Source: a virus (Duplodnaviria > Caudoviricetes). Taken from it: DNA of 54,655 bases. Positions 1 through 54,655 of this stretch are shown here, in pieces; position 1 is the first letter of the stretch, and every line of letters begins with the position of its first letter. The stretch spans positions 1 through 54,655 of IMG/VR virus record IMGVR_UViG_3300014208_000052. One strand, given 5' to 3'. The position numbers and the translations under genes are program-made. The notes under the pieces are model-generated. The model worked only from the letters and a program-made list of their open reading frames with translations. It was not told where the DNA came from and searched no databases.

Positions 1-179
1 GCAAGCTCGAATAGGCCAAGCTGTTCGCGGGCGTTGCTGGGCTGGGGAAGAATGAATGTGCCGGCCGAAGTCTGCGAAACGCCCGGCCCCATGATGGGCA
101 AGTGCGAAGCACGATCCAGCTCCGCAAGAAAGTCATGCGAAATGGTGCGGGAACCAGCGGCGGGGATTTCTCTACTCAA
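1..179 (-). CDS. Partial (runs off the window) putative tail protein
   Basis: Open frame from TTG at 179 overlapping the upstream stop (MSREIPAAGSRTISHDFLAELDR...GPGVSQTSAGTFILP); not in the ORF track; continues the structural operon. Confidence 0.45.
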   Translation of the reverse strand, partial: MSREIPAAGSRTISHDFLAELDRASHLPIMGPGVSQTSAGTFILPQPSNAREQLGLFEL

Positions 180-846
180 GAACCGCGTCCAATTTTACTT
201 CGAGCGTTGATGCCGTATCTGTGCCATAAAAATCCATGACAGTAATGCTTGCATCGAGCGGGGAGTCGGCTCCGGCAATAAGCGGCCAGATGTACGGCAC
301 GTCCAATGTAACGAACGTAGCCAACTCGACCACACTCCCCGCCGACATGAGAACACAGTAGCCGTTGTCGAGGGTGGTTGTTATCTGAAACATTTCCGTG
401 CCCGTGTCGGCCGGTAGCGTGATATTCGTGACTCGCTGCCCCACGCAAATGTACACCGTCGTACCGGCCGTGGTCCCCGCCGTCGCTGCCGGAAGCACGT
501 CGCCCCCAGTTGCCTCAAACGTGATCGTGTTGGTGTCGGCAGCCGTAATCGTGCAACCGTAAGCAAACTTGTCCGTGACGCCATCGGTTGGATCAACCCA
601 GTACAGGCCGATAAAGTCTACGGCGGGCGTTGTGCCAACCGGGCCAGCAATGCCGTGGGCAGCAGCCGTGACAATGCCGTCTGTATCGTTGGTTCGCGTC
701 GTCAGTTCGCCTTGAATGGCAACGGGGCATGTGACATTGGGCGTCACGCGGGTAGTGCCCGTGAACGTCTGTGTAATCGCCACGGGCAAGCCCTGTTCGA
801 TAGACGATTGCGTTTGGATCAGTGCGGTAATCGCGCCAGTAGCCAT
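172..846 (-). CDS. Putative virion structural (tail-associated) protein
   Basis: 224 aa, T/A/G/V-rich beta-type composition, AGAAGG SD, position in structural operon. Confidence 0.55.
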   Translation of the reverse strand: MATGAITALIQTQSSIEQGLPVAITQTFTGTTRVTPNVTCPVAIQGELTTRTNDTDGIVTAAAHGIAGPVGTTPAVDFIGLYWVDPTDGVTDKFAYGCTITAADTNTITFEATGGDVLPAATAGTTAGTTVYICVGQRVTNITLPADTGTEMFQITTTLDNGYCVLMSAGSVVELATFVTLDVPYIWPLIAGADSPLDASITVMDFYGTDTASTLEVKLDAVLE

Positions 847-858
847 TGGTAAACCTTC

Positions 859-1635
859 TCAAAAGAGCCCTGAAAACGACGTCATAGCGTATTTCGTGAT
901 AGCTTGACCAGTCTTCGTAAACACGGGTGCCCATGTGCCGGTATAAGGCGACCATTCGTAGTTCCAGTTGCCATTCCTTACCAACACATGATGTGCAACA
1001 CCCAGCGTTGTCGTCCCGTCGTAGTCGAACGTGCCGGATATGCTTGACCCGACATACAGGCCGCAGAATGGATAAATCCACAACGGCAACATCTTCATGC
1101 GGTACACGTCCCAGTTGATGACGCCGGGATAGCCGACAATGCCGGGTACGTACTTTGCTCGCGGGTAATGCAAGACGTACTCAAACCCCGGCACGAACAT
1201 CGACGGGGTGGAGCCTAGCGGCATGTTTGTTCCGAAGTAGAGATTGCCGGCGTAGACATGCTGCATCTGGTTGTTCGGCTTGACTTCCTCGACAACGACG
1301 TGGGAGTTATCGTCGTAGCCTGCCGACTTGTATACCAACGTCAGAATGGCGTGTGTGTATACGGCTTGTGCTGTGCTGACAGTGCCGTGGGTGAGTATCG
1401 TTTCGTCTGGCTCGATAGCCAGCTTGATAATGTTGGATTTGGTGGGTAGCCCAGCAGCCACAAAATACGGATACAGGCCAGCGTCTGTCGTGTACAAAAA
1501 GAACTTCGCCCAGTTGTACCGATCCGCCCACGTCACTCGGCAGCGGCGGATAGCCTGGAATGCCATCGCCTTCAAGGATTCCTTGGGGTAGCTTTGCACT
1601 TCACCAATCGGAGATGTCGGCATGGGGAACGACAT
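859..1635 (-). CDS. Putative distal tail/hub-like protein
   Basis: Start reassigned to ATG 1635 (TAATG coupling with upstream stop); aromatic beta-rich 258 aa; function from position only. Confidence 0.5.
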   Translation of the reverse strand: MSFPMPTSPIGEVQSYPKESLKAMAFQAIRRCRVTWADRYNWAKFFLYTTDAGLYPYFVAAGLPTKSNIIKLAIEPDETILTHGTVSTAQAVYTHAILTLVYKSAGYDDNSHVVVEEVKPNNQMQHVYAGNLYFGTNMPLGSTPSMFVPGFEYVLHYPRAKYVPGIVGYPGVINWDVYRMKMLPLWIYPFCGLYVGSSISGTFDYDGTTTLGVAHHVLVRNGNWNYEWSPYTGTWAPVFTKTGQAITKYAMTSFSGLF

Positions 1636-2354
1636 TAAGTGACTACCTCCTGGGAACTTTCCTTGATGGCAGACAGGTAGCCGATTTGTACATTGAGTGC
1701 ATCTAGGATTTTCTGTAGCAGGTCCGAACCACCAGCACCCTCTAAGTCGGGCGGTGGATTGTCTGGGGTAAACCATTCCTGGTTGGTCGATGCCCGCTTG
1801 TCATCTTCGACCTTCGGCTTGCCGGGAATGTCGATGTTTCCGGGACCGTCTTGCGGCCTTCGCAATCCGTCGTCTGGCTTGACGGCGTTGTTGCGAATGT
1901 CCCGTCGCTGTTGAAGGGCCTCGCCTTGGGCCACGTTGTCGTGTACGGGGTTATCGCCTGCGACCTCGAATCGTTCTGGCTTTCCTTGTCGAGCCGCTCT
2001 AGCATTGGCTCGTGCTAACGCCGCTGCGTGGACTCTTCCGGCCGGGTCCATTTGGTCGAATCCGTGGCCTTGTGTATCTAGCGACGCGGCCACCGGCTTT
2101 TTCTCGGTTTCTTTTTCGTCCTTTGGCACCACACCGGGCGCACCGGCCCCGTGCTTTTCTGCCATTGCGACTGCATTGGCCTTCGCTCGATTCTGCTGTA
2201 GCTCATCGAGAATGGCTTGCAGTAGACGCACAATTTCGTCCTGCTTCTGGGGCACAGCAGGTGCGGCTTGCGGCGCAGCCTGTTTCGTTGCGTCGTCAAT
2301 CGCTGACTGCGTGATGTTGTTCAACGGCAATGGCAAGCCGGGATTGTCGGTCAT
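1635..2354 (-). CDS. Hypothetical protein (position of tail chaperone/tape measure)
   Basis: 239 aa, AAAGG SD; mostly disordered with two similar amphipathic helices LLQAILDEL / LLQKILDAL. Confidence 0.55.
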   Translation of the reverse strand: MTDNPGLPLPLNNITQSAIDDATKQAAPQAAPAVPQKQDEIVRLLQAILDELQQNRAKANAVAMAEKHGAGAPGVVPKDEKETEKKPVAASLDTQGHGFDQMDPAGRVHAAALARANARAARQGKPERFEVAGDNPVHDNVAQGEALQQRRDIRNNAVKPDDGLRRPQDGPGNIDIPGKPKVEDDKRASTNQEWFTPDNPPPDLEGAGGSDLLQKILDALNVQIGYLSAIKESSQEVVT

Positions 2355-2371
2355 GAGTCAATAACCTTTCG

Positions 2372-3181
2372 TTACGGCCACACCGTTGCGCCAGCGGGAT
2401 TGAGAATCGTTCCCACCGCTCCGGTGGCGGCTAATGCACACTTCTCAGCCGTAATGTCAATGCCCAGCACTTCGCGGGATTGTGGATCAAACACACCCTC
2501 AACACCTACAACGCGCCCGTAGGTTGCGTCCCAATGCAGGGCGTCTGTAACTTCCATTTGCATGGCACCCACCGCATTTAGCGCGGGGGCGTCCTCCATT
2601 CCGTCGATAGTCTTGCGGCACTCGAACCGCCAATCGAGATTGCCTGTGGGGCGGTCGTAGACGCCATTGCCGCAAGAGTCGATGAAGGGTTCGCCGTCAA
2701 CACGGAAAGACCACTTCATGGATTGGATGCATGTTTGGGCAGAGCCAGCCACCGTACAGGCCAAGCCCTTGACGTTGAAGATTTGGGCGGTGGCACCAGC
2801 GGTTGCGGCGCTAGCCGTAAGGTCTGTACCGCCAGCCCCAAAGTACACGATGTAGTACACACCGTTGCGGGCGCTGGGGTCGAACACGGGAACCACAATA
2901 TCAATCCCCGTGCAAAGCACATTAGCTGCCGTAAGGCCGCTTTCGGTTCCACCGCCCGTCAAGGTAAACGCCAGTGTAAAACGGTCGTTGCAAAACACAC
3001 TTGGCGTATGGCCCCAAGCCCAGTAGCTACCGACAAAATCGACGTTGCCTTCGGCACGCTCGGCTCCACCTTGGCCACCAGAATGGTAGATGGGGTTCGC
3101 TTTGACTGTGCGTTGGAATGCCAGTCGTCCACCAGTGGGAATGTTGTTAACTGCTACGTCTTTTCCTGTCCGCCTTATCAT
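2372..3181 (-). CDS. Putative tail tube-like protein
   Basis: 269 aa, GGCAGGAG SD, follows neck genes, beta-rich with two similar halves; function inferred. Confidence 0.45.
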   Translation of the reverse strand: MIRRTGKDVAVNNIPTGGRLAFQRTVKANPIYHSGGQGGAERAEGNVDFVGSYWAWGHTPSVFCNDRFTLAFTLTGGGTESGLTAANVLCTGIDIVVPVFDPSARNGVYYIVYFGAGGTDLTASAATAGATAQIFNVKGLACTVAGSAQTCIQSMKWSFRVDGEPFIDSCGNGVYDRPTGNLDWRFECRKTIDGMEDAPALNAVGAMQMEVTDALHWDATYGRVVGVEGVFDPQSREVLGIDITAEKCALAATGAVGTILNPAGATVWP

Positions 3182-3196
3182 TGCATTGCTCCTGCC

Positions 3197-3718
3197 TTAA
3201 TGTGCCTGTAGTTCTGTCGTTGAGAAGTTGAGCCGAACGGTTATTGCCCACACGGCAATCCACTGATCGGTGCCACGGTTGCGTTCTTTGTTGTCGTCGG
3301 TGTAGCCGCCGTCGTCGGCGTTCACGTCATACACGCACGCCGTACCGTTCCACGTCACCACGTCGCGGACGTAAGTACGCCAGTTCAGCATTGCCCGATA
3401 CACGGCCCACGTCGCCGCCATTGCTACGCTTTGATACTGCTGCCCCGTGCATATCTCGATGGCATACGTAGCGTCGAGGTAGGAGTTGGTACTGTCTTGC
3501 TCTGTAGCGGGCTTGGCCTTTACGAGCCGCACGCGGCAGATGGGATAATCGTTGGGGGCGGGCGTGTCTATTTCTGGATTCGGTGCGTAGACCAATGCCG
3601 TCGTGTAGCGAACCTGATGTACCGTGTCCGCAGGGAACATCGCCACAAAGTCGCTTTTAGCAACGAGCATTGCCCAGATGGCTTCGCTGGTGTCGTAAAA
3701 TGGATTGACGGCAGTCAT
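3197..3718 (-). CDS. Putative tail terminator/neck protein
   Basis: Start at 3718 (TAATG coupling); helix + YPxxRV + beta-strand pattern typical of tail-completion proteins; follows DUF1320 gene. Confidence 0.5.
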   Translation of the reverse strand: MTAVNPFYDTSEAIWAMLVAKSDFVAMFPADTVHQVRYTTALVYAPNPEIDTPAPNDYPICRVRLVKAKPATEQDSTNSYLDATYAIEICTGQQYQSVAMAATWAVYRAMLNWRTYVRDVVTWNGTACVYDVNADDGGYTDDNKERNRGTDQWIAVWAITVRLNFSTTELQAH

Positions 3719-4113
3719 TACGAGGCCAAATCCAGTACAATTTCTTGGTTGACGATCATCTTCAACTTCATAAGGGCGTCTTGATAATCGACCCACAATG
3801 GCGTAATGGGGTCGCCATCTTTGGTGTAGTCAGACACGCCACGCGGAACCGACAACTGATAGGCAGCAATCTTGCGGCAAATGTCCTTAATGGTGTCGGG
3901 CACCGTTCCCGTAATCGGCACAACAAACGAGAACTTGCTATTCCGTAAGTAATCGTCTATGAACGACGACGCATAAGTAATTGCGTCAGTTGTGCGTGCA
4001 GCGATGGCGGTGGCGTTGGCAGTTGGGCCAAGACCTTCCATATCGGCCCACTTTTGGCGGTTCCCAATGCCGTATCGGGCGTCGATGTCGGAGGAAGTGA
4101 CGTAGGTACTCAT
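3718..4113 (-). CDS. DUF1320 / Mu gp36-like head-tail adaptor
   Basis: YVTxxDIxARYG start, AIxxASxxIDxYL, P-VPxxIKDICxxIAxYxL, YxDAxxxLKxI motifs. Confidence 0.8.
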   Translation of the reverse strand: MSTYVTSSDIDARYGIGNRQKWADMEGLGPTANATAIAARTTDAITYASSFIDDYLRNSKFSFVVPITGTVPDTIKDICRKIAAYQLSVPRGVSDYTKDGDPITPLWVDYQDALMKLKMIVNQEIVLDLAS

Positions 4114-5285
4114 TCGTAGCCTCTCTGACTCTTGGGTGAATCAGCCAATCGGGCGTAACTCGGAGTGCTGTAGCCACACACGCGCCGCTGCGAGACGCGA
4201 GTGTCGGTACACTTGGCGAGGTCGAGCATAGATCGAAACGCTTGCTCATACTCAATCTTGTTTTTTACGTCCTTCTCGAACGCCAGATGCTTTTTGCACA
4301 GCGATAGGAATAACTGGTAGGCACCGACCTCGATGTCCATCGGGTCGCTGATGCTGTACTTCACGCCGTTGCGGGAAGTCTGAATAACGCCATCTAGCGT
4401 GATTGCCGTACTGCCCTCGACCGATGCGATAGACCGCTGTTCTTCGTAGGGCTGCGAGCCCTCCATGCCCGTGGGCTTTACACTGGCTGACGAACTGACG
4501 CGCAGAATTGCTCCCGCATGATTCGCCGTAAACGATGTGGTGACGCCCACTACTGATGCACTACTTGCCGTGACGGTGATCGTTCCGGCGTAGTCTGCTG
4601 CGTCGTGGCCGCTGTACCGCAACGAACGCGGGCGGCGTTTGTAGATGAAGTTCATTGGCTCCGTAGCATCGGAGTCGTAAGACAGGTAAATGCCCAGAGT
4701 GCCGTAGGCGTCCTGCAACGGCATGATCGTGTAGTAGCGGAAGTCGCCCGTGGTGTCGTAGTACGACTCATTCCACAGCATTTCGGACGGAGATACGTAG
4801 CTACCAAAGCTGTGCGTGCTGGATTCCAGCGGACCCCAGAAAGACACGAAATCATTAGGCAGCGGATACCAACGCTTGAACAGCTTGTACGTGGTTGATG
4901 CAACGTCTGCACCGGGGTTCATTACCGAGTCCAGGGTAATGACCGTATCGGACATCCTTGCGTCCACGTCGCACACAACGTCGTCGATGCGAACGGCAGC
5001 ATCTTCCGCCCAGTCCGGCCACACTCCATCAGTCAGGGTTAGCTGCCGTTCGTATGTGCCGCCCGTGTGGTCGTACACTGCCGTTCCGGTGGTGTACGGA
5101 GCTTGCAACATGATGCGGCCGTTGGTCTGCAACGATGTCCAATCATGGAGAGACGGGAACTCCTCGTATGCTGCCAGTATCGTGCGGCGAATAACGGCTT
5201 GATTCGCTGCACCCTGGCCACGCGATTGCAGCCAACCGTCAAGGGCGTCGATTACGTCGCTGTAGGTATGAATCTGAGGGTTCAA
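4110..5285 (-). CDS. Putative head-tail adaptor/neck protein with inserted beta domains
   Basis: TYSDVIDAL start, HDW, YPLPNDF, helical C-terminus; two GTxxVT beta inserts; just downstream of portal. Confidence 0.55.
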   Translation of the reverse strand: MNPQIHTYSDVIDALDGWLQSRGQGAANQAVIRRTILAAYEEFPSLHDWTSLQTNGRIMLQAPYTTGTAVYDHTGGTYERQLTLTDGVWPDWAEDAAVRIDDVVCDVDARMSDTVITLDSVMNPGADVASTTYKLFKRWYPLPNDFVSFWGPLESSTHSFGSYVSPSEMLWNESYYDTTGDFRYYTIMPLQDAYGTLGIYLSYDSDATEPMNFIYKRRPRSLRYSGHDAADYAGTITVTASSASVVGVTTSFTANHAGAILRVSSSASVKPTGMEGSQPYEEQRSIASVEGSTAITLDGVIQTSRNGVKYSISDPMDIEVGAYQLFLSLCKKHLAFEKDVKNKIEYEQAFRSMLDLAKCTDTRVSQRRVCGYSTPSYARLADSPKSQRGYE

Positions 5286-5875
5286 GCGACCACCTCATGC
5301 GGGACTAGCGGGGCATTGGTTGGGGTAATCTGTTCGCGGACGGTTTGGCGCAACTTCTGTCGCGTCTTGCCGTCAACAATTCCGCCGTGTTGCTTTTCAA
5401 TCGTCTCGTCAACTTTTCGTTCCACGATGTCGTCTGCCACGCGGTAGGGCCGCATTTCCGTGGCCATCGGGGGCTGCTGCACGTTGACGCAACTGCCCTT
5501 GACGTTGACGTTAGCAGCGTTGGCGGCACGCCTGATGTCCGACGTATCGCCTACCCACGCTTGCGGATCAAAGACGCGGCCTTGTCGGCACAGTGACGGC
5601 ATGAACACCTTGCCTGCCGTACTGACACCCGCTCGCTGGGCAATTGACTTGGCCATGCGACGGCCGCGTTCGTCTTTTGCGAACCCGTCATCCTCGCCAC
5701 GCTTTGAGAAAAAAGCTGTTTCGGTAAACAGTGTCGGGCAACTAAACAGCTTGGTCATCGGCGATTCGCACGCGATGCACCGCTTGCTGTCGCGGCTTGC
5801 TTCCATCTCCGCGATGGTTTCGCTGATTTCGCGTATCACACCGCATCCGGTGCATTTGTATTCGTAGTTTGGCAT
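5282..5875 (-). CDS. FmdB-family zinc-ribbon protein with C-terminal extension
   Basis: MPNYEYKCxxCG...RCxxCxxxMxKLFS signature. Confidence 0.8.
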   Translation of the reverse strand: MPNYEYKCTGCGVIREISETIAEMEASRDSKRCIACESPMTKLFSCPTLFTETAFFSKRGEDDGFAKDERGRRMAKSIAQRAGVSTAGKVFMPSLCRQGRVFDPQAWVGDTSDIRRAANAANVNVKGSCVNVQQPPMATEMRPYRVADDIVERKVDETIEKQHGGIVDGKTRQKLRQTVREQITPTNAPLVPHEVVA

Positions 5876-5878
5876 AAC

Positions 5879-8047
5879 TTACTTCTTTTGTGGGCGGTGT
5901 TGCTTGGATTGCTGGGCGGCTTTTGCTTGTGCCTTCGCTTGCTCCTGCTTCATCATCATGTCCTGCGCGTGAGCTTCGTCTCGGTGACGCATTTCCTGCT
6001 CATGTCTCGCGGCCTCCATCTGCTGCTGCTGCTGTGCCACTTGCATTTCCTGGTCACGCTGGGCAGCTTGCATGGCCATGTTCTGCTGCGTCTCTTGACC
6101 ACGCATCTCCATGTCTTGCTGTTGTGCGGCGGCAGCGGCTTCCTGCTCTGGATCGGGCGGTGGCGGTCCCTGTTGCTGCTGTTGGGGTTGCTGCTTCGGC
6201 AACATCAACTGGTTCATGGGAACAACGCCGTCCAGGGTCGTGTTCATCAAGGCCATCAGGGCGTTGTACGGCGTCGAATCGCCCGTCTGCTGGTAGAATT
6301 GCAGCATCGGTCCCAACAGCGTTTGGGTAATCTGGTTGGCGGCATCCGTCAGCGATTGCAGATTGCGACGGCGACCGCTACCGGCCTCAATGCTGAACAT
6401 CAACTCGGCCGTGGCGTCTCGCGGATCGTCGGTATGCACCAACTGCATCCATGCCATCGTCCGCTTGCCGTAGATGGGAACCGGCTGACCCTGTTCGTCA
6501 ATGGATGGTGCCTCTTGAATTGGTTCGCGGAACAGATTGCCCAATGTCTCGGGGCCAACATACAAGCGGGAGGCCACACCAATCTTGCGACCGATACGGC
6601 TCATCCATTCTTCCACGATGTCGGCAAAGTCGGATGGGCGGCTGGTGACGTGGTTCTCGCGGTTCTTCGCTTCGGTAGCCGAGCGGCTTTGGGCGGAACC
6701 GGACGAACCGTACAATAGCGGGTCCATACCCGTTTGCTTCTCGAACTCCCGCGATACCATGTCAATGACACGCCACAGGTCAGACTTCAACGGCTCGAAC
6801 TGGATGATGTTGATGTACTTTTTCAGCGACTCGTCATCCACCGGGTCGTCCATTAACAGCAGTTCGAGGTCGCCACCGTTGACTAGCCGGTCCTGTGCCT
6901 CTTGCGGCAACCGCTTCCAGGCCATCACCAACGCCCGTGTAGCGGCTCTGGTGCGTCCCATGAGAAATGAGTAGGCATGATCGAGGAAGCTCTGTAGGGG
7001 CAAGGCGGCTTCCAGGGGCGATGTAGCCCAAGGCGTATCAATCGACGGTATGAAGTCCAAGCACTCGACCGGCCACGGATTGGCGATGTCGTCGTGGAAC
7101 TCAAGCGGCCAGCGGCACCGCTCTTGTAACTGCTGTTCCCGGTCCTCGCCAGCAAACCACTTCGGATGTAGGTTGAGTGGATAGGGCACGCCGGGGCAGA
7201 TGCACAAGTAGACGTAATCGCCCAGTGCGTCTAAGTCTCGCTCTAATTCCTTGAGCGTTGAGTCGGCATAGAAACTCTTGTTGCCAACGCCCATTCTCGA
7301 CCAGCATTCGTAATACTCAACGATGTCCTCGGTTCGCTCGTTGCCTGTGTCGCCACGGGCCTTGCTGACTGACGCCGAGAAGTCCGTTTGCAGTTGGGCA
7401 GGCAAGTCCTCAACGGGGATGTCCCATTCACGTGCGACAGCCCACTTCGATCGACGCCGTTTACGCATGATGAATGCGGCATCCCGCATCTGCACGCAAT
7501 CGCTGTCGATCAGGAGGTTGTCAACAGAATCAAAAAAGCCTGCCGGGATGTCGCCGTTAGGTGATTCCGTCAACTCGAACCACACTACGCCCCTGCCCTT
7601 GACTAACGCTTCTTGGATGGCATTGCGAGTTTCCCAGAACAGATTGGTTTCACGCGGCACGTAGTTGACAAACCACTGTGCCAACGTGCAACGCAATTCG
7701 TCCTGGGCCTGTTGTTCTGGCGGGTCGATTCCCAACTCTTGCAGCAAGGGCGGCAATGCTGGTCGCCACGGCGAAACAAGGAAGTTTGGCACCTTGTTGT
7801 GGAGGTGGGGCGTGTACAGACTGACGAACTCACGCGACTTATTGAGACGAGTTCTGTACTGCGGAGGCGTGGGTATCTTGAATGGCTCATCCTCGGGGTT
7901 GTCGGGATCAATGTACAATTCCTTGTACGATTTCCCAATGAAGTCCCATGCACGCTGGGCCACCTTACCAAACTGACGATGTTTGGTTTTGTCAGCAGCC
8001 TTCGCCTGTTCTTCCCAGAACTTCACAACTGAGGCGAGCCATTCCAT
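5879..8047 (-). CDS. Portal protein
   Basis: 722 aa after terminase; ALVKGRGVVW, TGMDPLLYG, RSATEA motifs; Q-rich coiled-coil C-terminus as in P22-type portals. Confidence 0.8.
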   Translation of the reverse strand: MEWLASVVKFWEEQAKAADKTKHRQFGKVAQRAWDFIGKSYKELYIDPDNPEDEPFKIPTPPQYRTRLNKSREFVSLYTPHLHNKVPNFLVSPWRPALPPLLQELGIDPPEQQAQDELRCTLAQWFVNYVPRETNLFWETRNAIQEALVKGRGVVWFELTESPNGDIPAGFFDSVDNLLIDSDCVQMRDAAFIMRKRRRSKWAVAREWDIPVEDLPAQLQTDFSASVSKARGDTGNERTEDIVEYYECWSRMGVGNKSFYADSTLKELERDLDALGDYVYLCICPGVPYPLNLHPKWFAGEDREQQLQERCRWPLEFHDDIANPWPVECLDFIPSIDTPWATSPLEAALPLQSFLDHAYSFLMGRTRAATRALVMAWKRLPQEAQDRLVNGGDLELLLMDDPVDDESLKKYINIIQFEPLKSDLWRVIDMVSREFEKQTGMDPLLYGSSGSAQSRSATEAKNRENHVTSRPSDFADIVEEWMSRIGRKIGVASRLYVGPETLGNLFREPIQEAPSIDEQGQPVPIYGKRTMAWMQLVHTDDPRDATAELMFSIEAGSGRRRNLQSLTDAANQITQTLLGPMLQFYQQTGDSTPYNALMALMNTTLDGVVPMNQLMLPKQQPQQQQQGPPPPDPEQEAAAAAQQQDMEMRGQETQQNMAMQAAQRDQEMQVAQQQQQMEAARHEQEMRHRDEAHAQDMMMKQEQAKAQAKAAQQSKQHRPQKK

Positions 8048-8085
8048 ATGTCACTTCTTCTTTCGCTTGATCTTCGGAGGCATGG

Positions 8086-8526
8086 TTACGCCTGTATTGT
8101 CTTGGGCGGTCGTCCAGGGCCGCGTTTTTCGGGGATGGGTTCGTTCGCGCCTTGTTTACGGTCATTTAGCAACAGTGCTTCCAATCGCTCAACACGTTCT
8201 TTCAACGCGAACGCTTCTTCCTCGATGGGAGCCAGCTTGTACACGCCATTTGTGCCATCCCAAAAGTCTGCGGGGCGATTGGGAATGTTCGGGTCGTCGG
8301 CGTGGTAACAGTCGTCTCTTGGCTCGACGCTGATGCCGTGGCCGGGGAAGTAGAACGACACAAGCAAGCTCGCCATGCCGTTGTTCCCGTTGACGACAAT
8401 GTAGCCGGGCGAAGCATCGCGCCACGTCGGGTCTTTGGAAAACAAAACGCGGGTGTGGACGGGATAGCGGGGGGCCGTCCACTTGGAACCGTTGCGGCTT
8501 TGGTTCGGTGCGATAGCGGGAATCAT
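8086..8526 (-). CDS. Hypothetical protein with C-terminal AT-hook-like motif
   Basis: 146 aa, AGAGGA SD, ends KRGPGRPPK. Confidence 0.6.
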   Translation of the reverse strand: MIPAIAPNQSRNGSKWTAPRYPVHTRVLFSKDPTWRDASPGYIVVNGNNGMASLLVSFYFPGHGISVEPRDDCYHADDPNIPNRPADFWDGTNGVYKLAPIEEEAFALKERVERLEALLLNDRKQGANEPIPEKRGPGRPPKTIQA

Positions 8527-8548
8527 AAAATCCTCTTGGTTGGAGTGT

Positions 8549-10261
8549 TTAGCCGAGACATACGCCGGCTGTTAATCGCTTTTTGGACTTCTTCTGCTTC
8601 TCTTGGAACATGCGGTACACGGCGAGGTCTTTGTGTTCCGTCAGTTTTTCGGGTTCGCGGTAGGAAGGACTAAACGCGGCGGCGTACTCAAGGCACACCA
8701 ATGCGTCCTCTGTGCGTGACGCCCGCTTTTCCGTGCGAACGGTGCGGTCTGTCCGCTTAACCTGTTGCATCTGGGCGTGTCGAATCTGCTTGTCCAGGTC
8801 GGGGAAGCACCCCCGGACAACCTTGAGCTTGGATGTTCCACGCCACTCTCCGCTGTCGCGTGGCAGCATCCAGTCTTGGAGGGCGGCTTGGCGATAGGCA
8901 ATATCTGGGTTGCTGGCATAGAAACCGCTTCCGCCCATGTTGCCTTGCGTCTTGACGCGAACGCCGGCACGAATCAAGGCGTCCCACCACTGCTTGGCGG
9001 TTGTGACTTCGCCGCCATATCCGTGTTTGCAGCGGCCCGCCTGCTGATCCATAATGGCCGCCTCAAATAACACGTCGGGACATCGCTGGGCTACTTCACC
9101 TGCCCATTGTTGGATCGTGCAGTTTTTGACCGTAAAGCCGTTGTATACCCAAGCGTGTTGTTCAAATGGGTCAACGGCCACAAACAGAGCGGCGGCACAC
9201 GTCGAACCGGGATCGGCAAAGAGGTAGTGGGCACAGTTTGGGAGAATATCCCCCGGTTCGCATCCATGCACGCCCTGCGGATCGTACATCGAATAGACGT
9301 AGCGACCCTCGATGGCAGAGCGGCCGTAGTAGCGGACCTCCCGTTCCTGTTCGTTCATCGACTCAAAGAACGCTCGCCGTTCTGATGCTGGTACGTAGGG
9401 GTTCTGGTCGATGGTGAAGAAGAACGACTTGATGTGTTCGGCCCCTGCGTCGGATAGTTCGCGCAGTTCAATCAGCTTCATGTTGTCGGTTTGGGGAGTT
9501 GCAGACCAAATGCCCTTGGGTGCCCACTTCTCCGGTTCGTTCAACCCGACAAGGCCACGGTTGACTTCCTCGTAGAACTGGTCGTTCTGCATGTCCTCGT
9601 CGAGCCATCCAAGGTTGTAGTGGGCACCCTTCTGAGGATGACCATTGCCCGTGCGCCAAAGACTTTTCCATCCCGTGTGGAAGTTCACAACGCGGGGCAC
9701 GCCTTTGCCTGCATCTTCCATAGCAGGCTTGGCGTACATGCGCCTTGGGATCAGCGGTGGGGCTGGCTTCCACTTCTCGCGGTATGCGTCGTCGTAGTCG
9801 TCCAGTTGCGTCGGATCGTTGGGATGTGGCCGTACTGCACGCCAGAGCCGCGTCTGTTCGTCTTGGATGATGTAGAACGCGCCTTCCTCCGATATCGTGC
9901 GCCATTGCATTGCCAAATGGTCGGAGTCAGCGCCAACAACGATGGCATTGCCGCCGTTGCGCGGATACTTGTCGTAGGGGTCCATGCCTATCACGGCCCG
10001 ACTAAACTCGACTCCGCAACTTAAACTTTTTCCAGCACGATTAGAGCCGATAGCTAATCGCCATTTTGCACGGCTCTGGTGAAACTCCTCGGCGTGTGGA
10101 AGCGAGAGATACAGTCGCAACGCTTCCATGCGTAGCTGGTGCATCTTGACAAGCGTATTTCGGAACTCAGTACGATAATCTCGATGTCGGCGCGGATTGC
10201 TACCGGGCGGAAACAGTTGTTCCGCGTGCTGGCCCAGAAATGCGCGGAGGTCAACTGCCAT
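8549..10261 (-). CDS. terL: Terminase large subunit
   Basis: Walker A GSNRAGKS, Walker B LGWLDED, coupling motif SATP, DQNPYV, nuclease ADPG and C-terminal EDALVCLEY. Confidence 0.9.
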   Translation of the reverse strand: MAVDLRAFLGQHAEQLFPPGSNPRRHRDYRTEFRNTLVKMHQLRMEALRLYLSLPHAEEFHQSRAKWRLAIGSNRAGKSLSCGVEFSRAVIGMDPYDKYPRNGGNAIVVGADSDHLAMQWRTISEEGAFYIIQDEQTRLWRAVRPHPNDPTQLDDYDDAYREKWKPAPPLIPRRMYAKPAMEDAGKGVPRVVNFHTGWKSLWRTGNGHPQKGAHYNLGWLDEDMQNDQFYEEVNRGLVGLNEPEKWAPKGIWSATPQTDNMKLIELRELSDAGAEHIKSFFFTIDQNPYVPASERRAFFESMNEQEREVRYYGRSAIEGRYVYSMYDPQGVHGCEPGDILPNCAHYLFADPGSTCAAALFVAVDPFEQHAWVYNGFTVKNCTIQQWAGEVAQRCPDVLFEAAIMDQQAGRCKHGYGGEVTTAKQWWDALIRAGVRVKTQGNMGGSGFYASNPDIAYRQAALQDWMLPRDSGEWRGTSKLKVVRGCFPDLDKQIRHAQMQQVKRTDRTVRTEKRASRTEDALVCLEYAAAFSPSYREPEKLTEHKDLAVYRMFQEKQKKSKKRLTAGVCLG

Positions 10262-10583
10262 TGGTCGCTTCGTTGAGTAATTGCTGGATAAGCGGGCGAA
10301 TCTCCGGGCGCGATATGAGTTCGCGCATAATCGCCATCAATTCGTCCTCGGGAACCTGGGGAGTCGTCTCTTGATCCAAGTCGAAGATGCCGGACACTAC
10401 GATGTCCAGTAGCTTGGCTTGTACGCTAGGCGTGTCGGCTGAGTTGTTGTAGAGCTTTTTGTATTCGTCCGCGACACCCTTGAGTCCTTGGAACTTGTTG
10501 ACGAGTTCAAACAGCAAGCCACGTCGGCTTAGGTCGATTTCCTGTTCCAAGATGCTGGCAGCAACGTCGTCGGCGTCGGTCAT
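10251..10583 (-). CDS. Putative terminase small subunit
   Basis: 110 aa helical protein overlapping the terL start; positional call. Confidence 0.45.
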   Translation of the reverse strand: MTDADDVAASILEQEIDLSRRGLLFELVNKFQGLKGVADEYKKLYNNSADTPSVQAKLLDIVVSGIFDLDQETTPQVPEDELMAIMRELISRPEIRPLIQQLLNEATNGS

Positions 10584-10867
10584 AGTGGCGTAATCGTTTC
10601 TATGTCGAGTTCGGTTGTGTGCTTATTGACTCGCAGCGTGCCGACAACATGAATGGCTTTTCCTTCGCCAATCGTTGCCAACACCGTTGCAAGTCCTCCC
10701 ACCGCCACTACATCCAAGTCGCTATCGCCAATCTGTAGTGTGCATCGTGCCATCGGTTCCCTTAGTAGGGGCGAAAACACTACGGCACACTGTCTTGCAA
10801 CGACGCCAACGACCGTGGCCGTGGCGCTTGTGGAAACACCTTTAGGACACGACCAACGCTTATCCAT
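10580..10867 (-). CDS. SSB/PriB-like OB-fold protein
   Basis: VVGxV..., DVVAVGGLAxxLxxIxEGxxIxVxGxLR pattern of SSB-type OB folds; lacks acidic tail. Confidence 0.45.
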   Translation of the reverse strand: MDKRWSCPKGVSTSATATVVGVVARQCAVVFSPLLREPMARCTLQIGDSDLDVVAVGGLATVLATIGEGKAIHVVGTLRVNKHTTELDIETITPL

Positions 10868-11169
10868 CGTTTACCGTCGCACATGGGGCAGTTGTAGGTG
10901 TCCGCGTCACACACACACTCTTGATATGGCATCCCCAGCCGGACATTCGCTATGGCTGCATCCAGTTGGTTCCATATCGGGCCAATCTCTATGTCCGTGC
11001 CGTACTTCTGTGCGGCCATGAACGTCAACTCTTGGCGCAGGGTTTGCAGACGCTTGATCCAGTCATGCAATTCCCTCCGTCCTGCAAACACTTCCGCAAG
11101 CCAGTCTGGAACCGCACAGTTGCAGGCATCGAGTTCTGGCATAACGGTAAAGGACGGGTTGCCCGCCAT
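10780..11169 (-). CDS. Hypothetical Cys-containing protein
   Basis: 129 aa; MPYxxCxC...CPMCDGKRWI. Confidence 0.5.
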   Translation of the reverse strand: MAGNPSFTVMPELDACNCAVPDWLAEVFAGRRELHDWIKRLQTLRQELTFMAAQKYGTDIEIGPIWNQLDAAIANVRLGMPYQECVCDADTYNCPMCDGKRWISVGRVLKVFPQAPRPRSLASLQDSVP

Positions 11170-11202
11170 ATTTCAGACGGGCAACCCTCCGTAGTTCACA
11201 CA

Positions 11203-11739
11203 CTAGCTAGCCGGGTCGGACGGCTTCAAGCCGCCGCAAACGTGGATGCTGGCATAACCGGAAGTGGTCGTGCCATCAGCTTCGTTGGCAACCCCGATGA
11301 CGTAGCTGCCGGCCGTCGCCTGCGCCACAGTGTCACTGGCATGTGCCATGATGGCATCGTCGGCGTCCAAGTCTGTTTCCGCCTTAGCCACCACATCACC
11401 TTCCTCAACGACGTAAAAAATGTCGTATTGGGTGATGTCTTTGGTGGCGTATTCGTCGTCGATGACAGACGAAACCTCCCCCGTGCTGTTGCACAAGGCG
11501 TCCACGTTTTTGCCGATTTTCCCCGACGTGTAGCTGACGGTCTTTCCGCCCACATCCGTCAATGCGGCGTCGGCACGAACACATCGCAGTTTGAGCAATT
11601 CACCATTCGAGTCGGTGGTCTGAAAGACCTTGCCGAGTAAATGTTCTGCGGTGGAGGAGGTCATTGTGACCAAGCCGCCATCGCTGTAGGTGTTGCCGCG
11701 CTCGAACGGCAATCCAAGGTCAGAAGAAGCCATAGTCAT
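11203..11739 (-). CDS. Capsid cement/decoration protein
   Basis: Directly after major capsid gene; GAAAGGA SD; RecA-like-free beta 'IGVANEA' C-terminal pattern of DUF2190-like cement proteins. Confidence 0.6.
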   Translation of the reverse strand: MTMASSDLGLPFERGNTYSDGGLVTMTSSTAEHLLGKVFQTTDSNGELLKLRCVRADAALTDVGGKTVSYTSGKIGKNVDALCNSTGEVSSVIDDEYATKDITQYDIFYVVEEGDVVAKAETDLDADDAIMAHASDTVAQATAGSYVIGVANEADGTTTSGYASIHVCGGLKPSDPAS

Positions 11740-11788
11740 ATCCTTTCAAGTCTCGTTGTTGGTTGTAGTAACACGCACACGCAGGGCA

Positions 11789-12874
11789 TTACGTGCCGGG
11801 CGTGGTGATGGCGTACAGCTTGCCGAGCGCAGACGGCATCCGGTAAATCCACTGACTGTAGCTGTCGAGGGCGATCAGGTCTTGCGACGTACTGATGTCC
11901 GCGTCCGTTTCCGTGTGGATCAACTGGCCCTGCATCGACCAGAGTTCGATCTTGTCGAAGGTGATGGCGTAGGCGGTATCCGCTGGCACGCCATACTCGG
12001 CCTCAAACTTCGTGCCGTTGTAGGACAGTCCATCGGGACCGATGTTGATTTCCGACTTGTTCTCAGTCACTTCGAGCTTCTGAATGCTCTTGAGGCTGTC
12101 GCGGGCAATCCGCATGAGTTCGGCATTCATCAGCAACACGTCCGGAGCTTGCTTGTTCAAGATGCCCTGGTAGGTGAGCAGATAGTTGCACGCCTCTTGC
12201 CAGTTGTCCGTCCACTTGTTGGTGCCGGTGCCGAACAGTTCGTTCGCCCAGTCCACCACAATCGGGCTCCAAGCGTGGTACTCGGTGCTGCCCTCTCCGG
12301 TCGGCCACAGATCGGTCGTGGACCACGATCCGCCGTAGTAGCCGAGATTCGTATACAGTTGAGCATACAAATCGTTCGGATCGCCAACCGGCACGCCCGA
12401 GATGGTGCTGTTGACGGCGAAGATCGACTCCAGGCCGTGCCAACCCTTGTTGCCCGACGCATTGCCGTCGTTGTACATCTCGTCGCACAACGTCTCGACA
12501 AACTCCTCAGTCAACTGATTGGTCTTATCTTCGACCTTCTTGAAGAACGCGCCCTCGCCGCTGGTCGCCAAGCGGTCGAACTTGTTGACCGACTCCGAGT
12601 GGCCGTAGGCACGCCACGGCAACTTGGCAATCCGTTCGCGGTTGACGGACGGGAAGCTGAACGCGGTCGGGTTCACGTCCATCGCCGTAGCCGAACGGCG
12701 CTTGAACGTCGGCCGCCACTCGATCTGTTCGCCGTGTTTGTCCATTGTCCAGCGCCCACGCTTCTCCGACTCGCGGAGCAAGTAGCGTTTGCGCAGCATT
12801 GGCCCGATCTTTTCCCTGATATACGCATTCAGGGCGCGGGCCGTCACGATGGGACTTGCGTCGATATGTGCCAT
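11789..12874 (-). CDS. Major capsid protein (HK97 fold, inferred)
   Basis: 361 aa between scaffold and cement genes; MYNDG...GWHGL, PDVLLMN motifs; strongest codon bias in the window. Confidence 0.8.
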   Translation of the reverse strand: MAHIDASPIVTARALNAYIREKIGPMLRKRYLLRESEKRGRWTMDKHGEQIEWRPTFKRRSATAMDVNPTAFSFPSVNRERIAKLPWRAYGHSESVNKFDRLATSGEGAFFKKVEDKTNQLTEEFVETLCDEMYNDGNASGNKGWHGLESIFAVNSTISGVPVGDPNDLYAQLYTNLGYYGGSWSTTDLWPTGEGSTEYHAWSPIVVDWANELFGTGTNKWTDNWQEACNYLLTYQGILNKQAPDVLLMNAELMRIARDSLKSIQKLEVTENKSEINIGPDGLSYNGTKFEAEYGVPADTAYAITFDKIELWSMQGQLIHTETDADISTSQDLIALDSYSQWIYRMPSALGKLYAITTPGT

Positions 12875-13066
12875 GTTAGGTGGCTCCTCTGCTTAGATTC
12901 GTTGTTGGTTACACGCTTGGAGGTTGGAGGACCACATGGAGGTGGAGGTTGTTTTGTTTTGTTTCTAGAGGAAGTAAAGAAGTGGCCGCCGGGTCCGCGA
13001 GGGAGTGACCGGCGACTCACTTCCGCACACCGAAACCGCCTCCAGAATCGGTTTCAGTCTGCTTGT

Positions 13067-14074
13067 TCACGCTGTCTGCTTCTTCTTCCACTCCTCGGTG
13101 AGGAAGTCCGCTAAGCCCTTGCCCTGGCCGCCCTCAGCTTTCGACCGAAATAACAGGTCGAGCGATGGCGGCTCTTTGGCCGGGGCGGCAACTGCCGGTT
13201 GCCTATGTCCACCCACTACGGGCTTGCGGATCGGCTTAATCGTGTTGTTCTGTGTCTTTTGGGTGTTGCGAATCGCTTTCTCAAGGGCACGGGCAGGCTT
13301 CACGCCGTCTGCCAACTCCTCTTGGTAAACTCGGAACGCTTCTTCTCCTGCCGGCGTCAACGGTTTGGTTGTGTCGCCGTCTACGTGCAGCCATTCGCGG
13401 TGCTTGTCCACCATCTGCTGAATGGTGCTTTGTTCCGTCTGTGCCCCGAGTCGCTGATCGAGCAACGCGGACACCTTCTCAATCACCTTCTCCATCACAG
13501 GCTCTAGTGCCTGCTCTCTGTGCGAAGCTAGCTCGAACACCCGCTGGGTGATGGTCGATTGCGCGTCCGCAAACTTCTGCTTGACCGATTCGCTGGCGTT
13601 GGGACTGGCCGCTTGTGCCGCCAGTAGTTGGTACTGTTCCCAACTTGCCACATCGCCGTCGCTTGGTTTGGCCGCTGGCTTCTGCTTTTCGCCGCCTTGC
13701 GATGCCAGCCATGCCTTAAACTCCGCTTCTTTGCCTGCCAATAGTTGACGGGCCTGCTTGCCGTACTCGGCGTCCTCATTGCGAGCGCCAATCGCTCTGG
13801 ACGCTTCCACCAAACCCTTGACGGCTTCGTAGTCGCTGGTGTACTTCGATGGGTCGTACCCAAAGTCCGATTTCAGCAACTCACGAAACGGGCCATCTTC
13901 GGACGCATCCTCGGTTTCCGTTTCCGTCGCTGCTTTGGCTGGTGCGGGGGTTTCCGTCTCCGTTGCAGTCGTCTCAGCTACGGTTGCGGTCGTTTCCGGT
14001 GCTGGCGTTTCGGTTGGTTTGTCGGTGGAGGTTTCGGTTGATACGGGGGTCGAGAGTTCTTGTAGGGAGGCCAC
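13067..14074 (-). CDS. Capsid scaffolding protein
   Basis: Acidic T/E/P-rich N-terminus, helical core, upstream of capsid gene. Confidence 0.65.
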   Translation of the reverse strand: MASLQELSTPVSTETSTDKPTETPAPETTATVAETTATETETPAPAKAATETETEDASEDGPFRELLKSDFGYDPSKYTSDYEAVKGLVEASRAIGARNEDAEYGKQARQLLAGKEAEFKAWLASQGGEKQKPAAKPSDGDVASWEQYQLLAAQAASPNASESVKQKFADAQSTITQRVFELASHREQALEPVMEKVIEKVSALLDQRLGAQTEQSTIQQMVDKHREWLHVDGDTTKPLTPAGEEAFRVYQEELADGVKPARALEKAIRNTQKTQNNTIKPIRKPVVGGHRQPAVAAPAKEPPSLDLLFRSKAEGGQGKGLADFLTEEWKKKQTA

Positions 14075-14169
14075 TAGATAGCTCCAGAGGTAACGGTTGC
14101 GCAGTGCGGTTGTGCGTTGTCAACGGGCGTCATGTCTGGAGCATTGGCCCATAGAAAACAGCTACCCCG

Positions 14170-14196
14170 AGTGTACCGACAAAATAAAACCGTCAA
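14170..14196 (-). promoter_or_regulatory. Putative promoter for head-tail operon
   Basis: TTGACG-N15-TACACT in the divergent intergenic region. Confidence 0.45.
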
Positions 14197-14224
14197 GACT
14201 TGGGGTATCGAGGGTGGCCAGCCC

Positions 14225-14251
14225 TTGACAAGAAATAAATGCTGGTAGACT
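14225..14251 (+). promoter_or_regulatory. Putative promoter for plus-strand genes
   Basis: TTGACA-N15-TAGACT with TG at extended -10 position. Confidence 0.5.
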
Positions 14252-14299
14252 GAACTGCGATAGATTCTCTTGACGCCCGACACGCTTTGGAGGCCGACA

Positions 14300-16618
14300 A
14301 TGACGCCCTACTACCGCAAAACGCGCAATGTTTCCCCGTTTGTTCAAGTCGGTAGCAATAGCGTCGGAGTCGGCATTGGTGCCAACGGCGTTGCGGCTCC
14401 AAGCGGACTTCCTCCGTTCAACCGTGACTACACTCCAGAAGAACAGATGGGCCTACAGCGTTTGGGGCAGGACTACACCAACATCCACAACCAAAACGTG
14501 GCCAGTCGAGTCTACGCAAGCCAACCAATGGGCGGCGGTGGCGTTGATCCGTGGGGCGTTGGCTCTACTCGTCAAACGGACGCCGACGTAGAAGCAGCGG
14601 GGCGCGATCAGGGGATGCGTGACTTTGTGGCCAACACGGGCAATGACGTTGCCCAGCGACAGGCGGCTGGTGCTGGTATTTGGGGAGTGCCTACGACTGC
14701 CGCACTGCAAGAGCAAGGTCGAGCAAGCGGGAATGCTATGGCCGACCAGATTCTTCGCAAGCCATCGGCATGGTACGAGCGGAACAACGAATTGCCTGCA
14801 AATGGATTTCAGCCGACTACTGGTGGTGTCGTTGGACATGATAGCATGGGCAATGTGATGGCGATACCCGCTGCACAACCAGCGGCCACCTCCCCTTTCG
14901 CTATGGCTGCACCAGGCTACAACTACGCCAACCTACGGCGCATGGAAAAGCAAGACGCCGGCACATTGCCGTCTCGAAATCCTGCCAGTACCACTCGCAG
15001 TCTGGGACAGCTACAAACGGCTCTGCAAGCTGGCATGGCCATGCCAAACGCTTCTCAACCGGGGCGTATTGATTGGCTGAGCCAGCCCGAACAGGCTAGC
15101 CGTCTTGCCGCCCACATGAATTGGCAACCGTCCAATCAAGCCGCCCGCGAAGCCGCCGTTACTTCCGCTGCCGCCAATAAGGCTGCCATGCGCACGGCAC
15201 GCATGAGTGGGGCGAGTCCGTTTCAAGCGTATCTACTCAACCAACAGGGCGGTGGTGGCGAGATGAATCCGATGGCGGCAGAAATGGCGGGCCTTGATCC
15301 GCAAACCCGTGCGCTGTTGGCTCAGACTCAGAACCTCACGGCACAACAGAAGCACGCGATGGCGATGAATGAGGCAACTAACGCTGCTAGAGTAAAAGAA
15401 GCAGAAATACACGGTCAGGCGTTGGTTAAATCCGCCGAAGCAGGGCGTTCTAATCAGGACGCGGACGTAAACTTGAAATATGAATTACTGTACCAGCAGC
15501 AACTAGCCAAACGGAAAACAGATAGAGCGGCTGCGTCGGACAAGGTGGTCTTTGATGACGCGAATCCAATGCCGCAGCGAATGGGGAGGCCCACAACGGC
15601 AAGTGCGCAGACACCAAGCGTTGCTCCTTCAACGGCAGTGCCGACGGCTGGGACAAGTGGTCAGCCGTCAACCAATACCGTCCAATCGCCGGTCGCCGGC
15701 AATGCACCCGCTGGATACGAGCGTGGCCCGGATGGTGGATTAAAGCCGGTAGCAAATCCGTGGCTGAAGGGACTGGGGTACGCGACGGGAGCAGCAGTTG
15801 GCATTCCTGCGACCTTGGCTTCACTCGCTTGGGGTTTGCCAGCGTATGGTGCGGGCATGAAGAAAATAGGAAAGAAGTTTGGCAGTTGGGGGAAAACCGC
15901 TGCCCCTGCACCGCCCGCATCCCCGTTTGTCGCGCCGGGCAATGTGCCGGTTGGCCCTGGGCCGAGCGTTGTGGGAGCTAAGGTGGCCTCGAAGGCTGCT
16001 ACCGCCACCACAACTGCCGATACGCCGGGGGCCGGTTCCGTGCCGTCATGGTCGGCGGATACGTTGGATGCAGCAGCAAACAACGCGAAAGTCCAAGCGG
16101 AGCGGCAAGCAACTGCAAGAGCGTCTGCGGCGGCGGGCAAAGGCACCAACATCCCTAGAGGTCAGAGTCGTGCCGGTTCCCTGAACATCGAAAACATTAC
16201 CGGCCCGTATGAATCGGGACTACCTCCCGCCGGGCGACTTGGCCGGTTGGTGGGGGCGGGTGGTGCGGCGATCATGGCTGCCGATGCCGCTCGGCTAGGA
16301 ATTGACACCGCCACGAAGATTGCGGAAGGACGGCACGACAAGGCGATGCTCCAAGGCAATCCAGCGGTTGCCGCCCCCGAGTTTGGTATGTCGATTCCCG
16401 AGTACACGGACTTCTTCAATCGGTATACGCAGCAAGAGCAACTCAAGATTCGGCAAGCCGCCCGCGAAAAGGGCGTTTCTGTCAAGGATATGGCTGACGC
16501 ATACGACGCTCAGAAACAATCGGACAATCTGTTTCGACTTATGCCCAACTCGAAACCTGTGCCAAGCTATCAGCAATCCGCAGGTTGGTATCCTCAAGGC
16601 TACACCCCCAGCTTCTAG
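14300..16618 (+). CDS. Large Ala/Gly/Gln-rich protein, putative internal virion (ejection) protein
   Basis: GGAGG SD before ATG 14300; low-complexity, one hydrophobic segment (LGYATGAAVGIPATLASLAWGL). Confidence 0.6.
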   Translation: MTPYYRKTRNVSPFVQVGSNSVGVGIGANGVAAPSGLPPFNRDYTPEEQMGLQRLGQDYTNIHNQNVASRVYASQPMGGGGVDPWGVGSTRQTDADVEAAGRDQGMRDFVANTGNDVAQRQAAGAGIWGVPTTAALQEQGRASGNAMADQILRKPSAWYERNNELPANGFQPTTGGVVGHDSMGNVMAIPAAQPAATSPFAMAAPGYNYANLRRMEKQDAGTLPSRNPASTTRSLGQLQTALQAGMAMPNASQPGRIDWLSQPEQASRLAAHMNWQPSNQAAREAAVTSAAANKAAMRTARMSGASPFQAYLLNQQGGGGEMNPMAAEMAGLDPQTRALLAQTQNLTAQQKHAMAMNEATNAARVKEAEIHGQALVKSAEAGRSNQDADVNLKYELLYQQQLAKRKTDRAAASDKVVFDDANPMPQRMGRPTTASAQTPSVAPSTAVPTAGTSGQPSTNTVQSPVAGNAPAGYERGPDGGLKPVANPWLKGLGYATGAAVGIPATLASLAWGLPAYGAGMKKIGKKFGSWGKTAAPAPPASPFVAPGNVPVGPGPSVVGAKVASKAATATTTADTPGAGSVPSWSADTLDAAANNAKVQAERQATARASAAAGKGTNIPRGQSRAGSLNIENITGPYESGLPPAGRLGRLVGAGGAAIMAADAARLGIDTATKIAEGRHDKAMLQGNPAVAAPEFGMSIPEYTDFFNRYTQQEQLKIRQAAREKGVSVKDMADAYDAQKQSDNLFRLMPNSKPVPSYQQSAGWYPQGYTPSF

Positions 16619-16631
16619 GCCACCATAGCCC

Positions 16632-19600
16632 ATGCGCCAAAGTCTACGCCAAGAGCTTGGTCTTACCGATCCACTGTCTCTGGAGCTGCCCGACGTTTCG
16701 TTGGAGCAACAGTTGGCCGGTGGCGATGCGCCACTCACTCCCGAAGAAGAACAATCGCTACTCGGTCGCTTGGCGGGCGGGGCCGAGTACATTGGCGAAT
16801 CTATCGAGAAGCCGGGCTATGCCGTGCGCGGTCTGTTGACGGGCAAACCTGATGCCCTTCTGAATCTCATTCCCTTCTACGACACGGTGCAACAGTCGGG
16901 AGTTGGTCAATCGCTGGGTATGCCGGAAGCTCCCAAAGTATCGGGATGGGACTTGGCGGAAGCATACGGGGCGGGGCCGAATGAACCTGGGTTCGATGCC
17001 GGCGACATCCCTAAGTGGGGCTTAGAGCTACTGACCAATCCGCTGACGTTTGCATCGGCATTGCCAAAGGTTGGTGTGAAGGCTGGCCTAGAAGCTGCCA
17101 AGTTGGCCGGTGAAGCTGGCAAGGCTGCGTCGATGGGCGAGAAGATCGGTTCGGCAGTCGAAGGAATTACGCGGGGCGTCAAGCCGCTGACACAGACACC
17201 TACGGTCATTGCCGATCAGATACGTGCCGGCGAGCGGGCGGTCGCGGGGTTTGGACTGCCATTCATGGAGCCAGCCGTGACGTTTGGCCAGGGTTCCGAG
17301 CGTGCCGCCAAGGCCATCGAGGCAATCGGCTACAGCAAGCCCGTGGCGTTCGCCCGTGGCATGTTCTCGCATGTGCCTGGCGTCGGGGGCATGTTCGACC
17401 CGACGTACCAGCGAATGGCGGATAAGGCGTGGGTGGAAGCGGAGGGCAAGATCGGTGCCCTCATGGATGCCAAGCCAGTATTTGACCAGGGCATGAAAGC
17501 GTTTGACGACGCGGCTACTTCGGCTGCCGAAGCCCTTGGCAAGCAGGGTGACGCTGAGGTCATGGCACAACTACGTGACCTCCCCCGCGTACTCAAGTCG
17601 ATCCCCAACGAGATTGGCGGCGTGCCCGATCCAGAAGGAATCGCTCGTCGCATGGGTGACATACTAGGGGCGGCTAGTGACAAGCCGCTGCCCGAGGCCC
17701 TGCAACACATCGCCAATGCGGGCGACCACTTCACGGCATTGTTTGACGGGATGCAAAAGGCCGAGGACAGCTTGCACGCTCTGGCCGTTAAGTACGGTGC
17801 CAAGATCGGCACGTTAGATGACCCCACGGAACGGCATACATTCCGCTGGATGAATGACGTAGCGAACAAGGCGGGTGTATCCCAAAAGGGTAAGACTGTA
17901 CCCCTGACGGGCTTGGAGTCAAGTTACCGGCCCGAGACGCGACGGGCGTGGTTGCGACTCTATCCTCAATCGACTCGGTACGTCAACGAAATCGTCCGCA
18001 ATCAGGACTTTACGGGGCGGATACTTCAAGACACGGGTGAAGTCGTCCAACTGTCTGCCAAAGATCATGCTGCCACGCTGGCAAAGGTATTGGAAGGCAT
18101 GGGCGTGGCCGTGCCCGAGAAGGCGTCTAGGATCGAGCTACAGCGACTCTACCTACAGCAGAAGCTCGAACCCATACTAGACGACTCCGTGCGTTCTGGG
18201 TTGCTTGATGAGGGTAAGCGAAGCGAATGGTGGAATAAGCTGTTCGGTAAGAAAGTGGTGGAAACTACGGGGCCGGAAACGTCTACCGTGACCCGTGGCG
18301 TCAATCGTGCCCCGTTGCCCAGCGAGATTGCCCGCGACTCGATGGGTGCAATCCCCATAGACTCGGCCGCCGCTGCCAAACTAGGGCGTGTCACGCAAGG
18401 GAAGTTTGGCACGTTGGGCGTGGACGACATTATCGGCGGGATAATGAAGCTGCCCAAGGAAACCGTCAATACGGGCGTGTGGGATAAAAACGTCGTGCAG
18501 GAGTTCTTCAATTACTCCAACTACTTGGTGGAGAAAATCTACAACGCCCGCACGATGCACAACTTCCTATCGCAGCCGGGGGTAGTCGAGGAAGCCGCCA
18601 CCGCGACCAGGGCCGGCACTCCACTATTGAAGGCATGGCGGCATACCGGGCTAAGCGACAAGGGGCTAGAGAACCTCGTCGGCACGATTGCCAAAGGCAT
18701 ACCCGAAGGCGAAGATGCCCTAAAGCTAGCCAGCAAGTATCAGATTACCGACGATGGCGTTCGCGTGCTGAACACGTTTCGGCAATTACAACAGCCGGAA
18801 ACTGTTGGCAAACTGGGGCAAATGTGGGACAACACGCAGAAGTACATCAAGTCCTACTTGACGATACCCCGCTTCTCGTTTCACGCACGCAACTTGGCCA
18901 GCGGAACGTATCAGAACATCGCGGACGGCATGGTGGGGCCGCTCGACCTGTTCCGAGAGATTGGCAACGCATTTAAGCAGGCACATACCGGCAAGCAGCA
19001 TCTACAATTTCTCGATGAGTTTGTCAGCAGTGGCGGATTGACCAGCGGCGTGATGAAGGACATCGACGCCCTGCGTGCCGCCAACCAAGCCGTGCCAAGC
19101 GGGCTGTTCGGCGGTGCCGAGAAGCCGCTGATGAATGCCCTGTTCCATCCGGTACAGACGTTCAAGGAAGGCGGGTTCAATCCGTTCAACCTTGGCTCCG
19201 ATGTCAAAAAGGCCAATGTGGCGTTAGAGTCGGGCGGCAAGCTGTACGGTCTGGTCGAGTACGTCAACCGTGCATCGTACTACGAGGCGTTGCGCAAGGC
19301 GGGACACTCGCCAAGTGAGGCGCTCCATTACGTCAATAGGTCGCAGTTCAACTACTCGAAATCCAGCCCGTGGGAACGATCTGTAGCTAAGAAGTTAGTT
19401 CCTTTTTATTCCTGGGTGAGAAACAACCTACCCCTACAACTAACTCGCATTGTCGAGCGGCCGTTAGGTGGCGTAACGGGCGTGACGCTCAAGGCCACCA
19501 AAGACCTATCGAGCGGCGATTCTGAGTTTACCCCCGATTTCCTCCGCGAAGGGCTGGGAATCAAGCTGCCGGGTGGAACACCGCAAGCCACGGCGTTTCT

Positions 19601-20150
19601 TAAACAGGCCGGGTTGCCCATCGAGGACTTGAATCGTGTGGTGTTCCGTGACGGCCTGCCCGATCCAGTGCGAACGGCACAGAAAACGATGGCGATGATG
19701 TCGCCGCTTCTGTTGGCACCAATCGAGGGCGCGACCAACACGCAGATGTACACGGGGCGTAAGCTGTCCGATCTGCAAAGCGTAACGGGCATCCCGACGC
19801 TCGATTCGATCATCCACTACTCGCCCGCGTCGGCTCTTGCCAGCGAAGCGTACAGTGCCATTGACCCGCGTAAGTCATGGGATCAACGGTTATTAAACGC
19901 CATGACTGGCCTCAAGGTTGGCACCTACGACGCCGAGAAGATGAAGCTACGGGCGTTGCAGCAGGCCCAACAAGAGGTGCTGACAGACAACCCGAAGATT
20001 GGCGAGATGTCGCTGCCGTATATCAAGCCCCAGTACAAGGGTCAGGAGGGGTCAGCGGACACTGAGGCTCAAATGAAAGTTCTGAATCGCCTGAACCGAT
20101 CCCTGCGATCACTGAAAAAGCGCCGGGAGTCGGCCGGACTAACGACTTAA
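16632..20150 (+). CDS. Large putative internal virion/DNA ejection protein
   Basis: 1172 aa; FHARN, QFNYS..WERSVAKKLVPFYSWVRNNLP and NTQMYTGR motifs typical of phage large polyvalent/ejection proteins. Confidence 0.65.
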   Translation: MRQSLRQELGLTDPLSLELPDVSLEQQLAGGDAPLTPEEEQSLLGRLAGGAEYIGESIEKPGYAVRGLLTGKPDALLNLIPFYDTVQQSGVGQSLGMPEAPKVSGWDLAEAYGAGPNEPGFDAGDIPKWGLELLTNPLTFASALPKVGVKAGLEAAKLAGEAGKAASMGEKIGSAVEGITRGVKPLTQTPTVIADQIRAGERAVAGFGLPFMEPAVTFGQGSERAAKAIEAIGYSKPVAFARGMFSHVPGVGGMFDPTYQRMADKAWVEAEGKIGALMDAKPVFDQGMKAFDDAATSAAEALGKQGDAEVMAQLRDLPRVLKSIPNEIGGVPDPEGIARRMGDILGAASDKPLPEALQHIANAGDHFTALFDGMQKAEDSLHALAVKYGAKIGTLDDPTERHTFRWMNDVANKAGVSQKGKTVPLTGLESSYRPETRRAWLRLYPQSTRYVNEIVRNQDFTGRILQDTGEVVQLSAKDHAATLAKVLEGMGVAVPEKASRIELQRLYLQQKLEPILDDSVRSGLLDEGKRSEWWNKLFGKKVVETTGPETSTVTRGVNRAPLPSEIARDSMGAIPIDSAAAAKLGRVTQGKFGTLGVDDIIGGIMKLPKETVNTGVWDKNVVQEFFNYSNYLVEKIYNARTMHNFLSQPGVVEEAATATRAGTPLLKAWRHTGLSDKGLENLVGTIAKGIPEGEDALKLASKYQITDDGVRVLNTFRQLQQPETVGKLGQMWDNTQKYIKSYLTIPRFSFHARNLASGTYQNIADGMVGPLDLFREIGNAFKQAHTGKQHLQFLDEFVSSGGLTSGVMKDIDALRAANQAVPSGLFGGAEKPLMNALFHPVQTFKEGGFNPFNLGSDVKKANVALESGGKLYGLVEYVNRASYYEALRKAGHSPSEALHYVNRSQFNYSKSSPWERSVAKKLVPFYSWVRNNLPLQLTRIVERPLGGVTGVTLKATKDLSSGDSEFTPDFLREGLGIKLPGGTPQATAFLKQAGLPIEDLNRVVFRDGLPDPVRTAQKTMAMMSPLLLAPIEGATNTQMYTGRKLSDLQSVTGIPTLDSIIHYSPASALASEAYSAIDPRKSWDQRLLNAMTGLKVGTYDAEKMKLRALQQAQQEVLTDNPKIGEMSLPYIKPQYKGQEGSADTEAQMKVLNRLNRSLRSLKKRRESAGLTT

Positions 20151-21027
20151 CCGACCTCTTTGCTTTGGCCAAGACCGCCGCCCTATTGGCTTCTCGGTTC
20201 TCCACAGGCTCTTTCTCGGTAAATATGTTGCTGGTCGGGTCCATCAATTCCGGTTGAATGCCAGCATCCACCACCTTGCGATACCAGTTGAAAGCACGGC
20301 GCACACGCCGCTCGTTGACGTTGGCAAACCGGCTCCGCTTTCGGTGTGTCTTTTTTGGCGGTGCCCACAACTTGCCGTTGCATGTTTTGCGGCGATTGGC
20401 GTGGAAGTCCTCCGCGATCTGGGCCAACGTCTCGCCGGCCATGCAGCGGTTGTAGATTTCCCGAACGTCGGCTAGCTCCTTTTGGTCCCACACGTCGGTA
20501 CGCAAGCACTTTGCGCCTCGCTTGGCACGCTCAACGACGACACGCTTCCGCCCCACTTTGTAGGCACCGTGAGCAAAGCCGTTTTCTTTGCGCCAATGGA
20601 TGCCCGCTTTGGTGGCTTCACGTAGGTAGCTGATAAACATATCGCATACCATAAGCTGCCCATAGACCATCATGCGCCCGTGGATGGTACGCATGTCGAT
20701 GACGCCCTCCATGTGGCTGCATATGACGATCCCGTTCTTCATCAGCCATTCCATCGTCTTAGTTAGCCGGAACGGGTTGCGGTCGATCCGATCTATCCGC
20801 CACACGAAAAGCCAATCGCCTTCGTGTAGCTCCTGCCTGAGTTTCATAAACTCTGGCCGATCTTCCGAAGCCACTCGTACAGCCGACTCGGTTTCTTTGG
20901 CAAGCCGGTGGATCGTGCGGCCGTGGCGGTCGGCTAGCTCACGCATCAGCCCCTCTTGCATGTCGAGGGACATCTGCATATCGCTTGACTGGCGGCAATA
21001 GGCGTAGCTGCGTGATTCTGTAGTCAT
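20023..21027 (-). CDS. Serine recombinase (resolvase domain plus C-terminal extension)
   Basis: YAYCRQS catalytic Ser motif, ETESA, DRPEF, GDWLFVWRIDRIDRN, REATKAG helix. Confidence 0.9.
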   Translation of the reverse strand: MTTESRSYAYCRQSSDMQMSLDMQEGLMRELADRHGRTIHRLAKETESAVRVASEDRPEFMKLRQELHEGDWLFVWRIDRIDRNPFRLTKTMEWLMKNGIVICSHMEGVIDMRTIHGRMMVYGQLMVCDMFISYLREATKAGIHWRKENGFAHGAYKVGRKRVVVERAKRGAKCLRTDVWDQKELADVREIYNRCMAGETLAQIAEDFHANRRKTCNGKLWAPPKKTHRKRSRFANVNERRVRRAFNWYRKVVDAGIQPELMDPTSNIFTEKEPVENREANRAAVLAKAKRSVKSLVRPTPGAFSVIAGIGSGDSELSFEPQCPLTPPDPCTGA

Positions 21028-21144
21028 CGTGCTAGCAGGGCATGGAGGATGTTGAGAAGGACAACAAAACCAATGAACTGAAAGATGACGATGGTGCCCA
21101 TACGCACCTGGGGGTCTTTGTGCATGATGATGCTCCCGTAATTG

Positions 21145-21342
21145 TTAGGATACTAAATCTGCCACCGTACATTGCAACGCCTTGGCTACCGACTCGATCC
21201 GGTACAGGTCTGGGTTTTTCGTTCCCCGCTCCCAACAGGAAACCGTCATCGGGTACACGCCCAGCTTGTCACCAAGCTGCTTCTGGGTGTAGCCAAGTGC
21301 TGTACGACGTTCGCGGATTCGCTTGCCGATCTGTAGTGCCAT
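21145..21342 (-). CDS. XRE-family HTH regulator (Cro/CI-like)
   Basis: AAGGAG SD; IGKRIRERRTALGYTQKQLGDKLGV..TVSCWERG..P. Confidence 0.9.
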   Translation of the reverse strand: MALQIGKRIRERRTALGYTQKQLGDKLGVYPMTVSCWERGTKNPDLYRIESVAKALQCTVADLVS

Positions 21343-21425
21343 TAGTGGCTCCTTGTGTGTAAAAACCCGGCACGCCCGCCCCCGCGAGGTGAAGCACGGG
21401 AGCGGGCTTCGCCATACCCCTATGG

Positions 21426-21593
21426 CTATCCGGGTTTGTTGGTTTTCTTGACTGGCAATTCCGCTCTGCGAATGTTCACCTCGGGCGGCGCGTCGATACT
21501 CATGCGAACCGGCGAAGGTCCGTAGATTGTAACCTTGATCGTTTCGCCAATGACAACACTCTGGCCGTTCTTTCGTCCTAGTATCAGGCTCAT
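21426..21593 (-). CDS. csrA: Carbon storage regulator CsrA/RsmA homologue
   Basis: Hand translation (55 aa, below ORF-track cutoff): MSLILGRKNGQSVVIGETIKVTIYGPSPVRMSIDAPPEVNIRRAELPVKKTNKPG, matching LxLxRxxGxxxxIG...VRxxIxAPxxVxIxRxE; AAGGAAGGTG SD. Confidence 0.85.
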   Translation of the reverse strand: MSLILGRKNGQSVVIGETIKVTIYGPSPVRMSIDAPPEVNIRRAELPVKKTNKPG

Positions 21594-21626
21594 AATTCAC
21601 CTTCCTTGGGGTTTAGGATCAATCCG

Positions 21627-21821
21627 TTACGATACTACGCTCTGGCTTAGTTCTTTCACCTTCTGCTTCCAGTCACGTTCGATCTGGCTGATGGCGCTGT
21701 TGCTACGAGCCGTGTCAATCGCCGTTAGGAGCCGACCGAAGTCCAGCAGGCTTATGTCGGATGACGCCGGGCTGTTGGCGATGCGGTCGCGTAGTTTCTG
21801 CTTGCGTTCGGGTAGGGTCAT
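21627..21821 (-). CDS. Hypothetical protein
   Basis: ATGA-coupled to upstream gene; 64 aa. Confidence 0.5.
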   Translation of the reverse strand: MTLPERKQKLRDRIANSPASSDISLLDFGRLLTAIDTARSNSAISQIERDWKQKVKELSQSVVS

Positions 21822-22015
21822 TGTGCAGCCCTCACGCTTTCGGCTTCGTAGGCAAGTCGGTCGAGAACTCGGCACATATTGCTAGTCTGTGTCAGCAGGC
21901 CCATGAAAAGTTCTTCCTCGGCAACGGTAGTAGCTTCCATATGACACGATTGCAGATAGTCACGCAACTCCTGCGCGGTCTTGTATGTGACATCGAGCAT
22001 GTTGGGTTCTTTCAT
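21818..22015 (-). CDS. Hypothetical protein
   Basis: GAGGTGAA SD. Confidence 0.6.
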   Translation of the reverse strand: MKEPNMLDVTYKTAQELRDYLQSCHMEATTVAEEELFMGLLTQTSNMCRVLDRLAYEAESVRAAQ

Positions 22016-22099
22016 ACTTCACCTCTAGGGTTAATGGTTTACTCAAAAGCCCCACCCGGTCGCGGCTCCGGGTGGTACGCTGGGGGCCGTAGCCATTAG

Positions 22100-22327
22100 C
22101 TACTGCGGGATCACGATGCCATTCTCTTTGGCATACTCCAGGAATCCACGCCGGATGGCTTCCGCTTCGGGTAGGTTGTGCATGTCCGAGTGCATGTAGT
22201 CGAAAACCCCCTTGGTTAGTTCGTCCCAGTCGTCGGGATCGAAACAGGAGCAATCGTAGTTGAACTCGTCAAACACTTGGGTTGACACACGCTGACGCAG
22301 GGCCAGTTCTTCGCTAATCTCGATCAT
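22100..22327 (-). CDS. Hypothetical acidic protein
   Basis: AAAGGAG SD, 75 aa. Confidence 0.6.
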   Translation of the reverse strand: MIEISEELALRQRVSTQVFDEFNYDCSCFDPDDWDELTKGVFDYMHSDMHNLPEAEAIRRGFLEYAKENGIVIPQ

Positions 22328-22362
22328 TTCACGCTCCTTTGGTTAGAATGGTACGCTGGGGG

Positions 22363-22539
22363 CTAGTTTACTTCCTCGCTGATTCGCTGATAGAATGGGC
22401 CTTGTTTGATGCGCAACTGGAAGGCACAGAACTCGGCGATGGCATTCCAGATGACATCTCGGTCATCTTCCGTAATGGCGTATCGCTCATAGAGCTGGTC
22501 GAGGTTGTTGAGCATGTCTTGCAGTTCGTCGTTGCTCAT
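22363..22539 (-). CDS. Hypothetical protein
   Basis: ATGA-coupled to the HNH-like gene. Confidence 0.5.
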   Translation of the reverse strand: MSNDELQDMLNNLDQLYERYAITEDDRDVIWNAIAEFCAFQLRIKQGPFYQRISEEVN

Positions 22540-22997
22540 TGCGCCCGCCCTTCTGCCTTGGCGTGTTCCTGTTCGTGACATGAACGGCACAACCACACCA
22601 CCGTAAGGGGTTTACTGTAATCGCTGTGATGCCCTTCCGCCTTGAGTGATCCACACAAAGCACACGGCAGCGGCAATAACTGACCCGATGCGACAGCACG
22701 GTTTACCGCCCAGCGTGCCATGTGCTTAATGTGTAGCAGCATGTCTTTAGAATATTTTCTCATCTGTTTTGCCTTGCGTTTTTTAACTTTTGGATCGCTG
22801 TAGTATCTTTGTTTCCACCGTTGACGTTTATTATACTCCCATGTTTTTGTACCACTTGCCGGTTTTCCTTCGGAGCGGCGACGCGCTCGCCATTCAGCAT
22901 TGTATTTTCGTCTGCACGCAAGACATATAAGGTCTTTTTTTCGCAATTGCGAGTCGGTAGGTTCATACTGACAGCGGCATTTACGACATTCGGTCAT
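22536..22997 (-). CDS. Zinc-binding HNH-like protein
   Basis: CxxC...CxxC N-terminus; PCxxCG..EGHHSDYSKPLxVxWLCxxCH C-terminus; locally AT-richer. Confidence 0.75.
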   Translation of the reverse strand: MTECRKCRCQYEPTDSQLRKKDLICLACRRKYNAEWRARRRSEGKPASGTKTWEYNKRQRWKQRYYSDPKVKKRKAKQMRKYSKDMLLHIKHMARWAVNRAVASGQLLPLPCALCGSLKAEGHHSDYSKPLTVVWLCRSCHEQEHAKAEGRAQ

Positions 22998-23005
22998 GGT
23001 GTATC

Positions 23006-23296
23006 CTAAATAGGTGGCGGGGACGCCTTGGCGATGGCTGAGCCGAGTAAATTGCATAGCTCTGCGTTAGACATCGGAGAAACTTGCCCAGAGCCTAGCA
23101 ATTGGGCGTGTCCTAGTGCAGCTTTGCACGCCTCAAGCAGTTCAGGCGCGGCGGCTATTAGCTGGGCATCCCCTTTCGTTCCGTGAACGGTAGCTATCTG
23201 CCCTAGACTCCTTCGGGCCACGTCGTACACATGGCAATAGCTCGGATTGTTTTTTTCTGGGACAATTTCCCACGGTCCGGGGGTGTGCTTGCTCAT
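23006..23296 (-). CDS. Conserved phage hypothetical protein
   Basis: MSKHTPGPW...DAQLIAAAPELLEACK...AIAKA, a common phage family. Confidence 0.75.
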   Translation of the reverse strand: MSKHTPGPWEIVPEKNNPSYCHVYDVARRSLGQIATVHGTKGDAQLIAAAPELLEACKAALGHAQLLGSGQVSPMSNAELCNLLGSAIAKASPPPI

Positions 23297-23523
23297 GGTA
23301 TCCTCTTGGGGTTAGCGTGGCTCTGGTAGTGAAAAAACATAGCGGCGATGCCATACGCCCAGCCAGCGCGATTGCCCCACGTAACGCTGGGGTGATGGTA
23401 GCCGCATGAACATACGAGCCTCATGCGTTGACCGCGCTCTTCGATGGTTGGAATGTGGCCGCGTTTCTGTCTGGGAATACCGTAGCATGTGTGGCTAAAT
23501 AGTTCTTTCGTTCGTCGGTTCAT
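23293..23523 (-). CDS. Hypothetical protein
   Basis: AAGGTGAA SD; CSCG motif. Confidence 0.5.
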   Translation of the reverse strand: MNRRTKELFSHTCYGIPRQKRGHIPTIEERGQRMRLVCSCGYHHPSVTWGNRAGWAYGIAAMFFHYQSHANPKRIP

Positions 23524-23545
23524 AGTTCACCTTGGGGTTAGGGTT

Positions 23546-23737
23546 TTAACAGGCTCCACATGCATCGTGTAGTTGTTCAATCAATTGATTTATTTGGGGG
23601 CAAACGCCAACTAAATGTTTATTGTGTGGGCCACCGTAATTCATCGTGGCCGTAGCAATTTTGTCATGCGCCCTGCCAAGTAGTTCGCGTGCTTCGCACA
23701 GTAGATCATATGCGGATGGTAGCTCGTTAATCATCAT
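23546..23737 (-). CDS. Hypothetical protein
   Basis: AAGGA SD before ATG 23737. Confidence 0.5.
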   Translation of the reverse strand: MMINELPSAYDLLCEARELLGRAHDKIATATMNYGGPHNKHLVGVCPQINQLIEQLHDACGAC

Positions 23738-23805
23738 AGTTAATTCCTTAAAAAGGTCGCCGCACAAGGTCCGCTGCACGTATGCAGCGGTAGTGGGTGA
23801 GGCGG

Positions 23806-24006
23806 TTAGAAATCCTTGCCATTGCGCCATCCATAATCGCTGACAGCCGCCCATCGCCTGACATTGACTCTCGCTTGTTCGCGTGTGGAGCAAATGTGGG
23901 ATGAGTATTTTTCTTTGCCGTGCGGATCGTATGCCTCAGCGTAATAGCCGCCATCGTCTGGCGAATGGATCGTATCAATCGTTAGAGTTTCACAAATTGT
24001 CACCAC
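23806..24006 (-). CDS. Hypothetical protein
   Basis: GGAGAGGTGA SD, GTG start; SPDDGGYYAE motif. Confidence 0.55.
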   Translation of the reverse strand: MVTICETLTIDTIHSPDDGGYYAEAYDPHGKEKYSSHICSTREQARVNVRRWAAVSDYGWRNGKDF

Positions 24007-24028
24007 GTTATCACCTCTCCGGGTTAGG

Positions 24029-24220
24029 TTAGACGATTTCGAGTTTCAGAACTGTAATTGCAGTTTCTCCGTTGGGACCACACAATCGCGCATCCCGTTC
24101 GTATTGTGCGCGCCGCTTCGCCTGGGCTGGGTCGCTGTATGCAACACAACTAATAAGCCGATCTGGACAATGGCGGTTGTCTATCACAACCCATACATTC
24201 ATGTGGATTTTGTTGTTCAT
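24029..24220 (-). CDS. Hypothetical protein
   Basis: Start after CTAACC leader; fills gap in array. Confidence 0.45.
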   Translation of the reverse strand: MNNKIHMNVWVVIDNRHCPDRLISCVAYSDPAQAKRRAQYERDARLCGPNGETAITVLKLEIV

Positions 24221-24234
24221 GGTTTTTGAGGTGG

Positions 24235-24441
24235 TTAGAAGCACTCGACACACCACGCAAGGGGGCTGCCGGGCTTGGTTACGAACACGGCGGTTGTCTT
24301 GCCGCAACGATGGCACTTGCGAGTGCCGCTTCCAGTGTGAACGTGAGCGGTAGCCGATACGAGGCACTCGGGAAAATCACGCGGGCCAGCAATCTGTTTG
24401 TGGTTCGCGTCCACAACCGGCAATAGATCATACTGTTTCAT
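24235..24441 (-). CDS. Small zinc-finger-like protein
   Basis: GAGGTGAA SD; CxxC...CxxC. Confidence 0.55.
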   Translation of the reverse strand: MKQYDLLPVVDANHKQIAGPRDFPECLVSATAHVHTGSGTRKCHRCGKTTAVFVTKPGSPLAWCVECF

Positions 24442-24512
24442 CGGTTCACCTCGGGTTGTACGGTTTCCAGCCTCCCCCGCTGCTGTCGCGGGGGGAAATG
24501 GGGCCGTAGCGC

Positions 24513-24935
24513 CTACTTGCCAAAATACTCGTATCGCTCCTGGTGCAAACCGCTGCGGCTCGACACCTTCCAGCCGCCATATCGGCTTGTGCCTAAGTAG
24601 TTGCCGCCGCCCATGCTGTAGTTCTCGCGGTTCTCGTAGCCTGGTGCCACATACGCGCGGCCATCGTTGGCCACCATGTTATAGGCCAGCGGCCCAAAAT
24701 GGCTTGTGACCATATCCAGCCTGTCGGCCAGATAATCAAGGGCGGCAGCCTCGATTTCCTCGGCTGTCGCCGGCTCCATCGGGTCGCCGTATTGTGCCGA
24801 GTATGCGCCGGCGTTGCCGCTGCTGGCCATGCTGGCCAATTGGCACAGTTGCGGGATCGGCCCGGCTTTCAGGTGCTTGTGGGCAATTGCCACAAAGCAG
24901 CCGAACTCCTGAGCGGATAGGGGTGCAACGCTCAT
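24513..24935 (-). CDS. Hypothetical protein
   Basis: GAGAGGTGAA SD; 140 aa. Confidence 0.6.
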   Translation of the reverse strand: MSVAPLSAQEFGCFVAIAHKHLKAGPIPQLCQLASMASSGNAGAYSAQYGDPMEPATAEEIEAAALDYLADRLDMVTSHFGPLAYNMVANDGRAYVAPGYENRENYSMGGGNYLGTSRYGGWKVSSRSGLHQERYEYFGK

Positions 24936-24978
24936 GTTTTCACCTCTCGTTAGAATTGGGGTTGTCACTAACACTATC

Positions 24979-25006
24979 ACTATACGGACTATCGCGGGGA
25001 AGTCAA
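24979..25006 (-). promoter_or_regulatory. Putative early promoter
   Basis: TTGACT-N16-TATAGT upstream of the 24935 gene. Confidence 0.55.
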
Positions 25007-25018
25007 GGGGGCTGACGA

Positions 25019-25255
25019 TCAGGGTACTAATCGGATGGCCTGAATACGTACCGGCAGGCCAAGCCGTTTAGAGGCGGGCCACTTCAAAAATACCCACTTC
25101 CATCGTGTCGCCGGTTCTCCTGCCTCCTCAATTGCAATCGCAATAGCCTCCCTGAGAGTAGCAACACAGAGGACGCGAAACGAGCAAACCGCCATAATCT
25201 CTTGCGCTGTCATGGGTTGCTCGCGGCCGTACAGCGATACTTGAAACACAGTCAT
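25019..25255 (-). CDS. Hypothetical protein
   Basis: GAGGTGAA SD. Confidence 0.55.
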   Translation of the reverse strand: MTVFQVSLYGREQPMTAQEIMAVCSFRVLCVATLREAIAIAIEEAGEPATRWKWVFLKWPASKRLGLPVRIQAIRLVP

Positions 25256-25329
25256 CGTTTCACCTCTTGAACAGTGGGGTTAGGGTTTCCGGCGGCCGCC
25301 GGCGGATTAGGCCGGCGGATAGCAGTACC

Positions 25330-25509
25330 CTACGCCATCCGTCGCGCGAACCTACGTGAACGGGCCACCGCATAATATCGTTGACGTGCTTCCCCACGCA
25401 GTCCATTACGCCGGGGGCGGTTCGAGCCATCGACACCCGCGATACGGTAACACTGGGGGCGAGCCGATTGCAGCCATTGAGCAATACCAGGGTCAGTTAC
25501 GGAAAACAT
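25330..25509 (-). CDS. Hypothetical protein
   Basis: TAGGTGAA SD before ATG 25509. Confidence 0.5.
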   Translation of the reverse strand: MFSVTDPGIAQWLQSARPQCYRIAGVDGSNRPRRNGLRGEARQRYYAVARSRRFARRMA

Positions 25510-26752
25510 GGTTTCACCTATCGGGGTTTGTTGTGGTCGCAAGAGCGGGGTTTGCTCCTGCTGATGCACTACTATATACGTTCGGATGTAGTGCGGTCAG
25601 CATTACAGTATATATATGGTCGAATCACGCCTAAAACAGCCTGCAAACATGCCGCAAGCTATTGTCCCGCAACCACTAGCAACTATTTCTGAGAAAATTG
25701 CAGGATTTTCGACGCCGGACGACTGGACAGTTTGGCAATGAGACAAACGACTATACTTACAGAATTAAAACAGCTATGGAAATACACACGCAGAGAAACC
25801 GTATCTGTTGTGTAGTTCAGTATTTATGACGCAGGAGCAGGCACTAATTGTACGTCTTTATAAGATGCATGGCTAGTCAATACCTTGCGACGCAATAGCC
25901 TACGCCTCTTGATGTTACGGGCTTTATCCTCTTGTAACTCCTCTAATAACCGCTGAATGCCGCGCTCGGCGGGGTGTGCCGGAAGCGTGTCGTCGTAGTG
26001 ATATTGGCTTGGCGATACCCGATTCCAGGGAGGAGATAGCCGATTGATCCAGTGCGACTCCACCGCTTGGCGACTGGCGACAATGGGCAGCAAGACGGCC
26101 TCCTAGGTCGGCAGCCGGTTGCGGGGCGTTGGCGATAGGTTTACAAGCAGCGCACTGGCAGGGCTCATACAGCCAAACATAGCTATTGTGTATCGTTTTA
26201 ATACACGTCATTGTTTATCATCATTGGCAGAAGTGTAGCATTATGATACAGTATCGGGTATTATTTTACTGTTAAAATGGGCAAGATACCGCCGGAGACC
26301 ATTGGGGGTAGCATAGTCAATGGCATACCTAAATCGTTATGCTGCACCGAGTTATGGCGACACTCGCCGCTGGCCAAAACAGCCGAAACCAGCCATGCCG
26401 ACGGATCGACACCCCGGTCGGCCCCCCTTTTGGGACTCCTGGCTGCCTCTATATATACTTCCCCCTCTCCCCAATACACTGAAAACGAGTCTACTTAGAC
26501 TACCACCGACAGATATGCCGTTAAACGCACCAGGATCGCGTGTGTAGCGTTGTGGCGGTTGGAGCTAGTTTGTACTGCTGAACTGTAGAAGGCTGCTGGC
26601 GAGGCTAGCTTGCTGTCGTGACAGCCAAGATAAGCGACTATTGCCGTTGCTGTCGTAGGCGGGATGCAATATCTGTTCCGTGGGTACGCACCGAGTCCCA
26701 GACGGCCGAGGTGAAAGGTCATCACGGACCCGGTAGAGAGGTACTTCCTCAG

Positions 26753-26956
26753 TTACCGACGGCGCTTATGTCGCTCGCTGGGCGATGAGGCAAAAACCTT
26801 GTGGATCAGATTTACCAGACCCTGGGTGTGTTCGCAAAAGTAACCGCTCGTTCCCTCGGACTTTGATTCTGCAAGTGCGATGTACGAGTAGGTGCCCTCT
26901 ACTTCCACACCCTGGATGGTGAGTTTTTTGATCTCTGGTGTTTTTGACTTTTTCAT
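26753..26956 (-). CDS. Hypothetical protein
   Basis: 67 aa with AGGA SD. Confidence 0.4.
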   Translation of the reverse strand: MKKSKTPEIKKLTIQGVEVEGTYSYIALAESKSEGTSGYFCEHTQGLVNLIHKVFASSPSERHKRRR

Positions 26957-27228
26957 CGCATGGTCCTAACCAGTACCCTCTTGGGCCGGCAAATGCTACG
27001 ATGTCGGTCCCATTGTGCAACCATCTGGAGATGTGTTGCGGCGTCTAGCGACCTGCATGTCCAGGTCTAGGGCCATGCGATTGCGATGCTGGCCGTAGGT
27101 AGGGCTGTCTCTCGGTATACCACCCTATCCGCTAACCGTCTTTTGTTCCATCCTTTGGCCTCAGCCAACGGCAGTGGTCCGGTCTACCGATGTGCCCATG
27201 GGTGGGCTATGTCACACACGCAACATCC

Positions 27229-27255
27229 ATTCTATCATCTGAAAAATCTTGTCAA
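27229..27255 (-). promoter_or_regulatory. Putative promoter
   Basis: TTGACA-N15-TAGAAT with TG extension; upstream context GGCCARCCCTTGACAAGA shared with the 14225 promoter. Confidence 0.5.
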
Positions 27256-27378
27256 GGGTTGGCCTCAACTTGACGACACCCACTTACGCTTGTGTAGTCA
27301 ATGTGACTACAGTTGGAATGGTGGCACCATCGTTCTCGTCAAGCCAATTTTCAGTTGGCCAAGATTCTACTGTTGTGG

Positions 27379-28017
27379 TCAACCCTGCTTTTGGATGGTT
27401 ATAATGGTGCTTTCGCTGGGTTTGCAGCAGGCAACGGTGCCGTAAAAGTCGATGTAGCCCTCTTGGTGCCCCAGAATATCCTCTTGCATGGATATCAGCA
27501 GAATGCTAGCGGCGGGCGAGACAATAAGTACATCTGAAGGCCATAGGGCATCAGCGATGCGTCGGACACGCAGAACCTTCGGTAATGCTGGAATCTTTCG
27601 TCCAAAGATGTCCCACTCACCACCGGCTCGCACCACGTCAAGCAGAGTGTCGCGTAGGTTCGCTTGGGTTGTCTCAATATGTGTTGGGCAACACGCCCTA
27701 AGGCCGCCGTATCCCGGCTGCGCAATGTCGTTGATGTTCAAGATGGCAAGCTGCCGTAGATGTATTGCGATGTCGGCGAGCTGCTTTGCCACTGGCCCGG
27801 GCTTGAATGTGTTTCGAGCGTGTATCACTTGCCACGGGAGTCGTAGTTTTGCTTGGCGGATTGGTGTCTCAAAGCATGTACCATGCACATCGAGTTCGCA
27901 GTTGACCAACAAATACTGCAATAGCGGGTAATTGGTAGCGATTTCCCGTAGCTGTTTGTTGGCTTTTTTCACAAGGACGCGTCCCGGCGGTGCTTTCGGC
28001 TTACGAGTGGGTGGCAT
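27379..28017 (-). CDS. Hypothetical protein
   Basis: 212 aa, AAAGGA SD, basic N-terminus. Confidence 0.6.
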   Translation of the reverse strand: MPPTRKPKAPPGRVLVKKANKQLREIATNYPLLQYLLVNCELDVHGTCFETPIRQAKLRLPWQVIHARNTFKPGPVAKQLADIAIHLRQLAILNINDIAQPGYGGLRACCPTHIETTQANLRDTLLDVVRAGGEWDIFGRKIPALPKVLRVRRIADALWPSDVLIVSPAASILLISMQEDILGHQEGYIDFYGTVACCKPSESTIITIQKQG

Positions 28018-28052
28018 GGGTTTGGTTCCTTTGTCTGGAGGTTTGACGTTAG

Positions 28053-28124
28053 GGTGGCTGGCGGGAATCGAACCCGCGTTCCCAGAATCACAGTCTGGTG
28101 CCTAAACCGCTCGGCCACAGCCAC
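28053..28124 (-). tRNA. trnH: tRNA-His (GUG)
   Basis: GTGGCTG/CAGCCAC acceptor, D-arm GCCGAGCGGTTTAGGC, CCAGA-CTGTGAT-TCTGG anticodon arm, GCGGG-TTCGATT-CCCGC T-arm, C73; CCA not encoded. Confidence 0.92.
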
Positions 28125-28126
28125 AG

Positions 28127-28213
28127 CGCCCTCGGTGGGGATCGAACCCACTCACCGGTATACGGTCCCCCGGCGACCTACCTTGCCTCGATGATCGGTC
28201 GAGACGCGAGGGC
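28127..28213 (-). ncRNA. Non-canonical tRNA-like RNA
   Basis: Perfect GCCCTCG/CGAGGGC acceptor + G discriminator and GTGGG-TTCGATC-CCCAC T-arm, but no standard D-loop or anticodon loop. Confidence 0.7.
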
Positions 28214-28238
28214 TACATGGATACGATCCTCTAATTTT

Positions 28239-28705
28239 GGTAGTGGGTCAGTTTGAAGATTTTTTCCGTTTCGGTTGACTAACGACCCGTGGTGGGGACC
28301 GTCACAAGCGTAATCTCCCACCACGGGCCTGTTGGTTCACTGTTTTGAATTGGCCACACTCGCCGCAACTCGGCAACTGGCAGACCCGCTCTCATCGCAG
28401 TAGAGAGTGCTCGAAATCCTTCCGACGCATCACCATGAAAACGAACGGTTGGCTCTGGGTATGCGTGCCCGTCGCCGCCCTCGCAGGCTTCAAACGTCTC
28501 GATATTATCTCGACGAAGGGCTATGACGGCCGGGGCAATTCCTGCGTCCAGTGGCGGATCAAATTGCTCTGTAGTGTTAGCCAGCATGATCGGGCGGAGG
28601 GTACAGGTATTTGACCAAGTGCACAATACTAATCAATTGTAAGCCACAAGAAAAGCCCCCCCGTGGTGGTAGACGCAAAAAACAACTTCAAACTGACCCA
28701 CTACC
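28239..28705. mobile_element. Non-autonomous IS1595-family-type element (MITE/mobile cassette) with a passenger gene
   Basis: Perfect 20-bp terminal inverted repeats GGTAGTGGGTCAGTTTGAAG (28239-28258 / 28686-28705); 8-bp direct repeat CTAATTTT at 28231-28238 and 28706-28713; no transposase. Confidence 0.88.
28279..28587 (-). CDS. Passenger hypothetical protein inside the element
   Basis: LDAGIAPAVxALRRxNIETFEACEGGDGHAYPEPTVRF; stop lies 21 nt inside the left TIR end. Confidence 0.65.
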   Translation of the reverse strand: MLANTTEQFDPPLDAGIAPAVIALRRDNIETFEACEGGDGHAYPEPTVRFHGDASEGFRALSTAMRAGLPVAELRRVWPIQNSEPTGPWWEITLVTVPTTGR

Positions 28706-28824
28706 CTAATTTTGTACAAAAGTGCTGGTATTCTTATCCATGCCCGTATTCCCGTTCGGGAATGCTTGATGTTACGGACTGTAAGGGTGACATTTCGTAG
28801 CCCTTTCTGCACTCCGATGCGCGT

Positions 28825-29136
28825 TTACGTATTCTCCTCATAGTACGGAAACTCTAACCGCGATCTGGCAAAGCCGAGTGCTGTCGGAAGTGGCGTCAGA
28901 GGGTGGCCGCTAATGGCTCGCTTCTCTGGGCGAAGGTATTGATCGGCCGCAACCAACGTGGAAGTCGGTATCCCCTGGCAGGCGTTGATACAAGCGACGA
29001 TGCGCTCCATGTTGACCGGGGACGGAAGCAGATCGGCTTCTCCCTCCATGTCGTATTCTAAAACGGCACAACTCATGCCATCCACAATGCCTATATGTGG
29101 GCCGCATACCAGCCACGGTTCTGGGCTATGGTTCAT
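28825..29136 (-). CDS. Conserved phage hypothetical protein
   Basis: HSPEPW...NMERIVACINACQGIPT, a common phage family. Confidence 0.65.
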   Translation of the reverse strand: MNHSPEPWLVCGPHIGIVDGMSCAVLEYDMEGEADLLPSPVNMERIVACINACQGIPTSTLVAADQYLRPEKRAISGHPLTPLPTALGFARSRLEFPYYEENT

Positions 29137-29181
29137 TATCCTATCCTTGCGTGTGTTTTGTCGTATTCCCGATCAGGAATG

Positions 29182-29442
29182 CTACGTATCCTCCGCGTAG
29201 CAGGGCCATTCTTTCCCTGCCATCCGATTGCGGTATTTGCGGATTTTCTCTTTCCGGCCAGGGTCGCGCATAAATCGCAGCACACAATCATTTAGGGCCA
29301 CGTCGCACTTCATGCAAAGCGGACGCACCGTATTGTCGTCAGCACAAATCTGCCATTGGCAGTGTGACGGTTGGCCACCCCGGTAACACGGCACCCGGCG
29401 GATGCCAGTCTGGGTGTATGGCTTTGTTCTACGCGACATCAA
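29182..29442 (-). CDS. Hypothetical Cys-containing protein
   Basis: RxKPYTxxGIRRVPC...QWQICAD...PLCxxCD. Confidence 0.6.
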   Translation of the reverse strand: MMSRRTKPYTQTGIRRVPCYRGGQPSHCQWQICADDNTVRPLCMKCDVALNDCVLRFMRDPGRKEKIRKYRNRMAGKEWPCYAEDT

Positions 29443-29458
29443 ACATTCTCTCCTTCTG

Positions 29459-29490
29459 CGTTTCGCGTAGTATATATACTACGCGAAACG
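29459..29490. repeat. Perfect 32-bp palindrome
   Basis: CGTTTCGCGTAGTATA|TATACTACGCGAAACG, intergenic. Confidence 0.9.
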
Positions 29491-29492
29491 GG

Positions 29493-30065
29493 CTAAATCA
29501 CTCCCGCCTTGATTGACGCGGCCAACTTCTTTGCATATTCGTGTAGTTCGTCCAGCTTGCCGCTCTTGCCAACAACGTCATCCCACCCGTCGTAGTCCAC
29601 CAGGGCTTGGTCGGCAACGGTTTGCTTGGGTTTGACGCCAGGACGCACCACCTTGATCAGAAACCCGCCTGCTTCCTTGATGGCTTCGACCTCGTTGGGG
29701 AACCGAACATCGGGAATGATAAGCACGTCGGCGTCGTGCTTGGTCTTGAGAACGTAGTCAACCCACGTCATGTCGTAGACCTTCTCTCGGACAGCCGGCG
29801 TTCCGAACGCCACCCAAATCTCTACTGGCGTCATGCCGAGAGCGGGCAGATTCACGTCGCGGTACTTCTCGCCTGTAGCCGTGTCGTAGTATTCCGGTTC
29901 GCGGAGGCCCGCCCATGCGTACAACTCATGGCATATCTGCTTGAGCTTCCACGCAAACGGCATCTTAATGGCCTTGAGTTTCCGTCGCTTGCAAGACAGA
30001 AGCAAGTAGTTGGCCAACGAATCCTTGCCCGCGCGGCTAAAATGCCCCAGCCCAATGATCTTCAT
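29493..30065 (-). CDS. Deoxynucleoside monophosphate kinase
   Basis: IIGLGHxxRAGKDS P-loop, FAWKLK, IPDVRFPNE; ATGA-coupled start at 30065. Confidence 0.85.
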   Translation of the reverse strand: MKIIGLGHFSRAGKDSLANYLLLSCKRRKLKAIKMPFAWKLKQICHELYAWAGLREPEYYDTATGEKYRDVNLPALGMTPVEIWVAFGTPAVREKVYDMTWVDYVLKTKHDADVLIIPDVRFPNEVEAIKEAGGFLIKVVRPGVKPKQTVADQALVDYDGWDDVVGKSGKLDELHEYAKKLAASIKAGVI

Positions 30066-30619
30066 GCTTGTACTTCCTTGATAATGTCGTCCAATGTCCA
30101 ACGGATAAATGCCACGGGGTCGGCGATGTCGTAGTTGGCGTTCCACGGCCTCGGTACGAGAACAACGCCACCACAATGATGCGAGAAGCACGCGCAGTTG
30201 GCGTCCGAGTCGTCAATCAGAATTGCATCAGGACCGGCACAAAACTGTTTGGCGGGTCCGAGCATGTATTGCCGTGCATACCTGGGCAAGTTAGCTTGTA
30301 TCCACCGCAACTTACCCAATGCGCTGTAGGCAGAGTCCGATGGACAACTCAACAGACACACGTTCTCTTGCCCAAACGTGGACTCGCAAACATCTAAAAT
30401 AGCCATTGCTTCGGGCGTGAATTGCAACGATTCCCAGAATGTGGTCGAGTTGAGCGGCTGCCAAAATTGTTCGTCGGTAATGTGCCAGAGCCTAGCCATA
30501 TCCCACTGGCCAGAAGCCCTAGGTGTAAGCGGCACGTATGGATTTGGTAGGTCGTGAGCCAAAGAAGCCCCGCCGGCGAAATCAACCAAAACCCCGTCCA
30601 TATCGAGAAAGCATTTCAT
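30062..30619 (-). CDS. 5'(3')-deoxyribonucleotidase (HAD family)
   Basis: LDMDGVLVDF motif I, GKxxWI, K, ILIDD motif IV, PRPWN. Confidence 0.88.
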   Translation of the reverse strand: MKCFLDMDGVLVDFAGGASLAHDLPNPYVPLTPRASGQWDMARLWHITDEQFWQPLNSTTFWESLQFTPEAMAILDVCESTFGQENVCLLSCPSDSAYSALGKLRWIQANLPRYARQYMLGPAKQFCAGPDAILIDDSDANCACFSHHCGGVVLVPRPWNANYDIADPVAFIRWTLDDIIKEVQA

Positions 30620-30879
30620 GTTCTATACCTTGGAAAGATTTTGTATCTAAGCAACACCACTAGGCAAGCAAAGTTCACTAAGTAGTTTCCCAGTAGCCAC
30701 GGGCAGGCATCCAGCGACCGCACGGTTTCGGCAATGCAGCAAACCTCCCCGAAGAACCACAATCCGAGAAACCATGCCGACAACTCCGTGGCGTGTCCGT
30801 TTCGGTATACCTTCCACGCTTGCGGCATAGCACACAAGGCAAACGCTACGCCTCCGAGGTAGCCGAGAATGGGCGTCAT
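30616..30879 (-). CDS. PQ-loop/SemiSWEET-like 3-TM membrane protein
   Basis: LGYLGGxxFALCAMPQAWK...LSxWFL...GE...NY; three hydrophobic segments. Confidence 0.8.
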   Translation of the reverse strand: MTPILGYLGGVAFALCAMPQAWKVYRNGHATELSAWFLGLWFFGEVCCIAETVRSLDACPWLLGNYLVNFACLVVLLRYKIFPRYRT

Positions 30880-31115
30880 TGCGGGAGTATCCTGTACGCT
30901 GGAACCGTTCGTGTCTTTCCGTCCAGACCGGGACGACGCACCAGTTCGCACGATAGCCGTCCAGCCATCTGCGCCGCGCGAAACCTCTTGCGTATCCAGT
31001 CGATGGCATGGCCTGTCCGTATCTGCCACTCGATCATCGTCAAGGCGTCTTTCGATTCGTTGCCTACCACGGTCAACTCGGCAAACAGCGCATCGAGGTC
31101 CGGTATCTCGATCAC
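30876..31115 (-). CDS. Small winged-helix-like hypothetical protein
   Basis: GTGA-coupled to phosphoesterase stop; ends RPGLDGxxRxVPAYRI. Confidence 0.5.
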   Translation of the reverse strand: MIEIPDLDALFAELTVVGNESKDALTMIEWQIRTGHAIDWIRKRFRAAQMAGRLSCELVRRPGLDGKTRTVPAYRILPQ

Positions 31116-31930
31116 ACCCGATGCACCTTTGCAACTGTGGACGCTATCGTTTTCACGTATTCGTGTCTTTGACATATGTGTCCTTTCGTGTCTACGTCGA
31201 ATGCGACCACGCCCCAGTCGACGGTCCCGCTGCATCGACGTGCGCCGAATCTAGTACCCATCGCTTGCAATGCGGGGAGCGTCATAAACTCCCGCTTTTT
31301 CCCACCGACGTAACGGTAGCCGCCGACGCAGTAGTGAACATGGCTACGCACGATCATGTTGGCACGCGGTTGTAGCCCCGCTTCCGCCCATACCGCGTTC
31401 CATACTTCGTCCTTGCCGCTTGGCGTCACGCGGCCGTAGGGCACGCTGGACGATCCAACGTGGTGCTTCACGTCGAACACGTAGCCGTTTACGTCAATCC
31501 ATTCGTGTGCGCCGATCTTCACCGCGTAGCCTTTGGCTAGCAGCATCTCCGCAATGATGTGTTCCCAAGATTCTATCTCGCCACAGTGATAACCAGTGCC
31601 CTCGGTAAGCACAATTTCCTTGGCATTCCACACGTCGATGCAGTCCACCGCCATCTTGCACTGCTCGTTGCGGTCGCCGGTAATCAGTTCGACCCCGCCC
31701 GACTTCTCGCCTCGCCCGTCGATGCAATCGCCGTTGACTACCAGACAATCTACCTTTCGCAACTTGCGCGCGATGTCCATATAGTTCCGCCAACACTCGG
31801 CCTGGACGCGGGTAAACTTCTTCCAGACGTGTTCGTTCGAGCATTCTCTGAATCGCCAATCGGGCGGCGTCAGTCCGGCACGGTGGCCGCAATGGAGGTC
31901 GCCGATTAGGACGATTCGTTTGGTGGGCAT
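31112..31930 (-). CDS. Calcineurin-like metallophosphoesterase
   Basis: GDLHCGH, NGDCIDG, GTGYH, HH, SHVH motifs. Confidence 0.85.
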   Translation of the reverse strand: MPTKRIVLIGDLHCGHRAGLTPPDWRFRECSNEHVWKKFTRVQAECWRNYMDIARKLRKVDCLVVNGDCIDGRGEKSGGVELITGDRNEQCKMAVDCIDVWNAKEIVLTEGTGYHCGEIESWEHIIAEMLLAKGYAVKIGAHEWIDVNGYVFDVKHHVGSSSVPYGRVTPSGKDEVWNAVWAEAGLQPRANMIVRSHVHYCVGGYRYVGGKKREFMTLPALQAMGTRFGARRCSGTVDWGVVAFDVDTKGHICQRHEYVKTIASTVAKVHRV

Positions 31931-32263
31931 TTATCGTTCCTTGTTCCAGCGGAGAAACGCCTGATACACCGTAGCAAACGCCGCACCCCAAACAGTACTA
32001 TGGTCGATCAGTTGTGCCCGCTCGCCGCCCTTGTATCCAGCTAGTACGTGGGACCACTCGTGTTGCAGGGCGTCAATAGCCGCCTGATAGCCAAGTGCCG
32101 GTGAAATGCAAATTTTGTACGCAGTCCCGTCGTGGGTGACTTCCGCCAATCCGCCGGACACTCGCCGACGAACGACAACGATGTGGTGTGGACCTGGGCA
32201 CTCGGCATCCAAGTGTGCGATCAGGTCTTTCCATAGTCGTTTTTGCCGTTCGGTCCATCGCAT
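31931..32263 (-). CDS. Small HExxH zincin-like protein
   Basis: ALQHEWSH plus downstream DH; TGATG-coupled start at 32263. Confidence 0.6.
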   Translation of the reverse strand: MRWTERQKRLWKDLIAHLDAECPGPHHIVVVRRRVSGGLAEVTHDGTAYKICISPALGYQAAIDALQHEWSHVLAGYKGGERAQLIDHSTVWGAAFATVYQAFLRWNKER

Positions 32264-32508
32264 CAATGCTTCTCCGTAGGTGGCGAGTTCGATTGCCACG
32301 GCTTGATACCCATCCTTCTCGCCAACTCGTTGAGCGAGATACAATGACACTCGCTTGGGGGCTGCCCGCACGATTGGCACATTGTCGGAACGTCGGGGGT
32401 TGTTGGTATGTCCCGACAATCTGTACCCTTACCAAACGCCGCGTCCCCGTTGGCGGCAAGCTGTTCGTCGGAGATTGCTTTCGGCCTGCGTCGGCTACCC
32501 TTGCTCAC
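32263..32508 (-). CDS. Hypothetical protein
   Basis: 81 aa, CQSCG..CHC; coupled to neighbours. Confidence 0.45.
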   Translation of the reverse strand: MSKGSRRRPKAISDEQLAANGDAAFGKGTDCRDIPTTPDVPTMCQSCGQPPSECHCISLNELARRMGIKPWQSNSPPTEKH

Positions 32509-32975
32509 AGTTGGCCTCCACTGTTTCGTATTCGTTGTGTCGAGCCAACCGCATCAACACATCCCCGCTAGATGTCGGGTCTGTGACCCACTTGCCGCTG
32601 CCTAACTGCCACCATCGCCCCGGTTGCCAACGGACGCCAACCCAACGACCTTGCGATACGACCGTTTCTTCCGGCTGCATTTTCCGCAACGTCGGCAACC
32701 CCGCGAGGCACAATCCACCTCCAAATATTTTACCCTAATCAGGGCCTTATCTGGAGGATAATCGGCGATCTCAGGCAACGGCGTAATCGTCACATACGCG
32801 CACTCGCCTACCGCAAGGAGCTTTTGCGCTTCGACATATCGTTGTTCCCACGGCACGCATACACATGACTCGGTCGGTGACGGTGTGCTATTCATCAAGA
32901 CGGCCTCTGATGTAGAAACCCACGAGAAATGCGACCAAAACCAAAATTGCCTCTGCGGTCTCGTCACTCATATTC

Positions 32976-33473
32976 TTACCCTATCCTCGATTCGCATAGT
33001 GGGCATACGTGGTTCTTCACCTGGATCAACGCACGCATGACCGACTCGCTCTCGCTGCGATGCACGGCGTTGTAGAACGATTCTGGGTCTTTATGTAACG
33101 CGGCAATGACTTGCGTAACGGACAGCCCTGCCTCCTTGGCAATCGGTTCTTCGTAGAGCCAAGCCATGAACTTGCGGCACTGGAACAGCGAATCCAAAAA
33201 AGTTGCACTCGCCTCGGCGTACTCGGCAATGCAGGCATTGAGGCGCTGCTTGGCCGCTCGTAGCTTCACGGCCTGTGCCTGACACGCATCGAGTTCCTTG
33301 ATGTTGCTGCGAATCAACGCGGCGACAACGTACCCTACGGGGTCTACTACCTTTCGCCGTTCGTCGTCTTTCCACTCGTTGCGAATCTCGGCAGCCGTCA
33401 TGGCCACCTCGGGCGACAAGCCCGTTAAGTCGTCAAGCGTGTCCGTCACTGCAACCTCCGTGCTGGTGGTCAT
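32976..33473 (-). CDS. Hypothetical protein
   Basis: 165 aa, TAATG coupling, C-terminal CPLC. Confidence 0.55.
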   Translation of the reverse strand: MTTSTEVAVTDTLDDLTGLSPEVAMTAAEIRNEWKDDERRKVVDPVGYVVAALIRSNIKELDACQAQAVKLRAAKQRLNACIAEYAEASATFLDSLFQCRKFMAWLYEEPIAKEAGLSVTQVIAALHKDPESFYNAVHRSESESVMRALIQVKNHVCPLCESRIG

Positions 33474-33724
33474 TACTCAGGTATCCACGGCTCGCGTTCG
33501 CTCAGGTCGTTCCGCTTGGCAAGTATCTTCTGCTGCAACTCGGCTGCCAATCCGATGCACGTTAGCGACGTTCCACTCCATACGTGCGTAGCGTGGTGGT
33601 CTACGCTCCCATCCTCTCGATCATTGACAATGGCCAACGCCGCAAACACGGTGCAATCGTACCGCTTGACCAGTTCGCTAATCAGTTCGTCAGTGTCGGC
33701 TAGCTCAAGGTCTATGTTGTGCAT
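33473..33724 (-). CDS. Hypothetical protein
   Basis: 83 aa, DLELxxTDELIxEL pattern. Confidence 0.55.
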   Translation of the reverse strand: MHNIDLELADTDELISELVKRYDCTVFAALAIVNDREDGSVDHHATHVWSGTSLTCIGLAAELQQKILAKRNDLSEREPWIPE

Positions 33725-34512
33725 GGGTTCAATGCCCTTTGGGCGTAAGTGCAAAAGGTGTTGTCGTAGTCGCGGCAGTTGTCGGCGGTGAGGCGGTTGT
33801 TCCATCGCTGTGCATTTGGATGTCCTCCAAACCAATGAATGCCAGTGGAGTTCTCGGGCACGGTATTGGTTTCGCTAAATATCCTGTGCGTCTGCCGATA
33901 ATCCCAAGGGTAGACGGTAGCGTCCGGCAGCACCACTACATGCTGGGCTGGATACCGTTTGTCCAGGCTGTCGACTTTCCCGATGTGATTGTCTAGCACT
34001 AATACTCCACACGATTGATACTCGTTCGTGCGGTAGCTGTGGCCTGCTAGTCGGAACACGTCGCCCCAAAATGGTGAGCCCCCAGAACTAGCCATAAGGC
34101 CAACGGCAAACACATTGGCAGTCTTGCATAAAACTACATCCGTCTTTGCAGCAACATCAATCATCGGCCGACACCACAAGATGTCCATGTCGGAATACCA
34201 GCCACCGATGGTGCTTAGGTAGTCATAGCTGAATAAATCGCTGGCCGGCGCTGCCGCCATGTGGGGAACAGGCGATTTCCACTGGTGCCGTGCAATCTCT
34301 AGGCTCTCGACCAATGCGTTGTAGTCGGGACCGGCATATTCCATGTCGTCACATTCGATTGTATTCCATGTTTTTCCAGCACACGGCAAGGTCGGCGTAT
34401 ATAGCTGCATCTCCCATTCTGGGTTCCAGCGACGAAAGCTCGCCAAAGTCATGTATCGCATCCACGACATTGGCCCGCCATGCCAAAAGAAAGCCATGCG
34501 ATTAGGAATCAC
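33712..34512 (-). CDS. Glycosyltransferase, DXD sugar-binding (GT32-like)
   Basis: MIPxxxxFFW, SDLF, GGWYSDMD, HWFGG. Confidence 0.85.
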   Translation of the reverse strand: MIPNRMAFFWHGGPMSWMRYMTLASFRRWNPEWEMQLYTPTLPCAGKTWNTIECDDMEYAGPDYNALVESLEIARHQWKSPVPHMAAAPASDLFSYDYLSTIGGWYSDMDILWCRPMIDVAAKTDVVLCKTANVFAVGLMASSGGSPFWGDVFRLAGHSYRTNEYQSCGVLVLDNHIGKVDSLDKRYPAQHVVVLPDATVYPWDYRQTHRIFSETNTVPENSTGIHWFGGHPNAQRWNNRLTADNCRDYDNTFCTYAQRALNPCTT

Positions 34513-36587
34513 GATAGGCGCTCCCGTGCGGTGCCAAAGAGTTTTCTATCGGCGACCATGCCTAGTATCTCGGCATTGCGCAACTGAGCCAGATTCGAGA
34601 CGGCCCCCGTGTCGATGCGTGGGGTAGTGCGGCCGCGCCAATTTCTCCCGACGCGAGTACCAATCTCGGCAATGCCCTCTGGTCCTAAATGCAACACGTT
34701 AAAGGCCGTGCGTTTGCGATTTGCGATAGGAAATAGCGCCTGAAAATCGCTATCACATCCACCCGCATGTACCCAGTCGATGCTATACCAGGGTCTCTGC
34801 GGTACAGCGGACGCATGAAACAACTGAAAAAAACCATCGTATTCGTGAGGCAGTGTTGGCGATGGGAGCGTAGCCCAATCTAGTGTATCCGTAAAATCGC
34901 GAGGATCGGTTAGGATACGCCGAGCCGGTCCATACAGACACTCTTGCTGCATGTTTGGAATATGAATGTCACTGGGCATAACAATGTCCGCGTCCCATAC
35001 GCATATCCACCCATTGCGCCCCAGCACATCAAAGCCTTCTTCCATCGCTGCGCCTTTGTTGAAGGCAGCGCCATTGCGATAAAAGGCGTCGGTAATGTGG
35101 CAGATACACCCGAGATTGTCGCATAAGGCTTGCGCCCGTTTGTCTGTTGTCGATGTCACTACAAGCGTTTTCTGGAAGTGCTGCTTGTTGCGAGGCAACG
35201 TAATTTCTAGAAAGTCGTCGTAGTCAACGCATACCGTGATGGAATTGATGCTTGGCTTTCCCAGGTCAGCGATTTTCCACAGACCTAAGCTTTTGTCGCT
35301 GTACTGAGGATAGTATTCACTGCAATGTTCGTTTAACAGGGCAAGTGGTGGTGGAAAATTGAACGGAGGTTCTTGCAGATTATAAGGGGACCACTCGCCC
35401 GTCCGTATCGTCTTGGTATTTTGATGATGCGGAAATGTTGTCGCCAGGAGATATGTACTGCCGCTTCGCTGTAGGTTGGCCACCGCAAGGGCAACGTCAG
35501 CGTGCGATAGATGCACCATTCCGTCGCGGCACAACACTAGGTCAACGGTTGGCAAGTCGGACGTGAGTAGGTTTAAGTGTGGAAACACACATTTATGTCC
35601 GCCGTAAAGTGTTTGGTTGTTCTCTACGAGTGATCGCACAATGTCTGCCCCGACGTAGCGTTCGATGCCTAAGTCCACATGGCGCATCCAATGATAATCA
35701 CCACATGGAATATCCAGCAGTGTTTTGACACTATACTGGCGCAGCAGGCCCGGCAACTGCTTGCGTACCTCTGCCGTGGCGGTCAACGACGATCCGGGGC
35801 CGCTAACCGATTCCGTGCCGCCGAAAGCCCTAGTGTTGTAATGGCTCGTGAACACCGATTCCGTCTCCATCTCCGGCTCGACGTAAGGCCAAGGGCCACC
35901 CGATGAGCACCACATTCCCGTGCCTTGCTGGGCGGAACGGCGTTTGTTCTGATATAGGTCGCGTGTTTTCCATTCGATTGTCAAATCATTGCGAATGGGA
36001 TGGTATAAATGATGACCAACAATAGCCGTGCTAAACACGGGCTGCAACTTTGCACCGCGAATTAAACAATCTCCAAACCAATCATCGTCATAGGCTGGTG
36101 CAATGACAAACTCCTCATCATTGCCACCAACGGCATATAGGTCCTTGCGGTACAGCGAACCGAGAAAGAAAAACGGTCGTTGCCGAGAGGGTCCAGTATA
36201 CTCACCACAGATGCCGCCGGAGGGGTTGCAACAAAACACGTTGGCAATGACGAAAGTTCCGGGGCGCAATTCAGTCACCAGTCGCTCGATGGTGTTCGGC
36301 GTGACGTGGACCACTTCATCGCTCTGGGCAATGATTATCTCGCCCGATGCCGCACGATACGCCACGTTACGGGCAACGCATGGATTGCGGAAGCCGTGTT
36401 CTCGGTTGACGCGATGGTACTGCACGGGAAAGTTCGCACAGACATCGCGCGTGGAATGGCCTTCTGAGCCGTCGTCTACAACGATCACCTCGAAGTCAAA
36501 CGGAGGGTGCTGGGCAAAGATGCTTGCCAGCGTCTGCTGGAGCAATGGGGCCTTGTCGTAGGTCGCAATACAGATTGAGCATTTCAC
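34509..36587 (-). CDS. Tri-domain GT2 + SAM methyltransferase + second GT-A domain
   Basis: EVIVVDDGS/ARN/GGNDEEF (GT2); SGPGSS, LLDIPCGD, DLVLCRD (class I MTase); ITVCVDYDDFL, FNKG, WDADI (GT-A). Confidence 0.85.
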   Translation of the reverse strand: MKCSICIATYDKAPLLQQTLASIFAQHPPFDFEVIVVDDGSEGHSTRDVCANFPVQYHRVNREHGFRNPCVARNVAYRAASGEIIIAQSDEVVHVTPNTIERLVTELRPGTFVIANVFCCNPSGGICGEYTGPSRQRPFFFLGSLYRKDLYAVGGNDEEFVIAPAYDDDWFGDCLIRGAKLQPVFSTAIVGHHLYHPIRNDLTIEWKTRDLYQNKRRSAQQGTGMWCSSGGPWPYVEPEMETESVFTSHYNTRAFGGTESVSGPGSSLTATAEVRKQLPGLLRQYSVKTLLDIPCGDYHWMRHVDLGIERYVGADIVRSLVENNQTLYGGHKCVFPHLNLLTSDLPTVDLVLCRDGMVHLSHADVALAVANLQRSGSTYLLATTFPHHQNTKTIRTGEWSPYNLQEPPFNFPPPLALLNEHCSEYYPQYSDKSLGLWKIADLGKPSINSITVCVDYDDFLEITLPRNKQHFQKTLVVTSTTDKRAQALCDNLGCICHITDAFYRNGAAFNKGAAMEEGFDVLGRNGWICVWDADIVMPSDIHIPNMQQECLYGPARRILTDPRDFTDTLDWATLPSPTLPHEYDGFFQLFHASAVPQRPWYSIDWVHAGGCDSDFQALFPIANRKRTAFNVLHLGPEGIAEIGTRVGRNWRGRTTPRIDTGAVSNLAQLRNAEILGMVADRKLFGTARERLS

Positions 36588-37516
36588 GATGCGACTCCCT
36601 CCCTCTGGTTGGCAGCCCACTCCATGTATTCAGCAATCCCGTCAGCCAACTCCACTTGTGGAACATATCCCAAACACATGCGCGCAGCAGCAATATCTGC
36701 CACACTGTCTTGTACGTCGCCAGCCCGAGGTGGTGCGGTATTGATTGTTGCGTGGGTGTCCGACTTCGATTCCATCATGCCCAGCAAGTCCACGATGCTG
36801 GTGGCCCGGCCGCTTCCAATGTTGTACACACCAGACTCGCGGGAAGCGGCTGCGCGGTAATTGGCCATCACTACATCGCGAACATGCACAAAATCGCGGG
36901 TCTGCGAGCCGTTGCCGTAGATGGTAAGTGGCTCGTTGCGAAGTAAGTGCCTGGCAAAAATCGGAATCACATTGCCATAAGCATCATAACGTTGGTTTGG
37001 CCCGTACACATTGAAATAGCGCAAGCACACGACGCCAATACCGTAAAGACGACCATAAGCCAAACACATTTTTTCGGCGTACAACTTAGAGCAGCCATAA
37101 GGCGAATCAGGTTCGCAAGGATGGTTTTCCGAAATCGGAATCGTTTCGAGTTGACCAAAGATGCCAGCCGACGATGAAAATACAACCCTGGGAATGTTGT
37201 ATCGGCGTGCAATTTCCATCACGTTGATGGTCCCAATGACGTTGGTTTCGGCGTCCCCAATCGGATCGGCAAGGGATCGCGAGTTCCCAACTGATGCAGC
37301 GAGATGATAAATGACATTTACCCCCTTGGCAACGGAGGCCAAGGCTTTTGTGGATGTTACGGAACCAAGATCAAAGTCTATGTCGCATGCGTACAAATTG
37401 TCGATGTGTCCTGTGGATAGATCGTCCAAAACGCGCACGCGATCATTGCGCTGTAACAGTGTTCGCGTGAGATGCGAGCCAATAAACCCCGCGCCTCCGG
37501 TGACGAGAGCTAACAC
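36584..37516 (-). CDS. NAD-dependent epimerase/dehydratase (GalE/WbpP-like)
   Basis: ALVTGGAGFIGSH, SSSA, YGCSK, LRYFNVYGP, GNGSQTRDFVHV. Confidence 0.93.
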   Translation of the reverse strand: MLALVTGGAGFIGSHLTRTLLQRNDRVRVLDDLSTGHIDNLYACDIDFDLGSVTSTKALASVAKGVNVIYHLAASVGNSRSLADPIGDAETNVIGTINVMEIARRYNIPRVVFSSSAGIFGQLETIPISENHPCEPDSPYGCSKLYAEKMCLAYGRLYGIGVVCLRYFNVYGPNQRYDAYGNVIPIFARHLLRNEPLTIYGNGSQTRDFVHVRDVVMANYRAAASRESGVYNIGSGRATSIVDLLGMMESKSDTHATINTAPPRAGDVQDSVADIAAARMCLGYVPQVELADGIAEYMEWAANQREGVAS

Positions 37517-38259
37517 AATAGAGCCTCCTGGGCTTGAGCCAGCAAGCGATGGATCAATAGCGGGCTGTTGGCCCAATCGTTTGGTGGTAGTGTCATTTGG
37601 TGTGGCTTGTGGTACATAAACCACGAATGGTTCAACCCAAAACATACCGTATCATTCTGCACCAACAAACACGGATCGTGCGGATCGAAGAATGTCTTGA
37701 CACTACTGTCAATGTCGATCGGCAAAAACAATCGACGGGGAATCGCATGGGCATGAGGACAATGTGGCAGAATGTCCGTTAGTAACTTTTCTCCCAGAGA
37801 ACACCATTCAATGCCAGATGGCGAGTGGGCCAGTGCTTCGTTGATCTGAGCCAACCACCGACTTGCCGTTCCGTATCCCGCTTTCATGTAGATGTAACCA
37901 TTGAGAACACGAAGCGGCGGTTTAGTCCAAGTCATATACAATGCCGAGGCGTAGGGATGTTCCGCCATTAAGGCCATCGGGCTTTGCATCGCAATCGTAT
38001 CAGCGTCCCACCACCAGCCACCATGCGTGGCCAGCAAGGCTGCTCGGATGCAGTCGGCTCGTAACGCCGGCTGGGTGAGTTGTAAATAGTTGGGGTGCAA
38101 AATCCCATCGTCGAGGTACGTTCCAATGTTCTCGGGATTGGTAAGATGGAAATTGATCTGAGGCGATTCGCAGGCTTTCGCCATCGACTTAAGACATACC
38201 GCGATGTGCGGCGGCATTGGCCCTTCCCAGTATGTCCAGACATTTAGGGGCGTCGTCAT
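37510..38259 (-). CDS. Capsular polysaccharide synthesis-type glycosyltransferase (GT32-like)
   Basis: VWTYWEG, RADCIRAALLxxHGGWWWDAD. Confidence 0.85.
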   Translation of the reverse strand: MTTPLNVWTYWEGPMPPHIAVCLKSMAKACESPQINFHLTNPENIGTYLDDGILHPNYLQLTQPALRADCIRAALLATHGGWWWDADTIAMQSPMALMAEHPYASALYMTWTKPPLRVLNGYIYMKAGYGTASRWLAQINEALAHSPSGIEWCSLGEKLLTDILPHCPHAHAIPRRLFLPIDIDSSVKTFFDPHDPCLLVQNDTVCFGLNHSWFMYHKPHQMTLPPNDWANSPLLIHRLLAQAQEALLC

Positions 38260-39074
38260 TTGAGATATTTCCACGGTGCATTGTCGATGGGCGAAACCAA
38301 GTGAGTATGCAACACAAAATGACCGTTAGTGATGCGAGGACTATGCCGCAACGCGTCGAGGTTTGTCGGGCTGATGTCGTCCACTTCGTCGCTATCGAGT
38401 CGACCTTCCAACTGCAAGGGAATGCCGCATCGCGGACACCAACGGTCTATCTGCTCTTGAAAATCCGCAAGTGGTCGGTCCCAACAGCCGGGCTCAATAG
38501 GCAAGCCGCCTGGACCGTTCATAACCATATCCAAAGCACCCGCAACCTCACAGAAAAAATACCCCTTGGGGGTACAAGTTGCAGACCATAGGCGTTGCAA
38601 CCAACATTGCTCGATGATGGCGGTCTGGTTTTGCGTATCCTTTGCGTAGTCTTGTATGGCAACCAGAACGGGCGAATGTTGACACTTACTATCGTGTGTG
38701 TTGTTGTTGATGTAACCAAATGTTGACCTTATGAGTGCAGCATGTATCGTGCGTTCCCATCGCAAGCCCGTCCATAACCCCCTGTGTTCCTTATTTGGTA
38801 TACGATCAGCAACGATACGCACCAGTTTGGCAAACTCAGGGTGCAGTAGCGGTTCGCCGCCGATCATTCCAATCATTTTGTTCGGATCGGCAGTGGACGG
38901 AGGGCTGTCGGTCGGAAAGTTGCGCAATGCCTCAACGCATTGGGCAAACATTTCAACTGACATATAGAACGGATCGCGCACATGGCCGCAAAGCCGCGTA
39001 CAATTGCTGCACTTGCGACCGCAAGCGTTAGTCACGTCGATTTGCTGACACCACTGATACGCCGGGTCTATCAT
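38256..39074 (-). CDS. Radical SAM protein with C-terminal Cys cluster
   Basis: IDVTNACGRKCSNC (CxxxCxxC), GGEPLLHP, extra C..C..CxxC. Confidence 0.88.
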   Translation of the reverse strand: MIDPAYQWCQQIDVTNACGRKCSNCTRLCGHVRDPFYMSVEMFAQCVEALRNFPTDSPPSTADPNKMIGMIGGEPLLHPEFAKLVRIVADRIPNKEHRGLWTGLRWERTIHAALIRSTFGYINNNTHDSKCQHSPVLVAIQDYAKDTQNQTAIIEQCWLQRLWSATCTPKGYFFCEVAGALDMVMNGPGGLPIEPGCWDRPLADFQEQIDRWCPRCGIPLQLEGRLDSDEVDDISPTNLDALRHSPRITNGHFVLHTHLVSPIDNAPWKYLK

Positions 39075-39664
39075 GGTATGGCGCTATTCCTGTAATCTAC
39101 GGTTGCTGGATCGTATCGGAGCATGTGGGGAAACGGCTGTGATGGGACGGGATGATCCAAAAATCCACACAACCGATCCCACGTATCACCAGCCTCCCAG
39201 TCAACCATAAGCAGTTTACCTGGACGATTCGCAAAGTATTCCTGCACTGCCGTATTGTAGTTGAGATATGCGAGAATGGCAGTGTCTTTGTTGTTGGCCG
39301 TTGGCGCAACCCCAATCGTATGGGCTAAGTTCATGTCGGGTGCGCTGTTGTAGAGCGAAACCCATCGCAACAAAGACCGAAACCACGATTCCCTATCACG
39401 CATCGTCAGTACAAATCTGGCATCGGGAAATACAACATCCAGGACTTGGTAGACGCCAGCGTAGTTCCACGGGCTGTCCTCGAAGGCGTCGTATCGTTTT
39501 GCCATTGCGATACAGTCGCGGTAGTCGCGGGCTGCCGCCGTAAATCGCGTTAAATAGGCCAACTCCTCGGGGCATACGTTGTAGCCGAGAATGCGGAAAC
39601 ATTCCCGCAAGGTGCTGGTGCCCGTCTTGTGCAGTCCAATACCAAAGACTTTACTTTGTGTCAT
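39071..39664 (-). CDS. Sulfotransferase-family protein
   Basis: KVFGIGLHKTGTSTL PAPS-binding loop, DSP, FVLTMRDxESWFRS, WxxLCxFL. Confidence 0.85.
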   Translation of the reverse strand: MTQSKVFGIGLHKTGTSTLRECFRILGYNVCPEELAYLTRFTAAARDYRDCIAMAKRYDAFEDSPWNYAGVYQVLDVVFPDARFVLTMRDRESWFRSLLRWVSLYNSAPDMNLAHTIGVAPTANNKDTAILAYLNYNTAVQEYFANRPGKLLMVDWEAGDTWDRLCGFLDHPVPSQPFPHMLRYDPATVDYRNSAIP

Positions 39665-40487
39665 CTGACAATAACCCTTCCATCCCGTCCCAAGAACGGT
39701 CGTACATGCGTTCGTTCTTCTTCGTCAGCCACGATTGGAACCAGTCGTTCCCACCGAGCGAGTTTGCAACGTGGAACATGGCATGGTGAGCGTCGGTCCA
39801 GATTTCCGCTTTGTAGGTCGACGGGTTGCGCTTCCATAGTTCCCGAATCATCCACACGTCCTCAAGCCCGCGCCCCTCGTAGGCTTCGTTGTAGCGAGTA
39901 TCGTCCAACACATCGCGGCGCAGCGAGAATTGGCTGTTGCCAAAGATAGGACCGGGATGCGGCAGCTTACGCTCTGGACGCCCGTAGGCTTCGTGTGCTA
40001 AGCCGTAGCGGGCCTGGGGGCGTCCTTGCCCACGTTTATCCATCGCGTCGTAGTGGTCAAACATAACTGCTACGGTGGCCTCACGGGCGTCTGCGTCCAT
40101 GAGTGTCTGCTTGAGTTCGGCGGGGATAAGACGGACACGATAGCAGAGCTTCGTCAGGTCGGGTCTGTCGCACAAATAGTTAGCGCACTCCATCCACTTC
40201 TGGCCGACAATGGCGTCCGCGTCCAGAAAGCTCAACACGTCGCCGCGCGCCTCTTGGATGGCGGTGTTCTGACATCGCGGCTTATTGAAGTATTTAGTAA
40301 CGGGCAAGGTCTGGAGAACCTTTACGTTCGGTGTTTCGTGTGTCGGCGGTACGCGACTGCCGTTATCGGCCACAATCACTTCGTAGTCATCTATGCTACA
40401 ATGGGCAGCACTCCGATGGATCGACCAAAGGCACAGAGCCAGCGTATCATTGCGGTTGCGCGTCGGGATAATGATGCTGTGTCGCAT
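39651..40487 (-). CDS. Glycosyltransferase family 2 / GT7-like
   Basis: SIIIPTRNR, VIVADNGS, FNKPRCQN, FLDAD, YNEAYEGRGLED. Confidence 0.88.
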   Translation of the reverse strand: MRHSIIIPTRNRNDTLALCLWSIHRSAAHCSIDDYEVIVADNGSRVPPTHETPNVKVLQTLPVTKYFNKPRCQNTAIQEARGDVLSFLDADAIVGQKWMECANYLCDRPDLTKLCYRVRLIPAELKQTLMDADAREATVAVMFDHYDAMDKRGQGRPQARYGLAHEAYGRPERKLPHPGPIFGNSQFSLRRDVLDDTRYNEAYEGRGLEDVWMIRELWKRNPSTYKAEIWTDAHHAMFHVANSLGGNDWFQSWLTKKNERMYDRSWDGMEGLLSDDTK

Positions 40488-40488
40488 G

Positions 40489-40677
40489 TCATCGGCGTAT
40501 TAGTTCTTCGGTGTCGTCGGTTGGCCGGCGTACCAGCGTTTGCGTACTTCCGCTAGATCGTCGCACATACGAGTCATCGGAGGGAACGCCACGCCGCACT
40601 AGCGTTGGCGAGACAACCGTTTCTGTGTATCCAAACGGTGGCCACGCGGTCAGTATGGATCGCACAAGTTGAATCAC
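40489..40677 (-). CDS. Hypothetical protein
   Basis: 62 aa filling the gap between coupled genes. Confidence 0.4.
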   Translation of the reverse strand: MIQLVRSILTAWPPFGYTETVVSPTLVRRGVPSDDSYVRRSSGSTQTLVRRPTDDTEELIRR

Positions 40678-41453
40678 GTTGCCGCTCCCTGGTTTTCTGT
40701 AGTCCCCGACGTTGAGATAACTTGCGTAGTAACGGCAGTCGTGCCGTTGTCGGCGTAAGTGGTAATCGCCGTTGAGGTCTTGGTGGCTTTCTTAAAGAAC
40801 CGTCGCCACGTTTGGTGCAGGTAGCCAACCGGCCCTGTTGCTGGCCCAGTGAGCGTTGGCACGGTGAACTTGGCGTCGGTAATGGTGCCATCCGTCAACC
40901 CCACGCCCCCACTTGCATCCGTCACCAGCTTATTTGCCGGCGTTGCGAGAATCTTGCTTGCCGCGTCGGTGCCGATGGCGTCGGCGGTAGGTGGCGTGCC
41001 AGTGTAGGCGTTGTCCGTGCCCCGCATGGCCGCTCCGTCCAGCCCTGCTACGTCTAGCGCAATCGCGTCTAGGCTCACCTGTGCCGTGTCCTGTTTGGCC
41101 TCGGTGGCCATGATAGTGGGCACAAGTCCCGCTGCGCCCGTCCACTCGACCGACTGAATGCCAACAACTGCATCCCCAGGCAAAGGCGATGCACCGATGT
41201 AATACTCGATGAGATATTCGCCTGCCGCTACAATGCCAGCCGGAAACGAGCCGACGTAGGTAGCCGTAGCCGTAGTGTCGCTGGTTTGCTGTTCGGTCAA
41301 AGCGACCATGCCAACAGCCCAGTTTGCATCCGAGATTGTTGACGGCGCGACCATCGCGGCATTGTTCCACCGCGTCGCACGGTTCTGGCCCCAGACAATC
41401 CCCTTGATCGTTTGTCCGGTCAGCGTGTACTTGAGCGATAGTTCGTTAGCCAT
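40674..41453 (-). CDS. Putative virion structural protein
   Basis: 259 aa A/T/G-rich; follows tailspike. Confidence 0.55.
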   Translation of the reverse strand: MANELSLKYTLTGQTIKGIVWGQNRATRWNNAAMVAPSTISDANWAVGMVALTEQQTSDTTATATYVGSFPAGIVAAGEYLIEYYIGASPLPGDAVVGIQSVEWTGAAGLVPTIMATEAKQDTAQVSLDAIALDVAGLDGAAMRGTDNAYTGTPPTADAIGTDAASKILATPANKLVTDASGGVGLTDGTITDAKFTVPTLTGPATGPVGYLHQTWRRFFKKATKTSTAITTYADNGTTAVTTQVISTSGTTENQGAAT

Positions 41454-41462
41454 GATCTTTCT

Positions 41463-43325
41463 CTAGGATGGTTCAACGATGAGCCACGCGACAACGCTGG
41501 TGTCAGTCGCATCTTCGGAGGTTATGACGAAAGAAGTGCTATCAGTAATCGTCGTCACGGCAATCGCCATCGGAGCCGTGACGGTCCCTAACGATTGAAC
41601 TTGTAGGAAGATTCTTGACGTTGACCGCACGGCACAAGTAGCAACCGTGGCCGTTCCTCCCACCAAAGTTGCAACGCCCATTTTGGCGTTCGTACCCTCT
41701 TTGACAAACAGCCCAGAGCCGACGACACCCGCTTTCAAGTCGCCGCTAGTGATGGTACTCGTGAGCGTGCCTGTCCAGACGGATACGTTGTCGATGTCGC
41801 CCGTAAACGGGTCGGACGTGCTGTACAGGTATAAGATTCCGTTGGAACTGTCGGCGGTACACTTAAAGGCATCGACGTAGGTTCCGCTAGCGGCGTGCGA
41901 CACCTGTGTGCCTGTTGCGCCTGTACCACCGCCGCCAGCCGCATAAATGGTCCCGCTGGTTCGAGTGATTGTCCACTTGATGACATACCACACGCCAGCA
42001 ACCAGACCGATGTTTTGTGATAGCGCATGGAAACCAGCCGATCCGTTGTGGTGCGCAACCCCGTCGGCGATGGTCCATCCCGTTCCTTTTGTCCAGCCCG
42101 TATCAGAATCAAATCCTCCGTTCGTGACGGCCTTAGTAGTCGTGGGAATGACGTGCGTTCCCGTGTACATATCAGTCGCCGAGAGCATCGGTGCCGAACT
42201 GTAAAGATATGCTTGGGCGCTTTCATCAAAGTTGCCATTCCATACCGTTGATGTTGCCGTGCTGACGATGGATGTCGGTGTGGCTGCAAACGTGTTGTTT
42301 ACAAACGACACCCAGTATCCGGCAAACGTCATGTTCGTCGCTCGGATGTTGTTGTACGCAACGCTAATGAAGTTGGTTGCCCCTGTGAACACCCAATCGC
42401 CGTAGAGCATCTGATTGCCGCAAATCTGAAAACCATTGGCCGCTGAAACGATATAGACGTTGTACACATGGCCGTGGTTGCAGAGATTGCCGACAAACGA
42501 GCCGTGCGAACCGTTGTAGGTGACTCCGTTCACGTAGAGGTTGTAGCCGTTATATTCAAGACAGTTGCCAGTGATGAGAGCGTTGCCGGCCTCCGCGATA
42601 ATGCCGTAGCGATTATCGTTGAACGTGTTGCCGACGATCTTCAGGTACTCCGCGCCGTTGGTCGCTCCGAGAATCGTGTCGTTGCTTGCCCCTGATGGTG
42701 CGGTATCCAACGCGCAGTAGTTGTAAGAAATGTTGCAGGATGAAATGTACGGGGCGTTCGTCGGCCCAGGTTGCCCAACACCGCCGCCATTCATGCCCAC
42801 GGCGATGTTGTCGAACCCGTAAATGTACATGCGGTCCAAGCCTGCCCCTTCGGTGTCTGATCGAAGGTAGACGCCGCTGCGGGTGCCGGCAGAGGTTACG
42901 GCTTTCATCGAGCCAGTAGAGCCGCCATCCATCGCAAAATTGGATAGTCGCAGGCTGTTGGTTACGGCGGCTATGGCGATCATGTATCCGGTGGAACCAC
43001 TCTTGAACTTGAGGATCGATCCCGTTCCGCTTCCGAAAATCTCCTGCCCGGCCACCGTTGTAAGATTGGAAACAACGGTTGTTCCAATCGGAATGTAGAC
43101 GGTTTTGGAGGCATTCAAGGCCGCCTGAACTGCCGTGGTGTCATCCGTCACGCCGTCGCACAACGCTCCATAATAGCGAATGTCTGCAAACCTATCGGCA
43201 CGCGACGTATCGGTCGGATGGACGTGATCGCCACGCGACAACTTGACGGAAGTGCCAACAGCAACAGAGCCGTTCATTAGAGGATTGGCGGTTGCAATTT
43301 CTGTGATCGGTATTCCTACGCCCAT
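41463..43325 (-). CDS. Tailspike/depolymerase with right-handed beta-helix
   Basis: RGDHVHP fibre motif; DIRYYGALCDGVTDDTTAVQAAL pectate_lyase_3-type start; GN-ladder repeats; TNGGFDSDTGW CBM-like domain. Confidence 0.8.
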   Translation of the reverse strand: MGVGIPITEIATANPLMNGSVAVGTSVKLSRGDHVHPTDTSRADRFADIRYYGALCDGVTDDTTAVQAALNASKTVYIPIGTTVVSNLTTVAGQEIFGSGTGSILKFKSGSTGYMIAIAAVTNSLRLSNFAMDGGSTGSMKAVTSAGTRSGVYLRSDTEGAGLDRMYIYGFDNIAVGMNGGGVGQPGPTNAPYISSCNISYNYCALDTAPSGASNDTILGATNGAEYLKIVGNTFNDNRYGIIAEAGNALITGNCLEYNGYNLYVNGVTYNGSHGSFVGNLCNHGHVYNVYIVSAANGFQICGNQMLYGDWVFTGATNFISVAYNNIRATNMTFAGYWVSFVNNTFAATPTSIVSTATSTVWNGNFDESAQAYLYSSAPMLSATDMYTGTHVIPTTTKAVTNGGFDSDTGWTKGTGWTIADGVAHHNGSAGFHALSQNIGLVAGVWYVIKWTITRTSGTIYAAGGGGTGATGTQVSHAASGTYVDAFKCTADSSNGILYLYSTSDPFTGDIDNVSVWTGTLTSTITSGDLKAGVVGSGLFVKEGTNAKMGVATLVGGTATVATCAVRSTSRIFLQVQSLGTVTAPMAIAVTTITDSTSFVITSEDATDTSVVAWLIVEPS

Positions 43326-43356
43326 ATTCTTCTTTCCCTCTCACCGCCCCGGCGGC

Positions 43357-43743
43357 TTACAATTTGCCGTCTTGCACTTCCAAATAAGATGACAGCCTGC
43401 CTTCGCTGATTTCTCCCGGTGGGCATCCAGGGTCGTAAATCCGTCCGTCGTGGATTACCAGCCAATGGCTTTTTCTGGACTTTATTCCCTTGAGCGGCAG
43501 CATCTTGAAAATGCCAGTCTTTGGAAACTGGTCGCCCATCCGTATTCGCTTGAGTCCACCACGTCGGCCACCAACCCTACACCCATGCCTCTCTAATGCA
43601 CGAACGATCTCTCTTGTCCGTGTCCCGTGGGCGTGACCAACTGCCAATATCGCGTCTTGCAGGCTGATTCCACACAACATGGCCACACAGCATTGCCCGC
43701 AGAGACTGGATTCTTCGGGCTGTTTGATGTGTTTGAGTTTCAT
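43357..43743 (-). CDS. Peptidase C39-like protein
   Basis: HIKQ..SxLCGQCCVAM, GT, HWLV...IYDP (Q/C/H/D set). Confidence 0.7.
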   Translation of the reverse strand: MKLKHIKQPEESSLCGQCCVAMLCGISLQDAILAVGHAHGTRTREIVRALERHGCRVGGRRGGLKRIRMGDQFPKTGIFKMLPLKGIKSRKSHWLVIHDGRIYDPGCPPGEISEGRLSSYLEVQDGKL

Positions 43744-43782
43744 TTGGTTAATTCCGCCCCGGCGGCTGCTGTTCGGAGTTAT

Positions 43783-44031
43783 CTACTTCCCGTCCGGCCG
43801 TTTGTCGAGTCCCTTTTCCTTAAGCATCGCCGCCACGTCGTCGATGTGGAGGCAGTCGCACATGCAGGCTCCGGTAAGAGTCGTGCTGATTGGTGCGATG
43901 GAGCCATTGCAATAATCGTTGCCCGGAGTTGCGTTGTGCAGCACGCCGAGAGCCGCGATTTTGCTGTCGTCATATCCAAGAAAAACAACCGTATCGCCGT
44001 TCTTCGCTTCGCGTCCATTTCGGTAGTGCAT
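43783..44031 (-). CDS. Conserved hypothetical protein
   Basis: MHYRNGREAKNGD...GNDYCNG...CMCDCLH; AAAAGGA SD. Confidence 0.65.
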   Translation of the reverse strand: MHYRNGREAKNGDTVVFLGYDDSKIAALGVLHNATPGNDYCNGSIAPISTTLTGACMCDCLHIDDVAAMLKEKGLDKRPDGK

Positions 44032-44055
44032 GGTTCGTTCCTTTTTGATTAATGG

Positions 44056-44274
44056 TTAGTTCCGCCCCGGCGGCTGGCCGCTGGTGTCCGATTGTTCGCG
44101 TCTCTGGCTTCGTTTCGTAGGTAGTGCTTGAATCAAGTCCCTCAGTCCGTCGATATGCTCCGCTGCCCGATGCTGGTCAACTTCGTGGCATTCGCTAATC
44201 TGGCTCGCAAGGCTGTTGATGGACTCCAGCAATATCCATTCTTGATCGGTTTGGCCGCTACGGGCTAGGGGCAT
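44056..44274 (-). CDS. Hypothetical protein
   Basis: TAATG coupling, GGGAGG SD. Confidence 0.5.
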   Translation of the reverse strand: MPLARSGQTDQEWILLESINSLASQISECHEVDQHRAAEHIDGLRDLIQALPTKRSQRREQSDTSGQPPGRN

Positions 44275-44705
44275 TACTGGCCTCCCTTGCACTTCATAAT
44301 GATTTCCATGCGAGACTCTCGTTCGGCTCTCAATTCGTCCACAAGACGGTCTACGCTCGCCTTGTGGGTTTCGCGTTCATGCTGCATTTCAAGTTGCGTT
44401 GCATCCAGAGTAGCCTTGATTTTTACGTCTGTAGCTTCCAGCGTGGCTTTAATTTTCGCGTCCGAGGATGCGCGTTCGTCGGCTATCTGCTTATCTTTGT
44501 CGGGGATTGTTTTCGTCTGTGTTTGATAAAAGTACCACGCAAGAATCCCGATCGCACCAACCGTGTTGGCAAATCGCCAGAATAAATCTTCCGTGCTGCT
44601 AACTGGAGCAGCGTTTGTCTGTGCTAACAGCGTCGATAGTGGTATCTGGCCCACGGCTGCCATGCCAACGCACGATGAAGTAACGAGGATATGCTGTAAA
44701 ATCAC
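44274..44705 (-). CDS. Holin-like membrane protein with coiled coil
   Basis: TM segment VGAIGILAWYF followed by charged coiled coil. Confidence 0.5.
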   Translation of the reverse strand: MILQHILVTSSCVGMAAVGQIPLSTLLAQTNAAPVSSTEDLFWRFANTVGAIGILAWYFYQTQTKTIPDKDKQIADERASSDAKIKATLEATDVKIKATLDATQLEMQHERETHKASVDRLVDELRAERESRMEIIMKCKGGQ

Positions 44706-44818
44706 TATCGAATCCTTCTATCTCGTCTCTCTAATCGCGTGTCCGAACATGCCACAACCAGAACAAACGCCGTGAGAAAAAGGAACACGGCTCCGAAGAT
44801 CGCTTGTAGTATGCTCAT
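44705..44818 (-). CDS. Small single-TM protein
   Basis: GGGAG SD; MSILQAIFGAVFLFLTAFVLVVAC. Confidence 0.45.
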   Translation of the reverse strand: MSILQAIFGAVFLFLTAFVLVVACSDTRLERRDRRIR

Positions 44819-44885
44819 GGTTTGCTCCCATCGGAAAGAGGCGATGGCCGGGTCCATCCGGCCACCGCCAGGGGACAAAGGCTTC

Positions 44886-45314
44886 CTATCCTCCGCGTCT
44901 AGCTTGGCGGCGGGCTTGCCGGCGTTCGCTCCCCAATACGCCACGTATGACTTTCCCGACACCCATAGCGGCGCCGACAACTGGACGGCGTCTCTCGCCT
45001 TCTTCGCTTGCCGCCGATGCGGACTCAGTAACGGTAACGCTTTGCTGCTGCGGCACTCCACATTGGCCACCAGAACAACTGTCGCCACTACAGCCACCAC
45101 GCCCGGCCGCAAGAGGCCGCGAAACCGAAGCCAAAATGTCACCGGAGGCGGCAGACACTTGGTCGAAAGATGTGTGCGACTCCATAGTGGCGGGGGTGGT
45201 AGCTGCAATCTCATAACTGACGGGCACTTCGATTGTGCTGGCAGTGCCGTTGAGCATTGAACCAATCCCTACGAGCAAGCAACACGCGGAAATTGACGCG
45301 AGAAAACCCTTCAT
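44886..45314 (-). CDS. Secreted/membrane protein with Cys-Gly motif and Arg-rich tail
   Basis: GGAG SD; signal-like N-terminus; GGCSGDSCSGGQC; RRQARRQARRGG. Confidence 0.6.
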   Translation of the reverse strand: MKGFLASISACCLLVGIGSMLNGTASTIEVPVSYEIAATTPATMESHTSFDQVSAASGDILASVSRPLAAGRGGCSGDSCSGGQCGVPQQQSVTVTESASAASEEGERRRPVVGAAMGVGKVIRGVLGSERRQARRQARRGG

Positions 45315-45352
45315 CGTTCGTTCTCCAAATTGAGGATTGAAACAGAAACGCA

Positions 45353-46174
45353 CTACTTTTCGCTTGGTGTCGGGATACGCACCACAATGATGCCTGACGG
45401 CGTGCCTTGGCCTCGGCCCGTGCCCTTGCCAAGCCACAAGTATCCACGGTCTCCGTAGCTCATGCCCCAGTTGTTTCGATCTTTTCGGAAGAATAGCTTT
45501 GTCTTGGGGTCGTACTTGAGCCGATAGCTTCCGCTGATACAGTGGCTCCACCAGTCGTACCAAGGGCTCGTTGGCTGCGAGCGTAGGGCAGCCGTACCGG
45601 CCACCTCCCACATCTTGTCGCGTATGCCCGACAGAAACTCCTCTGCCTTGTGTAGTAGAGCGTTCTGCTCCCAGCCGGCTTTCCACCGCGATGGGCTTAT
45701 GCTGTTGGGCCGATCCATGAATGAAGCCTCGCAGCAGCCGTACTTCGCCAATACCTCAAGGTCTTGCTCGGGATCGCCGCCTTGATTGCGCCAGCCTGTC
45801 ACGCGACCGGCTACGCTCTCGGCAGACAGGTTGACATAGGGCAGACCGGCTACCGCTCTTGCCACTTCCACGCAAGTCACCGGACCGTAGCCGTGGCAGT
45901 AGCCCAAGCCGTCCTGATCCTTGCAGGGGATGCCAAGGTCATCAACGATGTCGTCGAGCCAAGACTTCTCGCGGTCCTTCTGGCTTATCAGGTCAGGCCA
46001 TTGCTCCACTGGTATCAGATCAGCCTCCGCGTAGGGAGTGCTGAACATCATCGTGGAGCCCATCGGAAACTGGTTCGCGTTCATAATGCGGGTGTGCCCG
46101 CCGAACTCGAACGTCGGCAAACCCGCCCCGCAAAGTTCTTCGCAGTTTTCAGGGGTAATCAGGAAGTCGGCCAT
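45353..46174 (-). CDS. Papain-like (C1) cysteine peptidase
   Basis: DQDGLGYC (oxyanion Q, catalytic C), NLSAESV, WSHCI (His), RNNWG..YGDRGY (Asn). Confidence 0.8.
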   Translation of the reverse strand: MADFLITPENCEELCGAGLPTFEFGGHTRIMNANQFPMGSTMMFSTPYAEADLIPVEQWPDLISQKDREKSWLDDIVDDLGIPCKDQDGLGYCHGYGPVTCVEVARAVAGLPYVNLSAESVAGRVTGWRNQGGDPEQDLEVLAKYGCCEASFMDRPNSISPSRWKAGWEQNALLHKAEEFLSGIRDKMWEVAGTAALRSQPTSPWYDWWSHCISGSYRLKYDPKTKLFFRKDRNNWGMSYGDRGYLWLGKGTGRGQGTPSGIIVVRIPTPSEK

Positions 46175-46175
46175 G

Positions 46176-46589
46176 CTAGGTTCCCCCGTTCTTCTTGACG
46201 TAGGCTGCGAGGGCCTCATCGGTTTTTGGCATCTTGGATACAGCCGTGATCTTGGTGCCCTTAATTACGCCGATGCAGGGCACGCCGCTCTTGGCGATCA
46301 TAAGTTCCAGTTGAGTTTTCCATCCCTCGGGGAGCTTGTCTTTGTCGTACTGTCGCCACTTGTCCACCTTCCGAAGTGATCGAGCCGTATTGCCCAGTAA
46401 CACGCCTAATTCCTCGGGCGGCTGGTTTTTGCTTTCGTATACGACAACTACACGATCAATCTTTCCGGCCGATGACCACAGCCAGGATACGCCGGGAATG
46501 CCGCTCAGGTCAGGCCCATAGTCGATCATTCCGCCGGCCGTAATCAGCCCGACGCCGACAATCAGCAGTAGGATTCGCAAGGTTTTCAT
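46176..46589 (-). CDS. Membrane-anchored protein
   Basis: N-terminal TM; VVVVYES...GVPCI thioredoxin-like pattern. Confidence 0.55.
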   Translation of the reverse strand: MKTLRILLLIVGVGLITAGGMIDYGPDLSGIPGVSWLWSSAGKIDRVVVVYESKNQPPEELGVLLGNTARSLRKVDKWRQYDKDKLPEGWKTQLELMIAKSGVPCIGVIKGTKITAVSKMPKTDEALAAYVKKNGGT

Positions 46590-46591
46590 GG

Positions 46592-46960
46592 CTACCCCTT
46601 CGGGATGCTGGCGGCAGGTACGGTGTCCGTGACGCCCTTCGTCTCCAATGCCGCAACGCGGGAAGCCAAGTCCAGTGTCGGGGCTGGGGCCGCTGGACGC
46701 TTCCATGCGGTGATAACGCCCCTCAAATAGTCACACGCCTTGATTGCCTCGGGGTCAGCCTCAACGCTGTCCAGCGTGCGTATGGCTGTCAGTGACGTGT
46801 AGCTGGCCACAATCCCCGCAATGTCGATGGCCTTGGTCGCCACGCCAGCCGCCGTGTCCAAAACCGTATACGTACCCTTCGGTGCCCACTTGTCCCATAT
46901 CAACAAAAATACGGAAACAACGGCACACAACACGCCCGCAATAATCACAATCGTTCCCAT
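46592..46960 (-). CDS. Membrane protein
   Basis: N-terminal TM segment, 122 aa. Confidence 0.55.
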   Translation of the reverse strand: MGTIVIIAGVLCAVVSVFLLIWDKWAPKGTYTVLDTAAGVATKAIDIAGIVASYTSLTAIRTLDSVEADPEAIKACDYLRGVITAWKRPAAPAPTLDLASRVAALETKGVTDTVPAASIPKG

Positions 46961-46972
46961 CGCAATGCCCTT

Positions 46973-47542
46973 TCATTTCCACATTCCACGTTTATCTTTT
47001 TTCGCCTTAGCTTCCTCTTGTTTCCACAGCTTTGGGGCGTCAGAAGAACAGCTTGCCCAGCCGTCCATGATTTGTCCGAGGTTACAACAGGTGCCAGATT
47101 CGCCAAACACCACACCCACGATAGGGCCGCGAGCCTCGACGGTCCCTTCTGTGCCCTCCGGTTGGACTTCGCTTGTCACAGGCACCCCATCCAACCGTCC
47201 GGTATCGCCGAAAATCCTATGGCGGCCGGGCGTTTCTACGCGAACAACGTCGCCCGCTAGGATTTTCAGGTTCTCCCTCGATGACTCGAAATCGTTGTCT
47301 CCGGGAGGGGGTGCCGAGATGTCGGCCAGCCAAACCATCGCTGTGCGTTTTCCAAGAGGCCCCCACTTAACCTCGATCATGCCGCCGTTTGGCACGCCAA
47401 CAACGTCGTACTTCTCGCTATGGGGCGGTGGCGTCGGCTCCCATATCTTCCGGCAGTTGCGAACGACAACGGCCAGAGAAACAGCCACGATAGCCACTAG
47501 GGCGAGCATGAGCGTGGACTTGAGGCCGAATAGTGTTCCCAT
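46973..47542 (-). CDS. Membrane-anchored thermonuclease (SNase)-like protein, degenerate active site
   Basis: TM anchor; VxLxxIxAP, SRENLK, NLxQIxxGWA, EAKAKxxKRGMW. Confidence 0.65.
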   Translation of the reverse strand: MGTLFGLKSTLMLALVAIVAVSLAVVVRNCRKIWEPTPPPHSEKYDVVGVPNGGMIEVKWGPLGKRTAMVWLADISAPPPGDNDFESSRENLKILAGDVVRVETPGRHRIFGDTGRLDGVPVTSEVQPEGTEGTVEARGPIVGVVFGESGTCCNLGQIMDGWASCSSDAPKLWKQEEAKAKKDKRGMWK

Positions 47543-47588
47543 GACCCGTAGGTTTGGCGTAGTTCCTCCCACTGGTCAACCCCAGTTT

Positions 47589-47963
47589 TCAGAGGTCCGC
47601 TTGTTGGCCTTGGCGGTTGCCCAACGAGCAGGAAAGCGGTTCGCCGGCAAGGATTTTCGCCACCCGCTGTTGCCGCCGCCATTCGAGATAATCTTGGCGG
47701 TCCAGGTCGGTGGCCGTTGCAATTTCCATTGCCTTCTTCCGGTCCATTGAAACGACCGTCTTGGCAGCGTTTAGAAACTCGCCCAGTATGTCGGCAACGG
47801 CTTGAGCAGCATCATCCGAATCATCGTGTTTGGGCGAAGTCCGCAACAAGATTGCACCATAGCACCACGATGCAATGTAGCCGTCAATGTGAGAGCCAAA
47901 AGGCGATGGCGTTTCGGTTTCACTCCCCCGCCTCTGCCCGTCGCGTGAATGCTTGCTGGCCAT
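47589..47963 (-). CDS. Hypothetical protein
   Basis: AAGGAG SD, 124 aa. Confidence 0.55.
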   Translation of the reverse strand: MASKHSRDGQRRGSETETPSPFGSHIDGYIASWCYGAILLRTSPKHDDSDDAAQAVADILGEFLNAAKTVVSMDRKKAMEIATATDLDRQDYLEWRRQQRVAKILAGEPLSCSLGNRQGQQADL

Positions 47964-48227
47964 CGTGGCTCCTTCCGCGTTCGTGTTTCCGTTCGTTTGG
48001 TTCCTGGCCTAGTTGGTTCACTCGGAGCCAACTGGGCCAGCCACCAGGGGCCGTTGCCACGCGGCCCGTTGGTTGATGGCTGGCCAAAGCTAAGGCCACC
48101 CTCCCGGCGTCTCGTTACCCTTTGACGCAATCGGGTTATCGTTATCAAAGGTTTGCCGGCCAGTGGGTGGCAAGGCCAGCAGAATCAGCAGTAGTAAAAG
48201 CAGTAGAATCAATTGCGTGTGTCCGTT

Positions 48228-48514
48228 CTAAATCCCGCTCTGACATTCCATAAACGCCGCTATGAACTCGGCCGCCACCTGGGGCACTATGGCGTTGCCG
48301 TAACCGCGCAAGCGTCCCATTCGCTTGGGAACCCCATGAGCCACCGGGAATGTTCCGGCCTCAATGCGCCACTGCTCACCGTCGTCATTCGCCCCGATGT
48401 CGAATGTATCCCAATCACTTGATCTTCCAATTTTCCTTGCGGTATCAATCCGGCTTCCATGAGATTGGCGAGCCACTTACAGCAGAATGGATCAATCTCA
48501 TTGTAGTAATTCAT
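48228..48514 (-). pseudogene. Internally deleted DNA cytosine methyltransferase
   Basis: N-terminus YYNEIDPFCCKWLxNL..AGLIPxG fused to C-terminal LRPEHSRWLMGFPxEWD; second frame has RLRGYGNAIVPQVAAEFI; catalytic PC motif missing. Confidence 0.75.
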
Positions 48515-48517
48515 GCG

Positions 48518-48715
48518 TTATATCCCGCTCAGCCCTCTCTGTGCCCGAATCCGCTTGGCCGTTTTCACCAGCCCCGGTTGCGAGCGGCCCGTGTAGTTGC
48601 CGGCACGCACGGCTGCGTAGTGCTTCTCGCGTAGTTCCTTCGCCGCCGCTGCTATTTCTTCCGGCGTAGGAATGTAGGGGGCCCCGTAGTCGTCGGCGTT
48701 GCTGGGGTGGGTCAT
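48518..48715 (-). CDS. Hypothetical protein
   Basis: YIPTPEEIAAAAKELR. Confidence 0.5.
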   Translation of the reverse strand: MTHPSNADDYGAPYIPTPEEIAAAAKELREKHYAAVRAGNYTGRSQPGLVKTAKRIRAQRGLSGI

Positions 48716-48871
48716 GGCTTTTCATCCCCTCCGTCATCGTCCCATTCGTACTCGTTGTCTTTCCAGATAAAATCGACCTTTTTGCACTCTGGACAATCAA
48801 CGCGGGTGCTGTCTGATAATTCGATTACACTGGCGTTGCATGATCCGCAATAGTCGCATTTAACTTTCATG

Positions 48872-49060
48872 CTACTCAACTTCCCTTTCCATCCCCGCCA
48901 ACAGCTTCCGCAGTTTCTTCAATGCCGACTGCTCATACCAATGGATGTGCTGGATGGTGATTGTCTTGTCGCCCTGCTTCCGCATTGCCTCGACCGTCTC
49001 GCGGTAGGTGCGTATCGGGCCGTTCGGGTTGTAGGCGCATCGAAGGGCTATGGTTCGCAT
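48872..49060 (-). CDS. Sigma-70 region 4-like HTH fragment protein
   Basis: TYREx...TIQHIHWYEQSALKKLR resembles r4 HTH. Confidence 0.45.
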   Translation of the reverse strand: MRTIALRCAYNPNGPIRTYRETVEAMRKQGDKTITIQHIHWYEQSALKKLRKLLAGMEREVE

Positions 49061-49311
49061 CACTCCCCCTTTGCCAGCTTGTCGGTTTGCCGCTGCCATT
49101 GTTCCCTGGTTATTATCCCCAACTGTAAGTCGCTCAACTTTCTCCAAAGCTCATCGCGTTGGCCCCTAATCACCGCCTCTCGCCGGTCGAGTTCTGCTAG
49201 CAAAACGGCTGCCGCTTGCGGGCCATTTCTGCTAACGGAATAATACGGCATATCAACGCTGCCTGATTCTGCTAGATCGCGCAGTAGTGATATTGCGTCG
49301 TCTATTTTCAT
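49060..49311 (-). CDS. Hypothetical protein (LAELDR paralog family)
   Basis: MKIDDA...LLAELDRREAVIR. Confidence 0.55.
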   Translation of the reverse strand: MKIDDAISLLRDLAESGSVDMPYYSVSRNGPQAAAVLLAELDRREAVIRGQRDELWRKLSDLQLGIITREQWQRQTDKLAKGE

Positions 49312-49330
49312 GCGTCGCCGCCTTTCATTA

Positions 49331-49651
49331 TTACTCCCCCTTTGCCAGCTTGTCGACCAAATCCGCCCGCACGTATTTCTCGGTGCCGAGGCATTTATTA
49401 TTACCACGGCGTTGCTTCGCTATTTCCAAACTCTCATGTGCTGCCATTATGCTCTTGGAATACACGTTCACCCAAATCTCCTCTGGACCGACCGAATCTG
49501 GCTTCACGCGGTAGTCCCATACATCAAAATTAAACCTGGGGCCTAGATAGTCACTCCACGGATCGTAACTGCTACGACATCTCCGCTGAATCGGTTTCCC
49601 CGCCTTATCGGCCTCAATCGCTGCAATCATGTCATCGTGCGACATGCTCAT
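49331..49651 (-). CDS. Conserved phage hypothetical protein
   Basis: AGKPIQ...FNFxxxDYRVKP...EIWVNVY. Confidence 0.6.
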   Translation of the reverse strand: MSMSHDDMIAAIEADKAGKPIQRRCRSSYDPWSDYLGPRFNFDVWDYRVKPDSVGPEEIWVNVYSKSIMAAHESLEIAKQRRGNNKCLGTEKYVRADLVDKLAKGE

Positions 49652-49652
49652 G

Positions 49653-50018
49653 TTATTCTCCTTTGATAATGCGTTCGGTTTCCGCGTCGTAGGCTGCTCG
49701 CGTTTCATCGGTGTCTGCCCACAAAGCGTACCACAGTTTTAGTCGCACTTCCCTAATCACCGCCTCTCGCCGGTCGAGTTCTCGCTTCTGACCAGCGATG
49801 TAATTGTCGAGTTGAGACAGCAATCCCACAGCGTCGGCCATCGGTTTGCATTGAGGGGCGACGGTAGAAAATAGCCGCGTGGCGTATTCTTTGGCCTGAT
49901 TTGTTTCCTCCGTCAGTCGGTCGAGTTTGGCTAGGATTGCTTTTGCCGCAGTGCGCCCCGAAAACGCCATCTCGTCCACGTGATCCAGCAGTAGTTCACG
50001 CTCACGGTCAATCGTCAT
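49653..50018 (-). CDS. Hypothetical protein (LAELDR paralog family)
   Basis: ELDRREAVIR shared with the 49060 ORF. Confidence 0.55.
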   Translation of the reverse strand: MTIDRERELLLDHVDEMAFSGRTAAKAILAKLDRLTEETNQAKEYATRLFSTVAPQCKPMADAVGLLSQLDNYIAGQKRELDRREAVIREVRLKLWYALWADTDETRAAYDAETERIIKGE

Positions 50019-50275
50019 ACGTCACCTTCTTTCGTTAGACTCCACCTATTACCATTCTTGGCTGCTGCCAAGATGGCCTTGATTCGGTCTAGCACCACGA
50101 TTGGGTGCAGAACTTTCCAGTTCTCGACTTCATTTTCAATATCGAGAACCTCCTGCCGCAGCCGGTCGAGTTCAGCTAGTAAGACCCGCAAAGCCTCTGT
50201 CAGCTCGTCGTGACAGCCATCGTCGAGCGCATTGTGGGCAGCAATCACCAGTTGTTTTGCTTCTTCAATCTTCAT
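50015..50275 (-). CDS. Hypothetical protein (LAELDR paralog family)
   Basis: MKIEEA...VLLAELDRL. Confidence 0.55.
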   Translation of the reverse strand: MKIEEAKQLVIAAHNALDDGCHDELTEALRVLLAELDRLRQEVLDIENEVENWKVLHPIVVLDRIKAILAAAKNGNRWSLTKEGDV

Positions 50276-50466
50276 GCGTCACCATCCTTGCTTAAAATCA
50301 CCACCACAATCGACACCACGAGCATGGTCACAAATGCCACAACAGCAGCAGTTATTCGCTGTGCGGTAGGCGTGGTCGCGTTGGAGCCTACCAACATGCC
50401 AGACGCCATTGACAGCGGCCAGCCAATCAGCATAGTCTGAATGAGTTGCTTTGTTTCCCACTTCAT
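50272..50466 (-). CDS. Small 2-TM membrane protein
   Basis: Two hydrophobic segments; ATGA coupling. Confidence 0.55.
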   Translation of the reverse strand: MKWETKQLIQTMLIGWPLSMASGMLVGSNATTPTAQRITAAVVAFVTMLVVSIVVVILSKDGDA

Positions 50467-50651
50467 GCGTCACCGCCTCTCGTTTCGTTTCGTCTGGAAA
50501 ATCCCCAGTGATTGGCTAACGCAAGCAGGCTCGGCCATGTCGTTCCGTCGTTCAGATGCACTTCCCCCGTTTTGAGATCAAGCAACCAGCCGCATATTCC
50601 ACAGTCACGCAGCCACTTCTCTGGAGTGGGAGGTAGTTGTTCAATGCTCAT
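50463..50651 (-). CDS. Hypothetical protein
   Basis: ATGA coupling at both ends. Confidence 0.5.
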   Translation of the reverse strand: MSIEQLPPTPEKWLRDCGICGWLLDLKTGEVHLNDGTTWPSLLALANHWGFSRRNETRGGDA

Positions 50652-51295
50652 GCGTCACCGCCTCTCGTTGGATCATCTACAGGCCGCCCAGCCTTTACAG
50701 GCCGCCCAGCCTTATAGGAGTCACATCTCTTGTGAGTCATTTTGTTGTAGTGTGGACTGCCGACGTTGAGACACAGGGCGTCAATTGTGCTACAGCCAAT
50801 CAACATGGCGCGCGACTCAGACCAATACATGCACCCGTCGCAATATTCGGACTCGGCACCGCCCAATCCTTCCGGTGGCTTGCGTGCCAGGTCGTTGGGG
50901 TCGGCCAAGAGAATCTTAATGGGTTTCCACCGGCGATTTATCGTTGAACAAGTCCAAGATGTTGCGCCGATCTGAAATACCTGCCTATCGCCTGCGTAGT
51001 ATCTCGGAACCCACGCCCTTAATCCCGAGTCCCAAGCCCACACTTTTGTATCAATCGGCGTGTCGGCGTCCGGTTCTTTCCATTGGTATGGCCGCTCGAA
51101 TATCGTCGTTTTCCAATCGGCTGGAATGATGTTTTCGATATTGATGCCAGCTAGCGAATACCAGACGCCACCTCCAAAGCCACCAAAGCTTTGCACTGGC
51201 CTTGCCCAGTAGCCGTACCACGCCACTCCCTGCCACACCACAAAATTGATATCCGGCCTTACGCACGCCCAGAACTCTGGTGCTTCAATGAACAT
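50648..51295 (-). CDS. Hypothetical mosaic protein
   Basis: 215 aa; PIDTKVW...RYYAG...GATSW module and Cys-rich tail. Confidence 0.55.
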   Translation of the reverse strand: MFIEAPEFWACVRPDINFVVWQGVAWYGYWARPVQSFGGFGGGVWYSLAGINIENIIPADWKTTIFERPYQWKEPDADTPIDTKVWAWDSGLRAWVPRYYAGDRQVFQIGATSWTCSTINRRWKPIKILLADPNDLARKPPEGLGGAESEYCDGCMYWSESRAMLIGCSTIDALCLNVGSPHYNKMTHKRCDSYKAGRPVKAGRPVDDPTRGGDA

Positions 51296-51948
51296 TATTT
51301 TTCTCCTTTTGTTGCCATCGTCAGGATTGCAGGATTTAGTACGCCGCTGCTAGCATTCGCCTTCTCGCCCTCGGTCCCAATCTGTGTATCGAGGTTGTGC
51401 CACCTTCGCAACTGTTCTCCAAAAACCCAACAACCCGCCAACATTTGGACGGCACAACCGTACATGAAGCCAGTAATCCCTTCGTCGTCTGCGATGTGAG
51501 ATGCTTCCTTGGCACATTCTTCTACCGTCGCCCCTTCTACAATCTTCACTTGCATAACTCTTGCCCACTTCTCGGCATAATCAACACAGGCTTTTCCGTA
51601 GCCGTCCTGGTTTGCATCCCTGTACCGCTGCCAAGCTGTTGCGTCACGGAGTTTCATTGCGGGTGCATCAGCCAAGATGGCGGCAAGGTTGGCCTTTTTC
51701 TCGGAGTCTTTTCGCTCCCACTCCGCTCTCTGGACAATAACTTCTGGCCGTGCGTGGTATTCTTCGCTTCGCCGCTTCGATTCAGCGTCGTAGTCTGCGA
51801 CTATCTTGCTAGGTGGATCATCTGCGGTTGCCACTAACTCGATTTCGTTGAATGAGCAGCAAACATCCTGGTCAGAAAGGTTGGCAATTTCCACCATCCT
51901 CTTGGCTGTGTGACTAACGTGTTCTCCAATTCGTGCTTCAATTCGCAT
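51295..51948 (-). CDS. Conserved phage hypothetical protein
   Basis: YAEKWARxMQ...ADDEGITGFMYGCAV..L..CWxxGExLRRWHN. Confidence 0.65.
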   Translation of the reverse strand: MRIEARIGEHVSHTAKRMVEIANLSDQDVCCSFNEIELVATADDPPSKIVADYDAESKRRSEEYHARPEVIVQRAEWERKDSEKKANLAAILADAPAMKLRDATAWQRYRDANQDGYGKACVDYAEKWARVMQVKIVEGATVEECAKEASHIADDEGITGFMYGCAVQMLAGCWVFGEQLRRWHNLDTQIGTEGEKANASSGVLNPAILTMATKGEK

Positions 51949-52380
51949 CGCTATTTTCCTTTCGTTGCTTCGGCCACTTCCACAACCGCAAGACAAGCGG
52001 CGTAGGCGAGTGGTATACCAAACGCTGTAACGTATGGCAGCATCACGTTAAGCTGCTGCTGTTTTATCAGCCATTCCTCCATCTTCTCAAACTCATCGTA
52101 AGTTGGCTCGGTCGAAACTGTCGGCCACGTTTCGCTGCAAACGTCATTGTCCTCACACCAGTCATCCTCAATGGGTTGCCGGATTGGGTCGATGCCGACA
52201 ATGCGGCATACTGCTTCGTCCAACTCAGGCCCAGGTGGTAGTGGTTTAGTCCGCTATAAACCCTTATTTTGCGCGACTCTCGTCTAGGGCAGTAGTAGCA
52301 GCGGCGATATTCGACATATTCGCCTTGCCATCGCTGCCACGGACTCCAATTGTGAAAACCGAACCAACAGAAAATACGGC

Positions 52381-52587
52381 TCATGGCTTTCGCTCCTTTC
52401 GCTGTGCCTTGGCTATAGCCCTACGAGCATCCGTTGCCATCGCAATGTAATTTTTTGCATCGGCCTCCTCCGCATCCGCAAGCGAATCAAATCTCCCACG
52501 GTTCGCCGCTGCATTTGTCGACGACTGCTTAGCTACACGATTTAACCACTTCTCCATTTTAATAGCCCACGCCAGAAGGTCGCTCAT
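52381..52587 (-). CDS. Hypothetical protein
   Basis: AGGAG SD, 68 aa. Confidence 0.55.
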   Translation of the reverse strand: MSDLLAWAIKMEKWLNRVAKQSSTNAAANRGRFDSLADAEEADAKNYIAMATDARRAIAKAQRKERKP

Positions 52588-52606
52588 TGCTTTTGCTCCT
52601 GTTCTT

Positions 52607-52834
52607 TTAGACGCTCCCGCTCCAGCTCCTGCTCCCGCTCCAGCTCCTGCTCCCGCTCCAGCTCCTGCTCCTGCTCCTGCTCCTGCTCCAGCTCCTGCTC
52701 CAGCTCCAGCTCCTGCTCCCGCTCCAGCTCCTGCTCCAGCTCCAGCTCCAGCTCCCGCTCCCGCTCCAGCTCCCGCTCCAGCTCCAGCTACTGCTCCCGC
52801 TCCAGCTCCAGCATTTTTGTTTGCGCGATCTCAT
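52607..52834 (-). CDS. Ser-X dipeptide repeat protein (X = W/R/G)
   Basis: TAGGAG SD; 33 hexamer repeats encode (W/R/G)S. Confidence 0.55.
   Translation of the reverse strand: MRSRKQKCWSWSGSSSWSWSGSWSGSGSWSWSWSRSWSGSRSWSWSRSWSRSRSRSRSWSGSRSWSGSRSWSGSV
52613..52810. repeat. Hexamer tandem repeat GCTCC(A/T/C), 33 units
   Basis: Directly visible; one deviant unit (GCTACT). Confidence 0.9.
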
Positions 52835-52844
52835 GGTAATACTC

Positions 52845-53114
52845 CTACTTTTTCAGTTGCATAAACGATTCCACGGAGGCAAGCATCACATACGCCGCAT
52901 ATGGCAACGCTTGTGCATCCTTCCATGTCTTGCTTTTGAGTTCTCCGGTTTCGTAGACAATAGCCGCGTCGTCCAATTTGACGCACGTATCATTCACACC
53001 GACAAGCGTTCCTGTGTAAATGTAGTTAGCGCAAAAGAGCGTCAACCGCATTCCCATGAAGCCCATCAGCCCCTCGCCCTCAACCTCTTGCACTTGCACT
53101 AGCTTTTTCATCAC
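52845..53114 (-). CDS. Sm-like fold phage protein
   Basis: RLTLFCANYIYTGTLVGVNDTCVKLDDAAIVYETG; precedes the repeat ORF. Confidence 0.6.
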   Translation of the reverse strand: MMKKLVQVQEVEGEGLMGFMGMRLTLFCANYIYTGTLVGVNDTCVKLDDAAIVYETGELKSKTWKDAQALPYAAYVMLASVESFMQLKK

Positions 53115-53165
53115 TCGATCTCCTTGTTATAAGTTACTTGGTTTTCTGTTCTTCCAGCCACGCCG

Positions 53166-53378
53166 TCAGCCAGTCGCGGAGGCGGGCGGCGTGGTTTGCA
53201 TAACGTGCATTAGTCGCTGCAACTCACGAAACGTCCTTTTAGCCTCTGCATACTCCTTGGACTTCTTCCAAGACATAGGAAAATTAACAGCCCTTGCCTC
53301 GACAGCTATCAGCTTCACCCCTAGGCGGCTGGCACACCGTTGGGCTTCCGCGATTGACTCTCTTAAGTTGTCATTCAT
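53166..53378 (-). CDS. Hypothetical protein
   Basis: 70 aa, overlaps upstream stop. Confidence 0.45.
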   Translation of the reverse strand: MNDNLRESIAEAQRCASRLGVKLIAVEARAVNFPMSWKKSKEYAEAKRTFRELQRLMHVMQTTPPASATG

Positions 53379-53688
53379 GGCCTTCGCTCCTTGCCTGTTC
53401 GGCGGTTTCGTTATCCAATAGGCCGTCTGCCGCCAGCAACAGCCGACCTTGAAAATCCACGTATTGATTCGTTCGCTTGAAGAACATTGCAGCAGTGCGA
53501 CATAGCGTTCGTAGGCTGGCTAGCTCCTGCGTTGTTGTCGAGTTGCGAAGTTCGTGCCCGATGTCGTTCAGCAAATCGCTAGCTGCTTTGAGGATTGGCT
53601 TAAATCGTTCCGGCGCATCATCCCATGCCGAAGAACACCCATCGGATACTTCCAAGCATTGGTCAGCTATTGAAACAAAGTCACTCAT
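53371..53688 (-). CDS. Hypothetical protein
   Basis: ATGA coupling, 105 aa. Confidence 0.5.
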   Translation of the reverse strand: MSDFVSIADQCLEVSDGCSSAWDDAPERFKPILKAASDLLNDIGHELRNSTTTQELASLRTLCRTAAMFFKRTNQYVDFQGRLLLAADGLLDNETAEQARSEGHE

Positions 53689-54302
53689 GGCGTTTCCTTT
53701 CTCTGAAAAATCTCGTCCAGCTTTGCGTCGTAACCTGGAAGGTGCCCAGACATTGCGGCAAGTTGCAGGCCGGCCTTTTCGGCCCGTCCCGCGTCTAAAT
53801 GCTCAAGCGTTACAAAAGCGTATGCTCGCAGGTAGGCAACGGCTTGCGTCAGCCGTTCAATCTCCGCGTCCTTCGATGCCAAGGTGTCTGTGGCTTGTCT
53901 CCATAATTCTTCTGGCGTTTTCCCGTGCTTGCGCCTAATCGTTACTACCATAGCTTCGCTGCGCTCGGTTGGCGCACACTCCATCGTTACAAAGTTTTCT
54001 CCACCTAGTTCTTTTAGGGTGCTTGCCAGCGATGATGCAATGACAGCAACGCCCCAATGTTCAATCGTCGCGTAAAACTCGCCGTTTATTGCAGCTTCGA
54101 TTTTCACGCTGTTAGGCTCGGCCAAGAGTCGAGCCAGCCGCTCGATCTCTGCATCCTTCGCGGTACACTCTGAACAGCCCAACAATATGCCGTCGCTCGC
54201 CTGTTCCAATCGGCGGCTGAGTGCGGCAATCTCCGCGTCCTTCGCGGCAAGCTGCTGCTGTAGGTCCTGTGTCTGCGTGCAGTTGGCCCACCATTCGCTC
54301 AT
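53685..54302 (-). CDS. Coiled-coil hypothetical protein
   Basis: TGATG-coupled start; three KDAEI(ER/AA)L repeats. Confidence 0.55.
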   Translation of the reverse strand: MSEWWANCTQTQDLQQQLAAKDAEIAALSRRLEQASDGILLGCSECTAKDAEIERLARLLAEPNSVKIEAAINGEFYATIEHWGVAVIASSLASTLKELGGENFVTMECAPTERSEAMVVTIRRKHGKTPEELWRQATDTLASKDAEIERLTQAVAYLRAYAFVTLEHLDAGRAEKAGLQLAAMSGHLPGYDAKLDEIFQRKETP

Positions 54303-54655
54303 CACGCACCCTCGCTTTCGTCTCGCACCTTTTGCCACTTACCATCCACGATCTCATACCACGTATCCGCCTCGATTCCATCCTCGCCCACCTTGCCCGT
54401 AAGGAATCGCCAGCCGTCTGCATCGGTCCAGTACGCCGCAGCAAAAGCACCACGAGGGCCAACCTTAACGCGACCAGTACCGGCAATTGCAGCACATCCA
54501 TTGCGGCCATCAATTTCACATCTACCGTTGTCGCCCGCGACCGTTGACTTCCCGTTGTCGCCCGCGACCGTTGACTGCCCGTTGTAGCCCGCGACCGTTG
54601 ACTGCCCGTTGTAGCCCGCGACCGTTGACTTCCCGTTGTCGCCCGCGACCGTTGA
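54302..54655 (-). CDS. Partial (5' outside window) repeat-containing phage protein
   Basis: (STVAG[D/Y]NG[K/Q])n then GKVGEDGIEADTWYEIVDGKW, a common phage C-terminus. Confidence 0.7.
   Translation of the reverse strand, partial: STVAGDNGKSTVAGYNGQSTVAGYNGQSTVAGDNGKSTVAGDNGRCEIDGRNGCAAIAGTGRVKVGPRGAFAAAYWTDADGWRFLTGKVGEDGIEADTWYEIVDGKWQKVRDESEGA
54525..54655. repeat. 27-bp coding tandem repeat, about 5 copies
   Basis: Units begin at 54525, 54552, 54579, 54606, 54633. Confidence 0.9.

What the first reader, a model, noticed from the sequence alone, without database searches (positions are those of the whole stretch)
28127..28213. tRNA mimic: intact acceptor and T-arm, rebuilt interior
Seen (87 nt): 7-bp acceptor GCCCUCG/CGAGGGC + G and a canonical T-arm (UUCGAUC loop). 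The interior is a 7-bp hairpin GUCUCGA-CCGAUCA-UCGAGGC, linker AAGGUAGG and a 7-bp hairpin UCGCCGG-(11 nt)-CCGGUGA; an alternative fold is GGUC-GCCGGGG-GACC. There is no U8, D-loop GG or U33. Fully paired new stems argue against simple decay. Inference: a tRNA-like ncRNA processed by RNase P/CCA-adding enzyme, possibly a decoy for anticodon nucleases or tRNA-sensing defences, a Y-RNA-like molecule, or a processing aid for tRNA-His.
Basis: partly seen in the sequence, partly recalled or inferred. Interest (0 to 1): 0.7.

Follow-up and report, generated by a model that had tools for sequence, protein, structure and literature searches.

The report
Non-decoding tRNA look-alike beside phage tRNA-His
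A groundwater phage carries, two bases in front of its histidine tRNA gene, an 87-base gene that keeps the upper half of a tRNA but has a rebuilt lower half that cannot read codons; it is real, but it stands alone in the databases, so whether it does anything is not shown.

Summary
On the minus strand (28213→28127) lie a perfect 7-bp acceptor stem, discriminator G, a canonical T-arm and two 7-bp hairpins joined by AAGGUAGG. The unit ends 2 nt before a good tRNA-His (65.3 bits).

It is not a tRNA. ARAGORN did not call it at default or mildly relaxed settings. The best Rfam match is tRNA-Sec, at 19.1 bits against a cut-off of 47. None of 1529 single-deletion variants restored a tRNA.

It is tRNA-derived. 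Its 31-nt top half is identical to real metagenomic tRNAs: 8 of 10 hits, 5 of them tRNA-Arg. It also fills the slot that ordinary tRNAs fill 1-3 nt upstream of tRNA-His in other phage arrays.

No homologue of the interior turned up in any collection searched, so there is no covariation evidence. No RNA run holds the region. The fold energy is unremarkable, and only the pair of perfect 7-bp helices is unusual (10 of 2000 shuffles).

Best reading: a remodelled, non-decoding tRNA unit, co-transcribed with tRNA-His and cut out by tRNA-processing enzymes. That would make it work like a plant-mitochondrial t-element. A young relic is nearly as likely. The Y-RNA reading failed its tests, and an anticodon-nuclease decoy fits poorly.

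This scan has noted similar phage tRNA mimics on other DNA.

The parts
28127..28213 (-). 87-nt tRNA-shaped, non-decoding unit (whole element)
   Evidence: Sequence. MFE and centroid cloverleaf. Not called by ARAGORN. Best Rfam match is tRNA-Sec, 19.1 bits against a cut-off of 47.
28207..28213 (-). acceptor stem, 5' strand GCCCUCG
   Evidence: Pairs with 28128-28134 by 7 Watson-Crick pairs. The same strand occurs in 8 metagenomic tRNAs.
28185..28205 (-). hairpin 1: 7-bp stem with 7-nt loop CCGAUCA, in the D-arm position
   Evidence: Aligned to the long D stem of the tRNA-Sec model. Its loop has C at position 2 and C at position 6, so it is not an anticodon loop.
28177..28184 (-). 8-nt single-stranded linker AAGGUAGG, where an anticodon arm would sit in the tRNA-Sec alignment
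28152..28176 (-). hairpin 2: 7-bp stem with 11-nt loop GGGACCGUAUA, abutting the T stem with 0 nt between
   Evidence: Aligned to the variable arm by the tRNA-Sec model and to the anticodon arm of tRNA-Arg by MAFFT and model R1. The assignment is ambiguous.
28135..28151 (-). canonical T-arm GUGGG-UUCGAUC-CCCAC (fits GGTTCRANYCC)
28127..28134 (-). acceptor 3' strand CGAGGGC plus discriminator G; no encoded CCA
28125..28126 (-). 2-nt spacer CU between the element and tRNA-His
   Evidence: The spacing is the same as the 1-3 nt between tRNAs in other phage arrays.
28052..28124 (-). tRNA-His(GUG), canonical; U at -1 (no encoded G-1), C73, no encoded CCA
   Evidence: ARAGORN. Rfam tRNA, 65.3 bits. 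Sequence.
27379..28017 (-). co-oriented 212-aa ORF starting 35 nt after tRNA-His; no family and no relatives
28231..28713 (.). 467-bp insertion with perfect 20-bp terminal inverted repeats and an 8-bp duplication CTAATTTT, 17 nt upstream of the element; carries one co-oriented ORF (28279-28626)

Best explanation
The element is a remodelled tRNA gene that can no longer decode. It occupies an ordinary tRNA slot, 2 nt upstream of tRNA-His, in a two-unit phage tRNA array inside a long minus-strand gene block.

It keeps a complete tRNA top half: a 7-bp acceptor, a 5-bp T stem, a GGUUCGAUCC T-loop and discriminator G. That top half is of the type found in tRNA-Arg genes. The lower half is two 7-bp hairpins with no anticodon loop.

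Inferred mechanism:
1. The unit is co-transcribed with tRNA-His.
2. RNase P cuts at its G1 (28213).
3. RNase P also cuts at tRNA-His G1 (28124), which leaves a 2-nt trailer on the element.
4. The trailer is trimmed and CCA is added.

The result would be a stable tRNA-shaped RNA of about 87-90 nt. The same cuts would separate the upstream message from tRNA-His. That is how plant-mitochondrial t-elements work.

Shown: the anatomy, the failure of all tRNA models, the tRNA ancestry of the top half, and the array position. Inferred: transcription, processing, and that the top half is kept by selection.
For: - Anatomy.
- Not a tRNA: ARAGORN does not call it at default, with introns, or at the -ps setting. 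Rfam gives no tRNA match; the best is tRNA-Sec at 19.1 bits against a cut-off of 47.
- Not an interrupted tRNA: 0 of 1529 single-deletion variants were called. The same scan restored tRNAs in two long tRNA-like genes from other phages, 648 of 7424 and 535 of 4994 variants.
- tRNA ancestry: the 21-mer from the T-loop to the 3' acceptor strand occurs in 10 metagenome contigs. Eight are ARAGORN-called tRNAs with the same 5' strand GCCCTCG: 5 Arg and 3 type-I tRNAs with anticodon UAA.
- Slot: the last viral scan matched 12 loci. In 7 of them the match lies in a tRNA array: 6 ARAGORN-called tRNA-His genes, plus one in L051 that is cut by the locus end and was not called. In 5 of the 6 called genes (L049, L052, L054, L056, L058) a called tRNA (Met, Asn, Arg-UCU, Met, Asp) ends 1-3 nt upstream. 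The cut L051 gene follows a called tRNA-Val by 1 nt.
- Uneven conservation: the top half is 31 of 31 identical to distant tRNAs, while the 55-nt interior cannot be aligned.
- Two perfect helices of 7 bp or more occur in 10 of 2000 interior shuffles.
- The element fits the GGTTCRANYCC motif used to find t-elements. That paper maps RNase P and RNase Z cuts and non-encoded C/A additions at non-canonical cloverleaves (PMC1920247, passages read).
- The flanking genes are co-oriented, and a 212-aa ORF starts 35 nt after tRNA-His.
Against: - No homologue of the interior was found anywhere searched, so there is no covariation.
- Fold energy is not exceptional. The whole element has z -1.78. The interior is matched by 508 of 2000 shuffles. 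The 196-nt context has z 0.00.
- The helix count is a post-hoc statistic.
- tRNA-His has its own RNase P site and needs no helper.
- The region is in flux: a 467-bp mobile insertion lies 17 nt upstream.
- A degenerate, uncalled tRNA also sits before tRNA-His in L050, so decaying units do occur in such arrays.
- No sigma-70-like promoter was found just upstream.
Confidence: 0.4

Rival explanations
1. Young relic. A tRNA gene, probably Arg-type, was wrecked by one or a few discrete rearrangements of its interior. The top half is intact only because too little time has passed. It may still be processed, but nothing selects for it.
For: - It is a singleton with no homologues in any search.
- Fold energy is no better than shuffles.
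- There is a fresh mobile insertion 17 nt away.
- An uncalled, degenerate tRNA sits before tRNA-His in L050.
- Even the flanking ORFs have no relatives, so this is a fast-changing region.
Against: - A random replacement should not give a four-way junction of tRNA length with two perfect 7-bp hairpins (10 of 2000 shuffles).
- No single deletion restores a tRNA (0 of 1529), so several events are needed, yet none touched the 31 top-half letters.
- Phage genomes usually lose dead DNA quickly (general knowledge).
Confidence: 0.32
2. Trans-acting tRNA mimic. After processing and CCA addition, the anticodon-less RNA works off the ribosome. It could be a sponge or decoy for factors that recognise the acceptor/T-arm or the 3' end, such as defence toxins that modify tRNA 3' ends. 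It could also be an aminoacyl carrier charged by a synthetase that ignores the anticodon.
For: - It has an intact top half with discriminator G.
- The tRNA-Sec model aligns hairpin 1 to a long D stem and hairpin 2 to a variable arm, leaving only the anticodon arm missing. That is the shape of a type-II tRNA without its decoding arm.
- Its 87-nt length equals that of type-II tRNAs in other phage arrays.
- A non-translating pseudo-tRNA with regulatory effects is on record in Bacillus cereus (PMC3399842, passages read).
- Earlier notes of this scan describe conserved anticodon-less phage mimics. These are unchecked AI notes and count as leads only.
Against: - There is no conservation and no expression data.
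- No partner gene was recognised nearby: the neighbours have no family, and there is no Ro60/TROVE or Thg1 gene.
- Known phage answers to tRNA-cutting defences are full tRNAs with altered anticodon loops (PMC10264068, search listing and start of abstract only). They are not anticodon-less RNAs.
- The tRNA-Sec score is far below the cut-off.
Confidence: 0.18
3. An unusual but decoding tRNA. For example, the alternative GGUC-GCCGGGG-GACC arm would give anticodon CGG, or the hairpin-1 loop would give anticodon GAU.
For: - The alternative 4-bp arm has a 7-nt loop with G at position 37 (sequence).
- ARAGORN at an 80% threshold forces an Arg(CCG) call, and its metazoan-mitochondrial mode at a lowered threshold (-mtx -ps) forces an Ile(GAU) call.
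Against: - Both forced calls break the acceptor stem or use mismatched arms.
- Every candidate loop has C at position 33.
- U8 and the D-loop GG are absent.
- There is no call at normal thresholds and no Rfam tRNA hit.
Confidence: 0.03
4. Integration-site remnant (a tRNA 3' fragment in attP), an assembly chimera, or a chance structure.
For: - The 3' 24 nt equal those of tRNA-Arg genes.
- A bare 3'-half copy of a related tRNA exists in L045.
- T-arm-plus-acceptor motifs arise in 18 of 200 shuffled windows.
Against: - The 5' acceptor strand is present at tRNA distance.
- The only recombinase found is a serine (resolvase-type) enzyme 7 kb away.
- The element sits 2 nt from a tRNA on the same strand.
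- An identical stretch stands in Logan contigs of two runs, although those runs may be the source of the record.
Confidence: 0.04

Closest known systems
Plant-mitochondrial t-elements (Forner et al. 2007, PMC1920247; passages read)
   Same: Both are tRNA-derived, non-canonical cloverleaves that keep the acceptor stem and the GGTTCRANYCC T-arm and lie inside longer transcripts. t-elements are cut by RNase P and RNase Z and receive non-encoded C/A, which defines the ends of neighbouring RNAs. The expected behaviour here is the same.
   Different: t-elements belong to a different kingdom and genome type. There is no sequence relationship. Here the neighbour is a tRNA that has its own RNase P site. 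Processing has not been shown for this element.
Canonical phage tRNA genes in tight arrays, in particular Arg-type tRNAs with the same top half (L038, L039, L043) and the tRNA-X/tRNA-His pairs of L049, L052, L054, L056 and L058
   Same: The 31-nt acceptor and T-arm are identical. The element has the same position and the same 1-3 nt spacing before tRNA-His.
   Different: There is no D-arm with GG, no U8 and no anticodon loop. The interior is 55 nt rather than 40 nt, forms two 7-bp hairpins, and cannot be aligned.
tRNA-Sec and type-II (long variable arm) tRNAs, Rfam RF01852
   Same: This is the best-scoring Rfam family. The element shares a long first stem, a hairpin directly before the T-arm, discriminator G and a length of 87 nt.
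   Different: The score is 19.1 bits against a cut-off of 47. The acceptor/T geometry is 7/5, not 8/5. There is no anticodon arm and no UCA.
Bacillus cereus pseudo-tRNA 'tRNA-Other' (PMC3399842; passages read)
   Same: Both are tRNA-like genes that do not work in translation. tRNA-Other shows that such genes can be recruited to regulation.
   Different: tRNA-Other keeps a Trp anticodon and a near-normal cloverleaf, is chromosomal, and is part of a larger regulatory RNA. There is no sequence relationship.
YrlA-type bacterial and phage Y RNAs (Rfam RF02553; Chen et al. 2014, PMC4201824, search listing and start of abstract only)
   Same: Both mimic tRNA through a T-arm and an acceptor-like stem.
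   Different: The model does not match the element. The order of parts here is that of a normal tRNA. The window holds no Ro60 gene.

Membership tests
Canonical tRNA (Rfam RF00005) | Score at or above the 29-bit gathering cut-off, or a call by ARAGORN | tested here: not met
   No RF00005 match to the element at E<=10. ARAGORN does not call it at default, with introns, or at the -ps setting.
Canonical tRNA (Rfam RF00005) | 7-bp acceptor stacked on a 5-bp T stem with a T-loop UUCRANY | tested here: met
Canonical tRNA (Rfam RF00005) | 5-bp anticodon stem with a 7-nt loop, U33 and a purine at 37; also U8 and D-loop G18G19 | tested here: not met
   The candidate loops are CCGAUCA, GGGACCGUAUA and the alternative GCCGGGG. 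None has U33. Position 8 is C. The hairpin-1 loop has no GG.
Intron-containing or interrupted tRNA | Removing one contiguous insert restores a tRNA | tested here: not met
   0 of 1529 deletion variants were called. Controls gave 648 of 7424 and 535 of 4994. ARAGORN -i also gave no call.
tRNA-Sec (Rfam RF01852) | Score at or above 47 bits; 8/5 or 9/4 acceptor/T geometry; anticodon UCA | tested here: not met
   19.1 bits, with the anticodon arm absent from the alignment and a 7/5 geometry.
YrlA / Y RNA with Ro60 | Match to RF02553 and a neighbouring Ro60 (TROVE) gene | tested here: not met
   The only RF02553 hit in the window is 12.3 bits, on the tRNA-His T-arm. No TROVE match. The record is estimated 78% complete, so a gene elsewhere in the phage cannot be excluded.
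tmRNA tRNA-like domain | G3-U70 alanine identity pair, and a tmRNA model match beyond the T-arm | tested here: not met
   Pair 3-70 is C-G. The tmRNA model matches only 17 nt of the T-arm, at 11 bits. ARAGORN finds no tmRNA.
t-element-like processing signal (a functional class, not a homologous family) | GGTTCRANYCC T-arm within a non-canonical cloverleaf closed by an acceptor stem | tested here: met
   GGTTCGATCCC at 28149-28139. The motif is as given in PMC1920247.
t-element-like processing signal (a functional class, not a homologous family) | RNA ends that coincide with the element's ends, and non-encoded CCA | not testable with these tools
   No RNA run holds the region. Only DNA contigs could be laid.
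attP tRNA fragment | Only the 3' part of a tRNA, next to a tyrosine integrase | tested here: not met
   The 5' strand is present. The nearest recombinase is resolvase-type, at 20023-21027.

The most novel reading that the evidence does not exclude
The element is a working, anticodon-arm-less mimic of a type-II (Ser/Sec-shaped) tRNA. It would be cut out by RNase P, CCA-tailed and perhaps charged by a synthetase that does not read the anticodon. It would then act off the ribosome, either as a sponge for defence enzymes that attack tRNA acceptor ends or as an aminoacyl carrier. On this reading it is one instance of a wider, undescribed habit of phages of keeping the tRNA shell and swapping the centre. 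L035 (a 69-nt unit plus a 153-nt unit) and L034 (131 nt) would be further instances.
Probability: 0.12. Interest if true: 0.75.

Novelty: new variant of a known kind. Interest (0 to 1): 0.35.

Why it matters
If the unit is made and kept by selection, it would be a bacterial-virus counterpart of organellar t-elements and of regulatory pseudo-tRNAs. It would be a tRNA gene recycled into a processing signal or a decoy, and invisible to tRNA finders and to Rfam. Such units would be missed in every phage annotation.

As it stands, this is one unconserved example without RNA data. Its value is as a documented case and as a search template: an intact top half, a tRNA slot, and a non-tRNA interior.

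Tried and rejected
Homologue hunting gave nothing for the interior:
- BLAST of 28040-28260 against phage records found 204 records, all matching only the tRNA-His part.
- BLAST of the element against plasmids found no match.
- Exact and gapped patterns found no match in viral contigs or in genome contigs.
- An 18-mer of hairpin 1 hit two viral contigs, both inside coding sequence and so chance.
- nhmmer and blastn against 24 fetched loci found nothing.
- A single-sequence covariance model, R1, found only true tRNAs through the shared top half. It found nothing in five related virus records.

Synteny failed as a route to relatives:
- The 212-aa downstream ORF has one weak viral relative and only itself among 5.8 billion proteins.
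- The 12 phages that share the dNMP kinase share no other neighbouring gene, apart from one weak match in L014. They have no tRNA within the fetched flanks, except a tRNA-Cys in L014.

Expression could not be assessed. No RNA holder was listed for the region. Contigs of the two DNA runs showed no variants.

Readings considered and dropped:
- Intron-containing tRNA.
- tRNA-Sec or allo-tRNA. The score is below cut-off and the geometry is wrong.
- YrlA with Ro60.
- tmRNA domain.
- attP remnant.
- Supply of G-1 to tRNA-His. The base at -1 is U, and no Thg1-like gene is in the window.

Other dead ends:
- MAFFT alignments to Arg-type and Ser-type tRNAs did not give a credible interior alignment.
- BLAST of tRNA-His against E. 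coli genomes found nothing. I recalled an Arg-His gene order in E. coli, but I did not test it and do not use it.
- A T4 'species 1/2 RNA' comparison came from an earlier AI note. My paper search for it returned nothing relevant, so I do not rely on it.
- A tblastx run in a script gave no output; the program may not be installed.
- I opened no supplementary files.

Full report
WHAT IS THERE

The window is a 54,655-base IMG/VR virus record, estimated 78% complete. It was recovered from groundwater metagenomes. It has phage-type genes: a dNMP kinase, a nucleotidase, glycosyltransferases, a tailspike-like lyase and a serine recombinase.

The flagged stretch reads as RNA on the minus strand, from 28213 to 28127. 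The minimum-free-energy and centroid structures agree (-40.9 kcal/mol). They give this layout:
- a 7-bp all-Watson-Crick acceptor stem, GCCCUCG/CGAGGGC
- C8
- hairpin 1: 7 bp with loop CCGAUCA
- linker AAGGUAGG
- hairpin 2: 7 bp with the 11-nt loop GGGACCGUAUA
- directly after it, the T-arm GUGGG-UUCGAUC-CCCAC
- discriminator G

The same fold is kept when 196 nt of context are folded. Two bases further on (CU) starts a good tRNA-His(GUG) at 28124-28052 (ARAGORN; Rfam tRNA 65.3 bits). Only the strand needed to be added.

IS IT MORE THAN CHANCE?

For the top half, yes.
- A scan for a T-arm followed by a 7-bp acceptor finds two sites in the window, this element and tRNA-His.
- The mean in 200 shuffles is 0.09, and 18 of 200 shuffles have at least one.
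- The element also sits 2 nt from a real tRNA on the same strand.

For the interior, the evidence is thin.
- Its folding energy is matched by 508 of 2000 dinucleotide shuffles.
- The whole element has z = -1.78.
- The one unusual feature is two uninterrupted helices of 7 bp or more, seen in 10 of 2000 shuffles. That measure was chosen after seeing the structure.

IT IS NOT A tRNA

- ARAGORN does not call it at default settings, with anticodon-loop introns allowed, or at the mildly lowered -ps threshold.
- Only an 80% threshold, or the metazoan-mitochondrial mode at a lowered threshold, forces calls. Those calls break the acceptor or use mismatched arms.
- Rfam gives no tRNA match.
- When the element is searched alone, the best family is tRNA-Sec at 19.1 bits against a cut-off of 47.
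- In that alignment hairpin 1 takes the place of the long D stem, hairpin 2 takes the place of the variable arm, and the anticodon arm is simply missing.
- Removing any single stretch of 1-45 nt from the interior never restores a tRNA (0 of 1529 variants).
- The same scan did restore tRNAs in two over-long tRNA-like genes from other phages (648 of 7424 and 535 of 4994 variants).
- No candidate loop has U33. Position 8 is C, and there is no D-loop GG.

IT IS tRNA-DERIVED AND SITS IN A tRNA SLOT

The 21 letters from the T-loop to the end of the acceptor occur in 10 metagenome contigs.
- Eight are ARAGORN-called tRNAs with the same 5' strand. Five are tRNA-Arg (four UCU, one GCG). Three are short-variable-loop tRNAs with anticodon UAA.
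- One contig holds only a 3' half, and one is a coding-like chance match.
- The top half is thus a natural one, mostly of Arg type.
- The interiors cannot be aligned.

A second scan looked for a T-loop followed within 11-19 nt by the start of this kind of tRNA-His. It matched 12 viral loci.
- In seven, the match lies in a tRNA array: six ARAGORN-called tRNA-His genes, and one in L051 that is cut by the locus end and was not called.
- In five of the six called genes, a called tRNA (Met, Asn, Arg-UCU, Met, Asp) ends 1-3 nt upstream of tRNA-His.
- The cut L051 gene follows a called tRNA-Val by 1 nt.
- In the sixth called case (L050), the upstream unit is degenerate and uncalled.
- Four of the 12 are chance matches in coding DNA.
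- The last is L035, described under 'A second example of the pattern' below.

The element therefore stands exactly where an ordinary tRNA would.

NO RELATIVES AND NO RNA DATA

- The interior has no match in phage records, plasmids, IMG/VR, the species-representative genomes or the loci I fetched.
- The flanking ORFs have no relatives either.
- The 12 phages found through the dNMP kinase share essentially nothing else nearby.
- So there is no covariation test.
- No RNA run holds the region. Two DNA runs carry an identical contig and may be the source.

HOW IT MOST LIKELY WORKS

The genes from about 33 kb down to 21 kb all run on the minus strand. No sigma-70-like promoter lies just upstream of the element. 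A 212-aa ORF starts 35 nt after tRNA-His. The element is therefore probably part of a longer transcript.

RNase P and the CCA-adding enzyme recognise the acceptor/T-arm stack rather than the lower half of a tRNA. This is established knowledge. The t-element work (PMC1920247, passages read) shows cleavage and C/A addition at non-canonical cloverleaves that carry the same GGTTCRANYCC motif.

I therefore infer the following steps:
1. RNase P cuts 5' of G28213.
2. RNase P cuts 5' of tRNA-His G28124.
3. The 2-nt trailer left on the element is trimmed.
4. CCA is added.

This would give a stable tRNA-shaped RNA and detach the upstream message. All of this is inferred and none of it is shown.

Whether selection keeps the unit is open.
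- For selection: the contrast between a 31-of-31 intact top half and a wholly rebuilt interior, the two perfect hairpins, and the tRNA-like length.
- Against selection: the lack of any relative, the ordinary fold energy, a mobile insertion 17 nt upstream, and the decayed unit in L050.

My odds are:
- cis-acting, processing-competent module: 0.40
- young relic: 0.32
- trans-acting mimic: 0.18
- odd decoding tRNA: 0.03
- attP remnant, chimera or chance: 0.04

- Y-RNA-like: the YrlA model does not touch the element, and there is no Ro60/TROVE gene in the window.
- Anticodon-nuclease decoy: the element offers no anticodon loop. The phage countermeasure in print is full tRNAs with altered anticodon loops (PMC10264068, search listing and start of abstract only).
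- Processing aid for tRNA-His: possible but not needed, since tRNA-His has its own RNase P site.
- Supply of G-1: ruled out, because the base at -1 is U.

A SECOND EXAMPLE OF THE PATTERN

L035 has a 69-nt unit with a 7-bp acceptor, a canonical T-arm and a single interior hairpin.
- It is not called by ARAGORN, and 0 of 704 deletion variants were called.
- One base after its discriminator, a 153-nt gene follows. That gene has the acceptor, D-arm and T-arm of the window's tRNA-His type but about 82 extra nucleotides (Rfam tRNA 33.1 bits).
- I could not show that the L035 unit and the window's element are homologous.

Earlier notes of this scan describe several families of anticodon-less phage tRNA mimics on other DNA. 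They are unchecked AI notes, and I use them only as leads.

VERDICT

This is a real, tRNA-derived, non-decoding unit in a phage tRNA array. It is a new variant of a known kind: tRNA-like elements and pseudo-tRNAs. It is a singleton, with no conservation or expression evidence. Interest is moderate to low, at 0.35. The boldest reading not excluded is a working anticodon-arm-less type-II tRNA mimic that acts off the ribosome, which I put at about 0.12.

Noticed in passing
window 28231-28713: A 467-bp insertion (28239-28705) has perfect 20-bp terminal inverted repeats (GGTAGTGGGTCAGTTTGAAG) and an 8-bp direct duplication CTAATTTT on both sides. It carries one ORF (28279-28626, minus strand) with no Pfam or PHROG family, and a strong hairpin at 28286-28327. 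There is no other copy of the repeat in the window. It lies 17 nt upstream of the tRNA-like unit and is co-oriented with it.
   Followed up: partly
window 28052-28126; also L049, L050, L052, L054, L056, L058: The phage tRNA-His has U at position -1 and C73, so G-1 is not encoded. The same holds for the 6 ARAGORN-called phage tRNA-His genes fetched. A seventh such gene, in L051, is cut by the locus end and was not called; it has G at -1. No Thg1-like gene is in the window. How these tRNAs get the G-1 that most HisRS enzymes require was not pursued.
   Followed up: partly
L035:67-135 and L035:137-289: Two adjacent tRNA-shaped genes that ARAGORN does not call. One is a 69-nt unit with an acceptor, a T-arm and one interior hairpin. 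The other is a 153-nt gene with a His-type acceptor, D-arm and T-arm and about 82 extra nucleotides after the anticodon region (Rfam tRNA 33.1 bits).
   Followed up: partly
L034:38-168 (minus strand; record G002): A 131-nt unit with a 7-bp acceptor, a canonical T-arm and a 99-nt interior. Deletions of about 55 nt near its 5' side make ARAGORN call tRNA-Leu(CAA).
   Followed up: partly
L037:7425-7500, L040:995-1070, L042:79-154: Metagenomic tRNAs have the Arg-type top half of this element, a short variable loop and anticodon UAA. ARAGORN labels them Leu, although bacterial tRNA-Leu normally has a long variable arm.
   Followed up: no
L051:3257-3344: An 88-nt type-II, Ser-like unit (anticodon-position loop CCCGAAA, which would read CGA but has C33). 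It has the same T-arm and discriminator G as the window's element, sits in a 24-tRNA phage array, and is not called by ARAGORN.
   Followed up: no
L050, about 6593-6665 (minus strand): A degenerate tRNA-like unit whose T stem is reduced to about 3 pairs. It lies directly upstream of a phage tRNA-His and is not called by ARAGORN.
   Followed up: no
L045 (minus strand, near 2187-2257): A bare 3' half of a tRNA, from the anticodon arm to the acceptor 3' strand, related to the L037 type. It has no 5' acceptor strand and looks like an integration-site copy.
   Followed up: no
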